Source of the DNA: a virus
Lineage: Duplodnaviria > Heunggongvirae > Uroviricota > Caudoviricetes
DNA: 35,389 bases
Direction: 5' to 3' (one strand)
IMG/VR virus record: IMGVR_UViG_2563367158_000001
Shown here: positions 1 through 35,389 of the stretch, piece by piece
Layout: the number at the start of each line of letters is the position of its first letter
Position numbering within the stretch: position 1 is the stretch's first letter
Position numbers and translations under genes: made by a program
The notes under the pieces: model-generated
Database searches by the model: none
Told to the model about the DNA's origin: nothing
What the model saw: only the letters and a program-made list of their open reading frames with translations

Positions 1-1254
1 ATGCTGGAACAAATGGGCATTGCCGCGAAGCAAGCCTCGTATAAATTAGCGCAACTCTCCAGCCGCGAAAAAAATCGTGTGCTGGAAAAAATCGCCGATG
101 AACTGGAAGCACAAAGCGAAAGTATCCTCAACGCTAACGCGCAGGATGTTGCAGACGCGCGTGCCAATGGCCTTAGCGAAGCGATGCTTGACCGTCTGGC
201 ACTGACGCCCGCACGGCTGAAAGGCATTGCCGACGATGTGCGCCAGGTGTGCAATCTCGCCGATCCGGTGGGGCAGGTAATCGATGGCGGCGTACTGGAC
301 AGCGGCCTGCGTCTGGAGCGCCGTCGCGTGCCGCTGGGGGTGATTGGCGTGATTTATGAAGCGCGCCCGAACGTGACGGTTGATGTTGCTTCCCTGTGCC
401 TGAAAACCGGTAACGCGGTGATCCTGCGCGGCGGCAAAGAAACCTGTCGCACTAACGCTGCAACGGTAGCGGTGATTCAGGACGCCCTGAAATCCTGCGG
501 CTTACCGGCGGGTGCCGTGCAGGCAATTGATAATCCTGACCGTGCGCTGGTCAGTGAAATGCTGCGTATGGATAAATACATCGACATGCTGATCCCGCGC
601 GGTGGGGCTGGTTTGCATAAACTGTGCCGCGAGCAGTCGACAATCCCGGTGATCACAGGCGGTATAGGCGTATGCCATATTTACGTTGATGAAAGCGCAG
701 AGATCGCTGAAGTATTAAAAGTGATCGTCAACGCGAAAACTCAGCGACCAAGCACATGTAATACGGTAGAAACCTTGCTGGTAAATAAAAACATCGCCGA
801 TAGCTTCCTGCCCGCATTAAGCAAGCAAATGGCGGAAAGCGGCGTGACGTTACACGCAGATGCTGCTGCGCTGGCGCAGTTGCAGACAGGCCCCGCGAAG
901 GTGGTGGCGGTTAAAGCCGAAGAGTATGACGATGAGTTTCTGTCATTAGATTTGAACGTCAAAATCGTTAGCGATCTTGACGATGCCATCGCCCATATTC
1001 GTGAACACGGCACGCAACACTCCGATGCGATCCTGACCCGCGATATGCGCAACGCCCAGCGTTTTGTTAACGAAGTGGATTCCTCCGCTGTTTACGTTAA
1101 CGCCTCTACGCGTTTTACCGACGGCGGCCAGTTTGGACTGGGGGCGGAAGTTGCGGTAAGCACACAAAAACTCCACGCGCGCGGCCCAATGGGGCTGGAA
1201 GCACTGACCACTTATAAGTGGATCGGCATTGGTGATTACACCATTCGTGCGTAA
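1..1254 (+). CDS. proA: gamma-glutamyl phosphate reductase (host gene)
   Basis: 417-aa ORF whose translation I recognise as enterobacterial ProA; typical host GC content; directly upstream of thrW as in E. coli. Confidence 0.93.
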
Positions 1255-1368
1255 ATAAAACCGGGTGATGCAAAAGTAGCCATTTGATTCACAAGGCCAT
1301 TGACGCATCGCCCGGTTAGTTTTAACCTTGTCCACCGTGATTCACGTTCGTGAACATGTCCTTTCAGG

Positions 1369-1444
1369 GCCGATATAGCTCAGTTGGTAGAGCAGCGCAT
1401 TCGTAATGCGAAGGTCGTAGGTTCGACTCCTATTATCGGCACCA
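1369..1444 (+). tRNA. thrW: tRNA-Thr (anticodon CGU); prophage integration target (attL side)
   Basis: 76-nt sequence GCCGATATAGCTCAGTTGG...GGTTCGACTCCTATTATCGGCACCA with cloverleaf elements and CGT in the anticodon loop; integrase gene ends 15 nt downstream. Confidence 0.9.
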
Positions 1445-1458
1445 TTTAAATCAATAAG

Positions 1459-2622
1459 TTACACATCATTAGTACCTTCCTTATTTCTTGACTGGGACAA
1501 ATTTGGGACCGATGGGTTCAGAATCGAGTCTATTTGCCGTGCGTGTTCGGTAAGGTGATTAGGTGCGAGGTGAGCATATCGACGAACCATTTCGATAGAC
1601 TCCCAGCCTCCCATTTCCTGTAACACTGATAACGGGACTCCGGCTTGAACCAGCCAACTTGCCCAGGTGTGTCTCAAGTCGTGAAATCTGAAATCATCAA
1701 TACCTGCTCGTCTCAGCGCCGCTTTCCAGGCTGTGTTTGCGTCATACCGCATCTTCCTGACTGTTGGCGCTTTCGTTCCGTCTGGTTTGGTACAGCTTTC
1801 CTTATACACAAATACCCAACGGTGATGATTCCCGATTTGTTTTTTCAATACGCGACATGCAGTATCATTCAGCGCAACGCCAATTGCGCGGTTTGATTTA
1901 CTCTCTTCCGGGTTTATCCATGCCACCCGGCGCTGCATGTCTATTTGTTGCCATTCAAGGTTGATGATGTTCGAGCGTCTTAAGCCTGTTGCAAGTGCAA
2001 ATTCAACAACAGACTTTAATGGCTCCGGACATTCATCAATCAGCCTTTGTGCTTCATGAGGCTCCAGCCAGCGGATCCGTTTATTCTTTGGTTGAGGCAC
2101 TTTAATAATTGGTGCCTTATCCAGCATTTTCCATTCACGCTCTGCGGCTCTTAGCAGGGCCTTTATAAATGAAAGATGCGTAGCCTTCGTTGCAACGGAC
2201 GCTGGTTTTGGCGTGTATTCTGGAACAGGTTTCCCTTTTTTTCTGCATGCTTCTGCCCTGAGTTTCCAGTTTTCCTCATGACGCCGGTTCGTCATTTTCT
2301 GCATTGCTGAATAAATTTTTGATTCAGTAATGTCTCTTAGTTGCATTCCTGCGAAATGTTGAAGCCAGAATCCGATCCGGCTTTTGTCATCGTCCAGTGA
2401 TTTTTTATGTGCTTTCTCTTCAAGCCACCTGACACACGCTTCCTCGAACGTTATATCAGGAATTTCACCAAGTTTGCTGACCCGCCATGCTTCAGCCTTT
2501 AGCTTGTCATGGAGTTCTGTCGCCTGCCTTTTGTCCTTTGTTCCAAGAGACTGTTTAAATCTTTTACCGTTCGGCAATGTGAAACTGGCGTACCATATTT
2601 CACCTCTGCGGAAGAGTGACAT
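1459..2622 (-). CDS. int: phage integrase, tyrosine recombinase (P22-type)
   Basis: 387-aa ORF; N-terminus [22 protein letters not shown] and C-terminal [10 protein letters not shown]...RY catalytic region typical of P22-family integrases; adjacent to tRNA. Confidence 0.92.
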
Positions 2623-2849
2623 TTTCTTTCCTCTGTTATGCCATCACCCGCGCTCACCTGGACAGTATGCAGCGGAGACTGAAGCGCCGCAATGCAGGCT
2701 TGTCGTGTTGTGAGGTAAGGAGATTTATTCTTAGTGGGATCTTTGCGTGTTGCCTGCAGACGCCCTGTGCGTATCCAGTTAATGGCAGTCGGTCTGGATA
2801 TCTTGAGAAAATGACAGGCCTCATCTAGCGTGAGGCTGTATGGTTCCAT
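2499..2849 (-). CDS. xis: excisionase
   Basis: 116-aa product starting at internal Met ([29 protein letters not shown]...) of the 2499..2933 ORF; helix-turn-helix-like N-terminus; immediately upstream of int; start overlaps upstream stop (TAATG). Confidence 0.75.
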
Positions 2850-3154
2850 TATTTCACCTCTTGCTGTGATATTGTTGAAAAATGAATGCCAGCTCGTTGT
2901 TGCCAGACGATCCAACCGAGAGTCATATCCCATGCCATGTATTCGTTATCGCCGTTTTTTGCTCTCCGACTATCTACTAAGCCACCGAAACGTTTTTCCA
3001 TAAATAATTCATAGGATTCGCGTTCATCTGGCTCTACTTCCAGAGATAGGAGTGCGATTTCATAAGCACGGCGCTCAATATCGTCTCGCACGTCAAGGCT
3101 GCTGATACGCTCTTTGATTTCTTTAATCAGTTCTTTGTCGGTAAAAGTGGTCAT
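2849..3154 (-). CDS. hypothetical early-left protein
   Basis: 101-aa ORF, translationally coupled to flanking genes in the int-proximal minus-strand operon. Confidence 0.5.
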   Translation of the reverse strand: MTTFTDKELIKEIKERISSLDVRDDIERRAYEIALLSLEVEPDERESYELFMEKRFGGLVDSRRAKNGDNEYMAWDMTLGWIVWQQRAGIHFSTISQQEVK

Positions 3155-3516
3155 TATGCTCCAGCCTCCGGTGCTTTTGGCATTACTGCCCAGTGAGTGA
3201 TATTGACGTTTTCAAGGTCCCCGACCTGAAATGTCCACTGCCAGTCTCCGGTTTCTTTTTGTCCCCAGGTGTACCAGAGAGAACGCCAGCCAATTAGCCA
3301 GCCTTCTCCGTTAGCATCGAATAACAAAACACTTTCATTTGCTGGTGGCAGTTCAGTTGACACTGGTATTACTTTGTTTTCCAGTGCCGCACATTTAGCT
3401 TCAAGCGCATCGAATTTACGCACCAGGTATTCAGCATCCGTTTCATTCACTTTCAGATCTCGCGGTACACATTTCCCGCGAAGAAACCCTTCCATTTCGA
3501 AAACATTCATGCGCAT
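3154..3516 (-). CDS. DUF551-like phage protein
   Basis: 120-aa ORF with Trp-rich core and C-terminal THWAVMPKAPE resembling the DUF551 signature; operon context. Confidence 0.55.
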   Translation of the reverse strand: MRMNVFEMEGFLRGKCVPRDLKVNETDAEYLVRKFDALEAKCAALENKVIPVSTELPPANESVLLFDANGEGWLIGWRSLWYTWGQKETGDWQWTFQVGDLENVNITHWAVMPKAPEAGA

Positions 3517-4043
3517 TTGCGTAACTCCGATAACTCGTTAAAACGTTCCATAAACATCCCGTAGGCATGGCCTGGCGACAGTGGAATAACTTTGAACATC
3601 TCTGTTGCTGGGATACCTTCCAGTAGAGGCCAGAAAGAGCCATCATCAAGCCCGAGATCGCGGCGTTCGGTTGCCAGCATGATGAGATCGGCATATTTCA
3701 CGGGCGTGCTCATAACCGGGGGTAACCCGTATTTCTCACGGATTACGGCGTCTATTTTTTCTTCCATCCGTTTATAGTCAGGAAGAAGGCGTTTCAGTTG
3801 CGCGGGGATGTCCTGACAATACGCTTCTGTTGCATCATGCATTAACGCTTCAAAGGCGAACTCTGGCGCCACAAGTTGACTGCACAGAACGGAATGCTGC
3901 GCCACGCTGTAAAAATCCGGCAAGTGTCCCGCGAAGCGGCAGATATTTGAAAGCGCACCGGCGATATCCTCGATATAAATATCGTCAATGGTGGAGTTGA
4001 TATAATTGAACTTCTTACCGGTAAGAGTCTGGATAAAACTCAT
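3507..4043 (-). CDS. HD-domain phosphohydrolase (5'-deoxynucleotidase-like)
   Basis: 178-aa ORF with H...HD metal-binding motif (AQHSV ... MHDATEAY) characteristic of the HD superfamily; AGGAG-like RBS upstream. Confidence 0.75.
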   Translation of the reverse strand: MSFIQTLTGKKFNYINSTIDDIYIEDIAGALSNICRFAGHLPDFYSVAQHSVLCSQLVAPEFAFEALMHDATEAYCQDIPAQLKRLLPDYKRMEEKIDAVIREKYGLPPVMSTPVKYADLIMLATERRDLGLDDGSFWPLLEGIPATEMFKVIPLSPGHAYGMFMERFNELSELRKCA

Positions 4044-4200
4044 CGTTAGTTCTCCTTAATTGGTGCGCTGCACCGCACGATTTTTGGTTGCACGAATCCC
4101 TCGCCATAAGGCGATTAAAAGTTTTGGTTTCGTTTCAGTAAATGCCCCATCCAGAGGCACTTAGTGCAACGGGCGGCTGCCATCGCCAGTTATTTTCCCC

Positions 4201-4285
4201 ACTCAATTGAAAGCGCGTTCCGGAGGTTTTGGACTTAACGAACTGGCACTTAATGACAAGGGACAGAACGCGCTTTCAGTTGAGT
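4201..4285. repeat. inverted repeat: 20-bp arms (19/20 complementary) separated by 45 bp
   Basis: ACTCAATTGAAAGCGCGTTC (4201-4220) and GAACGCGCTTTCAGTTGAGT (4266-4285) are reverse complements with one mismatch; lies in a 420-bp non-coding gap. Confidence 0.6.
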
Positions 4286-4433
4286 AAAAAGGTGGCTATT
4301 CATCAGAACATTGTCGCCTTCATTAGGTTTATCTGTTGAAGATCTGTAAGCCGCTTATAAATAAGTAGATATAAGATATTAGGAAAAGAAGAAGGACGTT
4401 ATAGTTTTATTTGTGATGTGCAAAGTATATTTG

Positions 4434-4456
4434 AATAAAACCCGCCCAGCGGGTTC
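4434..4456 (-). terminator. rho-independent terminator downstream of the membrane-protein gene
   Basis: Minus-strand hairpin CCCGC-TGG-GCGGG followed by a U-tract (plus strand AATAAAACCCGCCCAGCGGGTT), 10 nt after the stop of 4466..5062. Confidence 0.6.
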
Positions 4457-4465
4457 TAAAGTGTT

Positions 4466-5062
4466 TTAATGATTGTCGTAATAATTAATTGGCTCATCAT
4501 TTTTTTGGTCTGGCATAGTTATGGACCACTTTATATTCTTTAGGCTGTTATGTTTTTTATTGACCTTAAGCTCTCTCTTTGCTTCAGAGATAATATCGTC
4601 TAGTAATACTTTTAATTTATCAAGTCTTGACTTGTGGGCATCTATCAACTCTATACTATCAAACTCCCATTGTATAAATAGATTTTCTTCATTTTCAATG
4701 AATGAACGGATTTTATCCCCACACTCTTCTGTTAAGAATAATGAAGATAGCTCACCTATTCTACTGAGTTTTTCAAGCTCATTAGAGAAAGATTTGCTAA
4801 GGATTTCATTTTCTTCTTTTGATTTGTAACTAAAGTAGGTTGGGAATTGTGAAGCGTGATGTAACTCATGTTTATACCAATAGTCAGCTGTGTTTTTTAG
4901 AAGATAAACACAGTCAACTAATTGCGTATACAAATCTATTCTTTTGTCCCACCATTTTTCTTTATAATAACGGCCGAGTGCATATCGCGCAGTTAAGTAA
5001 GCTGCGATTGAGCCTGTAACAAGTCCGATAATTACCTTTGATATAAGGTCATGCCAATCCAT
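4466..5062 (-). CDS. hypothetical single-pass membrane protein in an AT-rich insertion; candidate exclusion or abortive-infection factor
   Basis: 198-aa ORF; N-terminal hydrophobic helix (IIGLVTGSIAAYLTARYAL) then an aromatic- and Lys/Glu-rich domain; about 30% GC by eye; own terminator; AT-rich leader upstream. Confidence 0.7.
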   Translation of the reverse strand: MDWHDLISKVIIGLVTGSIAAYLTARYALGRYYKEKWWDKRIDLYTQLVDCVYLLKNTADYWYKHELHHASQFPTYFSYKSKEENEILSKSFSNELEKLSRIGELSSLFLTEECGDKIRSFIENEENLFIQWEFDSIELIDAHKSRLDKLKVLLDDIISEAKRELKVNKKHNSLKNIKWSITMPDQKNDEPINYYDNH

Positions 5063-5479
5063 TTTTATTTTTCCTACATTATGTTATATAATTGTTCATA
5101 TCATACAATTGTTGAGTATAGATGTCTCGTTATTCATCAACATTTACTCCTGTTAAATTAGGGGGAGTATGTATTAAAAATATTCATCTGGGTCGTCTAA
5201 ATATTTTTGATAAACTAATAGCAATAACACTATCAATATTGCCTGCCCTCACGTCGTTCTTGCTCTCGCGCGATTTTTAACTAAACACTAGCAGGATTTA
5301 TCATGGTGCTACGCTACATTTACTTGTAGGGAGCTAAACAGATCATTGACGCTGAAAATATTCAAATTGTTAAAGAGCGAAGCGTCCTATGGGCGTTTTG
5401 TTGCTAACGAATCATCTTGGACTTCATATGCCCCAGGCGGCTACTTCGTGGACGTCCTGCCTGTTTGTTGTTTCTCTTG

Positions 5480-5513
5480 GGTACATTATGTATCTCAAAG
5501 GTACATTGTCAAG
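5480..5513. promoter_or_regulatory. OL-like operator repeats (two GGTACA sites 20 bp apart)
   Basis: GGTACATTATGTAT and GGTACATTGTCAAG resemble GGTACATATTGTAT and the TGTACC/GGTACA palindromes in the cI-cro intergenic region. Confidence 0.4.
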
Positions 5514-5514
5514 T

Positions 5515-5540
5515 ATAAAAAAACCTGCCGAAGCAGGTTC
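5515..5540 (-). terminator. rho-independent terminator after cI
   Basis: Minus-strand hairpin AACCTGC-TTCG-GCAGGTT followed by a run of T (plus strand AAAAAAACCTGCCGAAGCAGGTT), immediately after the cI stop. Confidence 0.65.
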
Positions 5541-5551
5541 ATAAACATTGA

Positions 5552-6226
5552 TTAGGCTTTGATTTTGTATCTTCTTGGTTTTCCTGAGAAAATCACTGTA
5601 CCAATTATAGAGCAATTACCGTTGATCTTAATGTAAGGCTCAGGCCAGTTTGGGTTTAACGCTTTGAGATAACGCTGTGTCCCATCTTCTATCAACCTTT
5701 TGAAGGTGGTTTCACCTGTATCGTGCATCAATGCAATAACGTCGTCACCGTGGCAGGCAGGTACTTCAGGATCGACAAAAATCATGTCTCCCGGGCGGTA
5801 CTCATCAATCATTGAATCACCTATCACCCGCAAGATATAAGTCATTTCCCCACAGGGGACAGGGCAGGGATACGTTTCTGCTGTGCTCAAATCAACCTCA
5901 GAATATCCAACTTCTTTCCATGCTCCGGCCTGTACCCATGATATGACAGGGACTAATGTGATTTGTTTATTAGTGATTGAAACATCAGGTTTTTTTGTGA
6001 TGTTCGTTGTCTGGTGTTCTTGATCGAGCCATCCGACAGGCAGGTCGAAACATTTTTCGATGTGTCGTGCCATGCTGTCACCGATATTTTTAGTAGCACC
6101 ATCTCCCATAAACCTGCTGGTCTGGGTTGGCTCGCGATCAATCATAGTGGCAAAGGAAGAATTCCCGCCAACACCATCTCTCAGTTTTCTGGCGTTAGAC
6201 CGCCGGATGTCATGGATTGTTTTCAT
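5552..6226 (-). CDS. cI: CI-type prophage repressor (HTH plus S24 LexA-like peptidase domain)
   Basis: 224-aa ORF; C-terminal GDSM...DGD...K region typical of self-cleaving S24 repressors; divergent to cro. Confidence 0.9.
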   Translation of the reverse strand: MKTIHDIRRSNARKLRDGVGGNSSFATMIDREPTQTSRFMGDGATKNIGDSMARHIEKCFDLPVGWLDQEHQTTNITKKPDVSITNKQITLVPVISWVQAGAWKEVGYSEVDLSTAETYPCPVPCGEMTYILRVIGDSMIDEYRPGDMIFVDPEVPACHGDDVIALMHDTGETTFKRLIEDGTQRYLKALNPNWPEPYIKINGNCSIIGTVIFSGKPRRYKIKA

Positions 6227-6241
6227 AACGAAATTAAAACC

Positions 6242-6316
6242 CTTGTACCGTTAAGGTACAAGTATCTTGAAGGTTCATTTCAATCATGTAATATGTACAT
6301 CGGAGGTACATATTGT
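6242..6316. promoter_or_regulatory. OR operator / PR-PRM region
   Basis: 8-bp inverted arms CTTGTACC/GGTACAAG with a 5-bp spacer (6242-6262), a second TGTACA-N5-GGTACA pair 50 bp downstream, and a sigma70-like PR (TTGAAG-N16-TAATAT, 6267-6294) before the cro RBS GGAGG. Confidence 0.6.
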
Positions 6317-6517
6317 ATGAAAGCGTATTGGGACTCTTTAACCAAAGAACAGCAGGGCGAGTTGGCCGGAAAAGTTGGCTCAACACCTGGCTACTTACGG
6401 CTGGTTTTCAATGGCTATAAAAAAGCCAGTTTTGTGCTGGCTAAAAAACTTGAGCAATGCACGTCAGGTGCAATTACGAAATCTGACTTAAGACCGGATA
6501 TCTATCCGAAAGATTAG
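6317..6517 (+). CDS. cro: Cro-like repressor
   Basis: 66-aa product from the ATG 10 nt after GGAGG (internal start of ORF 6014..6517); small basic HTH-like protein divergent from cI. Confidence 0.7.
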   Translation: MKAYWDSLTKEQQGELAGKVGSTPGYLRLVFNGYKKASFVLAKKLEQCTSGAITKSDLRPDIYPKD

Positions 6518-6548
6518 CAGAACACTTTCAATTTTTAACCACAGAACG

Positions 6549-7118
6549 ATGAGGCTAATCGTGGGTAAGCATCACTGGAAAATAGAAAAACAGCCTGAGT
6601 GGTACGTGAAAGCTGTCAGAAAAACTATCGCGGCGTTGCCGGGTGGTTACGCTGAAGCGGCTGACTGGCTCGATGTAACAGAAAACGCTTTATTCAACCG
6701 CCTTCGTGCAGATGGCGATCAGATTTTCCCGCTGGGATGGGCAATGGTTTTACAGCGTGCTGGTGGCACTCACTTCATTGCTGATGCTGTGGCGCAGTCT
6801 GCAAATGGCGTCTTTGTGTCTCTTCCTGACGTCGAGGATGTGGACAACGCCGATATTAACCAGCGTCTGCTGGAAGTCATTGAACAGATCGGCAGTTATT
6901 CAAAACAGATTCGTTCAGCAATCGAAGACGGTGTAGTGGAACCGCATGAGAAGACAGCAATTAACGACGAGCTGTATCTCTCAATTTCGAAGCTGCAGGA
7001 GCATGCAGCACTTGTCTACAAAATTTTTTGCATTTCAGAAAGTAATGACGCCCGCGAGTGTGCAGCTCCGGGCGTCGTGGCGTCGATTGCTTCTGGTTGT
7101 GGAGAAACTAACGCATGA
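6549..7118 (+). CDS. putative CII-like regulatory protein (family not verified)
   Basis: 189-aa ORF at the position following cro; no motif I can assign confidently. Confidence 0.5.
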
Positions 7119-7453
7119 ACAGTTTAACAACACACTACCGTCGCTCGCAACTGATTGCGCTTCCTGTACCGGGTGGAAAAGCGAAGGTGGAATATTGCTA
7201 TGCAGTGAATGTACCAGGTGACAGGGAAATTGTAACCCACAGCTTTGCAGAGTGGGCTGTGGGTGATTTCAACCGGCAGAAGGAGACAGTCCTTTGCGAC
7301 AAGTTAACCGCTGGTTCAAAGATCACTACGGAGTACCCGTCAGAGTCATTCGTTGGGAGCCGGAAACACAACGGGTTATCTACCTCCGCGAAGACTATGA
7401 GCATGAGTGCTTCAGCCCGCTCGAACAGTTTCGTCGTAAATTCAGGGAAATAG
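7115..7453 (+). CDS. hypothetical protein
   Basis: 112-aa ORF filling the gap between the CII-like gene and the replication gene on the operon strand, overlapping the upstream stop. Confidence 0.4.
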
Positions 7454-7462
7454 AGGTCGGTC

Positions 7463-8404
7463 ATGAGCACTAAATTAACCGGCTATGTATGGGATGGTTG
7501 CGCTGCGTCAGGCATGAAATTATCCAGCGTGGCAATTATGGCCCGCCTGGCTGATTTCAGTAATGACGAAGGTGTGTGCTGGCCATCAATTGAAACCATT
7601 GCCCGTCAGATTGGCGCGGGGATGAGTACCGTCAGAACGGCTATCGCACGGCTGGAAGCAGAAGGCTGGTTAACGCGTAAGGCGCGTCGCCAGGGTAACC
7701 GCAATGCGTCGAATGTTTATCAGCTTAACGTTGCGAAGCTTCAGGCAGCGGCATTTTCTCAACTGTCAGATTCTGACCCGTCAAAATCTGACGCATCAAA
7801 ATCTGACCCGTCAAAATTTGATGCGTCGAAATCTGGCAAAAAAGCGGGTTTTCACCCGTCAGAATCTGGCGGGGATCCGTCAGTAAAATCAAAACATGAT
7901 CCGTCAGATAAAAAAACTTCTCGTCCGGACGCTTCGCAACCGGACACGCAGACGGCTGAACAGGAGTTTTTAACTCGCCATCCTGATGCGGTTGTATTCA
8001 GCCCTAAAAAGCGCCAGTGGGGAACGCAGGATGATTTGACCTGCGCACAGTGGCTCTGGAAAAAAATCATCGCCCTGTACGAGCAGGCCGCCGAATGTGA
8101 CGGCGAGGTGGTTCGTCCCAAAGAACCGAACTGGACAGCCTGGGCAAACGAAATTCGCCTGATGTGTGTGCAGGATGGTCGTACTCACAAACAAATCTGC
8201 GAGATGTACAGCCGCGTCAGCCGCGATCCGTTCTGGTGCCGTAACGTGCTCAGCCCGTCGAAGCTGCGGGAAAAATGGGATGAGCTTTCCCTGCGCTTAT
8301 CGCCGTCCGTCAGCACGTACACCGAAAAACGCGAAGACCCGTACTTCAAAGCCAGTTACGACAACGTGGACTACAGCCAGATCCCGGCAGGATTCAGGGG
8401 GTGA
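7463..8404 (+). CDS. replication initiation protein (N-terminal winged HTH, O-like), ori within gene
   Basis: 313-aa ORF; N-terminal HTH (SIETIARQIGAGMSTVRTAIARLEAEGWL); central low-complexity linker encoded by tandem DNA iterons. Confidence 0.75.
   Translation: MSTKLTGYVWDGCAASGMKLSSVAIMARLADFSNDEGVCWPSIETIARQIGAGMSTVRTAIARLEAEGWLTRKARRQGNRNASNVYQLNVAKLQAAAFSQLSDSDPSKSDASKSDPSKFDASKSGKKAGFHPSESGGDPSVKSKHDPSDKKTSRPDASQPDTQTAEQEFLTRHPDAVVFSPKKRQWGTQDDLTCAQWLWKKIIALYEQAAECDGEVVRPKEPNWTAWANEIRLMCVQDGRTHKQICEMYSRVSRDPFWCRNVLSPSKLREKWDELSLRLSPSVSTYTEKREDPYFKASYDNVDYSQIPAGFRG
7763..7837 (+). repeat. origin-like iterons: five tandem 15-bp repeats, consensus about CCGTCAAAATCTGAC
   Basis: Directly tandem copies at 7763, 7778, 7793, 7808 and 7823; three further degenerate CCGTCAG copies to 7914, then an A-rich tract; analogous to lambda ori inside O. 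Confidence 0.65.
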
Positions 8405-8895
8405 TCATGAGTCTTTTGAATGAAGTTCAGAAATACATTGAAGCCCATCCGGGGTGTACTTCCGGAGACATTGCGGATGCTTTTGCAGGTTACTCACGGC
8501 AGCGCGTTCTGCAGTCAGCAAGCAAGTTACGTCAGAGTGGTCGTGTGGCTCACCGTTGTGAAGGGGATACACGCAGACATTTCCCGCGCCTGACTGAGAG
8601 AGCGCAGGAGGCGGAACCGCAACCAGTTCGTGAAACCAGACCTGTGCGCAATTTCTATGTCGGCACTAACGACCCGCGGGAGATTTTGTGCCTGACCCGC
8701 CAGGCGGAAGAACTGGAGTCCAGGGGCTTATACCGTCGTGCTGCAACGGTGTGGATGGCGGCATTCCGTGAAAGCCACTCCCAGCAAGAGCGAAACAATT
8801 TTCTGGCGCGTCGTGAGCGGTGCTTACGGAAAAGCAGCAAGCGCGCTGCATCGGGTGAAGAGTGGTATCTGTCAGGGAATTACGTGGGGGCTTAA
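8401..8895 (+). CDS. PerC-family transcriptional activator homologue
   Basis: 164-aa ORF with the motif AEELESRGLYRRAATVWMAA resembling the PerC/Pch signature. Confidence 0.55.
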   Translation: MIMSLLNEVQKYIEAHPGCTSGDIADAFAGYSRQRVLQSASKLRQSGRVAHRCEGDTRRHFPRLTERAQEAEPQPVRETRPVRNFYVGTNDPREILCLTRQAEELESRGLYRRAATVWMAAFRESHSQQERNNFLARRERCLRKSSKRAASGEEWYLSGNYVGA

Positions 8896-9548
8896 TGAGT
8901 AATAAATATTGCCAGGCGCTGGTGGAACTGCGGAACAAACCAGCTCATGAACTGAAGGAAGTGGGCGATCAGTGGCGCACGCCGGACAACATTTTCTGGG
9001 GAATTAACACCCTGTTTGGCCCGTTTGTTCTGGATCTGTTCACTGACGGTGATAACGCCAAATGTGCCGCGTATTACACGGCGGAAGACAACGCGCTGGC
9101 GCATGACTGGTCAGAACGTCTTGCGGAGCTTAAAGGTGCTGCCTTTGGTAATCCCCCATACAGCCGCGCCAGTCAGCATGAGGGGCAATACATCACCGGC
9201 ATGCGTTACATCATGAAGCATGCCAGTGCCATGCGTGATAAAGGCGGGCGCTATGTTTTCCTGATCAAAGCTGCCACCAGCGAAGTGTGGTGGCCGGAAA
9301 ATGCAGATCATATTGCTTTTATTCGCGGGCGTATTGGTTTTGAACTGCCTGTCTGGTTTATCCCGAAAGACGAGAAGCAGGTACCGACAGGCGCTTTCTT
9401 CGCTGGTGCTATTGCTGTTTTCGACAAGACCTGGAAGGGACCGGCAATCAGCTACATCGGGCGCGATGAACTTGAGGCATGTGGTGAGGCCTTTCTGGCG
9501 CAGGTTCGCCAGCAGGCGGAAAAACTGGTCAGGGAGATGGCGGCATGA
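8895..9548 (+). CDS. phage-type DNA N6-adenine methyltransferase
   Basis: 217-aa product from the internal Met (MSNKYCQALVEL...) with the NPPY catalytic motif (FGNPPYSRA); start overlaps the PerC-like stop (TAATG). Confidence 0.8.
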   Translation: MSNKYCQALVELRNKPAHELKEVGDQWRTPDNIFWGINTLFGPFVLDLFTDGDNAKCAAYYTAEDNALAHDWSERLAELKGAAFGNPPYSRASQHEGQYITGMRYIMKHASAMRDKGGRYVFLIKAATSEVWWPENADHIAFIRGRIGFELPVWFIPKDEKQVPTGAFFAGAIAVFDKTWKGPAISYIGRDELEACGEAFLAQVRQQAEKLVREMAA

Positions 9549-9871
9549 CGACGTTAACTCAATGCCAGCAGCAGGTGCTGGATATGCTGATTTCTTACCA
9601 GAAAGAGCGTGGCTTTCCGCCAACCAATCAGGAGGTGGCAACCATGCTGGGATATCGTTCAGTGAATGCAGCGGTGGAGCATCTTCGCGCACTGGAGAAA
9701 AAAGGCGTCATCACGATAAAGCGTGGTGTGGCCCGGGGGATAACGCTTCATACCGCGGTGAAGGACGACGACAGCGAGGCGGTCGGGATTATCCGCTCAC
9801 TGCTTGCCGGTGAGGAAAACGCCAGGCTGCGTGCAGCCCACTGGTTACATGAGAGGGGTCTGAAAGTATGA
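9545..9871 (+). CDS. stand-alone LexA-like N-terminal DNA-binding domain protein (no S24 peptidase domain)
   Basis: 108-aa ORF; residues about 5-70 align by eye with the LexA winged-HTH (GFPPT..E.A..LG.RS.NAA.EHL.AL..KGVI.I..G..RGI.L); the short C-terminal tail lacks Ser/Lys catalytic motifs. Confidence 0.65.
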   Translation: MTTLTQCQQQVLDMLISYQKERGFPPTNQEVATMLGYRSVNAAVEHLRALEKKGVITIKRGVARGITLHTAVKDDDSEAVGIIRSLLAGEENARLRAAHWLHERGLKV

Positions 9872-10257
9872 AGCTGATTCTGCCTTTCCCGCCCAGCGTG
9901 AACACGTACTGGCGACACCCCAACAAAGGGGCGTTTGCAGGTAAGAGCCTGATAAGCGCGGCGGGGCGCAAATTCCAGAGCGCGGCGTGTGCAGCAATAG
10001 TTGAGCAGTTACGTCGTCTGCCAAAACCAACGTCGGCACCTGCTTCAGTGGAGATCGTGTTGTTTCCTCCGGATAACCGGATCCGCGATCTGGACAACTA
10101 TAACAAGGCGCTGTTTGACGCCCTGACCCACGCGGGTGTGTGGGAAGACGACAGTCAGGTGAAAAGAATGCTGGTGGAGTGGGGACCGGTTATCCCGGAA
10201 GGGAAGGTCGAGATCACTATCAGTAAGTACGAGAAAACGGCGGGTGCAGCCGCCTGA
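9868..10257 (+). CDS. rusA: Holliday junction resolvase RusA
   Basis: 129-aa ORF with the RusA motif DLDNYNKALFDALTHAGVWEDDSQV. Confidence 0.85.
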   Translation: MKLILPFPPSVNTYWRHPNKGAFAGKSLISAAGRKFQSAACAAIVEQLRRLPKPTSAPASVEIVLFPPDNRIRDLDNYNKALFDALTHAGVWEDDSQVKRMLVEWGPVIPEGKVEITISKYEKTAGAAA

Positions 10258-10276
10258 TTAAGAGGAGAAACGAAGT

Positions 10277-11074
10277 ATGAATAATCTGATGGTCATTGAT
10301 GGTATTGAAGTTCGTCGTGATGCTTATGGGCGTTACAGCCTGAACGATCTGCACAGGGCTGCCGGTTCTCTGGATAAGCATAAGCCTGCATTCTGGCTCC
10401 GCAATGAGCAAACTGAGCGTTTAATAAGCGAGTTGCAGATTTGCAACTCGGTCAATATAGAGCCAGTTAACGTTATTCGTGGCGGAAATAACCAGGGGAC
10501 GTATGTCTGCAAAGAACTGGTGTATGCCTATGCAATGTGGATCAGCCCGTCATTCCATCTGAAGGTGATCCGTACTTTCGACATGGTAACCAGCGCACCG
10601 GAAAAATTATCCGGACAGGCTGCTGACAAGATGCAGGCTGGTGTGATTCTGCTGGACTTTATGCGCCGGGAGTTAAATCTGTCTAACTCTTCAGTGCTTG
10701 GAGCCTGTCAGAAACTTCAGGAGGCTGTTGGCTTACCGAATCTGGCACCGCGCTATGCCATTGATGCTCCTGCTGACGCGCCTGATGGCTCAAGCCGCCC
10801 CACGCTGTCACTGAGTGCACTGCTGAAGCAGTATGGTATCCGCCTTACGGCTAATCAGGCATATCACCAGATGGCGAAGCTGGGGATCGTCGAACAGCGC
10901 GAACGATACAGCCGTACAGCGATTAACAACATCAAAAAATTCTGGTCGCTGACAGCGAAAGGCTGCATGTTCGGCAAGAATATCACCAGTCCCGCAAATC
11001 CGCGTGAGACGCAGCCGCATTTCTTCGAATCCCGATTCCCTGAGCTGTTAAAGCTGCTCGATACCGTTCATTGA
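10277..11074 (+). CDS. KilA-N domain protein (anti-repressor-like)
   Basis: 265-aa ORF; N-terminal KilA-N-type region (IDGIEVRRDAYGRYSLNDLHRAAG...KPAFWLRNEQTERLI). Confidence 0.75.
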   Translation: MNNLMVIDGIEVRRDAYGRYSLNDLHRAAGSLDKHKPAFWLRNEQTERLISELQICNSVNIEPVNVIRGGNNQGTYVCKELVYAYAMWISPSFHLKVIRTFDMVTSAPEKLSGQAADKMQAGVILLDFMRRELNLSNSSVLGACQKLQEAVGLPNLAPRYAIDAPADAPDGSSRPTLSLSALLKQYGIRLTANQAYHQMAKLGIVEQRERYSRTAINNIKKFWSLTAKGCMFGKNITSPANPRETQPHFFESRFPELLKLLDTVH

Positions 11075-11075
11075 G

Positions 11076-12071
11076 GTGACCGTGAGAGCACTACTGACCC
11101 CTGAAATTGCCCCGCGTATGGGGATCGTATTGTTCAGACCAGGTTCAGAGCTGATGCCCCTGTTTATGCAGGGGCGTGTCCTGCTGGAGCCTGAGCCGGA
11201 ACGTTATTCATCTTTCGCCAGTGGTGCTGTTCCGGCGGCATCACAACCGCTGGCGGATGATCCTGACGTTCGGGCCGTGTTCCGCAATGAGGCAGTGATC
11301 CGTCGTGCTGGTGGCGTGGAATGTCTTGAAAGCTGGTTACTTCGTGAAAAAGGCTGCCAGTGGCCTCATTCCGACTGGCACAGCGAGAATATGACAACAA
11401 TGCGACACGCGCCGGGCGCAATCCGTCTGTGCTGGCACTGCGATAACCAGCTGCGCGATCAGTTCACGGAACGGCTGGAATCAATGGCAACGGATAACTG
11501 TGCCCGCTGGGTGTTGTCTGTTGTGCGTCGGGATCTCGGTTTTGATGATAGTCACGTTGTGACAATGCCGGAACTGTGCTGGTGGCTGATTCGTAATGAC
11601 CTGGCGGATGCCTTACCGGAAAGTGCAGCCCGTAAGGCACTGAGATTACCGAAGCCTGTTGTGCCGTCTGTCACCCGGGAAAGTGACCTTGTGCCTTCGG
11701 TTCCTGCCACCAGCATCATCCAGGATAAGGTGAAAAAGGTGCTGGCGCTGAAAGTGGATCCGGAGTCGCCGGAGTCTTTTATGTTACGCCCAAAACGTCG
11801 CCGCTGGGTTAATGAAAAGTACACACGCTGGGTTAAGACACAGCCGTGTGCATGTTGTGGAAAGCCTGCTGATGATCCCCACCACCTGATAGGCCACGGT
11901 CAGGGGGGAATGGGTACAAAAGCGCATGACCTCTTTGTGTTGCCTTTGTGCAGAAAGCATCACGACGAGCTGCATGCGGATACCGTGGCATTTGAAGAGA
12001 AGTATGGTTCCCAGCTGGAGCTGATATTTCGTTTTATCGATCGTGCGCTGGCAATAGGCGTACTGGCGTAA
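11076..12071 (+). CDS. DUF968-family protein (YdfU-like, HNH-like Cys/His motif)
   Basis: 331-aa ORF with GTG start; C-terminal CACCGKPADDPHHLIGHGQGGMGTKAHDLFVLPLCRKHHDELH. Confidence 0.6.
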   Translation: MTVRALLTPEIAPRMGIVLFRPGSELMPLFMQGRVLLEPEPERYSSFASGAVPAASQPLADDPDVRAVFRNEAVIRRAGGVECLESWLLREKGCQWPHSDWHSENMTTMRHAPGAIRLCWHCDNQLRDQFTERLESMATDNCARWVLSVVRRDLGFDDSHVVTMPELCWWLIRNDLADALPESAARKALRLPKPVVPSVTRESDLVPSVPATSIIQDKVKKVLALKVDPESPESFMLRPKRRRWVNEKYTRWVKTQPCACCGKPADDPHHLIGHGQGGMGTKAHDLFVLPLCRKHHDELHADTVAFEEKYGSQLELIFRFIDRALAIGVLA

Positions 12072-12084
12072 GTGGAGAACGAGC

Positions 12085-12837
12085 ATGAACCTTGAAGCCT
12101 TACCGAAATATTACTCCCCGAAATCTCCAAAACTGAGCGATGACGCACCGGCGACAGGCTCTGGTGGTTTAACGATTACGGATGTGATGGCTGCGCAGGG
12201 GATGGTGCAGTCGAAAGCACCGCTTGGGTTTGCCTTATTCCTGGCAAAAGTTGGTGTTCAGGATCCTCAGTTTGCGATTGAAGGTCTGCTCAATTACGCG
12301 ATGGCACTGGATAACCCGACATTGAATAAATTGAGTGAAGAAACCCGGCTACAGATCATTCCTTACCTTGTGAATTTTGCCTTTGCTGATTATTCCAGGT
12401 CTGCGGCAAGTAAGGCTCGCTGTGAGCATTGTGCTGGTACTGGATTTCATAATGTATTGCGCGAGGTGGTGAAACACTCCAGAAGCGGGGAATCTGTTAT
12501 CAAGGAAGAGTGGGTGAAGGAACTATGTCAGCATTGTCATGGTAAGGGAGAAGTCAGCACAGCGTGCAGAGGGTGTAAGGGTAAAGGTATTGTCCTGGAT
12601 GAAAAAAGGACCCGGCTTCATGGCACGCCTGTTTATAAGATTTGTGGGCGTTGCAATGGAAACCGGTTTAGCCGTTTACCAACTACACTGGCACGACGTC
12701 ATGTCCAGAAGCTGGTTCCAGACCTGACTGATTATCAGTGGTACAAAGGATATGCAGACGTAATTGATAAACTAGTAACAAAGTGCTGGCAGGAAGAAGC
12801 ATATGCTGAAACGCAATTGAGAAAGGTGACGAGATAA
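12085..12837 (+). CDS. late-gene antitermination protein Q
   Basis: 250-aa ORF with CxxC zinc-binding motifs (CEHCAGTG, CQHCHGKG, CRGCKGKG, CGRCNGN); directly upstream of a terminator and the lysis cassette. Confidence 0.7.
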   Translation: MNLEALPKYYSPKSPKLSDDAPATGSGGLTITDVMAAQGMVQSKAPLGFALFLAKVGVQDPQFAIEGLLNYAMALDNPTLNKLSEETRLQIIPYLVNFAFADYSRSAASKARCEHCAGTGFHNVLREVVKHSRSGESVIKEEWVKELCQHCHGKGEVSTACRGCKGKGIVLDEKRTRLHGTPVYKICGRCNGNRFSRLPTTLARRHVQKLVPDLTDYQWYKGYADVIDKLVTKCWQEEAYAETQLRKVTR

Positions 12838-12944
12838 GTGATTTTCGCCGAAGATGGCGACATGAAGCTTGCATTTTTCAAAAAATATGGATAAGATTTT
12901 CTCAACGATGGGCTTTGTATGTCTGCCGTTGATAATTTTCACGA

Positions 12945-12970
12945 ACCCGCTGTTGAGCGGGTTTTTATTT
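12945..12970 (+). terminator. tR'-like intrinsic terminator downstream of Q
   Basis: ACCCGC-TGTTGA-GCGGGT hairpin followed by TTTTTATTT. Confidence 0.6.
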
Positions 12971-13022
12971 ACTTGTACTGAAACACATTATATAACCTCA
13001 TATCAGTTAAAAAGGAGGTTGT

Positions 13023-13358
13023 ATGATTAATGCCGTTGAGTACAGATTACCGTTAGGAAATATCTCTCCAGAGAATCTTGACGCGTTGTCAGAGCTTATC
13101 GTTAAGCATTCCGATAAATTTAATAACTATGTACTTAGTTCTATTTCTGATGATGATATTCGATATTCTTACGATTACTACAATTTTGAAATCACAGAGA
13201 TAGATGAATATGGGTTTCACTTTATAGCACCATATAGCTATTATGAAGGATGCGTTGACAATAACTTCTCAGGAGAGGTTGAAGGTTATGCAGAATACGA
13301 AATCATTGATAATGAATTAGTCTTCTCTCTTGAGGAACTACCTTGGGATGTAAAATAA
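13023..13358 (+). CDS. hypothetical small acidic protein (AT-rich insertion between Q and holin)
   Basis: 111-aa ORF, very Asp/Glu/Tyr-rich; strong RBS AAGGAGGTTGTATG; about 33% GC by eye; followed by its own terminator. Confidence 0.6.
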   Translation: MINAVEYRLPLGNISPENLDALSELIVKHSDKFNNYVLSSISDDDIRYSYDYYNFEITEIDEYGFHFIAPYSYYEGCVDNNFSGEVEGYAEYEIIDNELVFSLEELPWDVK

Positions 13359-13366
13359 ATATCAAT

Positions 13367-13400
13367 AATAAAGGCCGTAACGAACGGCCTTTATTATTAT
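13367..13400 (+). terminator. rho-independent terminator
   Basis: Perfect 11-bp stem AATAAAGGCCG / CGGCCTTTATT with a 7-nt loop, followed by ATTAT. Confidence 0.65.
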
Positions 13401-13509
13401 AAAATCATCAATGCCTGATGAATTAGAATGTAATTTTCGAATTAATAATAAATCAACATATCATTTCACGCTCCGATTTTCTGTCGGAGGCGAAACTGCG
13501 GCTATTCAT

Positions 13510-13815
13510 ATGCACGAAAAAGAGAATCTTGCTGGAGCGTTCTGGCTCGTTTTGCTGATCATCGCAGGTTGGGGCGGTCTGGTCCGCTACCTGATAGATG
13601 TGAAGCAGAGTAAAGCAACGTGGAGTTGGATAAATGCTCTGGCTCAGATAGTGGTATCAGGATTCACCGGTGTTATTGGTGGCCTGATCAGCATCGAAAG
13701 TGGATTCAGTATTTACATGATTCTCGCGACAGCGGGGATTAGTGGTGCGATGGGTTCGGTTGCACTGACGTACTTCTGGGAACGACTGACAGGGGTGAAA
13801 AATGCAAAATCTTAA
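13510..13815 (+). CDS. holin (three predicted TM helices); the ORF also has an upstream in-frame ATG at 13411
   Basis: Three hydrophobic segments (AFWLVLLIIAGWGGLV, WINALAQIVVSGFTGVIGGLI, IYMILATAGISGAMGSVAL); stop overlaps the endolysin start; start choice uncertain (13411 or 13510). Confidence 0.6.
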   Translation: MHEKENLAGAFWLVLLIIAGWGGLVRYLIDVKQSKATWSWINALAQIVVSGFTGVIGGLISIESGFSIYMILATAGISGAMGSVALTYFWERLTGVKNAKS

Positions 13816-14278
13816 TCCTCAGCGTAAAGCTTTCCTCGATATGGTGGCATGGTCAGAAGGAACGGATAACGGGCGACAACCGACACGTAACCACGGTTAT
13901 GATATTATTGTCGGTGGTGAACTCTTCACTGATTACTCCGATCACCCTCGCAAACTTGTCACGCTAAACCCCAAACTCAAATCAACAGCTGCAGGCCGTT
14001 ATCAACTTCTTTCACGCTGGTGGGATGCTTACCGCAAGCAGCTTGGGCTGAAAGACTTCTCTCCAAAAAGCCAGGATGCTGTGGCATTGCAGCAGATTAA
14101 AGAGCGTGGCGCTTTACCGATGATTGATCGCGGCGATATTCGTCAGGCTATCGATCGTTGCAGCAATATCTGGGCTTCACTGCCGGGCGCTGGTTACGGT
14201 CAGTATGAACATAAAATCGGTGACCTGATTGCCCGATTCAAAGAGGCTGGCGGGGTGGTAAATGAAGTTGAGCTATAA
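13802..14278 (+). CDS. endolysin, lambda R-type lytic transglycosylase
   Basis: 158-aa ORF, near-collinear with lambda R as I recall it (NxQRKAFLDM.AWSEGTDNGRQ.TRNHGYD.IVGGELFTDYSDHPRKLVTLNPKLKST.AGRYQLL). Confidence 0.92.
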   Translation: MQNLNPQRKAFLDMVAWSEGTDNGRQPTRNHGYDIIVGGELFTDYSDHPRKLVTLNPKLKSTAAGRYQLLSRWWDAYRKQLGLKDFSPKSQDAVALQQIKERGALPMIDRGDIRQAIDRCSNIWASLPGAGYGQYEHKIGDLIARFKEAGGVVNEVEL

Positions 14279-14723
14279 GCTGGTTATCGCTGCATTCTTC
14301 GTTACTGTCATTGGTTCTTTTATCTGTTCAGCAAATTATTACCACAGCAAAGCCATCGAATACAAAAAGCAGCGTGATGAGAATGCTATGGCATTAGATT
14401 CGGCTATGGCGACTATCTCTGATATGCAGAAGCGTCAACGTGACGTAGCAGAACTTGACGCCAGATACACAAAGGAGCTTGCTGATGCTAACGCGACTAT
14501 CGAAAGTCTCCGTGCTGATGTTTCTTCTGGGCGTAAGCGCCTGCAAGTCGCCGCCACCTGTGCAAAATCAACGACCAGAGCCAGCGGCATGGGCGATGGA
14601 GAAAGCCCAGGACTTACAGCAGATGCTGAACTCAATTATTACCGTCTCCGAAGTGGAATCGACAGAATAACCGCACAGGTTAACTACCTGCAGGAGTACA
14701 TCAGGACGCAATGCCTTCGATGA
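14262..14723 (+). CDS. i-spanin Rz
   Basis: 153-aa ORF; N-terminal TM helix then coiled-coil resembling lambda Rz (YKAQRD-like, RQRDVAELDARYTKELADA). Confidence 0.85.
   Translation: MKLSYKLVIAAFFVTVIGSFICSANYYHSKAIEYKKQRDENAMALDSAMATISDMQKRQRDVAELDARYTKELADANATIESLRADVSSGRKRLQVAATCAKSTTRASGMGDGESPGLTADAELNYYRLRSGIDRITAQVNYLQEYIRTQCLR
14485..14670 (+). CDS. o-spanin Rz1 (embedded in Rz, +1 frame)
   Basis: 61-aa product from the internal Met of ORF 14455..14670: signal peptide with a Cys then a Pro-rich segment (CKSPPPVQNQRPEPAAW), typical of Rz1 lipoproteins. Confidence 0.7.
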   Translation: MLTRLSKVSVLMFLLGVSACKSPPPVQNQRPEPAAWAMEKAQDLQQMLNSIITVSEVESTE

Positions 14724-14990
14724 TAGCGATAATTTTACTCATCATCCTTCACATCAGGCCCTGTAGACAGAGTGGTGATTACTTCTGGAGTGGATTCAGA
14801 TTAAACATCTCATTGCTAATGTTTGAGGTTAAGCATCTGGCGCGCGGTAAGTGGTTGCGTTGAAATAAGAGCCAGTCCATTACAAATTTCATCAAGCGTT
14901 ATTGGTAAGGGTGATAATTATGAGATACCTCTTCACTAAGAGTAATCTTAAGGGTAATGTGTAACCTCACTTTTTAATACGGAGGTTGTA

Positions 14991-15215
14991 ATGTTAGAGA
15001 ATTATTTCCCTTCAGGAATAGGTGCTCAGCCTGTAACTCAAGCTCAAAAACAGAGGGTTATAGCTGTTCAAGCTGCCCTTGAATTAGTTAAGGCCTCACT
15101 TTCTTCTGCAGGTGGTCAGGCTACAAGTGCAAAATTTGAACAGGAATTAAAAGCAGCTATTGGCTTAATTGAACCATTAGCCGATGCCATTCAGAAAGCA
15201 ATCAGCAAAGAATAA
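14991..15215 (+). CDS. hypothetical small helical protein (AT-rich insertion after lysis genes)
   Basis: 74-aa ORF; strong RBS GGAGGTTGTAATG nearly identical to that of 13023..13358; Ala/Gln/Lys-rich; strong terminator about 100 nt downstream. Confidence 0.55.
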   Translation: MLENYFPSGIGAQPVTQAQKQRVIAVQAALELVKASLSSAGGQATSAKFEQELKAAIGLIEPLADAIQKAISKE

Positions 15216-15321
15216 ATAAACCACCTGCATTTTGTTTTATTTCCCAACTAACGGGTGTAATAATCTTAATGTTTCCCGTGGATAGATAAGACAATAAGTA
15301 TTCACCTTCAAGATATAAACG

Positions 15322-15347
15322 AGCCTCGCTAATGCGAGGCTTTTTTA
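15322..15347 (+). terminator. rho-independent terminator
   Basis: AGCCTCGC-TAAT-GCGAGGCT hairpin followed by TTTTT. Confidence 0.7.
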
Positions 15348-15381
15348 CGCATTGTAAGCGTGCACCAAAGAGGGGATATAA

Positions 15382-15732
15382 ATGCCACCACGAACCCCAA
15401 AAGCCTGCCGTTTTCGCGGTTGCCGCAATACCACGACTGATCCGTCAGGCTATTGCGAAAGCCACAAAAGCGAGGGCTGGAAGCAATACAAGCCAGGACA
15501 ATCCCGTCATCAGCGCGGTTATGGTTCGAAGTGGGACAGTATCCGCGCGGGTGTCCTGAAGCGTGACAAAGGCCTGTGTCAGTTATGTCTGCGTGCTGGT
15601 GTGGTGCGTGAGGCGAAAACCGTTGACCACATCATCCCTAAAGCGCATGGCGGCACTGATGCCGACTGTAATCTGCAGAGTCTGTGCTGGCCGTGTCATA
15701 AGGCGAAGACGGCCCGTGAACGACTTAAGTGA
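15382..15732 (+). CDS. HNH endonuclease (terminase-associated)
   Basis: 116-aa ORF with Cys clusters and DHIIPKAHGG ... CWPCH HNH motif; directly upstream of the terminase genes. Confidence 0.85.
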   Translation: MPPRTPKACRFRGCRNTTTDPSGYCESHKSEGWKQYKPGQSRHQRGYGSKWDSIRAGVLKRDKGLCQLCLRAGVVREAKTVDHIIPKAHGGTDADCNLQSLCWPCHKAKTARERLK

Positions 15733-15758
15733 TAATAATTCTCAACTGTCTGAGGGGA

Positions 15759-15818
15759 GGGGCGGGTCAAATCTCTGTGACCTGACGTCTTCCGGACTGC
15801 CCGCCCCATCGTTTTTTT
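15759..15818 (+). other. GC-rich structured element between HNH and terS (candidate terminator or cos-proximal site)
   Basis: GGGGCGGG (15759-15766) pairs with CCCGCCCC (15800-15807) around nested small hairpins, followed by TTTTTTT. Confidence 0.35.
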
Positions 15819-15857
15819 ATACCCGCGAAAAATGAAATTTAACCAGGAGTGCCGCAT

Positions 15858-16352
15858 ATGGCTGGAACGGCGGGGCGTTCCGGGCGTCGCCCCAAGCCAA
15901 CGGCGCGCAAGGCGCTGGCCGGAAACCCCGGCAAGCGAGCCCTGAACAAAGATGAACCTGTTTTTACGCCCATCAAAGGTGTTGAGCCACCGGAGTGGTT
16001 CGCAGAAGAAGATCTCCCTCTCGCCACGATCATGTGGCAACTGACAACCAAAGAACTCTGCGGTCAGGGCCTGCTGTGCGTGACTGACCTGGCGGTACTT
16101 GAGCGGTGGTGCGTGGCCTATGAGTTCTGGCGACGTGCCGTGAAAAATATTGCCAGCCAGGGCAACACCATCACCGGTGCAATGGGCGGCAGGGTCAAAA
16201 ACCCGGAGCTGACCGCCAAGAAAGAACAGGAGTCCGAGATGAGCAGCACGGGGGCAATGCTCGGACTCGACCCCAGCAGCCGCCAGCGTCTGATAGGCCT
16301 GGCGGGGCAGAAGAAAGCCACTAACCCGTTTCTGAAAATCATCGAATCATGA
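15858..16352 (+). CDS. terminase small subunit (P27 family)
   Basis: N-terminus [14 protein letters not shown] typical of the P27-family small terminase; AGGAG 8 nt upstream of the ATG at 15858; stop overlaps the large-subunit start. Confidence 0.85.
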
Positions 16353-18082
16353 GCCGGAAATCTTACCCCAACGTAAATGCTGCCAATCAGTATGCCCGTG
16401 ATGTCGTGCGGGGAAAGATTGTGGCCTGCCAGTTTGTGATTCAGGCCTGCCAGCGCCATCTTGATGACCTGATGGCGGAAAAAAGTAAGTCGTTTCGTTA
16501 CCGCTTCGACAAGGACCTGGCTGAACGGGCCGCCAAATTTATTCAGCTGTTGCCGCACACCAAGGGTGAGTGGGCATTTAAGAGGATGCCCATCACGCTG
16601 GAGCCGTGGCAGCTCTTTGTGATCTGCTGCGCGTTTGGCTGGGTCAATAAAGGCTCCCGGCTGCGCCGCTTCCGTGAGGTGTATACCGAAATCCCCCGTA
16701 AGAACGGCAAATCGGCAATCTCTGCCGGTGTCGCCCTGTATTGTTTTGCCTGTGATAACGAGTTTGGCGCGGAAGTGTATTCCGGTGCCACGACAGAGAA
16801 ACAGGCGTGGGAAGTCTTTCGCCCGGCGCGACTGATGTGTAAACGCACACCCATGCTGACGGAAGCGTTCGGGATTGAGGTTAACGCCTCAAACATGAAC
16901 CGTCCGGAGGATGGCGCGCGGTTTGAACCGCTGATCGGTAACCCCGGTGATGGATCATCACCCCACTGTGCGGTGGTGGATGAATATCACGAGCACGCCA
17001 CCGATGCGCTTTACACCACGATGCTTACCGGGATGGGGGCGCGACGTCAGCCACTGATGTGGGCCATTACTACTGCCGGGTACAACATTGAGGGGCCGTG
17101 CTACGACAAACGGCGGGAAGTTATCGAGATGCTCAACGGTTCGGTACCCAACGATGAACTGTTCGGGATCATCTATACCGTTGACGAAGGTGACGACTGG
17201 ACCAACCCACAGGTGCTGGAAAAAGCCAACCCGAATATCGGGGTGTCGGTTTACCGTGAGTTTTTGTTAAGTCAGCAACAGCGTGCGAAAAATAACGCCC
17301 GTCTGGCAAACGTCTTTAAAACAAAACACCTCAATATCTGGGTGTCGGCGCGTTCGGCGTATTTCAACCTGGTGAGCTGGCAGAGCTGCGAGGATAAATC
17401 ACTGACTCTTGAGCAATTCGAGGGGCAGCCGTGCATTCTGGCCTTTGACCTGGCGCGTAAACTGGATATGAACAGCATGGCGCGACTTTATACCCGCGAG
17501 ATTGACGGTAAAACGCATTACTACAGTGTGGCCCCGCGTTTCTGGGTACCGTATGACACGGTGTACAGCGTCGAGAAAAATGAAGATCGCCGGACAGCCG
17601 AACGCTTTCAGAAATGGGTGGAAATGGGCGTCCTGACCGTTACCGATGGTGCAGAGGTGGATTATCGCTACATCCTCGAAGAGGCCAAAGCGGCGAACAA
17701 AATCAGCCCGGTCAGCGAGTCACCCATCGACCCCTTCGGGGCGACCGGGCTGTCACATGACCTTGCTGATGAAGACCTGAATCCCGTCACTATCTTCCAG
17801 AACTTCACCAATATGTCCGATCCGATGAAAGAGCTGGAAGCAGCGATTGAATCGGGACGTTTTCATCATGACGGCAATCCCATCATGACCTGGTGTATCG
17901 GCAACGTGGTCGGCAAAAACATGCCGGGTAACGATGATGTGGTGAAACCCGTCAAAGAGCAGGCGGAAAACAAAATTGACGGTGCAGTTGCGCTGATTAT
18001 GGCGGTTGGCAGAGCCATGCTGTACGAGAAAGAAGACACGCTGTCTGATCACATTGAGTCCTACGGGATCCGCTCGCTTTAA
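16349..18082 (+). CDS. terminase large subunit
   Basis: 577-aa ORF with Walker A-like IPRKNGKS and the conserved ATPase/nuclease architecture of HK97-type large terminases. Confidence 0.92.
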
Positions 18083-18093
18083 CTGAGGTAATT

Positions 18094-18276
18094 ATGATCA
18101 TGCTGATTCTCGCGCCTCTGGTGGGCGTGCTGGGGGTGCTTTTGCTGGCGTATGGTGCCTGGCTGATTTATCCCCCTGCGGGGTTTGTTGTTGCCGGGGC
18201 GTTGTGCCTGTTCTGGTCGTGGCTGGTGGCGCGATATCTCGACCGTACACAGATGTCTGTTGGTGGAGGTAAATAG
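18094..18276 (+). CDS. hypothetical small membrane protein
   Basis: 60-aa ORF with two hydrophobic helices, between terminase and portal on the operon strand. Confidence 0.45.
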
Positions 18277-19517
18277 TGTTCTTTTCGGGATTATTTCAAC
18301 GAAAAAGTGACACACCGGTGACCACGCCAGCAGAGCTGGCGGATGCTATCGGGCTGTCATACGACACCTATACCGGAAAGCAGATCAGCAGCCAGCGGGC
18401 CATGCGACTGACGGCGGTTTTTTCCTGCGTCAGGGTGCTGGCAGAGTCGGTCGGGATGTTGCCCTGCAATCTGTATCACCTGAACGGCAGCCTGAAGCAG
18501 AGAGCCACTGGCGAACGTCTGCATAAGCTGATCTCCACGCATCCCAATGGCTATATGACGCCGCAGGAGTTCTGGGAGCTGGTGGTCACCTGTCTGTGCC
18601 TGCGGGGAAACTTTTACGCCTACAAAGTGAAAGCATTTGGCGAAGTGGCTGAACTGCTGCCCGTCGATCCCGGCTGTGTGGTACCGAAGCTTAACAGTAG
18701 CTGGGAGCCGATCTATCAGGTCACATTCCCGGATGGCTCCACGGATGTACTGAGCCAGGAGGATATCTGGCATGTGCGTACGCTGACGCTGGACGGACTG
18801 GTGGGGCTGAATCCCATCGCCTATGCCCGCGAGGCAATATCGCTGGCGGCAGCGACCGAAGAGCACGGGGCCAGACTGTTCAGCAATGGCGCGGTGACGT
18901 CGGGTGTTTTGCGTACAGAGCAGACGCTGTCGGATCAGGCTTATGAGCGCCTGAAGAAAGATTTTGAGGAGCGTCACACCGGGCTTGGCAATGCTCACCG
19001 CCCGATGATCCTTGAGATGGGGCTGGACTGGAAGTCGATGGCGTTGAACGCAGAGGACAGCCAGTTCCTGGAAACCCGCAAGTTTCAGCTTGAAGAAATT
19101 TGTCGTCTGTTCCGTGTGCCATTGCACATGGTGCAGAACACCGATCGCGCCACCTTCAACAATATCGAAGAGCTGGGGCTCGGATTTATCAACTATTCAC
19201 TGGTGCCGTATCTGACCCGCATTGAGCAGCGGATCAACACCGGACTGGTACGAAAAAGTAAGCAGGGCGTTTATTACGCCAAATTTAACGCCGGGGCGTT
19301 ACTGCGCGGGGATATGAAGTCCCGTTTTGAAGCCTACGCCACCGGGATTAACTGGGGAATTTACTCTCCCAATGACTGCCGCGACCTGGAAGATATGAAT
19401 CCGCGTCCCGGTGGGGATGTCTATCTCACACCGATGAACATGACCACGAAACCCTCCGATGGCAGTAAAGCCGGTAAGCAGAAGGATAACGCCAATGCAG
19501 ACGAAACAACGTCTTGA
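18276..19517 (+). CDS. portal protein (HK97 family)
   Basis: 413-aa ORF at the position following the large terminase; size and order typical of HK97-type portals. Confidence 0.9.
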   Translation: MFFSGLFQRKSDTPVTTPAELADAIGLSYDTYTGKQISSQRAMRLTAVFSCVRVLAESVGMLPCNLYHLNGSLKQRATGERLHKLISTHPNGYMTPQEFWELVVTCLCLRGNFYAYKVKAFGEVAELLPVDPGCVVPKLNSSWEPIYQVTFPDGSTDVLSQEDIWHVRTLTLDGLVGLNPIAYAREAISLAAATEEHGARLFSNGAVTSGVLRTEQTLSDQAYERLKKDFEERHTGLGNAHRPMILEMGLDWKSMALNAEDSQFLETRKFQLEEICRLFRVPLHMVQNTDRATFNNIEELGLGFINYSLVPYLTRIEQRINTGLVRKSKQGVYYAKFNAGALLRGDMKSRFEAYATGINWGIYSPNDCRDLEDMNPRPGGDVYLTPMNMTTKPSDGSKAGKQKDNANADETTS

Positions 19518-20145
19518 TGTACCGCTGAGTCTGAAATCTGTCAGTGACTCCGGTGAGTTTGAAGGGTATGGCTCCGTCTTTGGTGTAAAGGACAGCCACG
19601 ATGATGTGGTGATGTCCGGGGCATTTGCTGCTTCCCTGCGGGCGTGGAGTGACAGAAAAGCGTTACCTGCGCTGCTCTGGCAGCACCGCATGGATGAACC
19701 CATCGGTGTTTACACCGAAATGAAGGAAGACGATGTCGGGCTTTACGTCAGGGGGCGGTTGCTCATTGATGATGATCCCCTCGCAAAACGCGCACATGCA
19801 CACATGAAGGCCGGTTCGTTAACCGGCCTTTCTATTGGGTACGTCCTGAAAGACTGGGAATACGACCGGAGCAAAGAAGCCTTTCTGTTGAAAGAAATCG
19901 ACCTCTGGGAAGTCAGTCTGGTGACGTTTCCGTCTAACGACGAGGCGCGGATCAGCGACGTCAAGAACGCGCTGGCCCGCGGGGAAATCCCCGAACAGAA
20001 AAAAATCGAAAGAGTCCTGCGTGATGTCGGACTCTCCCGTACCCAGGCCAAAGCATTCATGGCCGGGGGCTATGGCGCACTGTCCCTGCGCGACGCTGAG
20101 GATGTGGGCTCTGCACTGAATGCACTGAAAAATCTGAACTTCTAA
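19459..20145 (+). CDS. prohead protease (HK97 family, S78); likely true start at 19495
   Basis: 228-aa ORF between portal and capsid genes; internal Met at 19495 (MQTKQRLD) would reduce the overlap with the portal gene. Confidence 0.85.
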   Translation: MAVKPVSRRITPMQTKQRLDVPLSLKSVSDSGEFEGYGSVFGVKDSHDDVVMSGAFAASLRAWSDRKALPALLWQHRMDEPIGVYTEMKEDDVGLYVRGRLLIDDDPLAKRAHAHMKAGSLTGLSIGYVLKDWEYDRSKEAFLLKEIDLWEVSLVTFPSNDEARISDVKNALARGEIPEQKKIERVLRDVGLSRTQAKAFMAGGYGALSLRDAEDVGSALNALKNLNF

Positions 20146-20159
20146 TCAGGAGAAATACG

Positions 20160-21365
20160 ATGGCGGTTGATATTAAAGATGTCGAACAGGTCGCGCAGGA
20201 GCTGCAGCAGAAGTTTGACGACTTCAAAGCAAAGAACGACAAGCGCGTGGATGCGATTGAGCAGGAAAAAGGCAAGCTTGCCGGGCAGGTGGAAACCCTG
20301 AACGGGAAACTCAGCGAGCTGGAAAATCTCAAAAGCGACCTTGAAAAAGAGCTGCTTGAGCTGAAACGTCCGGCAGGTGGAGCGCAAAATAAACTGGCCA
20401 CCGAGCATAAAGAGGCGTTTGTGGGCTTTCTACGTAAAGGCCGTGAAGACGGTCTGCGCGATCTGGAGCGTAAGGCATTGCAGGTGGGTACCGATGAAGA
20501 CGGTGGCTACGCCGTGCCGGAAGAACTGGATCGCAACATTCTTAACCTGCTGAAAGATGAAGTGGTGATGCGTCAGGAAGCCACGGTGATCACCGTTGGC
20601 GGTTCCGACTACAAAAAACTGGTGAATCTGGGCGGTACGGCTTCCGGATGGGTGGGGGAAACGGATACGCGATCCCAGACTGCCACCTCCAGACTGGAGC
20701 TGATTGAACCTCTCATGGGGGAAATCTACGGCAACCCGCAGGCTACCCAGAAAATGCTGGACGATGCCTTCTTCAACGTGGAGGCCTGGATTAACAGCGA
20801 GCTGGCAACCGAATTTGCCGAACAGGAAGAAATTGCCTTTACCTCAGGCGATGGCACCAAGAAGCCGAAAGGGTTCCTGGCGTATGAATCCACTGATGAA
20901 ACCGACAAGGTCCGGGCGTTCGGCAAACTTCAGCATATTGTATCCGGCGAAGCGACCGCGGTGACCGCAGACGCCATTATCAAACTGATTTACACGCTGC
21001 GTAAGGCACACCGCACTGGCGCGAAGTTCATGATGAACAACAACAGCCTGTTTGCCATCCGTCTGCTGAAAGACACCGAGGGTAACTATCTGTGGCGTCC
21101 GGGGCTGGAACTGGGGCAGCCGTCCTCTCTGGCGGGTTACGGTATCGCTGAAAACGAACAGATGCCGGATATCGCCGCTGATGCGAAAGCCATTGCATTT
21201 GGTAACTTCAAACGGGGTTACACCATCGTTGACCGTATCGGCACCCGCATTCTGCGTGACCCGTACACCAATAAACCGTTTGTCGGTTTTTATACCACCA
21301 AGCGCACCGGCGGGATGCTGGTCGATTCGCAGGCCATCAAACTGCTGAAGATTGCAGCGGCGTAA
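20160..21365 (+). CDS. major capsid protein (HK97 fold) with N-terminal scaffolding delta domain
   Basis: 401-aa ORF; coiled-coil N-terminal about 100 aa then a capsid domain; position after the protease. Confidence 0.9.
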   Translation: MAVDIKDVEQVAQELQQKFDDFKAKNDKRVDAIEQEKGKLAGQVETLNGKLSELENLKSDLEKELLELKRPAGGAQNKLATEHKEAFVGFLRKGREDGLRDLERKALQVGTDEDGGYAVPEELDRNILNLLKDEVVMRQEATVITVGGSDYKKLVNLGGTASGWVGETDTRSQTATSRLELIEPLMGEIYGNPQATQKMLDDAFFNVEAWINSELATEFAEQEEIAFTSGDGTKKPKGFLAYESTDETDKVRAFGKLQHIVSGEATAVTADAIIKLIYTLRKAHRTGAKFMMNNNSLFAIRLLKDTEGNYLWRPGLELGQPSSLAGYGIAENEQMPDIAADAKAIAFGNFKRGYTIVDRIGTRILRDPYTNKPFVGFYTTKRTGGMLVDSQAIKLLKIAAA

Positions 21366-21372
21366 TCACTCA

Positions 21373-21392
21373 GGGGCGCGGAACCGCGCCCC
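21373..21392 (+). terminator. stable GC hairpin after the capsid gene (attenuator/terminator-like, weak U-tract)
   Basis: GGGGCGCG-GAAC-CGCGCCCC perfect 8-bp GC stem 8 nt after the capsid stop. Confidence 0.4.
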
Positions 21393-21414
21393 CTGTTCTG
21401 ACGGGTGAAGAATC

Positions 21415-21615
21415 ATGATCCTGAAACAAGATCTGAAATGGTCACCGGACGGTATGCGTGTTGAGGTCATTCGGGCCGGTGAGTATGACGACGGGGCGCT
21501 TCCTGCCCGGGTGCAGGAGATTGCACTTCAGGCCGGGTTAGCAGAGCGCGGAACCAGTGCAAAAAGCAGTAAAGCGGCAAAAGAGAAAAAAGCCACGACC
21601 AGTAAAGAGGGCTGA
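21415..21615 (+). CDS. hypothetical small head-module protein
   Basis: 66-aa ORF between capsid and connector, Lys/Ala-rich C-terminus. Confidence 0.4.
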   Translation: MILKQDLKWSPDGMRVEVIRAGEYDDGALPARVQEIALQAGLAERGTSAKSSKAAKEKKATTSKEG

Positions 21616-21617
21616 GT

Positions 21618-21941
21618 ATGCTTCTGACAATGGAAGAGATTAAAGCCCAACTCCGGCTGGATGAGGATTTCGATGCTGATGACCGTCATCTGCAACTGCT
21701 GGCCTGTGCGGCACAAAAGCGGACGGAAACGTATCTGAACCGGAAGCTCTATGCACCGGATGAAACCATTCCGGACAGCGATCCGGACGGGCTGCACCTG
21801 CCGGATGATATTCGTCTGGGGATGCTGATGCTTATCAGCCATTTTTACGAAAACCGCTCGTCGGTTACGGAAGTGGAGAAACTCGACATGCCGCAGAGTT
21901 TTGGCTGGCTTGTCGGCCCGTACAGGTACTTTCCGCAATGA
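21618..21941 (+). CDS. head-tail connector (gp6-like)
   Basis: 107-aa ORF starting MLLTMEEIKAQLRLDEDFDADD, typical of gp6-like connector proteins; position. Confidence 0.75.
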   Translation: MLLTMEEIKAQLRLDEDFDADDRHLQLLACAAQKRTETYLNRKLYAPDETIPDSDPDGLHLPDDIRLGMLMLISHFYENRSSVTEVEKLDMPQSFGWLVGPYRYFPQ

Positions 21942-22348
21942 AAATTCGTCAGGCGCAGACCAGCGCAACCTACATTCTGCCGGACCCCGGTGAACTGAAT
22001 AAACGCGTCCTGATCCGCCAGCGGGTGGATATGCCCGCGGATAACTTTGGCGTGGAGCCTCAATACCCGGTTACGTTCCGGACATGGGCGAAGGTTATCC
22101 AGACCAGTGCCACCACCTGGCAGGAAACCGCGCAGACCGGGGACGCCATCACCCATTACATCACCATTCGTTACCGCCGGGGGATCACTGCTGATTATGA
22201 GGTGGTCTGTGATGACAGTGTGTACCGGGTGAAACGTCAGCGTGATCTGAACGGGGCGCGGCGCTTTCTGCTGCTGGAGTGTACGGAGCTGGGCGAATGT
22301 AGGCAGAGTCACGGAGGCAGCAATGGCGACTCCCTTTTTTCACGTTGA
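21938..22348 (+). CDS. head-tail joining / head closure protein
   Basis: 136-aa ORF in conserved position, overlapping stop-start with the connector gene. Confidence 0.6.
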   Translation: MKIRQAQTSATYILPDPGELNKRVLIRQRVDMPADNFGVEPQYPVTFRTWAKVIQTSATTWQETAQTGDAITHYITIRYRRGITADYEVVCDDSVYRVKRQRDLNGARRFLLLECTELGECRQSHGGSNGDSLFSR

Positions 22349-22829
22349 TGTTCAGCAGCCCGCCGAGATGCGCTTTAACCGCGCCCGTGTCCGGCGGGCG
22401 TTTGTCACGATTGGGCAGCGTCATATGCGTGATGCCCGTCGGCTGGTGATGCGCCGTGCGCGGTCGGCACCAGGTGAAAACCCCGGTTATCAGACCGGAC
22501 GCCTGGCTCGTTCGATTGGTTATATGGTGCCGAGAGCCAGTAAAAAGCGAGCCGGTTTTATGACACGCATTGCCCCTAACCAGCGCAACGGGAAGGGGAA
22601 CCGGATGATCTCTGGTGACTTCTATCCGGCATTTCTGTTTTTTGGTGTCCGGGGAGGAGCAAAACGTCGTCGTAGTCATCATCGTGGTGCATCCGGTGGC
22701 AGCGGCTGGCGACTGGCTCCACGTAATAACTTCATGGTGGAAACGCTTGAAAAGAACCGCAGCTGGACACGCTATTTTCTGGCGCGGGAATTGCGTAAAT
22801 CACTGAAGCCGGAGCGACGACACAGATGA
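22323..22829 (+). CDS. HK97 gp10-like tail-component protein
   Basis: 168-aa basic ORF in the head-tail joining block. Confidence 0.65.
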   Translation: MATPFFHVDVQQPAEMRFNRARVRRAFVTIGQRHMRDARRLVMRRARSAPGENPGYQTGRLARSIGYMVPRASKKRAGFMTRIAPNQRNGKGNRMISGDFYPAFLFFGVRGGAKRRRSHHRGASGGSGWRLAPRNNFMVETLEKNRSWTRYFLARELRKSLKPERRHR

Positions 22830-23386
22830 AACTGACGCCTGTTATTGCTGCGCTGCGTGCCCGCTGCCCGTATTTTGAAAACCGGGTGGCAGGCGCGGCA
22901 CAGTTCAAAAATCTGCCGGAGGTCGGAAAGCTGAGACTCCCGGCGGCGTATGTGGTACCGGGTGATGACTCTCCGGGAGAAAACAAAAGCCAGACCGACT
23001 ACTGGCAGGAGCTGAAAGAGGGCTTCTCCGTGGTTGTCATACTAAGTAACGGGCGTGATGAGCGCGGTCAGTTTGCCTCGTATGATGTGGTGGACGATGT
23101 CCGGCAGATGCTCTTTAAGGCCCTGCTGGGCTGGAACCCGGAAGCGTGCGGTAACCCGATTACCTATGACGGCGGCACGCTGCTGGATCTGAATCGTCAT
23201 GAGCTGATTTATCAGTTCGATTTTTCGGTCATCAGCGAGCTGACTGAAGACGATACCCGCCAGCAGGATGATCTGAACAGTCTGGATGAACTGCAAACGC
23301 TGGCGATTGATGTTGATTATCTCGAGCCCGGTAACGGGCCTGACGGCGATATCGAACATCACACCGAAATAACCCTTCCTTCCTGA
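22826..23386 (+). CDS. putative tail completion / terminator protein (Mu-like tail module)
   Basis: 186-aa acidic ORF immediately upstream of the sheath block. Confidence 0.5.
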   Translation: MKLTPVIAALRARCPYFENRVAGAAQFKNLPEVGKLRLPAAYVVPGDDSPGENKSQTDYWQELKEGFSVVVILSNGRDERGQFASYDVVDDVRQMLFKALLGWNPEACGNPITYDGGTLLDLNRHELIYQFDFSVISELTEDDTRQQDDLNSLDELQTLAIDVDYLEPGNGPDGDIEHHTEITLPS

Positions 23387-23394
23387 GGATCCTC

Positions 23395-23565
23395 ATGTTT
23401 GTCAAACCTGTTAAAGGGCGGTCAGTTCCTGACCCTGCCCGCGGCGACCTTTTGCCCGCCGAAGGGCGAAATGTTGACGAGAACAACTACTGGCTGCGCC
23501 GTGAAGTAGCGGGTGATATCCGGCGCGTGAATAAAAAGGTGAACACCGATGACGATAAGCTTTAA
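23395..23565 (+). CDS. small conserved protein upstream of tail sheath (DUF2635-like)
   Basis: 56-aa ORF not in the supplied track (under 60 aa): MFVKPVKGRSVPDPARGDLLPAEGRNVDENNYWLRREVAGDIRRVNKKVNTDDDKL; stop overlaps the sheath start. Confidence 0.45.
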   Translation: MFVKPVKGRSVPDPARGDLLPAEGRNVDENNYWLRREVAGDIRRVNKKVNTDDDKL

Positions 23566-25045
23566 CACCATTCCGTCGAATACGCTGGTTCCGCTGTTTT
23601 ATGCGGAAATGGATAATCAGGCGGCGAATACTGCACAGGACAGCGGAGCATCGCTGCTGATTGGTCATGCCAATAACGGTGCAGAGATTGTTGCCAACAG
23701 TCTGGTACTGATGCCGTCGGCAGACTATGCACGCCAGATTTGTGGTGCGGGAAGTCAGCTGGCGCGTATGGTTGAGGCTTATCGCCAGACCGACCCGTTT
23801 GGCGAGCTGTATGTGATTGCCGTTCCTGAATCCACGGGCGCGGCGGCAACGGTTACGCTGACGGTGACCGGCGCGGCAACCGAAACCGGCACGGTGAATG
23901 TTTATGTGGGACGTACCCGCGTGCAGGCACCGGTGACCAACGGCGATAACGTTGCGACGATTGCCAGCAGTATCCAGGATGCCATCAATGCCGTTCCGAC
24001 CCTGCCGTTTACTGCCTCATCTTCGGCAGGCGTGGTCACACTGACCGCGCGTCATAAGGGGCTTTGCGGGAATGAAATTCCTGTCAGCCTCAATTACTAC
24101 GGCTTTGGTGGGGGCGAAGTGCTGCCAGCGGGCGTACAGATTGCCGTGGCGACGGGTACCGCCGGAACGGGCGCTCCTGTTCTCACCGGCGCGGTGGCTG
24201 CAATGGCGGATGAGCCGTTTGATTATATCGGCCTGCCGTTCAACGACACGGCCTCCGTTAACACGCTGGTGACCGAGATGAACGATACCAGCGGTCGCTG
24301 GAGCTATGCGCGTCAGCTGTATGGTCATGTGTATACGGCAAAGATCGGCACGCTGTCAGAACTGGTGACCGCAGGTGACCAGTTTAACCAGCAGCACATT
24401 ACCCTGGCGGGATACGAAAAAGAGACCCAGACGCCTGCCGACGAGCTGGCGGCAAGCCGTACCGCCCGCGCAGCGGTGTTTATTCGCAACGATCCGGCAC
24501 GTCCCACGCAGACCGGTGAGCTGGTGGGGATGCTGCCTGCGCCGAAGGGGAAACGGTTCACGATGACCGAACAACAGACCCTGCTGTCTCATGGCGTGGC
24601 AACGGCGTATGTCGAAAGCGGGGTGCTGCGCATTCAGCGTGATGTCACCACGTACAGGAAAAACGCTTACGGTGTTGCGGATAACAGCTACCTCGACAGC
24701 GAGACGCTGCATACCAGCGCGTATGTGCTGCGCAAACTGAAATCCGTCATTACCAGTAAGTACGGGCGTCACAAGCTTGCCAGCGACGGTACCCGCTTTG
24801 GTCCCGGTCAGGCGATTGTCACACCGGCGGTGATCAAAGGGGAACTGCTGGCAACCTACCGTCAGCTTGAGCGTGCGGGGATCGTGGAAAACTACGAACT
24901 GTTTAAGCAGTACCTGGTTGTGGAGCGTGATGCCAGCGATCCGAACCGCCTGAACACGCTGTTCCCGCCTGACTATGTTAACCAGTTGCGTGTCTTTGCC
25001 GTGGTTAACCAGTTCCGTCTTCAGTATTCAGAGGAGTCTGCATAA
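23549..25045 (+). CDS. contractile tail sheath protein
   Basis: 498-aa ORF; size, position and composition typical of Mu/P2-type sheath proteins; followed by tube and chaperone genes. Confidence 0.88.
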   Translation: MTISFNTIPSNTLVPLFYAEMDNQAANTAQDSGASLLIGHANNGAEIVANSLVLMPSADYARQICGAGSQLARMVEAYRQTDPFGELYVIAVPESTGAAATVTLTVTGAATETGTVNVYVGRTRVQAPVTNGDNVATIASSIQDAINAVPTLPFTASSSAGVVTLTARHKGLCGNEIPVSLNYYGFGGGEVLPAGVQIAVATGTAGTGAPVLTGAVAAMADEPFDYIGLPFNDTASVNTLVTEMNDTSGRWSYARQLYGHVYTAKIGTLSELVTAGDQFNQQHITLAGYEKETQTPADELAASRTARAAVFIRNDPARPTQTGELVGMLPAPKGKRFTMTEQQTLLSHGVATAYVESGVLRIQRDVTTYRKNAYGVADNSYLDSETLHTSAYVLRKLKSVITSKYGRHKLASDGTRFGPGQAIVTPAVIKGELLATYRQLERAGIVENYELFKQYLVVERDASDPNRLNTLFPPDYVNQLRVFAVVNQFRLQYSEESA

Positions 25046-25401
25046 TGGCCCGTATCGGGGGAACCTGTTATTTCAAAATTGACGGTCAGCAGCTATCGCT
25101 GACCGGCGGCATTGAGGTGCCCATGAACAGGACGGTCAATGATGACATCATCGGCCTGGACGGTTCAGTGGACCGCAAGGAAACTCACCGTGCGCCTTAT
25201 GTCAAAGGGACCTTCAAGGTGCCGAAGAATTTTCCGGTGAGCAAAATCACCTCGTCTGATGAGATGACCATCACTGCCGAGCTGGCGAACGGTCAGGTCT
25301 ATGTATTGTCGTCCGCCTGGCTGCACGGCGAAGCGAACCATAATGCCGAAGAAGGCACGGTTGATCTTGAGTTCCACGGTGAAGAAGGGGATTACCAGTA
25401 A
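25045..25401 (+). CDS. tail tube protein
   Basis: 118-aa ORF immediately after the sheath with overlapping stop-start. Confidence 0.8.
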   Translation: MARIGGTCYFKIDGQQLSLTGGIEVPMNRTVNDDIIGLDGSVDRKETHRAPYVKGTFKVPKNFPVSKITSSDEMTITAELANGQVYVLSSAWLHGEANHNAEEGTVDLEFHGEEGDYQ

Positions 25402-25670
25402 TGAAAGAGCTTGAGTTAAAGAAACCGATTATCGCTCATGGTGAGACACTTTCCGTACTGGAGTTTGATGAACCCACCGGGAAGGATGTCCGCGAGCTGG
25501 GGTATCCCTACCAGATGAATCAGGATGAGTCCGTCAGACTTCTGGCGCATGTGGTGTCGAAATACATTGTGCGGCTGTCGAAAGTGCCGCAAAGCTCTGT
25601 CGACCAGATGTCTCCGGCAGACCTGAATGCAGCGGCGTGGCTTGTGGCCGGTTTTTTCCTCCAGGCCTGA
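25401..25670 (+). CDS. tail assembly chaperone (short form)
   Basis: 89-aa ORF upstream of the tape measure gene; contains a slippery heptamer near its 3' end. Confidence 0.75.
   Translation: MKELELKKPIIAHGETLSVLEFDEPTGKDVRELGYPYQMNQDESVRLLAHVVSKYIVRLSKVPQSSVDQMSPADLNAAAWLVAGFFLQA
25652..25658 (+). other. programmed -1 ribosomal frameshift site (slippery heptamer T TTT TTC)
   Basis: TTTTTTC in X XXY YYZ register within the chaperone frame; a -1 shift joins ...VAGFF to PPGLTAEYL... of the overlapping ORF 25637..25819. Confidence 0.7.
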
Positions 25671-25819
25671 CGGCTGAATACCTCACTGATCGCTTCTTTG
25701 ACTGCGCCAGTTACTGGCGCATTAATCCCTTCGAATTGCTGAATATGCCGATCAGTGAAATTCCCTTGCTGGTCAGTCAGGCAAACAGGATAGAGCAGGA
25801 GAAACGCACACATGGCTGA
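25657..25819 (+). CDS. frameshift extension of the tail assembly chaperone (long form, C-terminal part)
   Basis: -1 frame ORF continuing to just before the tape-measure start; analogous to lambda G/GT. Confidence 0.65.
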
Positions 25820-27644
25820 ATTTGAGCTTAAGGCGTTGATCACCGGTGTCGACAGACTTTCTCCCGCGCTGTCGAAAATGCAAAAGAAAATCCGGGGATT
25901 TAAACGCCAGGCGGAAGAAGCATCACAGGGTGGGCTGGCGCTTGGTGGCGGACTGGCAGCGGGTCTGACGCTTTCCCTGAAATCTTATGCCGATCAGGAA
26001 AACGCCGCCACCGGGCTGAAAGTCGCCATGATGGATGCGAACGGCGAGGTCGGAAAGAGCTTTCAGGACATCAATAAACTGGCTATTGGCCTGGGTAACC
26101 AGCTACCCGGTACAACGGCTGATTTCCAGAACATGATGCAGATGCTGGTGCGTCAGGGGATCCCGGCAGAAAATATTCTTGGCGGTGTGGGTAAAGCGAC
26201 AGCTTATCTTGCGGTACAACTGAAAAAAACACCGGAAGCGGCTGCTGAGTTTGCTGCAAAGATGCAGGATGCTACCGGAACGGCGTCAGAAGACATGATG
26301 GGGCTGTTCGACACTATCCAGAAAGCGTTTTATCTGGGCGTTGACGATACCAACATGTTGTCCTTCTTCACTAAAACCAGTTATGTTCTGAAGATGGTGA
26401 ACAAGGACGGTCTTCAGGCTGCACAGAGCCTTGCCCCCATCAGCGTCATGATGGATCAGATGGGGATGAACGGGGAGTCGGCAGGTAATGCCCTGCGAAA
26501 AGTTATCCAGTCCGGATTAAGCGTTAAGAAAATCAGGGACGTCAATAAAGTTATGGCCCGTCAGAAACTCGGGGTACAGCTCGATTTTACTGACGGCAAA
26601 GGAAGTTTTGGCGGTCTTGATAACATGTTTAAGCAACTGGCAAAGCTGCGAAAACTTACCGACGTTAAGCGAACAGGTGTACTTAAGGCAATATTTGGTG
26701 ATGATGCCGAAACCCTTCAGGTGGTCAATGCGCTGATCGATAAAGGAAAGGATGGTTACGATCAGATCCAGCAAAAGATGAATAAACAGGCCAGCCTGAA
26801 TAAACGTGTTCAGGCACAGCTTGGTACGCTGTCCAACCTGTGGGAGGCAATGACGGGGACCGCAACTAACGGCCTTGCGGCTATTGGCGGCGCATTTTCT
26901 GGTGACGCCAAAAATATCACGCAATGGCTGGGGGAGTTGGGGGAAAAATTCACGAAGTTTGCGGATGAAAATCCCCGGGTTATTCGCGGCGTCGTCGGGC
27001 TTGCTGCCGGTCTTGCGATTCTGAAACTGGGATTGATGGGCGTGGGCAGTGCCATCAGCATTGTCAGCAGGATCATGTCGATGACGCCGATTGGCATGAT
27101 TGCGACGGCGATAGCCCTGGCTGCGGGATTAATTATCACTAACTGGGATGTTGTCGGACCTTATTTCAAGAAGCTCTGGGAAACCATTGGTCCTTATTTT
27201 GAGGCTGGCTGGGAACTCCTTAAGAAAGTTTTTGCCTGGTCGCCGATGGGGATGGTGATCAATAACTGGGGGCCGGTTGTTAAGTGGTTTCAGGATATGT
27301 GGGACAAGCTGAAGCCAATTATTGAGTGGTTTACCGACAGTTCCGGTGACACGGTCGATGCCATTAACTCTGCGCAGTGGGGCGCGGGTGCTTATGATGC
27401 TTATGGGACGGGAATACCGGCACGGGGATACACTCCTTATCCGGCGGTGGATCCGGCTCAGGCAAACAACGCCTCCGATGCCACAGGCTCGAATCCCTTC
27501 ATGATTAATAAAGCTACCGCGCCAAAAGTTGATGGTGAGATCAAGGTATCATTTATAAATATGCCACCAGGTATGCGGGTTACGGAAACACGCTCCAGTG
27601 GCATTGATATAAATCACGATGTTGGCTATACCCGATTTTGGTAG
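25812..27644 (+). CDS. tail tape measure protein
   Basis: 610-aa ORF, Ala/Gly/Met-rich and helical with hydrophobic C-terminal segments; follows the frameshifted chaperone. Confidence 0.9.
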   Translation: MAEFELKALITGVDRLSPALSKMQKKIRGFKRQAEEASQGGLALGGGLAAGLTLSLKSYADQENAATGLKVAMMDANGEVGKSFQDINKLAIGLGNQLPGTTADFQNMMQMLVRQGIPAENILGGVGKATAYLAVQLKKTPEAAAEFAAKMQDATGTASEDMMGLFDTIQKAFYLGVDDTNMLSFFTKTSYVLKMVNKDGLQAAQSLAPISVMMDQMGMNGESAGNALRKVIQSGLSVKKIRDVNKVMARQKLGVQLDFTDGKGSFGGLDNMFKQLAKLRKLTDVKRTGVLKAIFGDDAETLQVVNALIDKGKDGYDQIQQKMNKQASLNKRVQAQLGTLSNLWEAMTGTATNGLAAIGGAFSGDAKNITQWLGELGEKFTKFADENPRVIRGVVGLAAGLAILKLGLMGVGSAISIVSRIMSMTPIGMIATAIALAAGLIITNWDVVGPYFKKLWETIGPYFEAGWELLKKVFAWSPMGMVINNWGPVVKWFQDMWDKLKPIIEWFTDSSGDTVDAINSAQWGAGAYDAYGTGIPARGYTPYPAVDPAQANNASDATGSNPFMINKATAPKVDGEIKVSFINMPPGMRVTETRSSGIDINHDVGYTRFW

Positions 27645-27672
27645 CCAGGATTCCCCTCACATGTATTGCTGG

Positions 27673-27700
27673 TTGTAAGTCATAAATAGAGTGATAGAAT
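27673..27700 (+). promoter_or_regulatory. candidate sigma70 promoter for the tail-module insertion
   Basis: TTGTAA-N16-TAGAAT located 36 nt upstream of the ATG at 27736. Confidence 0.4.
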
Positions 27701-27735
27701 TAATGCACATTTAGAAAAATGTTAATAGGCGAAAA

Positions 27736-28266
27736 ATGAAAGGCTATATCACAGCAAGTGTAATTCTTGGAGCAGCGGCTATTTTTTCATCTCTCATAAT
27801 CTCTGGCAACATCTCCTTTAAAGATGAACATATTATTCAGTTATCTGGAGGAGCCATAAAACTTGGTGATGTTTATAAAGAAAATAAATTAATAAGTGCA
27901 AAGATTATTTTTCCAGATAATCAGGGTGAACAGATTCTTGTTGTCGACGGCAATCCTGAAAACTTTAAGGAGGATTTTCAGGAGAAATTAAATAAAGTAA
28001 TAAAAACTTTAAATGCGTCAAAGAAAAAAGATGAAGAGAAAGTTAGCCTGGATAATTTAAGTGTTATTGAAGAGTCTAAACTAGAGCTCGTTTCTGCGGT
28101 GCGTTACTCTGCTCAGTATGTTCCTATGTTTACTCTGACGCTGGACAAAAAAGAAATTACCATGCCTAAAAATACGGTAATATTTCCATTTGCCAGCGAT
28201 GAAACAGCTAAGTATTTAAATGAACAACAGCAAAAGTATAAAGATTCGTTGTTTCTGACTCGCTAA
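27736..28266 (+). CDS. hypothetical signal-anchored / secreted protein (AT-rich insertion inside tail module)
   Basis: 176-aa ORF; N-terminal hydrophobic segment (ITASVILGAAAIFSSLIISG) then a Lys/Glu-rich domain; about 28% GC by eye; candidate promoter and strong terminator. Confidence 0.65.
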   Translation: MKGYITASVILGAAAIFSSLIISGNISFKDEHIIQLSGGAIKLGDVYKENKLISAKIIFPDNQGEQILVVDGNPENFKEDFQEKLNKVIKTLNASKKKDEEKVSLDNLSVIEESKLELVSAVRYSAQYVPMFTLTLDKKEITMPKNTVIFPFASDETAKYLNEQQQKYKDSLFLTR

Positions 28267-28286
28267 TTAATAAAATTCATTACAAG

Positions 28287-28316
28287 GCCACCTTCTAATA
28301 GGTGGCTTTTTTATTT
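28287..28316 (+). terminator. rho-independent terminator
   Basis: GCCACCT-TCTAAT-AGGTGGC hairpin followed by TTTTTTATTTT. Confidence 0.7.
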
Positions 28317-28327
28317 TCGGAGTGTAT

Positions 28328-29656
28328 ATGACGTGGAAAGACAGGCTTCAGGATGCGTCATTTCGAGGTGTGCCGTTTAAGGTTGAAGAAGAAAGTGCGG
28401 GAACTGGTCGCCGTGTGGAAACACATGAATACCCGAACCGCGACAAGCCCTATACCGAAGATCTGGGAAAAGTCACTTTCCGCCCGTCCATCACAGCTTA
28501 TGTGGTGGGAGATGACTGCTTTGACCAGCGCGATCGCCTGATTGAAGCGCTGAATAAACCCGGTCCCGGCACGCTTGTCCACCCGACATATGGTGAGCTG
28601 AAAGTCTGTGTTGACGGGGAAGTTCGGGTCAGCACATCGAAAAGTGAAGGGCGTATTGTCCGCTTTGACCTGAAGTTTGTCGAAGCAGGAGAACTCTCTT
28701 ACCCCACATCAGGTGCGGCGACGGCGCAGACGCTGATGTCATCCTGTTCTGCACTGGATGACTGCATCAGTGACAGCTTCAGCGGTTTCAGTATCGATGG
28801 TGTGGCGGATTTCGTGCAGAACGACGTTATCGGTAATGCCAGCATAATGCTGGGGTATGTTTCTGATGCGATGAAAGTGGTGGATTCTGCCGTATCGGAT
28901 GCCGCCAGGCTGTTGCAGGGGGATATCTCGGTACTTCTGCCGCCGCCATCGTCAGGCAAAAATTTCGTTGAGCAGGTGCAGAAAATGTGGCGTACCGGGA
29001 AACGCCTTTATGGTAACGCCAGCGACCTGGTCACCATGATCAAAACGCTTTCCGGTGTCAGCCTCGGCAGCGATCTGCAACCGCGCGGCGTCTGGAAAAC
29101 GGACAGTAAAACCACCGCCACGGCTACGCAGCAGCGTAATGTGGTTGCCAGCACCCTTCGTACGACCGCAATCAGCGAAGCGGCGTATGCCATCACCCGA
29201 TTGCCTGCGCCAACAACTTCCGCGGTGATGCAGAATTCCGCAGTGGGGCAGGCAACAACACCTGCGCAGAGCACTGGCTGGCCTTCCGTCACGCATCCGG
29301 CACTGAACAATGCACCGGCGGTGAAAAACACGGTTGACCTGCCGACGTGGGAAGAACTGACTGACATTCGCGACACACTGAATACGACAATTGATAAGGA
29401 GTTGTCCCGTACAACCAGTGATGCGCTGTTTCTGGCGCTGCGCCGGGTGAAAGCAGATCTGAATGCGGATATCAACACGCGCCTTGAACAGTCTGCACGG
29501 ATCATTCAGCGCACACCGGATGAGGTTTTACCCGCGCTGGTGCTGGCGGCGACCTGGTTTGATAACGCGGCGCGTGACGCGGACATTATCCGGCGTAATG
29601 CCATTACGCATCCCGGCTTTGTGCCGGTGATCCCTCTGAAGGTGCCAGTGCAATGA
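28328..29656 (+). CDS. DNA circularisation protein (Mu N-like tail protein)
   Basis: About 442-aa product starting MTWKDRLQDASFRGVPFKVEEESAGTGRRVETHEYPNRD, typical of the Mu N family; CGGAG RBS 6 nt upstream. Confidence 0.8.
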   Translation: MTWKDRLQDASFRGVPFKVEEESAGTGRRVETHEYPNRDKPYTEDLGKVTFRPSITAYVVGDDCFDQRDRLIEALNKPGPGTLVHPTYGELKVCVDGEVRVSTSKSEGRIVRFDLKFVEAGELSYPTSGAATAQTLMSSCSALDDCISDSFSGFSIDGVADFVQNDVIGNASIMLGYVSDAMKVVDSAVSDAARLLQGDISVLLPPPSSGKNFVEQVQKMWRTGKRLYGNASDLVTMIKTLSGVSLGSDLQPRGVWKTDSKTTATATQQRNVVASTLRTTAISEAAYAITRLPAPTTSAVMQNSAVGQATTPAQSTGWPSVTHPALNNAPAVKNTVDLPTWEELTDIRDTLNTTIDKELSRTTSDALFLALRRVKADLNADINTRLEQSARIIQRTPDEVLPALVLAATWFDNAARDADIIRRNAITHPGFVPVIPLKVPVQ

Positions 29657-30732
29657 ACGACAATGTCACGCTACGGGTAAATGGCCGGGAGTGGAATGGC
29701 TGGACATCGGTACGCATCGGTGCCGGTATTGAACGGCTGGCGCGGGATTTCAGTGTGGAGATCACCCGACAGTGGCCGGGAGATGAGGGGATCACCACGC
29801 TTCAGCCGCGCATTAAAAACGGTTCAAAAGTGGAGGTGCTGATTGGTGATGAGCTGGTGATCACCGGCTGGGTGGAGGCGACGCCCGTTCGTTACGATGC
29901 CCGTTCGGTCAGCACCGGTATTGCCGGACGCAGTCTGACCGCTGACCTGATTGACTGTGCAGCCGAACCGACACAGTTTAACGGACGATCGCTGGTACAG
30001 ATTGCGCAGGCGCTTGCTGCGCCTTTCGGCATTGAGGTGGTGAACAACAGTGCGCCGTCGGGTGTTATTCCTGATGTCCAGCCTGATCACGGCGAAACGG
30101 TGATTGAGGTGATCAACAAAATACTCGGTCAGCAGCAGGCACTGGCTTACGACGACCCGCACGGCAGGCTGGTGATTGGCGGTATTGGCTCAACGCGGGC
30201 ACATACCGCGCTGGTACTTGGGGAAAATATCCTTTCCTGTGATACGGAGAAGAGTATCCGGGAGCGGTTTTCTGTTTACCAGGTGGCGGGGCAGCGTGCC
30301 GGAAACGACGATGATTTCGGTGAGGCCACCACCACCGCGCTGCGGGCCCGCACAGAGGACGCATTTATTGCCCGTTACCGTCCGATGTATATCAGGCAGA
30401 CAGGGCAGGCTACGGGGGCAGGCTGTATTGCCCGTGCGGACTTTGAAGCCCGACAACGGGCGGCGCGGACGGATGAAACCACCTATGTGGTTCAGGGCTG
30501 GCGACAGGGTAACGGTACGCTGTGGCAGCCCAACCAGCGGGTGATTGTCTTCGATCCGGTCTGTGGTTTCGACAATACCGAACTGCTTGTCTCGGAAGTC
30601 ACGTTTACTCAGGACCAGAACGGCACCCTGACGGAAATCCGTGTCGGCCCACCTGATGCTTATCTGCCTGAACCCGAAGCCCCCGGCGCGCGGAAAAAGA
30701 AAAAAGCCAGAGTACAGGAGGACCCGTTCTGA
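29653..30732 (+). CDS. baseplate hub protein (Mu P / P2 D-like)
   Basis: 359-aa ORF in conserved order after the DNA circularisation gene. Confidence 0.8.
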   Translation: MNDNVTLRVNGREWNGWTSVRIGAGIERLARDFSVEITRQWPGDEGITTLQPRIKNGSKVEVLIGDELVITGWVEATPVRYDARSVSTGIAGRSLTADLIDCAAEPTQFNGRSLVQIAQALAAPFGIEVVNNSAPSGVIPDVQPDHGETVIEVINKILGQQQALAYDDPHGRLVIGGIGSTRAHTALVLGENILSCDTEKSIRERFSVYQVAGQRAGNDDDFGEATTTALRARTEDAFIARYRPMYIRQTGQATGAGCIARADFEARQRAARTDETTYVVQGWRQGNGTLWQPNQRVIVFDPVCGFDNTELLVSEVTFTQDQNGTLTEIRVGPPDAYLPEPEAPGARKKKKARVQEDPF

Positions 30733-31280
30733 TGAGGACGATTGAAGCCATGCAGCGACAACTTCTCGGCCTGATTGGGCGGGCAGTGGTGAAAAGCATC
30801 AGTGCCGCCACGAAATGTCAGACCGTGGATGTGTCCCTGATTGCCGGTGAACCCAAAGCCGGGGTTGAACATCTTGAACCCTACGGTTTTACCGCAAGGG
30901 CAAACAGCGGTGCGGAAGCGGTGGTGTTGTTTCCGGATGGCGACCGTTCTCATGCGGTGGTTGTTACGGTGTCGGACCGGCGCTACCGCCTGAAAGGGCT
31001 GCAGACGGGTGAGGTGGCGGTCTATGACGATCAGGGGAAGTCCGTGACGCTGACCCGGGAGGGGATCGTGGTGGACGGTGCAGGTAAAACGATCACGTTT
31101 CGCAATTCACCTAAAGCACGTTTTGAAATGGACCTAGAAGTGACAGGACAGGTGAAAGACCTGTGCGACTCCAGCGGCACCACCATGTCAGCGATGCGGC
31201 TTGCCTATAACGGGCATCGTCACAGAGAGAACGGTCAGGGCAGTAACACCGACAAAACTGATAAAGCGATGGAGGCATGA
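30732..31280 (+). CDS. baseplate assembly protein V (spike)
   Basis: 182-aa ORF with an OB-fold-like N-terminal region; conserved position. Confidence 0.8.
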   Translation: MRTIEAMQRQLLGLIGRAVVKSISAATKCQTVDVSLIAGEPKAGVEHLEPYGFTARANSGAEAVVLFPDGDRSHAVVVTVSDRRYRLKGLQTGEVAVYDDQGKSVTLTREGIVVDGAGKTITFRNSPKARFEMDLEVTGQVKDLCDSSGTTMSAMRLAYNGHRHRENGQGSNTDKTDKAMEA

Positions 31281-31705
31281 TGGAACTGTGGCTGACGGTG
31301 AACGGTAAACGCACCTGCGCCAGCGCACCGCTGGATCCGCTGACCCGCGCCGTGGTGATTTCCCTGTTTACCTGGCGGCGGGCGGAGCCTGATGACAACG
31401 CCGACGTCCCGATGGGATGGTGGGGGGATACCTGGCCTGCGGTACAGAATGACCGTTACGGCTCCCGACTGTGGCTGCTTCAGCGCAGCAAACTGACCAA
31501 TCAGCTGGTGCAGACGGTAAGGGGGTATATCCGCGAATGCCTGCAATGGATGATTGATGACGGCGTGGTGTCCCGTATTGATCTGGATATCCGCCGCACC
31601 GGGATTAATGAACTGGGTAATAGTATCACTCTCTGGCGTCGTGACGGACCGGTAATGATTTCTTTTGATGATCTGTGGAGTGCGATAACGCATGGCGGAC
31701 AGTGA
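31277..31705 (+). CDS. Mu gp46-like baseplate protein
   Basis: 142-aa ORF in conserved position. Confidence 0.75.
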   Translation: MMELWLTVNGKRTCASAPLDPLTRAVVISLFTWRRAEPDDNADVPMGWWGDTWPAVQNDRYGSRLWLLQRSKLTNQLVQTVRGYIRECLQWMIDDGVVSRIDLDIRRTGINELGNSITLWRRDGPVMISFDDLWSAITHGGQ

Positions 31706-32750
31706 ATTTCAGCGCCCGACGCTGGCAGAAAATATCAGTATGCTCCGTAACGATTTATTCGCCAGGCTGGACGTCAGCGACACGCTCCGGCGCATGGATG
31801 AAGACGTGCGGGCAAAGGTGTATGCGGCGGCGCTGCATACGGTTTACGGGTACATCGATTATCTGGCAATGAACATTCTGCCTGACCTGTGCGATGAGTC
31901 CTGGCTGGCGCGACATGCTGCGATGAAACGGTGTCCGCGCAAGGGGGCCACGGCTGCCAGCGGGTATATGCGCTGGGAAGGTGTCAGCGATGGCCTGAAG
32001 GTGACCGCCGGGAGTGTTATTCAGCGCGATGACCTGGTTCAGTACACGGCAACTGCCGATGCAACCAGCTCCGGTGGTGTCCTGCGCGTGCCGATCGCCT
32101 GCTCAAGTGCAGGCGCGGTCGGTAACGCTGACGACGGTACGTCATTAATCCTGGTCACGCCGGTTAATGGTCTGCCGTCTTCCGGCGTGGCAGATACCCT
32201 GACAGGTGGATTTGATACTGAAGAGCTGGAAACGTGGCGCGCCCGCGTCATTGAGCGGTATTACTGGACGCCTCAGGGCGGGGCTGACGGGGACTATGTC
32301 GTCTGGGCTAAAGAAGTGCCCGGCATTACCCGCGCATGGACATACCGTCACTGGATGGGAACGGGAACTGTCGGTGTGATGATTGCCAGCAGTGACCTGA
32401 TTAATCCCATTCCGGAAGAATCAACGGAAACGGCAGCAAGACAACATATCTGGCCACTGGCCCCGGTGGCAGGCTCTGATTTGTATGTATTCAGGCCGGT
32501 GGCACATACGGTGGATTTTCATATCCGCGTGACGCCGGACACACCAGAAATACGGGCTGCCATTACCGCGGAGTTGCGTTCGTTCCTGCTGCGTGATGGT
32601 TATCCGCAGGGAGAACTCAAGGTATCGCGTATCAGTGAGGCGATTTCCGGTGCGAACGGGGAATACAGCCATCAGTTGCTTGCACCGGTGGACAATATCT
32701 CCATTGCGAAAAACGAACTGGCGGTACTGGGGACGATTTCATGGACGTGA
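31692..32750 (+). CDS. baseplate J-like protein
   Basis: 352-aa ORF in conserved position. Confidence 0.85.
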
Positions 32751-33325
32751 CAAACGATGATTACATCCGCCTGTTATCGGCACTGTTGCCGCCCGGTCCG
32801 GCGTGGTCAGCCAGCGATCCGGCGATTGCCGGTGCGGCACCGTCATTAACCCGTGTTCATCAGCGTGCGGATGCCCTGATGCGGGAGCTGGATCCGCGCA
32901 CCACCACTGAACTGATAAACCGCTGGGAGCGTCTGTGCGGTCTGCCGGATGAATGTATTCCGGCGGGAACGCAGACCCTTCGCCAGCGTCAGCAACGGCT
33001 GGATGCGAAGGTTAACCTGGCGGGCGGCATCAACGAGGATTTTTATCTTGCACAGCTTGCTGCCCTGTGCAGACCAGATGCCACCATCACGCGATACGAC
33101 AAAAGCACTTTCACCTGCTCATCGGCCTGTACTGACGCGGTGAATGCGCCGGAATGGCGGTATTACTGGCAGGTCAACATGCCAGCCACCACCAACTCCA
33201 CCTGGATGACATGTGGCGATCCCTGTGATTCCGCACTGCGTATCTGGGGTGACACCGTTGTCGAGTGTGTGCTTAACAAACTCTGCCCGTCGCATACCTA
33301 CGTAATTTTTAAATATCCGGAGTAA
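32741..33325 (+). CDS. DUF2313-family tail protein (Mu gp48 / YmfQ-like)
   Basis: 194-aa ORF in the position preceding the tail fibre, as in the e14 prophage. Confidence 0.75.
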
Positions 33326-33328
33326 TCC

Positions 33329-34111
33329 ATGCATCGTATAGACACGAAAACCGCGCAGAAGGATAAGTTCGGCGCGGGTAAGAACGGTTTTACCCGTGGT
33401 AACCCCCAGACCGGCACGCCTGCCACCGATCTGGATGATGACTACTTTGACATGTTGCAGGAGGAACTTTGCAGCGTGGTGGAGGCATCCGGTGCCAGCC
33501 TGGAGAAGGGGCGGCACGACCAGTTACTTACCGCACTTCGCGCGCTGCTGTTAAGCCGCAAGAATCCGTTTGGTGATATCAAATCGGATGGCACGGTGAA
33601 AACGGCTCTCGAAAACCTTGGTTTGGGAGAAGGTTCTGCGTTGCCTGTTGGCGCACCAGTTCCTTGGCCTTCAGCTACGCCGCCGACAGGCTGGCTGAAA
33701 TGCAACGGAGCAGCTTTTTCTGCTGAAGAATACCCGGAACTGGCAAAGGCTTATCCGACAAATAAATTGCCTGATTTACGCGGTGAATTTATTCGTGGCT
33801 GGGATGACGGACGTGGAGTGGATAACGGAAGGGGATTATTAACGCTTCAGGACGGTGCGATTGTCAGTCATAACCACTATTGGGGAATCTGGACTTCACG
33901 AACTAACGACCAGACTCTGGAAAGTTTTACAGGCACCACGATTTTAAAACAAATCACGCCCCTGTCTCCGGCCATTGACTTCGATAATTACCCAATTCCC
34001 AACCCGGCTATTACAGAGGGTGGTGTTGTTGCGGCAACGACTAAACCTGCAGGTGCGAATGAAACGCGCCCACGAAATGTCGCTTTTAACTATATTGTGA
34101 GGGCTGCATAA
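33329..34111 (+). CDS. side tail fibre protein (phage tail collar domain)
   Basis: 260-aa ORF with the tail-collar motif ([25 protein letters not shown]). Confidence 0.8.
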
Positions 34112-34716
34112 TGAATAACGCAGAATTAAACAGTGAATTAATTGCCACTATGGCAGGAGAAATTACTGTTTATAACTTTGATGTCGTGAGTCGGGAGTAT
34201 ATTTCAGCTTCAACTGAATATCTTGCTGTTGGTGTCGGCATTCCTGCATATTCCTGTTTAGATGCTCCAGGCGCATACAAAGCTGGTTATGCAATCTGCC
34301 GTTCTGCAGATTTTAACTCATGGGAATATGTGCCAGACCATCGCGGTGAAATCGTCTTTAGCACCGAAACGGGGGAATCAAAAGAAATTACTGTGCCGGG
34401 GGATTACCCTGAAAATACGACCACTTTTGCACCATTAACGCCATACGATAAATGGGATGGTGAGAAATGGGTAACAGATATCGAGGCACAGCATAGCGCC
34501 GCAGTAGATGCAGCAGAAGTACAGCGCCAGTTGCTGATTGATATTGCAATGGCTTCCATCAGTCTGATTCAACTGAAATTACAGGCCGGACGGAATCTGA
34601 CGCAGGCAGAAACCAACCGACTTAACACGGTGCTGGATTACATTGACGCGGTGACGGAAACAAATACCAGCACCGCGCCTGATATTATTTGGCCTGCTTT
34701 TCCTGAGACTGATTAA
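34111..34716 (+). CDS. tail fibre assembly protein
   Basis: 201-aa ORF starting [24 protein letters not shown], typical Tfa-like chaperone directly after the fibre gene. Confidence 0.8.
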   Translation: MNNAELNSELIATMAGEITVYNFDVVSREYISASTEYLAVGVGIPAYSCLDAPGAYKAGYAICRSADFNSWEYVPDHRGEIVFSTETGESKEITVPGDYPENTTTFAPLTPYDKWDGEKWVTDIEAQHSAAVDAAEVQRQLLIDIAMASISLIQLKLQAGRNLTQAETNRLNTVLDYIDAVTETNTSTAPDIIWPAFPETD

Positions 34717-34945
34717 CCTCAATCAATATTGGTTCCCCTTTCTCATTAATTGTTAGCTCCATGCCCTGAGGAATTTCTGTCATAGTAAAAAACCAGTTGT
34801 CCTCCGGTAATTCAATAGCCCCGGTCACATCATGAAGACCGGGGATTACTTCAGTCAAATTAACTGGATTAAACAGGCGCACAATAAACCCTCCAGGAAA
34901 AAGCATTTGATGATGGTCTGCCGTCGAACATCTGGCAGCGGACAT
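34685..34945 (-). CDS. putative alternative tail-fibre chaperone on opposite strand
   Basis: 86-aa minus-strand ORF converging on the plus-strand tfa gene; start uncertain; function inferred from position only. Confidence 0.35.
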   Translation of the reverse strand: MSAARCSTADHHQMLFPGGFIVRLFNPVNLTEVIPGLHDVTGAIELPEDNWFFTMTEIPQGMELTINEKGEPILIEVNQSQEKQAK

Positions 34946-35327
34946 AAAAACCGGTATTTGTTACCTGATCATCCACGATCATTGAAACGTGAACATTATT
35001 AGGTGTGCTCTCGTAATCTGTTCTTATTCTTTCCGCGATACTGATAAAACGTGAAAGTTTAGGCAGTGCAATTGGGTAAACGACTTTAGCCAGTCCATTA
35101 TCATTAGACCCACCCGTTCCAAAGACTTCTATTGCACCATCTGACCAGCGAATCCATGCACCATTGGCATTAGCTCCTCGCTGAATGATATATCTGGCTT
35201 CTCCCAAACCAACGTATATGAAAATGCAGAAATAACGAGCAAATGGCATCATTCCTGCTTTTAGTAAAGAGATTGAGCATGCTGGTAGGTTATATACGGG
35301 TATCAACAAATGAGCAGAACACAGCAT
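34869..35327 (-). CDS. putative promoterless alternative tail-fibre C-terminal cassette
   Basis: Minus-strand ORF whose translation (QRGANANGAWIRWSDGAIEV) parallels the tail-collar region of the plus-strand fibre ([18 protein letters not shown]); the annotated Met at 35327 is probably spurious. Confidence 0.35.
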   Translation of the reverse strand: MLCSAHLLIPVYNLPACSISLLKAGMMPFARYFCIFIYVGLGEARYIIQRGANANGAWIRWSDGAIEVFGTGGSNDNGLAKVVYPIALPKLSRFISIAERIRTDYESTPNNVHVSMIVDDQVTNTGFYVRCQMFDGRPSSNAFSWRVYCAPV

Positions 35328-35389
35328 TACTGATAAATGCGCTCGAGTGCGCAGGAGGTGAGCTGATTTTTGAAGACAAAATATTCTAA
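35279..35389 (+). pseudogene. Gin/Pin/Hin-type serine DNA invertase, N-terminal 36 codons ending in an in-frame TAA at the window edge
   Basis: MLVGYIRVSTNEQNTALLINALECAGGELIFEDKIF matches the invertase N-terminus including the catalytic Ser region (RVSTN.QNT); stop at 35387-35389 where intact homologues continue. Confidence 0.45.

Follow-up and report, generated by a model that had tools for sequence, protein, structure and literature searches.

A small two-helix cargo gene in the late region of an Escherichia coli prophage and its portable leader, a candidate mask of the ribosome-binding site in unrelated late-operon genes

Our analysis concerns a window of 35,389 nucleotides, by which we mean the whole stretch of DNA studied; all positions refer to it. 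The genes that we discuss are found in a dusA-integrated Escherichia coli prophage with a head of the HK97 type. They belong to its late region, whose features are collected in Table 1. The gene of the Q antiterminator is directly followed by a tR'-like intrinsic terminator, which is kept in the Salmonella and Citrobacter loci. Then we find the gene of an acidic protein, orf13023, and the lysis cassette, formed by a holin, a GH24 lysozyme, Rz/Rz1 and orf50. The small gene which is the main subject of this work, orf74, lies between the lysis cassette and an HNH endonuclease gene; a P27-type small terminase and then the large terminase follow.

Table 1. Genes and sequence features in the late region of the prophage
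Feature	Position	Strand	Basis or details
Q antiterminator gene	12085–12837	+	Pfam Antiterm match, 3.8e-54
tR'-like intrinsic terminator, directly 3' of Q	12943–12964	+	Terminator scan
Promoter-like element of orf13023	12968–12996	+	TTTACT (12968–12973), 17 nt, TATAAC (12991–12996)
Predicted SD/AUG-masking hairpin of orf13023	12987–13027	+	5' arm 12987–12999, loop 13000–13014, 3' arm 13015–13027
orf13023, 111-aa acidic protein, cargo between Q/tR' and holin	13023–13358	+	phrog_13663
Terminator after orf13023, bidirectional-looking	13363–13399	.	16-bp stem, dG -20.2, z -6.5
orf50, 50-aa ORF overlapping the end of Rz	14711–14863	+	phrog_11822
Left junction of the orf74 cassette	14888–14931	+	Homology breakpoint
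Mini-ORF (reality uncertain)	14920–14964	+	MRYLFTKSNLKGNV and stop; the TAA stop is the first 3 nt of the hairpin 5' arm
Upstream part of the orf74 leader	14932–14960	+	TTCACT (14932–14937), 17-nt spacer, TAATGT (14955–14960)
Predicted SD/AUG-masking hairpin of orf74	14955–14996	+	RNA fold and leader alignments
orf74, 74-aa two-helix-hairpin protein	14991–15215	+	phrog_5901
Intrinsic terminator closing the orf74 cassette	15321–15347	+	9-bp GC stem, dG -18.2, z -5.0
HNH endonuclease gene, right edge of the variable slot	15382–15732	+	

The DNA homology with phages HK620, CUS-3, epsilon34, Sf101 and the mEp phages (91–93%) ends at about position 14887, beyond orf50, which is part of the P22-like/HK620-type Rz region. 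In the left junction that follows, the string GGTGATAAT (14910–14918) resembles the surroundings of an Rz stop codon. In the compared loci the leader described below is found directly 3' of a genuine Rz stop (...TGCCTGTGATAATG), and GGTGATAAT may be a relic from a donor phage. On the right side the sequence of UTI89 diverges all the way to the HNH start codon. Strains 1428, 104 and UTI89 have other cargo between Rz and HNH, as well as other genes upstream of the holin, while in Klebsiella and other prophages homologues of orf74 occupy this same slot. The first-pass annotation had placed orf74 in the position where lambda carries bor, and it does lie there: the slot from Rz/orf50 to HNH and the terminase has a cargo which varies among related prophages. 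Both cargo genes had also been described as lying in AT-rich patches, each followed by a strong terminator, and this is what we find. The GC content is 0.31–0.37 over approximately 12975–13500 and 0.35–0.42 over approximately 14850–15375, as compared with 0.46–0.56 in the lysis genes and 0.5–0.6 in the terminase genes. A stem is present after each of the two genes. In the one that closes the orf74 cassette, GAGCCUCGC/GCGAGGCU(U), a run of six T starts inside the 3' arm; it is separated from orf74 by a 105-nt AT-rich untranslated stretch.

The reading frame of 74 amino acids is present as annotated and, judged from its sequence, orf74 is real: a conserved accessory gene of the moron type. Its RefSeq/PGAP annotation is WP_000892817.1. 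It has a dN/dS ratio of 0.15, and third codon positions hold 23 of its 34 differences. Residues 1–74 match positions 1–70 of the 70 in the phrog_5901 profile, with E 8.1e-29. The family formed 13 clusters in one search and has about 130 representatives at 50% identity, all with approximately 60–80 aa. Three motifs are invariant in it, MLxxY at the N-terminus, R..AVQAALE..K.S in the first helix and LADAIQ.A in the second; Tyr5, Arg22 and Lys34 are invariant residues. A small helical protein had been proposed, and the AlphaFold2 model, based on 79 homologues, agrees with it (pLDDT 86.7, helices 17–39 and 46–73): according to this model the product, of about 70 aa, folds as a soluble two-helix hairpin. 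The N-terminus (MLENYFPSGIG) has neither a signal peptide nor a Cys, the sequence has no hydrophobic segment and its GRAVY value is 0.07.

Comparison with known proteins gave few matches. No match to orf74 was found in Pfam, NCBIfam or PADLOC, and a Pfam scan of 79 members of the family gave only noise below threshold, SesA being the best (E 0.006). The family profile found nothing below E 0.2 among PDB sequences, and fold searches detected only generic helical hairpins. In cultured phages the sole tblastn match is found in Serratia phage OS31, where the gene occupies the same slot. A literature search with the accession and the PHROG identifiers found no paper. Both phrog_5901 and phrog_13663 come from a phage-only library and have no functional annotation there; the chromosomal members of the orf74 family fall outside this library.

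Besides the prophage-borne members, Serratia, Kluyvera and Scandinavium have members that stand alone on the chromosome, in a conserved neighbourhood of non-phage genes (GFA, pentapeptide repeat, GNAT, carbonic anhydrase, CSD). Most members of the family lie in chromosomal loci which have no lysis genes around them. We have rejected a role of orf74 as an accessory of lysis, either spanin or antiholin: it has no membrane anchor or lipobox, and most of its relatives are found in loci devoid of lysis genes. A Bor/Iss lipoprotein was also discarded, given the absence of a Pfam or NCBIfam match, of a signal peptide and of a lipobox Cys. Since several genera inherit this gene vertically, on the chromosome and standing alone, the protein would bind a conserved cellular partner or ligand and have no part in lysis or packaging. 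The family is a clean case of a small protein which is found both as a vertical chromosomal gene and as phage cargo, and its function is accessible to genetics in Serratia or E. coli.

A more specific activity would be anti-defence: orf74 could be a small oligomeric sponge or inhibitor, and its slot a hotspot of anti-defence genes within the late operon. In Klebsiella prophages a protein with the Acb2/Tad1 hairpin (PF24729, E 1e-16) adjoins the orf74 homologue or is found at 1.5 kb or less from it, in the same slot, and orf74 itself is a candidate small helical oligomer with the three invariant residues mentioned above. Nevertheless hhalign gives a probability of only 0.3 in the comparison with the neighbouring Acb2-like protein, PF24729 is matched neither by orf74 nor by 79 family members, and no match is found in PADLOC, a library of defence rather than anti-defence proteins. 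A conserved chromosomal gene, as found in Serratia, Kluyvera and Scandinavium, would also be unusual for an anti-defence protein. We consider this activity quite improbable for orf74. It is compatible with the model for the leader which we propose below, because it concerns the function of the protein.

The other cargo gene, orf13023, is also present as annotated, with an acidic product of 111 aa (pI 4.05). Its RefSeq annotation is WP_000606308.1, it matches phrog_13663 in its full length (E 9e-54) and no Pfam family was found. It has homologues in Salmonella (72%), Citrobacter (69%) and the divergent prophage L135 (35%), all of them between Q and the holin, and no match in cultured phages. 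A cargo family of about 100 aa, also acidic (L125, L134, L144), was tried as kin of orf13023 and was found to be unrelated on comparison.

The first-pass annotation had noted that these two genes have nearly identical ribosome-binding strings, GGAGGTTGTAATG at 14981–14993 (ATG at 14991) and AAGGAGGTTGTATG at 13012–13025 (ATG at 13023). Both strings are present. Taken alone, the match of the 10-mer GGAGGTTGTA is weak evidence and is not compelling: with at most one mismatch it is found twice, while 1.59 occurrences are expected. The extended pattern gives a different result. It is formed by TAACCTCA and GGAGGTTGT, separated by 11–13 nt, and it is found upstream of both genes; it occurs twice in the window and never in 100 shuffles. 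It includes an arm complementary to the Shine-Dalgarno (SD) sequence. The similarity of the two upstream regions goes beyond a Shine-Dalgarno sequence, as the anti-SD arm is shared and is not a generic element. The two strings match because both genes carry the same short RNA hairpin, which hides the SD.

In orf13023 the hairpin has a stem of 13 bp with dG -13.7 and z -4.3, and none of 200 shuffles is as stable. In orf74 an inner helix pairs 14962–14968 (UAACCUC) with 14982–14988 (GAGGUUG), and an outer helix pairs 14955–14960 with 14991–14996, with the AUG inside. The orf74 copy is weak on its own, since its dG is -8.9 and its z -1.1. In both leaders the SD and the AUG are paired in the minimum free energy and in the centroid structures. 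From SD to AUG the mean probability of being unpaired is 0.22 in orf74 (read-through context) and 0.11 in orf13023, as against 0.37–0.74 in neighbouring genes; when the orf74 leader of the window is placed in a different sequence context its accessibility is 0.39. A scan of positions 12000–16000 with Rfam detected nothing near the gathering scores; the highest-scoring match, Leu_leader (27 bits, threshold 50), overlaps the terminator and was discarded as a chance match.

Known RNA thermometers are built in a similar way: an AU-rich stem, which contains G-U pairs and is interrupted by an internal loop, takes up the SD and the start codon, as it does here. The hairpin might thus restrict translation to the body temperature of warm-blooded hosts. 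However, the predicted accessibility of the SD hardly changes between 25 and 42 °C, from 0.18 to 0.24 in orf74 and from 0.10 to 0.11 in orf13023, and at -13.7 kcal/mol the stem of orf13023 is too stable. We give hardly any credit to a thermometer.

The leader is not private to these two genes. In Enterobacterales prophages it is also found ahead of at least seven other unrelated families of open reading frames, between Rz and the terminase. Its loop varies in sequence and in length (8–15 nt), while the arms remain complementary. In an alignment of 24 leaders, 86.5% of the cells of the SD helix pair, and double changes are found in four of its eight pairs, although the alignments were partly chosen by patterns which fix some columns, and rows L030 and L043 joined after their pairing had been seen. 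The compensatory variants of the arms are UAGCCUCC/GGAGGCUU, UAAUCUCC/GGAGAUUA, GACUUCC/GGAGGUC and GCCUCU/AGAGGC. When the partners are slid along the helix, the proportion of paired cells drops from 83% to 36–58%. The covariation score is 0.187, compared with 0.135 in shuffled alignments, and none of 500 shuffles and none of the slid registers is as high, in a test in which related sequences can beat every shuffle, as the tool itself warns. The compensatory changes give modest support to the helix, as they correspond to few events among related sequences. The hairpin has been lost in one leader, L141. Masking is found in 15 of the 20 prophage-borne members of the orf74 family and in 15 of the 65 members without nearby phage genes (Fisher p 8e-5), a contrast between phylogenetically non-independent members.

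These data should be weighed against another origin. The leader might be an inherited junction with a strong ribosome-binding site, at a recombination boundary of mosaic phages, and the complementarity of its arms would then play no part in regulation. What looks like a relic of an Rz stop in the leader is typical of module boundaries, the hairpin of orf74 is no more stable than shuffled sequence and the L141 leader does not pair. On the contrary, in several lineages the pairing of the arms is maintained by compensatory double changes, the arms stay complementary in spite of the variable loop, the hairpin of orf13023 is clearly non-random and masking is enriched in the prophage copies of the orf74 family. 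We find a mere junction unlikely.

The search for the leader elsewhere gave little. In cultured phages there are only chance matches, in Staphylococcus phages. In E. coli outside the orf74 lineage no leader was found at E 0.01 or below, in a search of low power with a 66-nt query in 28 Gb. A literature search found no description of a shared leader of this kind for morons, and we know of none.

The shared translation-initiation context of orf74 and orf13023 had suggested a common origin or co-regulation. The two genes would then be a functionally linked pair that brackets the lysis cassette. Part of this suggestion stands, since the homologous hairpin fits a common regulatory logic; the part that does not stand is the pair itself, as the proteins are unrelated on comparison and the pair is not obligate. 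In 5,426 E. coli genomes we have found 23 with both genes, 15 with orf74 only and 108 with orf13023 only. In favour of a pair, about 0.9 genomes with both would be expected if the genes were independent (131 x 38 / 5426). The 23 genomes, however, have one shared block which is at least 99.7% identical, and twelve of them are serial isolates; because of this identity they count as a single lineage. Among 80 genome loci with an orf74 homologue none has a homologue of orf13023 within 10 kb, and the Salmonella and Citrobacter prophages examined, all with homologues of orf13023, have none of orf74 in the 6 kb covered downstream. Besides the common hairpin, the divergent prophage L135/L162 speaks for a pair, as both slots are occupied there by homologues of the respective genes (35% for orf13023, 36% for orf74); the two genes thus recur together, without any need to do so. 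Given also that the leader is found in at least seven other families, we consider a linked pair very improbable.

Upstream of each hairpin there is an element which resembles a promoter, and we infer that both are candidate weak promoters. In orf13023 the pattern TTTAC(A/T)-N17-TATAAC is conserved in E. coli, Salmonella (L163) and Citrobacter (L167), the last two with TTTACA, while the spacers diverge. A consensus scan missed this element because position 6 of its -10 hexamer is C. Its -10 coincides with part of the hairpin's 5' arm, which would place the predicted start in the loop, at about 13000–13004. The -35-like TTTAC shares nucleotides with the T-rich tail of tR', as the -10-like hexamers do with the hairpin arms; due to these overlaps the conservation of the hexamers may have other causes. 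In orf74 the element TTCACT-N17-TAATGT is a weak match (7 of 12 positions), and the consensus scan for sigma-70 promoters called none in 14700–15000. The form TTCACT-N17-TAnnGT is also found in L019 and L146, whose leaders were detected through the protein and not through a DNA pattern. The spacer of the orf74 element contains an inverted repeat, TAAGA-GTAA-TCTTA (14937–14950), in which four sequences show double changes from A-U to G-C.

The mini-ORF which overlaps this region offers another way to open the hairpin. A ribosome that finishes a short upstream reading frame at the stop of the 5' arm could unfold the stem and so expose the SD in front of the cargo gene. The mini-ORF has a plausible ribosome-binding site (GGTGAT, 4 nt, ATG) and its stop lies at 14962–14964; the 5' arm opens with TAA or TAG in 17 of 19 type-1 leaders, the change from TAA to TAG (A to G) covaries with its pairing partner, and a reading frame of 16–17 codons of the type MMNHKFCFTRINPNGSV, with its stop, is common to six loci. 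But an in-frame ATG is found in only 8 of the 19 leaders. It is absent from the rest, such as L019, L136, L139, L146, L138, L144 and L141, in which the sole in-frame start, where there is any, is a GTG directly before the stop. The peptide is not conserved beyond its nucleotide sequence, and orf13023 has no such reading frame: there the frame is open for 12 codons only and has no start. We have rejected the leader peptide as a conserved feature, given its variable start codon, and translational coupling has in our opinion a small probability.

We come back to the hairpin as a mask of the ribosome-binding site. It suggests a mechanism with two transcripts, which we propose as a tentative possibility. 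In the long late transcript, antiterminated by Q, the hairpin would mask the ribosome-binding site, and the cargo protein would therefore not be made in bulk during lytic growth. The weak promoter-like element is found just upstream, and its -10 adjoins or overlaps the 5' arm. Transcripts from this element would begin inside the 5' arm or after it, they would not have the mask, and the cargo could be translated in the lysogen. In transcripts cut at the proposed start the predicted accessibility from SD to AUG is only about 0.33–0.36.

Taken together, these observations lead us, with a confidence which falls somewhat short of even, to consider orf74 as a genuine cargo gene with a portable leader that masks the SD and the AUG and is common to unrelated cargo genes of the late operon. 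A wider interpretation is more doubtful. The leader would be a portable module in which a weak promoter is combined with the masking hairpin and possibly with an operator-like inverted repeat, reused by at least eight unrelated cargo families in two slots, after Q/tR' and after Rz. It would keep the cargo on in the lysogen and muted in the late transcript antiterminated by Q. In this interpretation orf74 would be the first member of a new family of small helical proteins, borrowed from chromosomes or donated to them, with an anti-defence or regulatory function.

How accessory genes of the late operon escape a wasteful or harmful expression in lytic growth and still work in the lysogen is poorly understood. 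If the proposal is correct, a shared leader that masks the ribosome-binding site is a simple and testable answer to the control of this cargo. It would also be a sequence tag for cargo in the late region of prophages, including candidate genes for anti-defence or for modulation of the host. If the hairpin is neutral, what remains is a hypothetical moron of the ordinary kind, in a variable slot that was already known.

We may finally compare the cassette with known systems. Like Acb2/Tad1 (PF24729), orf74 is a small protein with a helical hairpin, found in the same cargo slot as its Klebsiella neighbours, but it has no sequence or profile similarity to them. The classical occupant of the position after Rz is bor in lambda. 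Both genes are located between Rz and the packaging genes; however bor runs opposite to the late genes, whereas orf74 is found on their strand. The proteins are unrelated, as orf74 has neither a lipoprotein signal nor a Pfam match.

Morons of lambdoid phages, in the sense of Hendrix and Juhala, have been described for the P22-like "ant moron" (PMC2629481). The cassette of orf74 shares their main features: the gene is present, absent or replaced at a fixed site of the late operon in otherwise syntenic prophages, its DNA is AT-rich (GC 0.35–0.42, 0.46–0.60 around it) with a terminator of its own, and it has no apparent role in lysis or morphogenesis. It differs from morons by a conserved leader which is common to many cargo genes, while a promoter of its own is only a candidate.

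The nearest precedents for the leader are found in phage T4, in which e, soc, 49 and I-TevI have an inhibitory hairpin in their translation initiation region, with a documented mechanism (PMC3014915, section 29). In both cases a local helix sequesters the SD, the AUG or both; a promoter or promoter-like element adjoins the 5' strand or extends into it, so that a shorter transcript would drop the inhibitory arm; and the genes are embedded in longer transcription units. The differences are also clear. The timing that we propose is reversed, with the long transcript late and the short one in the lysogen, and the host-type promoter of the leader is weak and putative. Finally, the T4 structures evolved gene by gene, whereas the leader described here is a homologous, portable sequence which is reused by unrelated genes.

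The two cargo genes of this prophage, orf74 (74 codons) and orf13023 (111 codons, acidic), have a common ribosome-binding context, GGAGGTTGTAATG at 14981-14993 and AAGGAGGTTGTATG at 13012-13025. Both lie in AT-rich patches (GC 0.31-0.42, compared with 0.46-0.60 in the flanks) and each is followed by a strong terminator. These features are confirmed in all the elements which the first-pass annotation had described. Its interpretation, a common origin or co-regulation of two genes which bracket the lysis cassette, holds in part: there is an insertion slot and the shared initiation context is not generic, but the genes are not paired or co-inherited. Their proteins are also unrelated by comparison. 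RefSeq has them as WP_000892817.1 (orf74) and WP_000606308.1 (orf13023), both hypothetical; the prophage so annotated is from E. coli and matches the window at 100% identity.

Features of the late region around the two cargo genes
Feature	Position	Strand	dG
KilA-N domain protein	10277-11074	+	
DUF968 protein	11076-12071	+	
Q antiterminator	12085-12837	+	
tR'-like terminator	12943-12964	+	
orf13023	13023-13358	+	
Terminator after orf13023	13363-13399		-20.2
LydA-type holin	13510-13815	+	
GH24 lysozyme	13802-14278	+	
Rz, with Rz1 embedded	14262-14723	+	
orf50 (phrog_11822)	14711-14863	+	
orf74	14991-15215	+	
Terminator after orf74	15321-15347	+	-18.2
HNH endonuclease	15382-15732	+	
P27-type small terminase	15849-16352	+	
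Large terminase	16349-18082	+	

On the left side of orf74, DNA homology to HK620, CUS-3, epsilon34, Sf101 and the mEp phages spans Rz and orf50 and ends at about 14887; on the right, the sequence of UTI89 is divergent up to the HNH start codon. The orf74 cassette therefore covers approximately 14888-15381. Rz and orf50, which overlap by 13 nt, have 91-93% DNA identity in the phages mentioned. The holin frame is already open at ATG 13411 (134 aa), while the PGAP start gives 101 aa: the additional 33 codons lie inside the AT-rich patch 3' of the terminator and are probably not translated. Strain CX04 has a chromosomal copy of the prophage and also a circular record of 37,667 bp (NZ_CP081716.1, L152), labelled 'plasmid unnamed3', which is the same prophage with an integrase, a dusA fragment and many CDS marked as frameshifted. 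This record looks like an assembled excised circle, which would make the prophage dusA-integrated and still able to excise.

The shared 10-mer alone is weak evidence: two copies are found and 1.59 are expected with at most one mismatch. The two genes also share TAACCTCA 11-13 nt upstream, and the window has two copies of the pattern TAACCTCA-N8-16-GGAGGTTGT, whereas none is present in 100 shuffles. UAACCUC complements GAGGUUG, and both leaders fold with the Shine-Dalgarno sequence (SD) and AUG in paired positions. For orf13023 the stem is 13 bp long (dG -13.7, z -4.3), for orf74 there are a 7-bp and a 6-bp stem (dG -8.9, z -1.1). The predicted SD-to-AUG accessibility in a read-through context is 0.11 for orf13023 and 0.22 for orf74; seven neighbouring genes have values of 0.37-0.74. 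No Rfam family matches the leader.

A leader of about 60 nt is also present 5' of other genes in IMG/VR, as found by two scans, one with the hairpin pattern and the other with a pattern of the upstream part only. The hairpin pattern gave 47 hits, some 17 of them chance matches without a start codon or upstream similarity. The order of the leader is TTCACT, a 17-nt spacer with the inverted repeat TAAGA-N4-TCTTA, TAATGT, one nucleotide, the 5' arm, a variable loop of 8-15 nt, GGAGGTTGT, one nucleotide and ATG. Beyond the members of the orf74 family it stands in front of at least seven unrelated ORF families: ~100 aa (phrog_25591-like), 59 aa, 176 aa (phrog_14564), a different ORF of 59 aa, 138 aa (phrog_14356), 97 aa (phrog_4827) and an ORF of 89 aa. 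In all contigs long enough to show it, these genes lie between Rz and HNH/terminase. Two leaders found by way of the protein and not by a DNA pattern, in Erwinia (L019) and Klebsiella (L146), have the same architecture. The orf13023 leader shares the hairpin part only; its closest relative is the type found in locus L125, with TATAACCTCATAT in common. In several loci the leader is directly 3' of a genuine Rz stop, and GGTGATAAT at 14910-14918 of the window resembles the remnant of one. None of the cultured-phage records carries the leader, and literature searches gave no paper with the accessions or PHROG identifiers.

A second type of leader occupies ~100 nt 5' of the orf74 homologue in L002, L020, L023-L034, L040, L044 and L149. 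After the Rz stop it has TTGAAw, about 19 nt, TTATATT, a hairpin and the SD. Covariation of its hairpin is clear (CCCACC/GGTGGG, ACTCG/CGAGT, CTGCC/GGTAG, CCTGTC/GACAGG, CCACAG/CTGTGG). The sequence suggests a promoter and, behind it, a 5'-terminal stem-loop.

The first type of leader, that of orf74, might be just a neutral inherited junction; the alternative is that its hairpin is selected. Base pairs were counted across 24 aligned leaders, all distinct; they are related sequences, with some columns fixed by the search patterns and two rows added after their pairing had been seen. In the SD helix 86.5% of the cells pair and four of the eight pairs have changed on both sides; the arms include UAGCCUCC/GGAGGCUU, UAAUCUCC/GGAGAUUA, GACUUCC/GGAGGUC and GCCUCU/AGAGGC. 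Overall, 83% of the cells pair; sliding the partners lowers this to 36-58%. These related sequences have a covariation score of 0.187, the shuffles 0.135, with none of 500 as high. One locus, L141, has lost the hairpin. Within the orf74 family, pairing between an upstream arm and the SD core is seen in 15 of the 20 distinct leaders near phage genes and in 15 of the 65 without them (Fisher p 8e-5, ignoring phylogeny): this comparison supports selection of the hairpin in the phage context.

The two genes do not travel together. In a set of 5,426 complete E. coli genomes, 131 have orf13023 DNA and 38 have orf74 DNA; 108 have only the former and 15 only the latter. The block 12980-15350 is complete at ≥99.7% identity in 23 genomes, which are one prophage lineage, 12 of them serial isolates. 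Three strains serve as examples of genomes with one gene and not the other: 1428 carries a methyltransferase and a lambda-type holin upstream, and in 104 a different ORF, of 85 aa, comes after Q. In UTI89 orf13023 is present and orf74 is replaced by an unrelated 74-aa ORF and ~650 bp of other DNA. This ORF (WP_001220676.1, in the Rz-HNH slot at L084 5831-6700) has no Pfam or PHROG match; the DNA that follows is very AT-rich, without any annotated gene. No orf13023 homologue is found within 10 kb of the orf74 relatives in 80 genome loci. In Salmonella (72%) and Citrobacter (69%) the orf13023 homologues are always between Q and holin, and the lysis genes there are followed by other cargo. The exception is a divergent prophage (L135/L162, IMGVR_UViG_3300013814_000005) with a 35% orf13023 homologue after Q/tR' and a 36% orf74 homologue after Rz (1453-1791 and 4034-4243 of oriented L135). 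Its Q, GH19 lysin and terminase are all different, yet the two homologues occupy the same slots as in the window. Pairing of orf13023 with orf74 is not obligate.

The orf74 gene is real and belongs to an uncharacterised family. Its product has a full-length match with phrog_5901 (8e-29) and none in Pfam, NCBIfam or PADLOC. A word-indexed search gave 13 clusters of relatives and an exhaustive profile search 130 representatives at 50% identity, all of ~60-80 aa and single-domain, with invariant M1, Y5, R22, AVQAALE, K34, S36 and LADAIQ.A. A variant with 89% identity gives a dN/dS of 0.15, with third codon positions accounting for 23 of the 34 differences. The AlphaFold2 model (79 homologues, pLDDT 86.7) is a confident two-helix hairpin (helices 17-39 and 46-73) whose N-terminal segment is extended. 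Fold searches gave generic helical hairpins only, and the profile had no match among PDB sequences. All names across databases are 'hypothetical protein'. It is an ordinary hypothetical moron protein of a new small family.

A survey of one genome per species gave 101 relatives, 80 of whose loci were fetched; many sit outside prophages. In Serratia species the homologue lies between a GFA-family gene and either a pentapeptide-repeat (Qnr-like) or a DUF1835/DUF3658 gene. In S. marcescens and its relatives (L003 10001-10210) it adjoins the GFA-family gene ~150 nt 5' of the pentapeptide-repeat gene, a locus kept in many Serratia species. It adjoins a GNAT acetyltransferase in Scandinavium and relatives, a DUF1398 gene and carbonic anhydrase in Kluyvera. 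We favour a protein with a conserved cellular target over a role in lysis or packaging, because the chromosomal copies are vertically inherited. Prophage-borne homologues have the same slot as in the window: between Rz and HNH/terminase in Serratia phage OS31, between lysis genes and HNH/terminase in Klebsiella prophages, and likewise in several IMG/VR contigs. The neighbouring Klebsiella cargo includes an Acb2/Tad1-hairpin protein (PF24729, 1e-16), and the post-lysis slot may be an anti-defence hotspot. The PF24729 gene is directly 5' of the homologue in L149 (5648-5884) and ~1.3 kb 5', with two ORFs intervening, in L146 (4392-4685). We detected no similarity of orf74 to this protein and discarded a relationship with Acb2/Tad1. 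The family is otherwise found here only in Enterobacterales; four loci (L008, L020, L043, L059) come from records titled Pseudomonas lundensis I31, Vagococcus sp. WN89Y, Martelella alba BGMRC 2031 and Chryseobacterium sp. 18061. Contamination or mislabelling of these assemblies is the probable reason; L008 has Serratia core synteny.

In phage T4 the genes e, soc, 49 and I-TevI have long transcripts with a masked initiation region, and transcripts from nearer promoters without the 5' arm (PMC3014915). Because of this precedent and of promoter-like hexamers at the matching place, we propose two transcripts: late Q-antiterminated read-through would carry the cargo genes masked, while short transcripts made in the lysogen would leave them translatable. 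For orf13023 the hexamers are TTTACT (12968-12973) and TATAAC (12991-12996), 17 nt apart, directly after tR', with a predicted start within the hairpin loop. TTTACA-N17-TATAAC is kept in Salmonella and Citrobacter (L163, L167 ~5930-6000) with different spacers. For orf74 they are TTCACT (14932-14937) and TAATGT (14955-14960), also 17 nt apart, with a predicted start near 14967, within the 5' arm. Both elements are weak and a promoter scan called neither. Their conservation could have its cause in the terminator tail or the hairpin arms; in the truncated transcripts predicted accessibility rises only to ~0.35. The orf74 spacer contains the inverted repeat TAAGA-GTAA-TCTTA (14937-14950), which in L098, L118 and others is AGGA-TTAA-TCCT, a two-sided change. 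This repeat may act in the DNA as an operator for a dimeric regulator or, in the RNA, form a small hairpin.

Translational coupling to a mini-ORF whose TAA/TAG stop forms the first bases of the 5' arm is an alternative to the two transcripts. The window has such an ORF at 14920-14964 (MRYLFTKSNLKGNV), with a GGTGAT ribosome-binding site and a TAA stop which begins the anti-SD arm, and six other loci have a related one of 16-17 codons (MMNHKFCFTRINPNGSV). However its start codon is not conserved and other loci lack any such ORF. An RNA thermometer is not supported by the predicted melting behaviour.

The shared masking leader is a more interesting result than the protein: it is a new variation on a regulatory device already known, and directly testable. 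The orf74 slot is the position of bor in lambda, and the place directly after tR', where the promoter-like element of orf13023 lies, is that of stx in Stx phages. The orf74 product itself is not Bor. Expression of both bor and lom from the prophage of lambda is noted in PMC7067206. The orf74 cassette resembles morons (as defined in PMC2629481) by its variable presence, deviant composition and own terminator; its promoter is only putative. By sequence and structure the leader is similar to the inhibitory hairpins of T4, but here a single portable element, homologous throughout, recurs at unrelated genes.

What the first reader, a model, noticed from the sequence alone, without database searches (positions are those of the whole stretch)
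27650..28320. Insertion inside the tail module: signal-anchored Lys/Glu-rich protein with its own promoter and terminator between tape-measure and baseplate genes
A 176-aa ORF (27736..28266) in a roughly 0.6-kb AT-rich segment (about 28% GC in a sampled stretch) interrupts an otherwise tightly coupled Mu-like tail operon. It has a candidate sigma70 promoter (TTGTAA-N16-TAGAAT) and a strong intrinsic terminator. The product has an N-terminal hydrophobic segment (signal peptide or anchor, no lipobox Cys) and a charged extracytoplasmic domain. Lysogen-expressed envelope proteins at such sites (lom, cor-type genes) typically block receptors for superinfecting phage or alter host surface properties.
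Basis: partly seen in the sequence, partly recalled or inferred. Interest (0 to 1): 0.75.

Follow-up and report, generated by a model that had tools for sequence, protein, structure and literature searches.

The report
Prophage moron encoding membrane-anchored periplasmic protein
A 0.67-kb AT-rich accessory cassette sits at a swap-prone spot in the tail genes of an SfV-like E. coli prophage. It encodes an uncharacterised membrane-anchored periplasmic protein that is not a tail part and most plausibly protects the lysogen from other phages, which is untested.

Summary
ORF 27736..28266 (176 aa) lies in a 674-bp segment of 34% GC (GC3 29%) between the tape-measure gene and the Mu-N-like DNA-circularisation gene, whose GC is 51-56%. 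It has a promoter-like site and a strong terminator hairpin.

SfV, SfI and SfII lack the segment. Phage SKA5 carries an unrelated gene at the same site. Across Enterobacterales this junction is either about 40-60 bp with a terminator, or holds one of at least 8 unrelated small genes. Most of these encode envelope proteins, and one is annotated "Sie-like".

The protein belongs to an uncharacterised family (PHROG 5485; no Pfam, NCBIfam or PADLOC match). Each member has one N-terminal transmembrane helix and a confidently modelled alpha/beta domain (pLDDT 91.6) with no relative in the PDB. Members keep this tail position down to 30% identity. They also occur between Q and holin in a lambdoid prophage, in Pseudomonas islands, and as an orphan beside icd in Lelliottia. 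It is therefore mobile cargo, not a structural tail protein.

The most likely role is injection-stage superinfection exclusion, by analogy with HK97 gp15 and P22 SieA. This is inferred, not shown. It is a new member of a known kind, of moderate interest.

The parts
25812..27644 (+). Tail tape-measure gene; its stop codon marks the left edge of the hotspot
   Evidence: ORF list. Annotated 'phage tail tape measure protein' in NZ_CM142674, whose 676-bp insert is identical. About 97% identical to SfV orf14.
27645..28318 (+). Moron cassette. It replaces the ~45-bp terminator-only junction of SfV
   Evidence: Megablast to SfV, SfI and SfII covers 87% of the query in two pieces, with a record span 620 bp shorter. 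GC 34% against 51-56% in the flanks. The cassette is 99.4% identical in another E. coli prophage whose flanks are 97-98% identical.
27673..27700 (+). Sigma-70 promoter-like site, TTGTAA-N16-(TG)n-TAGAAT
   Evidence: 9 of 12 consensus matches with an extended -10 TG. The number of such sites in the region is at chance level. Promoter-like sites also lie upstream of homologues, but they are not conserved in sequence or position.
27736..28266 (+). Cargo gene X, 176 aa; member of PHROG 5485, an uncharacterised family
   Evidence: There are 78 cluster representatives, all about 175 aa.
27739..27804 (+). Residues 2-23: predicted transmembrane helix (signal-anchor)
   Evidence: AF2 helix 2-23. Hydropathy. 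Family-wide N-side net charge +1.0 against -0.6 on the C-side, and conservation equal to the core strands.
27832..28248 (+). Residues 33-171: predicted periplasmic alpha/beta domain. It holds the conserved G39/L43/G44/E49 motif and the Y124/L134 motif
28284..28317 (+). Intrinsic terminator: 10-bp stem, 6-nt loop, T-run
   Evidence: dG -15.6 kcal/mol, z -4.4. Sub-threshold Rfam leader matches here only reflect a terminator-like shape.
28328..29656 (+). Mu N-like DNA-circularisation gene (GGAG at 28319-28322); the right edge of the hotspot
   Evidence: Sequence, RefSeq annotation, and PF07157 in the orthologues.

Best explanation
Identity (high confidence, above 0.9). The segment 27645-28318 is a moron. 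It is a horizontally exchanged accessory cassette of promoter-like region, gene and terminator. It sits at a recombination hotspot between the tape-measure gene and gene N of an SfV-like prophage, which has an HK97-type head, a Mu-type contractile tail and is integrated at tRNA-Thr.

Product. The cassette encodes a bitopic protein. One N-terminal helix anchors it in the inner membrane. A roughly 140-residue alpha/beta domain of an uncharacterised family faces the periplasm. The topology is predicted, not measured.

Proposed function (inferred by analogy, not shown). The protein is made in the lysogen, and also by read-through during late transcription. It acts as a superinfection-exclusion factor at the genome-injection step. 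Its periplasmic domain, tethered to the inner membrane, would bind either the incoming tail tip or tape-measure conduit, or a host inner-membrane or periplasmic factor that the conduit needs. Phage DNA would then fail to cross the inner membrane while outer-membrane receptors stay intact.

Enzymatic activity is unlikely. The only near-invariant residues are G39, L43, G44, E49, Y124 and L134, which do not form a catalytic set.

The confidence given below refers to the functional claim.
For: Cargo, not structure. The segment is absent from SfV, SfI and SfII at 97% flank identity. Phage SKA5 has an unrelated signal-peptide gene in its place. Among 5426 complete E. coli genomes, 1096 carry the N gene, 531 have the empty junction, 179 have this cargo and 85 have the SKA5-type cargo. 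An OB-fold cargo also occurs.

Foreign composition. GC3 is 29% against 56-60% in the flanks. It stays at 29-38% in every homologue measured, against 46-66% in their flanking genes.

A real, constrained protein. There are 78 cluster representatives of constant length. The AF2 model reaches pLDDT 91.6 with the deep alignment.

Topology. There is a single hydrophobic segment. Charge bias gives N-in/C-out in 46 of 58 members. The position that would be -1 for signal peptidase is often I, V, Y, K or W. The TM segment is as conserved as the core strands. The only fold match is a phage lipoprotein, which is also an extracytoplasmic, membrane-tethered protein.

Hotspot content. Eight of nine distinct cargo genes at the same junction in other genera encode signal-peptide, lipoprotein or TM proteins, on either strand. 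The TM plus OB-fold cargo matches phrog_8545, 'superinfection exclusion Sie-like', at E 9e-41. It is transcribed antisense to the tail operon, so it must have its own promoter.

Autonomy. An intact orphan copy lies beside icd in Lelliottia. It has only a decayed remnant of the tape-measure 3' end upstream, an icd terminator before it and its own terminator after it.

Precedent. HK97 gp15 is a tail-operon moron next to the tape-measure gene with the same gene-terminator-SD layout. It inserts in the inner membrane and blocks genome entry in a tail-dependent way (PMC3594210). [quoted passage not shown]
Against: No experiment or homology links this family to exclusion. PADLOC gives no match, and the only significant PHROG matches are unknown-function families. 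There is no similarity to gp15 or to the Sie-like OB-fold cargo.

The promoter match is at chance frequency and is not conserved among homologues. The gene is co-oriented with the late operon, and no terminator lies between the tape-measure stop and its start. It could therefore be purely a late gene.

Guilt by association at a hotspot is weak evidence. One cargo there is a cytoplasmic bPH-domain protein. At 34% GC the gene may be silenced by H-NS in E. coli (general knowledge, not tested). The PHROG label 'Sie-like' is an annotation, not a tested function.
Confidence: 0.4

Rival explanations
1. Host-fitness (lysogenic conversion) factor unrelated to phage exclusion. A prophage-expressed envelope protein alters periplasmic or envelope physiology, for example stress, serum, bile or colicin tolerance, in the way lambda Bor does. 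It is retained because it benefits the bacterium.
For: An orphan copy is retained next to icd in Lelliottia after the rest of the prophage was lost. The family rides on several kinds of mobile element: tail module, Q-holin region and integrative islands. Morons with such roles are documented (PMC3594210). The gene is carried by E. coli from blood, urine, livestock, soil and water.
Against: No similarity to any known virulence or fitness family was found. There is no visible enrichment in a pathotype or niche. The persistent association with the tape-measure junction down to 30% identity, and the Sie-like neighbour allele, fit phage-phage conflict better.
Confidence: 0.2
2. Late-expressed phage accessory protein that serves the phage's own lytic cycle. 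It would be co-transcribed with the tail genes. It might prevent progeny from injecting into already infected or lysing cells (as T5 Llp or T4 Sp/Imm do), or it might modulate the envelope before lysis.
For: It has the same orientation as the late operon, and no terminator lies between the tape-measure stop codon and the gene. In Citrobacter a family member lies directly downstream of the Q antiterminator and upstream of the holin, a late-transcribed position. The position at the tape-measure/N junction is kept in E. coli, Leclercia, Edwardsiella and a 30%-identical homologue. The promoter evidence is weak.
Against: It is dispensable: SfV, SfI and SfII are viable phages without it. An orphan copy with no phage around it remains intact. 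Other cargo at the site is transcribed antisense to the late operon. This hypothesis overlaps with the best explanation, because exclusion could act both in lysogens and late in infection.
Confidence: 0.2
3. Membrane-acting abortive-infection or toxic effector. The single-pass protein would sense an incoming phage and disrupt the membrane, killing the cell.
For: Its architecture (one predicted TM helix, 176 aa) and carriage on mobile elements would be compatible with such a role. That small prophage-borne membrane proteins can act as abortive-infection effectors is general knowledge, not tested here.
Against: Most of the protein is a folded soluble domain predicted to lie outside the cytoplasm, where it could not sense intracellular infection cues. 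There is no partner gene in the cassette and no PADLOC match.
Confidence: 0.07
4. Structural tail component or tail-assembly factor of this phage lineage.
For: It lies inside the tail module and keeps that position in several genera.
Against: It is absent from about half of near-identical tail modules. Unrelated genes replace it, including antisense ones. It occurs outside any tail module. It has a membrane anchor and foreign codon usage.
Confidence: 0.03

Closest known systems
HK97 gp15 moron (Juhala et al. 2000; Cumby et al. 2012; summarised in PMC3594210)
   Same: Both are AT-rich accessory cassettes inside a tail operon, directly adjacent to the tape-measure gene. Both are absent from close relatives. 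In both, the gene is followed by a GC hairpin and T-run terminator placed immediately before the ribosome-binding site of the next tail gene. Both products have a single N-terminal TM segment.
   Different: There is no homology (hhalign probability 0.2%). gp15 is 62 aa with only a short tail beyond the TM segment, while this protein has a roughly 140-residue folded domain. gp15 lies upstream of the tape-measure gene in a siphovirus. This gene lies downstream of it in a contractile-tail phage. Exclusion is demonstrated for gp15 and only inferred here.
P22 SieA and similar inner-membrane injection blockers (PMC10883804)
   Same: A prophage-borne inner-membrane protein proposed to interfere with the periplasm-spanning DNA-delivery conduit. 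The family is fast-diverging.
   Different: No hit to any PHROG or Pfam Sie family. The genomic position differs. Function is untested here.
TM + OB-fold cargo (PF12869 tRNA_anti-like; phrog_8545 'superinfection exclusion Sie-like')
   Same: It occupies the identical tape-measure/N junction in E. coli and Scandinavium prophages. It has the same architecture of an N-terminal TM segment plus an extracytoplasmic domain of about 120-140 residues, and is also AT-rich.
   Different: The sequence and fold class are unrelated. It is encoded on the opposite strand.
Lambda Lom and phi80/N15/HK022 Cor
   Same: These are prophage-expressed envelope proteins encoded within tail regions as morons (PMC3594210).
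   Different: Lom is an outer-membrane beta-barrel and Cor inactivates the outer-membrane receptor FhuA. This protein has no Ail/Lom match, no lipobox and a predicted inner-membrane anchor.
'Lipoprotein' of Pseudomonas phage ventosus (BFVD A0A2H4P829)
   Same: It is the only significant fold match (Foldseek E 3.6e-6, TM-score 0.55/0.65). It is also a phage-encoded, membrane-tethered extracytoplasmic protein.
   Different: Sequence identity is 13%. It is tethered by a lipid anchor, not a TM helix. Its function is also unknown.

Membership tests
Moron (as defined in PMC3594210, after Juhala et al. 2000) | An extra gene present between two genes that are adjacent in closely related phages | tested here: met
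   SfV, SfI and SfII have a 45-60 bp junction in its place, with flanks about 97% identical.
Moron (as defined in PMC3594210, after Juhala et al. 2000) | Base composition different from the surrounding genes | tested here: met
   34% GC and GC3 29%, against 51-56% GC and GC3 56-60% in the flanks.
Moron (as defined in PMC3594210, after Juhala et al. 2000) | Own terminator | tested here: met
   Hairpin at 28284-28309 plus T-run, dG -15.6 kcal/mol, z -4.4. The empty junction also carries a terminator, with a different stem sequence.
Moron (as defined in PMC3594210, after Juhala et al. 2000) | Own promoter | tested here: inconclusive
   The site at 27673-27700 matches 9 of 12 positions with an extended -10, but such sites occur at chance frequency and it is not conserved among homologues. 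Indirect support comes from the intact orphan copy behind the icd terminator and the antisense cargo at the same site.
Moron (as defined in PMC3594210, after Juhala et al. 2000) | Expressed from the repressed prophage | not testable with these tools
   Requires RNA-seq, 5'-RACE or a reporter in a lysogen.
HK97 gp15 / YebO-like exclusion proteins | Sequence homology to gp15 | tested here: not met
   hhalign of family alignment A2 against gp15 gives probability 0.2%.
HK97 gp15 / YebO-like exclusion proteins | Inner-membrane insertion and a tail-dependent block of genome entry | not testable with these tools
   Only a TM helix and N-in/C-out charge bias are predicted.
Known superinfection-exclusion and defence families (PHROG Sie, Imm, Sp, Cor and Llp entries; PADLOC) | A profile match | tested here: not met
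   The only significant PHROG matches are phrog_5485 and phrog_34391, both of unknown function; a third match at E 0.014 (phrog_15137, endonuclease) is treated as chance. PADLOC gives none.
Lom/Ail outer-membrane proteins | Ail/Lom beta-barrel domain | tested here: not met
   No Pfam match at E up to 1. The model is alpha/beta with one TM helix.
Cor / Llp / Ltp-type exclusion lipoproteins | Lipobox cysteine after the signal sequence | tested here: not met
   The protein contains no cysteine. Of 58 family members, 39 have none.
PHROG 5485 | A full-length profile match | tested here: met
   E 3.8e-108, residues 1-176 of 176. The family carries no functional annotation.
Structural tail proteins of SfV/Mu-type tails | Present in all functional relatives and found only in tail modules | tested here: not met
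   Absent from SfV, SfI and SfII. Found in the Q-holin region, in islands and as an orphan.

The most novel reading that the evidence does not exclude
The tape-measure/N junction of SfV-type contractile-tail prophages may be a dedicated exclusion-cassette locus. Unrelated small envelope proteins would be swapped there as alleles. The PHROG-5485 family would be a previously unrecognised class of inner-membrane-anchored, periplasm-facing injection blockers with a new fold, acting on the tape-measure or tail-tip conduit of incoming phages. The low GC, persistent across lineages, would reflect circulation of these cassettes in a separate gene pool.
Probability: 0.25. Interest if true: 0.65.

Novelty: new member of a known kind. 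Interest (0 to 1): 0.45.

Why it matters
Tail-operon morons are known, and one (HK97 gp15) is a proven exclusion gene. This finding adds three things.

- It defines an uncharacterised protein family: 78 clusters at 50% identity, no Pfam, a confident model and no PDB neighbour.
- It shows that the junction hosting the gene is a cargo hotspot in a prophage type present in about 20% of complete E. coli genomes. About 15% of those tail modules carry this gene.
- It gives a short list of allelic envelope-protein cassettes that can be tested side by side.

If the family blocks genome injection, it would be a new handle on how contractile-tail temperate phages cross the periplasm. It would also be a determinant of phage susceptibility relevant to phage therapy and typing. 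If it does not, this remains an ordinary moron of unknown function.

Tried and rejected
- Sequence libraries. Pfam, NCBIfam and PADLOC scans of the protein gave nothing. A Pfam scan of all 58 family members gave only scattered single chance hits.
- Weak PHROG hit. The match to an endonuclease family (E 0.014) was treated as chance. The family has no conserved catalytic residues and no nuclease-like fold hit above noise.
- Deposited phages. tblastn against 50,697 deposited phage genomes found no match. The gene is seen only in prophages and metagenomes.
- Profile comparisons. hhalign against HK97 gp15, the OB-fold 'Sie-like' cargo, and the 180-aa ORF upstream of the Pseudomonas homologue showed no relationship.
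- RNA families. The Rfam scan of 27300-28600 gave only sub-threshold leader or terminator-like matches over the terminator.
- Promoter conservation. Aligning upstream regions of homologues revealed no conserved hexamers.
- Literature. Searches for the RefSeq accession and for moron, tape-measure, SfV and exclusion terms found no paper on this gene or this junction.
- Rejected readings. A structural tail protein, a lipoprotein, an outer-membrane barrel and a chance ORF were each rejected.

Full report
**1. What is in the sequence**

The window is a complete SfV-like prophage. A copy whose 676-bp insert and flanking layout match the window, in E. coli NZ_CM142674, is integrated at tRNA-Thr next to proA. 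It carries an HK97-type head module and a Mu-type contractile tail module.

Every tail gene from the sheath gene to the tail-fibre genes overlaps or abuts its neighbour. The exception is the stretch between the tape-measure gene (25812..27644) and the Mu-N-like DNA-circularisation gene (ATG 28328, preceded by GGAG). That gap holds the reported ORF, 27736..28266, 176 aa.

The 27645-28320 segment is 33.9% GC, with GC3 29%. The flanking genes are 51-56% GC, with GC3 56-60%.

A promoter-like site, TTGTAA-N16-TAGAAT with an upstream TG, lies at 27673..27700. A terminator hairpin lies at 28284..28309, followed by a T-run. Its folding energy is -15.6 kcal/mol, z -4.4 against shuffles. The promoter-like match is not more than chance would give, at 3 sites found against 3.6 expected.

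The product has one N-terminal hydrophobic stretch and no cysteine. The remainder is rich in Lys, Glu and Asp.

**2. It is an insertion at a hotspot**

SfV, SfI and SfII match the flanks at about 97% identity but span 620 bp less. In SfV the tape-measure stop is followed by about 45 bp that hold only a terminator hairpin, and then the same ribosome-binding site and N start. Phage SKA5 has a cassette of almost the same length at this point. It encodes an unrelated 170-aa signal-peptide protein, phrog_8976.

I fetched 14 related prophage loci from other Enterobacterales genera and examined the junction.
- In four loci the junction is 3-60 bp, usually just a hairpin terminator.
- In the other ten it is 290-630 bp of low GC (33-42%), carrying one small gene on either strand.

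The cargo genes found there are:
- SKA5-type secreted proteins;
- two lipoproteins;
- two different 66-aa double-TM proteins;
- a double-TM 145-aa protein;
- a TM plus OB-fold protein (PF12869);
- one cytoplasmic bPH-domain protein.

Counts in the 5426 complete E. coli genomes are as follows.

| Feature | Genomes |
|---|---|
| SfV-like N gene | 1096 (1232 places) |
| Empty SfV-type junction | 531 |
| This cassette (almost all at 99% identity or more) | 179 |
| SKA5-type cassette | 85 |
| OB-fold cassette | present, not counted |

The OB-fold cargo matches phrog_8545, annotated 'superinfection exclusion Sie-like', at E 9e-41. In E. coli it is encoded antisense to the tail operon, so it must be transcribed on its own.

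In one further E. coli prophage the cassette is 99.4% identical to the window. Its flanks are 98.0% and 97.1% identical. This fits cassette exchange by recombination in the conserved flanks.

**3. What the protein is**

It matches PHROG 5485 (unknown function) over its full length. It matches nothing in Pfam, NCBIfam or PADLOC. No deposited phage genome encodes it.

Close homologues at 52-58% identity occur in Leclercia, Lelliottia and metagenomes. A profile search of 1.8 billion cluster representatives finds 78 relatives. The full-length ones are about 175 aa. They include proteins from Edwardsiella, Citrobacter, Mangrovibacter and Pseudomonas, and every one is named 'hypothetical'. None of 58 members has a consistent Pfam hit.

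The family alignment shows one N-terminal hydrophobic segment and two conserved motifs. These are G39-x3-L43-G44-x4-E49, just after the membrane segment, and Y124...L134.

- Across the family the N-side of the hydrophobic segment carries net +1.0 and the C-side -0.6. This gives N-in/C-out in 46 of 58 members.
- There is no second hydrophobic segment.
- The would-be -1 position for signal peptidase is often bulky or charged.
- The segment is as conserved as the core strands.

I therefore read it as a retained inner-membrane anchor with a periplasmic domain. This is prediction, not measurement, and I could not run SignalP or DeepTMHMM.

**4. Where the family lives**

- The tape-measure/N position is kept in Leclercia (53% identity), Edwardsiella (41%) and a metagenomic prophage (30%).
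- In two of the prophages compared (L033, L035) the protein is more diverged (53-55% identity) than its neighbours. The hub protein is 82% identical (L033 only) and the tape measure 75-77%. Yet it keeps a GC3 of 29-38% everywhere.
- In Citrobacter a 31%-identical member lies between the Q antiterminator and the holin of a lambdoid prophage, the classical moron position.
- In Pseudomonas, 23%-identical members lie in small integrative islands next to a resolvase.
- In Lelliottia an intact copy sits alone downstream of icd. It lies behind the icd terminator, with only a decayed remnant of the tape-measure 3' end upstream and its own terminator downstream.

These contexts exclude a structural tail role. 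They show a self-contained, transferable gene.

**5. How it most likely works**

*Shown.* It is a moron cassette at a hotspot, and it encodes a conserved, foldable protein.

*Predicted.* It has an inner-membrane anchor and a periplasmic domain.

*Inferred.* It is an injection-stage superinfection-exclusion factor. The reasoning has four parts.
- The layout is the same as in the HK97 gp15 moron: a tail-operon moron beside the tape-measure gene, with a terminator placed directly before the next gene's ribosome-binding site. gp15 inserts in the inner membrane and blocks genome entry in a tail-dependent manner (PMC3594210).
[quoted passage not shown] The tape measure is now also known to be what a membrane-bound defence protein associates with at injection (PMC13190303).
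- Envelope proteins predominate at this junction, and one allele is labelled Sie-like.
- The conserved residues do not look catalytic, which points to binding and away from enzymatic activity.

I give this functional claim about 0.4. The rivals are:
- a host-fitness factor (0.2);
- a late-expressed phage accessory function (0.2), which partly overlaps with exclusion;
- an abortive-infection effector (0.07);
- a structural role (0.03).

The weakest links are three. There is no expression evidence. The promoter match is at chance level. There is no homology to any tested exclusion protein.

**6. Comparison with what is known, and verdict**

The cassette meets the compositional, positional and terminator criteria of a moron. 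The promoter criterion is inconclusive, and prophage expression cannot be tested here.

It is not a member of the gp15, Lom/Ail, lipoprotein (Cor, Llp, Ltp) or any PHROG or PADLOC exclusion family. The Lom/Cor receptor-blocking analogy fits poorly because the protein is predicted to be anchored in the inner membrane.

I found no paper describing this gene, its family or this junction as a hotspot. It is a new member of a known kind, with an uncharacterised family and a fold that has no PDB neighbour, and of moderate interest (0.45). The practical value is a concrete and cheap experiment: express this cassette and its allelic neighbours, then test phage entry.

Noticed in passing
window 28284-28317; L002 (SfV) about 2369-2393; L014, L027, L029 just upstream of position 4001: A GC-rich hairpin plus T-run lies immediately 5' of the ribosome-binding site of gene N in most SfV-like loci examined, including cargo-free ones (not the E. 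coli OB-fold cassette L046, nor the 3-bp junction of L020). The stem sequence differs between loci. A terminator in the middle of the late tail operon therefore looks like a property of the site. It may be a scar or a landing pad for cassettes, tolerated under Q antitermination.
   Followed up: partly
L005 10013-11808 (also L006-L008, L035): Leclercia-type relatives carry a further two-gene insertion between gene N and the baseplate hub gene. The products are 503-520 aa and 94 aa, with no Pfam match, and local GC falls to 0.39-0.48. This looks like a second cargo site in the same tail module.
   Followed up: no
L046 731-1177 (minus strand); L017: The alternative cargo at the same junction is a TM plus OB-fold protein (PF12869). 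It matches phrog_8545, 'superinfection exclusion Sie-like', at E 9e-41, and is encoded antisense to the tail operon. A bidirectional-looking hairpin lies right after the tape-measure stop.
   Followed up: partly
L032 2633-3570 (Lelliottia amnigena): An orphan copy of the family gene lies downstream of icd. Upstream is about 150 bp of degenerate tape-measure 3' end. No other phage genes are present. It appears to be the last surviving piece of a decayed prophage.
   Followed up: partly
L009 6634-8534; L013 6935-8531 (Pseudomonas islands): In two different integrative islands the distant family member lies next to a divergently oriented 188-189-aa resolvase/invertase gene. In L009 a 180-aa signal-peptide protein unrelated to the family sits between them.
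   Followed up: no
window 4501-5500 and 13001-13500: There are other low-GC patches (33-37% and 34%) in the immunity region and just upstream of the holin. The matching prophage in NZ_CM142674 annotates a minus-strand 'SDH family Clp fold serine proteinase' between Q and the holin, at about window 11849-12844. These may be further moron or defence cargo.
   Followed up: no
window 27707-27722: A 6-bp inverted repeat, ACATTT-N4-AAATGT, lies between the -10-like hexamer and the start codon of the cargo gene. It is short and AT-rich, so it is possibly chance.
   Followed up: no
window 27736-28266 and homologues in L005, L033, L035, L036, L038: GC3 stays at 29-38% in every lineage although the orthologues are only 30-56% identical, and their flanks have GC3 of 46-66%. 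The low GC has not ameliorated. This suggests a separate gene pool or selection for AT-richness, and it remains unexplained.
   Followed up: partly
window 28322 versus 28328: The mechanical ORF list starts gene N at GTG 28322. The GGAG at 28319-28322 and the RefSeq annotation indicate that ATG 28328 is the real start.
   Followed up: yes

Follow-up and report, generated by a model that had tools for sequence, protein, structure and literature searches.

A tail-fibre switch of the e14/Mu type, whose own invertase is dead, is probably flipped in trans by a Din-family serine invertase from elsewhere in the cell. It is at the right end of the window, by which is meant the whole stretch of 35,389 nucleotides analysed (IMG/VR record IMGVR_UViG_2563367158_000001; Caudoviricetes), and would be a switch of host range, of the e14 P-segment or Mu G-segment type, in a myovirus-tailed thrW prophage of E. 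coli. The segment is bounded by two inverted crossover sites and carries an alternative fibre end in frame with them, the adjacent invertase gene is truncated, and inversion has occurred in nature.

Crossover sites and the cassettes between them

An inverted-repeat search and read-out of the sequence locate two inverted 26-bp crossover sites. The left one, pixL (33606-33631), is CTCTCGAAAACC TT GGTTTGGGAGAA, with its core dinucleotide at 33618-33619, and is inside the fibre gene, where it encodes ...ENLGLGE; the right one, pixR (35199-35224), is TTCTCCCAAACC AA CGTATATGAAAA, with its core at 35211-35212. Fifteen bases are identical between the sites, within an 18-nt inverted repeat that has one mismatch (33615-33632 and 35198-35215). 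The 15-nt core common to both, TTGGTTTGGGAGAAG, has two exact copies in the 35-kb window, one per strand, against 0.09 matches expected from shuffles, not one of the 100 having two. The repeat published for the e14 P segment, quoted as TTGGTTTGGGAGAAGG (PMC12529663), has the same core. Homology to related prophages stops at the left site and restarts at 35197, and the exchange point can be narrowed down to the 15 identical nucleotides of the repeat but not to the core dinucleotide. Other inverted repeats, two 13-nt pairs (34656/34953 and 34127/34160) that are short and off the module boundaries, were treated as chance. The original prediction, of a Gin/Pin-type invertible tail-fibre cassette starting at 33790, anticipated the right site within 35150-35280, where it is; the left site falls outside both that cassette and the 33750-33900 interval proposed for it. 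The type of cassette predicted is supported by the sites, by the in-frame flip and by the occurrence of both orientations, and the presence of inverted sites, whose absence had been named as counter-evidence, favours an active switch.

The invertible segment is 33620-35210 (1,591 bp), and its exact inversion reproduces public assemblies. With the segment in the expressed orientation, the tail-fibre gene extends from 33329 to 34111 on the plus strand (260 aa; ORF list, Pfam and PHROG), its codons 1-97 being the constant part, outside the segment, and the Collar domain (residues 108-155) being inside it. The protein matches Pfam Collar (8e-16) and PHROG tail-fibre families (down to 1e-79), and by exact-protein look-up is present in 46 blocks of public assemblies. 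The expressed cassette also includes the gene for the tail-fibre assembly chaperone Tfa (34111-34716, plus strand; 201 aa), which matches Pfam Caudo_TAP (6e-28) and the tail fiber assembly family phrog_105 (5.6e-92). The Collar and Caudo_TAP matches thus back the plus-strand fibre and chaperone genes that had been recognized earlier.

Converging on this Collar tip and its Caudo_TAP partner is a minus-strand cassette composed of a Gp53-like-related tip and a 65-aa ORF. Its two open frames (34869-35327 and 34685-34945) had also been foreseen and are present in the ORF list and gene calls. The silent alternative C-terminal part of the fibre, Sv' (34869-35210, minus strand; ~109 aa plus stop), has no relevant start of its own and is read in one frame with the crossover site, and inversion in silico joins fibre codons 1-97 in frame to it, yielding a 210-aa fibre that is followed by the 65-aa ORF. 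The exact 210-aa flipped fibre (P0001) was found in 13 contigs of public assemblies. Sv' matches phrog_2557 (3e-21) and the tail fiber family phrog_2712 (8e-6), and Gp53-like_C is detectable in four of eight of its homologues (best 1e-8), the window copy itself scoring 0.015, which is below the cut-off. The earlier reading of this frame as paralleling the tail-collar region did not hold: no Collar domain was found on seeking one in the minus-strand fibre part, its relatives are Gp53-like_C fibre tips, and resemblance to the plus-strand fibre is confined to LGLGE, the junction residues that the crossover site encodes. With the promoter as well as the 97-codon constant part outside the 1,591-bp segment, inversion between the sites would swap which tip joins the constant part, Collar with Tfa or Gp53-like with the 65-aa partner.

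The 65-aa ORF (34685-34882, minus strand; a gene call in L003-L006, public assemblies that carry the locus) begins at a GTG, with a 14-nt overlap between this start and the stop of the silent fibre part, and the family to which it belongs, with members of 57-73 aa, is conserved across Enterobacterales. It had been called chaperone-like by position, and the position stands, but homology to Tfa does not: hhalign of the family alignments gave a probability of 0.5%, and BLASTP against short Tfa proteins of 146-147 aa gave E = 0.04-0.6, nothing significant. No Pfam or NCBIfam match was obtained for it, the comparison with phrog_188 gave E = 0.13, and the match to phrog_5400 (unknown function) spans profile positions 1-66 of 145 only. 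Its AlphaFold model is a small all-beta fold (pLDDT 74, pTM 0.34) for which a Foldseek search of the PDB yielded no fold match. Identity as a short Tfa was rejected on the combined outcome of BLASTP, hhalign, and AlphaFold with Foldseek, and identity as a truncated remnant was rejected because the homologues, across genera, are all 57-73 aa.

The remnant of pin and the slot beside it

The invertase gene, of the Pin/Gin serine type, begins with an ATG at 35279 and, after 36 codons, ends with a TAA at 35387-35389, so that the whole of it (35279-35389, plus strand; tblastn with PinE, PHROG) is a stump at the window's end. Residues 1-35 are homologous to PinE, with 77% identity; homology stops at 35383 and is followed by TTC TAA, with megablast matches to pinE also ending 6 bases short of the window's end. 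The stump matches the DNA invertase family phrog_8275 (3.5e-20), and its match to the Pfam Resolvase N-terminus (3e-4) is below the cut-off. An intact serine invertase next to a site has about 184-193 aa, comprising Resolvase plus HTH_7, and relatives carry a 184-aa PinE at the position of the stump; here residues 1-35 remain. Tblastn with full PinE revealed no other serine recombinase in the window.

The DNA beyond the window's end was reached by exact-protein look-up of the fibre, which led to a public assembly (L003) identical to the window's last 12,061 bases; the junction sequence at the window's end itself had no exact match in viral_contigs or genome_contigs. With full PinE as query, residues 1-35 were the only ones matched by tblastn, in the window as well as over the 8.7 kb that follow it in L003. 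The Gin/Pin N-terminus with its in-frame TAA after 36 codons, as originally described, is therefore a true truncation, with no continuation in another frame. In a relative, the pinE stop is followed by 36 nt that recur at L003 15520-15555, and from their reappearance it follows that pin nucleotides 106-555 have been replaced by 3,464 nt. The replacement carries a gene for a stand-alone SMC/LmuB-like ATPase, which is probably an anti-phage cargo gene. With everything after codon 35 exchanged for this 3.46-kb piece, the prophage's own invertase gene is a pseudogene.

The slot after pin contains SMC-like ATPase, Abi_C and DUF4365 genes here, unlike e14, in which it is mcrA that is next to pin, and a GIY-YIG gene in other relatives. 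This shows the slot to be a hot spot for cargo and defence genes, at which turnover can cut into the recombinase gene. An origin of the truncation in Pin-mediated recombination at a pseudo-site, CTTCTCCCAA, 12 nt right of the breakpoint, was considered, and was rejected because the breakpoint is off the centre of CTTCTCCCAA and homologues of the ATPase are present elsewhere without an invertase context.

What is left of pin may nevertheless include a cis-acting element. The predicted recombinational enhancer (35300-35363; position and Fis-core scan) is wholly inside the stump and consists of two candidate 15-bp Fis cores, 49 bp apart, centred 95.5 and 144.5 bp from the pixR core. The distal one, GCGCAGGAGGTGAGC at 35349-35363, came from a scan for G...C 15-mers; the proximal one, GTATCAACAAATGAG at 35300-35314, is the equivalent of the core GTGTCAACAAATGAC of intact pinE and has G, not C, at +7, a base that may weaken the enhancer. 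For comparison, the Hin enhancer spans 65 bp, has Fis sites at its two ends and lies about 100 bp from hix (PMC3798978). Judged from the sequence, the predicted Fis enhancer probably survives in what is left of pin.

Both orientations in public genomes

With 33620-35210 inverted, L003 becomes identical to three other public assemblies, with no mismatch over 20,633 bases (L012), 18,197 bases (L015) and 11,161 bases (L017). L012 and L015, both flipped, carry the same truncated pin and ATPase gene; the contig of L017 stops within the segment and does not reach them. In a second sub-lineage, ~105 differences away from that of the window, another assembly (L005) with its segment inverted equals two more (L014 and L018), here with 2 mismatches. 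The presence of both orientations in two sub-lineages means that at least two independent inversions followed the truncation. Among the contigs read, 24 have the orientation of the window and about 12 are flipped. Both forms are also on record in complete genomes (flipped: NZ_CP181453.1; GCA_048001845.1; unflipped: GCA_052935415.1). In CREC-591 (L007), a relative with a complete genome, the segment is chimeric and ridden with frameshifts.

It had been supposed that, were the invertase truly truncated, fibre specificity would be locked in its current orientation; on such a reading the Collar-type fibre would be fixed and the silent cassette would be decaying baggage. The reduction of the invertase to 35 homologous codons is in keeping with such locking, as is the report that deletion of pinE in K-12 locks the e14 P segment despite the presence of pinQ and pinR (PMC12529663). 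On account of the latter, trans action is not to be taken for granted; the deletion may also have removed the enhancer. However, the flipped, mismatch-free L012 and L015 (20.6 and 18.2 kb) have the very same truncated pin, the second sub-lineage likewise exhibits both orientations, and all loci examined have the two cassettes and the two sites intact. For the population a lock is already refuted by the two orientations in two sub-lineages, and as an account of this locus it is extremely unlikely. Orientation heterogeneity, whose absence was the other counter-evidence proposed at the outset, points to an active switch.

Prophages at prfC and at ssrA also carry this truncated allele, together with intact cassettes in one orientation or the other, so that carriers of truncated pin, at thrW, prfC and ssrA, are not restricted to a single orientation. 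These prophages are mosaic, with left flanks ~97% identical and the truncated module 96-100% identical, and from the greater likeness of the module it follows that it has moved by recombination. This gives some substance to the possibility that the orientations predate the truncation and that the truncated pin-ATPase module spread by homologous recombination, with no inversion since. Against it, the two orientations in the window's lineage are otherwise identical in 20.6 kb that include both flanks of the segment, with the same being true of the second sub-lineage, and import would leave a recombination tract or need identical donors twice; spread of this sort, with no inversion since, is accordingly very improbable. 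Comparison of the prfC prophages L008 with L009 and L010 was also considered as evidence of inversion after truncation and is by itself only suggestive, because the prophages are mosaic, with left flanks 97% identical and differing partner cassettes.

An inversion need not in principle involve a site-specific invertase. The 15 bases identical between the sites (18 with one mismatch), and the placement of the exchange only somewhere in the repeat, are compatible with RecA-dependent homologous recombination between short inverted repeats. Efficient RecA-dependent recombination in E. coli, however, needs roughly 20-30 bp, more than the 15 bp available. About a third of the assemblies are flipped, through at least two events and with 0-2 point changes in 20 kb, from which a high inversion rate can be deduced, and the repeats are those on which Pin enzymes reportedly act. 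RecA as sole agent is, in consequence, given very little chance. Still less is given to the flipped versions being choices or errors of assemblers. The segment of the complete CREC-591 genome lends such artefact a degree of plausibility, but NCBI and Logan assemblies, independent of each other and made from different samples, both include the flipped form, without mismatches and with its fibre gene cleanly in frame. Moreover, an assembler yields it only if flipped reads exist, which is itself evidence of inversion.

Probable action in trans and kinship with known switches

Since the segment flips although its own invertase is a stump, the enzyme responsible is taken to come from elsewhere in the cell. 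Under the favoured reading, a Din-family serine invertase from another prophage or a plasmid would bind both sites and invert the segment, probably with use of a Fis-bound enhancer in the 105 nt of pin that are left. Precedent is provided by the K-12 prophages Qin and Rac, whose PinQ and PinR invert the e14 P segment in trans (Kirigo et al., NAR 2025; PMC12529663), PinQ, PinR and PinE all acting on that segment, whose repeats are the same as those here. Action in trans is made plausible, too, by the pinE-3'-like sequence in 4,656 of 5,426 complete E. coli genomes. By count of matches, 13 of 15 chromosomes with the truncated allele have at least one further candidate place matching the query of ATPase gene plus pinE 3' end, and two have none.

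In K-12 the invertase of one prophage flips the fibre segment of another at this same repeat, as would be the case here. The flipped share is 33% of 562 deposited genomes there (PMC12529663) versus about 12 of 36 contigs here. The difference is that in K-12 trans action comes on top of an intact invertase belonging to the segment, whereas here it would be the only option. A functional read-out is available for K-12, where chimeric StfE2 blocks adsorption of T2 (PMC12529663).

Likeness to the e14 P segment of K-12 (stfP/tfaP - tfaE/stfE - pinE) extends to the order of ymfQ-like baseplate gene, fibre, Tfa, converging cassette and pin, to the repeat, TTGGTTTGGGAGAAG(G), to crossover inside the fibre gene, to size (1,797 bp versus 1,591 bp here; PMC12529663) and to the NCBI labels of the locus's relatives, which are pinE, tfaE and ymfQ. 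Apart from the different cargo after pin, what is unlike is the cutting of pin to 35 codons, a silent cassette with a Gp53-like tip and a 65-aa non-Tfa partner in place of a second Tfa, and a full-length-looking prophage at thrW as against the defective e14 at icd. As in the Mu G segment with Gin and the P1 C segment with Cin, the constant fibre part is outside and the variable parts and accessory genes are inside, with the serine invertase gene immediately outside one site, and the upstream baseplate genes (families Mu Gp45, GP46, Baseplate_J, Mu Gp48) are Mu-like. Differences from Mu and P1 are a short fibre (260 or 210 aa), a non-functional invertase and a segment that, next to the 3 kb of Mu's, is about half as long. 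The Hin-catalysed H segment of Salmonella is pertinent for its 26-bp sites with a 2-bp core and, as far as position can indicate, for an enhancer predicted ~100 bp from the invertase-proximal site and inside the 5' end of the invertase gene; Hin, though, switches a promoter, while here it is a coding segment that is switched.

But for its dead invertase, the locus is a standard e14/Mu-type fibre switch. One speculative and rather unlikely extension is that a defence-gene insertion destroyed the invertase yet spared exactly the first 105 nt of pin, and that this stump has been kept for the cis-acting Fis enhancer in it, with the timing of the orphan switch left to the invertases of other prophages, in which case fibre choice, or receptor masking of the StfE2 type, would come under a cross-prophage network of recombinases. 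In more immediate terms, genomes that are identical over about 20 kb and differ only by inversion constitute a natural experiment against the equation of a dead invertase with a locked switch, and to the recent report of Pin action across prophages (PMC12529663) they add a case in which action in trans would be obligatory. For annotation, the implication is that fixed phase is not the right score for a truncated invertase where the pair of sites beside it is intact.

Anatomy of the segment and its crossover sites

The window opens at the start codon of proA (99% identical to E. coli), and thrW, a tRNA-Thr(CGT) gene at 1369-1444, provides the left attachment site. Next come an integrase ORF on the minus strand and a prophage in which Pfam families identify Mu-like genes for sheath, tube, tape measure and baseplate. 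Over its final 2 kb the window is similar to the right end of e14; in the best E. coli matches RefSeq annotates, in turn, ymfQ, phage tail protein, tfaE, two hypothetical proteins and pinE. All the ORFs of the original prediction are in the window's ORF list, among them the plus-strand fibre gene (33329-34111; 260 aa, Collar domain at residues 108-155) and its plus-strand chaperone (34111-34716; 201 aa, a Caudo_TAP protein). The cassette is a real invertible tail-fibre segment of Din type, of the e14 P or Mu G kind.

A repeat finder returned an 18-nt inverted repeat, 33615-33632 and 35198-35215. The left 26-bp crossover site (33606-33631, CTCTCGAAAACC-TT-GGTTTGGGAGAA) is inside the fibre gene, where it encodes ...ENLGLGE, and the right one (35199-35224, TTCTCCCAAACC-AA-CGTATATGAAAA) is read in the same frame of the minus-strand ORF, as ...YVGLGE.... 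Common to both is the 15-mer TTGGTTTGGGAGAAG, found at these two places only in the 35-kb window (0.09 expected; two copies in 0 of 100 shuffles) and the same sequence as the e14 P-segment inverted repeat published as 5'-TTGGTTTGGGAGAAGG-3' (Kirigo et al., PMC12529663). The inverted sites that had been sought by eye thus exist, but the left one is outside both the cassette as originally drawn (33790-35389) and the interval proposed for its search (33750-33900). Homology to mosaic relatives breaks exactly at these sites, with the public loci L003 and L008 matching to window position 33637 and again from 35197. Inversion in silico of 33620-35210 (1,591 bp) joins fibre codons 1-97 in frame to the minus-strand ORF, yielding a 210-aa fibre; a 65-aa ORF follows at once, its GTG start overlapping the stop of the fibre.

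The alternative tip, encoded by that minus-strand ORF and originally likened to the fibre's collar region, lacks a Collar domain and among protein families is closest to the phrog_2557 C-terminus (3e-21) and a tail-fibre PHROG (8e-6). Gp53-like_C is reached by 4 of 8 homologues (best E-value 1e-8), with the window's own tip scoring 0.015, below the cut-off. In other proteins the module is fused to unrelated N-terminal parts, the junction always being LGLGEA, and, to judge from such alignments, modules join at the crossover-site motif across phages. Examples in protein alignment A1 are P0066, P0068 and P0095, the last with a P2 major-capsid Pfam hit, a fusion that may be an artefact or the product of a distant inversion.

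The 65-aa ORF (34685-34882, minus strand), called chaperone-like by position, belongs to an uncharacterised family with no Pfam family, and no link to Tfa chaperones emerged from BLASTP, profile comparison or fold search. The family's 57-73-aa proteins (consensus MRLFNP.T.TEVIPG.HD..GAIELP.DNWFF...EIP.GK) are kept in Escherichia, Salmonella, Enterobacter, Citrobacter, Hafnia and Xenorhabdus, and this conservation marks the ORF as a real small gene. That it is a remnant was considered and is rejected, given the conserved length. In the loci and annotated relatives examined, the gene is directly 3' of an alternative-type fibre tip.

A truncated invertase and its replacement

The invertase N-terminus starts at 35279 on the plus strand and meets TAA at 35387-35389, with DNA-invertase family matches over residues 1-35 only. 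Exact-protein look-up of the fibre led to L003 (GCA_052935415.1), which matches the final 12,061 bases of the window without a difference and extends 8.7 kb further. No PinE similarity is present past the TAA in any frame there, and the suspected truncation is accordingly real. Identity to intact pinE runs up to ...GAAGACAA(A/G)ATA and ends there, and the 36 nt following the pinE stop codon in a relative recur at L003 15520-15555, from which it follows that pin nucleotides 106-555 have been replaced by 3,464 nt. The sequence CTTCTCCCAA (L003 12062-12080, window end +6 to +24), 12 nt right of the breakpoint, is identical to 10 nt of the crossover sites' inner half-site and has the orientation of the right site. 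This match may be coincidental, or it may record the way in which pin was replaced; the breakpoint is off its centre.

Past the TAA come a 128-nt spacer and then three cargo genes (L003 12184-17728), a minus-strand ATPase gene, an Abi_C/AbiJ-like gene and a DUF4365 gene, before attR, a second copy (at least 40 nt) of the thrW 3' end at L003 18168-18215. With attR about 6.1 kb to the right of its last base, the window does not contain the whole prophage, and it ends at a gene boundary only, neither a prophage end nor a contig end. The ATPase (870 aa, SMC/Rad50-like) has LmuB as its best PADLOC match (8e-27), with no partner gene seen. Homologues 76-79% identical stand alone in unrelated islands of other strains, making it mobile cargo. 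In relatives a LEM-3-like GIY-YIG gene occupies the slot next to pin, which looks like a variable hot spot for defence cargo.

The pin-ATPase junction (96-97% identical) is present in about 16 complete E. coli genomes, in prophages at prfC and ssrA that have other fibre cassettes, intact and in either orientation, so the truncation is old and was spread by recombination.

Inversion after truncation

P0001, a protein in public assemblies, is the flipped 210-aa fibre residue for residue. Among its loci are L012, from a 4.82-Mb chromosome (GCA_048001845.1), and L015, from a Logan assembly; at both, the truncated pin is found downstream, together with the ATPase gene. Once 33620-35210 is inverted, L003 agrees with L012, L015 and L017 at every base, over 20,633, 18,197 and 11,161 bases respectively. 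A second sub-lineage, separated from the window by 105 differences in 12 kb, also has both orientations (L005 versus L014 and L018, 2 mismatches after the flip). At least two inversions have therefore followed truncation. The mosaic prfC and ssrA cases alone are no proof of this; the identical pairs just described are. The original prediction had the anatomy largely right, but its inference that the fibre would be locked is refuted, as otherwise identical loci carry the segment both ways beside the same truncated pin. Among contigs read, 24 were oriented as the window and about 12 flipped, a share near the 33% reported as flipped for the e14 P segment in E. coli genome sequences (PMC12529663).

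In L007 (E. coli CREC-591, NZ_CP024821.1, 2873-5053), a complete genome, the segment is chimeric, with about 470 bp after the left site in one orientation, the rest in the opposite one and four genes frameshifted, the sort of consensus that would be expected from a culture holding both orientations. In L013 (GCA_036296285.1, 11391-14197) the fibre is flipped and the Collar part right of the crossover site continues into an ORF of 273 aa that has an ADH_N hit, followed by a LysR gene and, on the opposite strand, an intact 184-aa pin with its own site; this looks like a larger inversion between a fibre site and a more distant one. L002 (E. coli E7476, NZ_CP035817.1, 5484-8098), a prophage at the same thrW site, has intact pinE and, within the invertible segment, an IS66-family element (ISCro1) that truncates one chaperone gene.

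Probable trans action and a possible role for the stump

No second serine recombinase is present in the window or the 8.7 kb beyond, so an inverting enzyme would have to act in trans. Inversion of the e14 P segment, whose repeats are the same as those here, has been reported for each of PinQ, PinR and PinE (PMC12529663), making trans action well precedented. Potential donors abound: sequence similar to the 3' 438 nt of pinE is in 4,656 of 5,426 complete E. coli genomes, and 13 of the 15 chromosomes with the truncated allele have at least one further place (counted by match alone) matching a query of ATPase gene plus pinE 3' part.

DNA invertases of the Din family require a Fis-bound enhancer in cis. 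That of Hin is 65 bp with a Fis site at either end, about 100 bp from a hix site (PMC3798978). An intact pinE relative has two G-N13-C 15-mers, at distances of 95.5 and 144.5 bp from the adjacent site's core, and the equivalent stretch of the window, 35300-35363, is wholly within the retained 105 nt of pin, the proximal candidate Fis core having G instead of C at +7. By analogy this stretch is a predicted enhancer, and its retention would explain the compatibility of the stump with continued inversion. Deletion of pinE in K-12 is reported to lock the P segment though pinQ and pinR are present (PMC12529663); we infer that it may also have removed the enhancer.

An intact adjacent invertase, as is usual for the family, is lacking here, yet the segment still works like those of the family. 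The class of mechanism is a textbook one, and trans action has been published before; what goes beyond the routine is only the natural evidence for an orphan switch dependent on trans action, together with possible retention of its enhancer.
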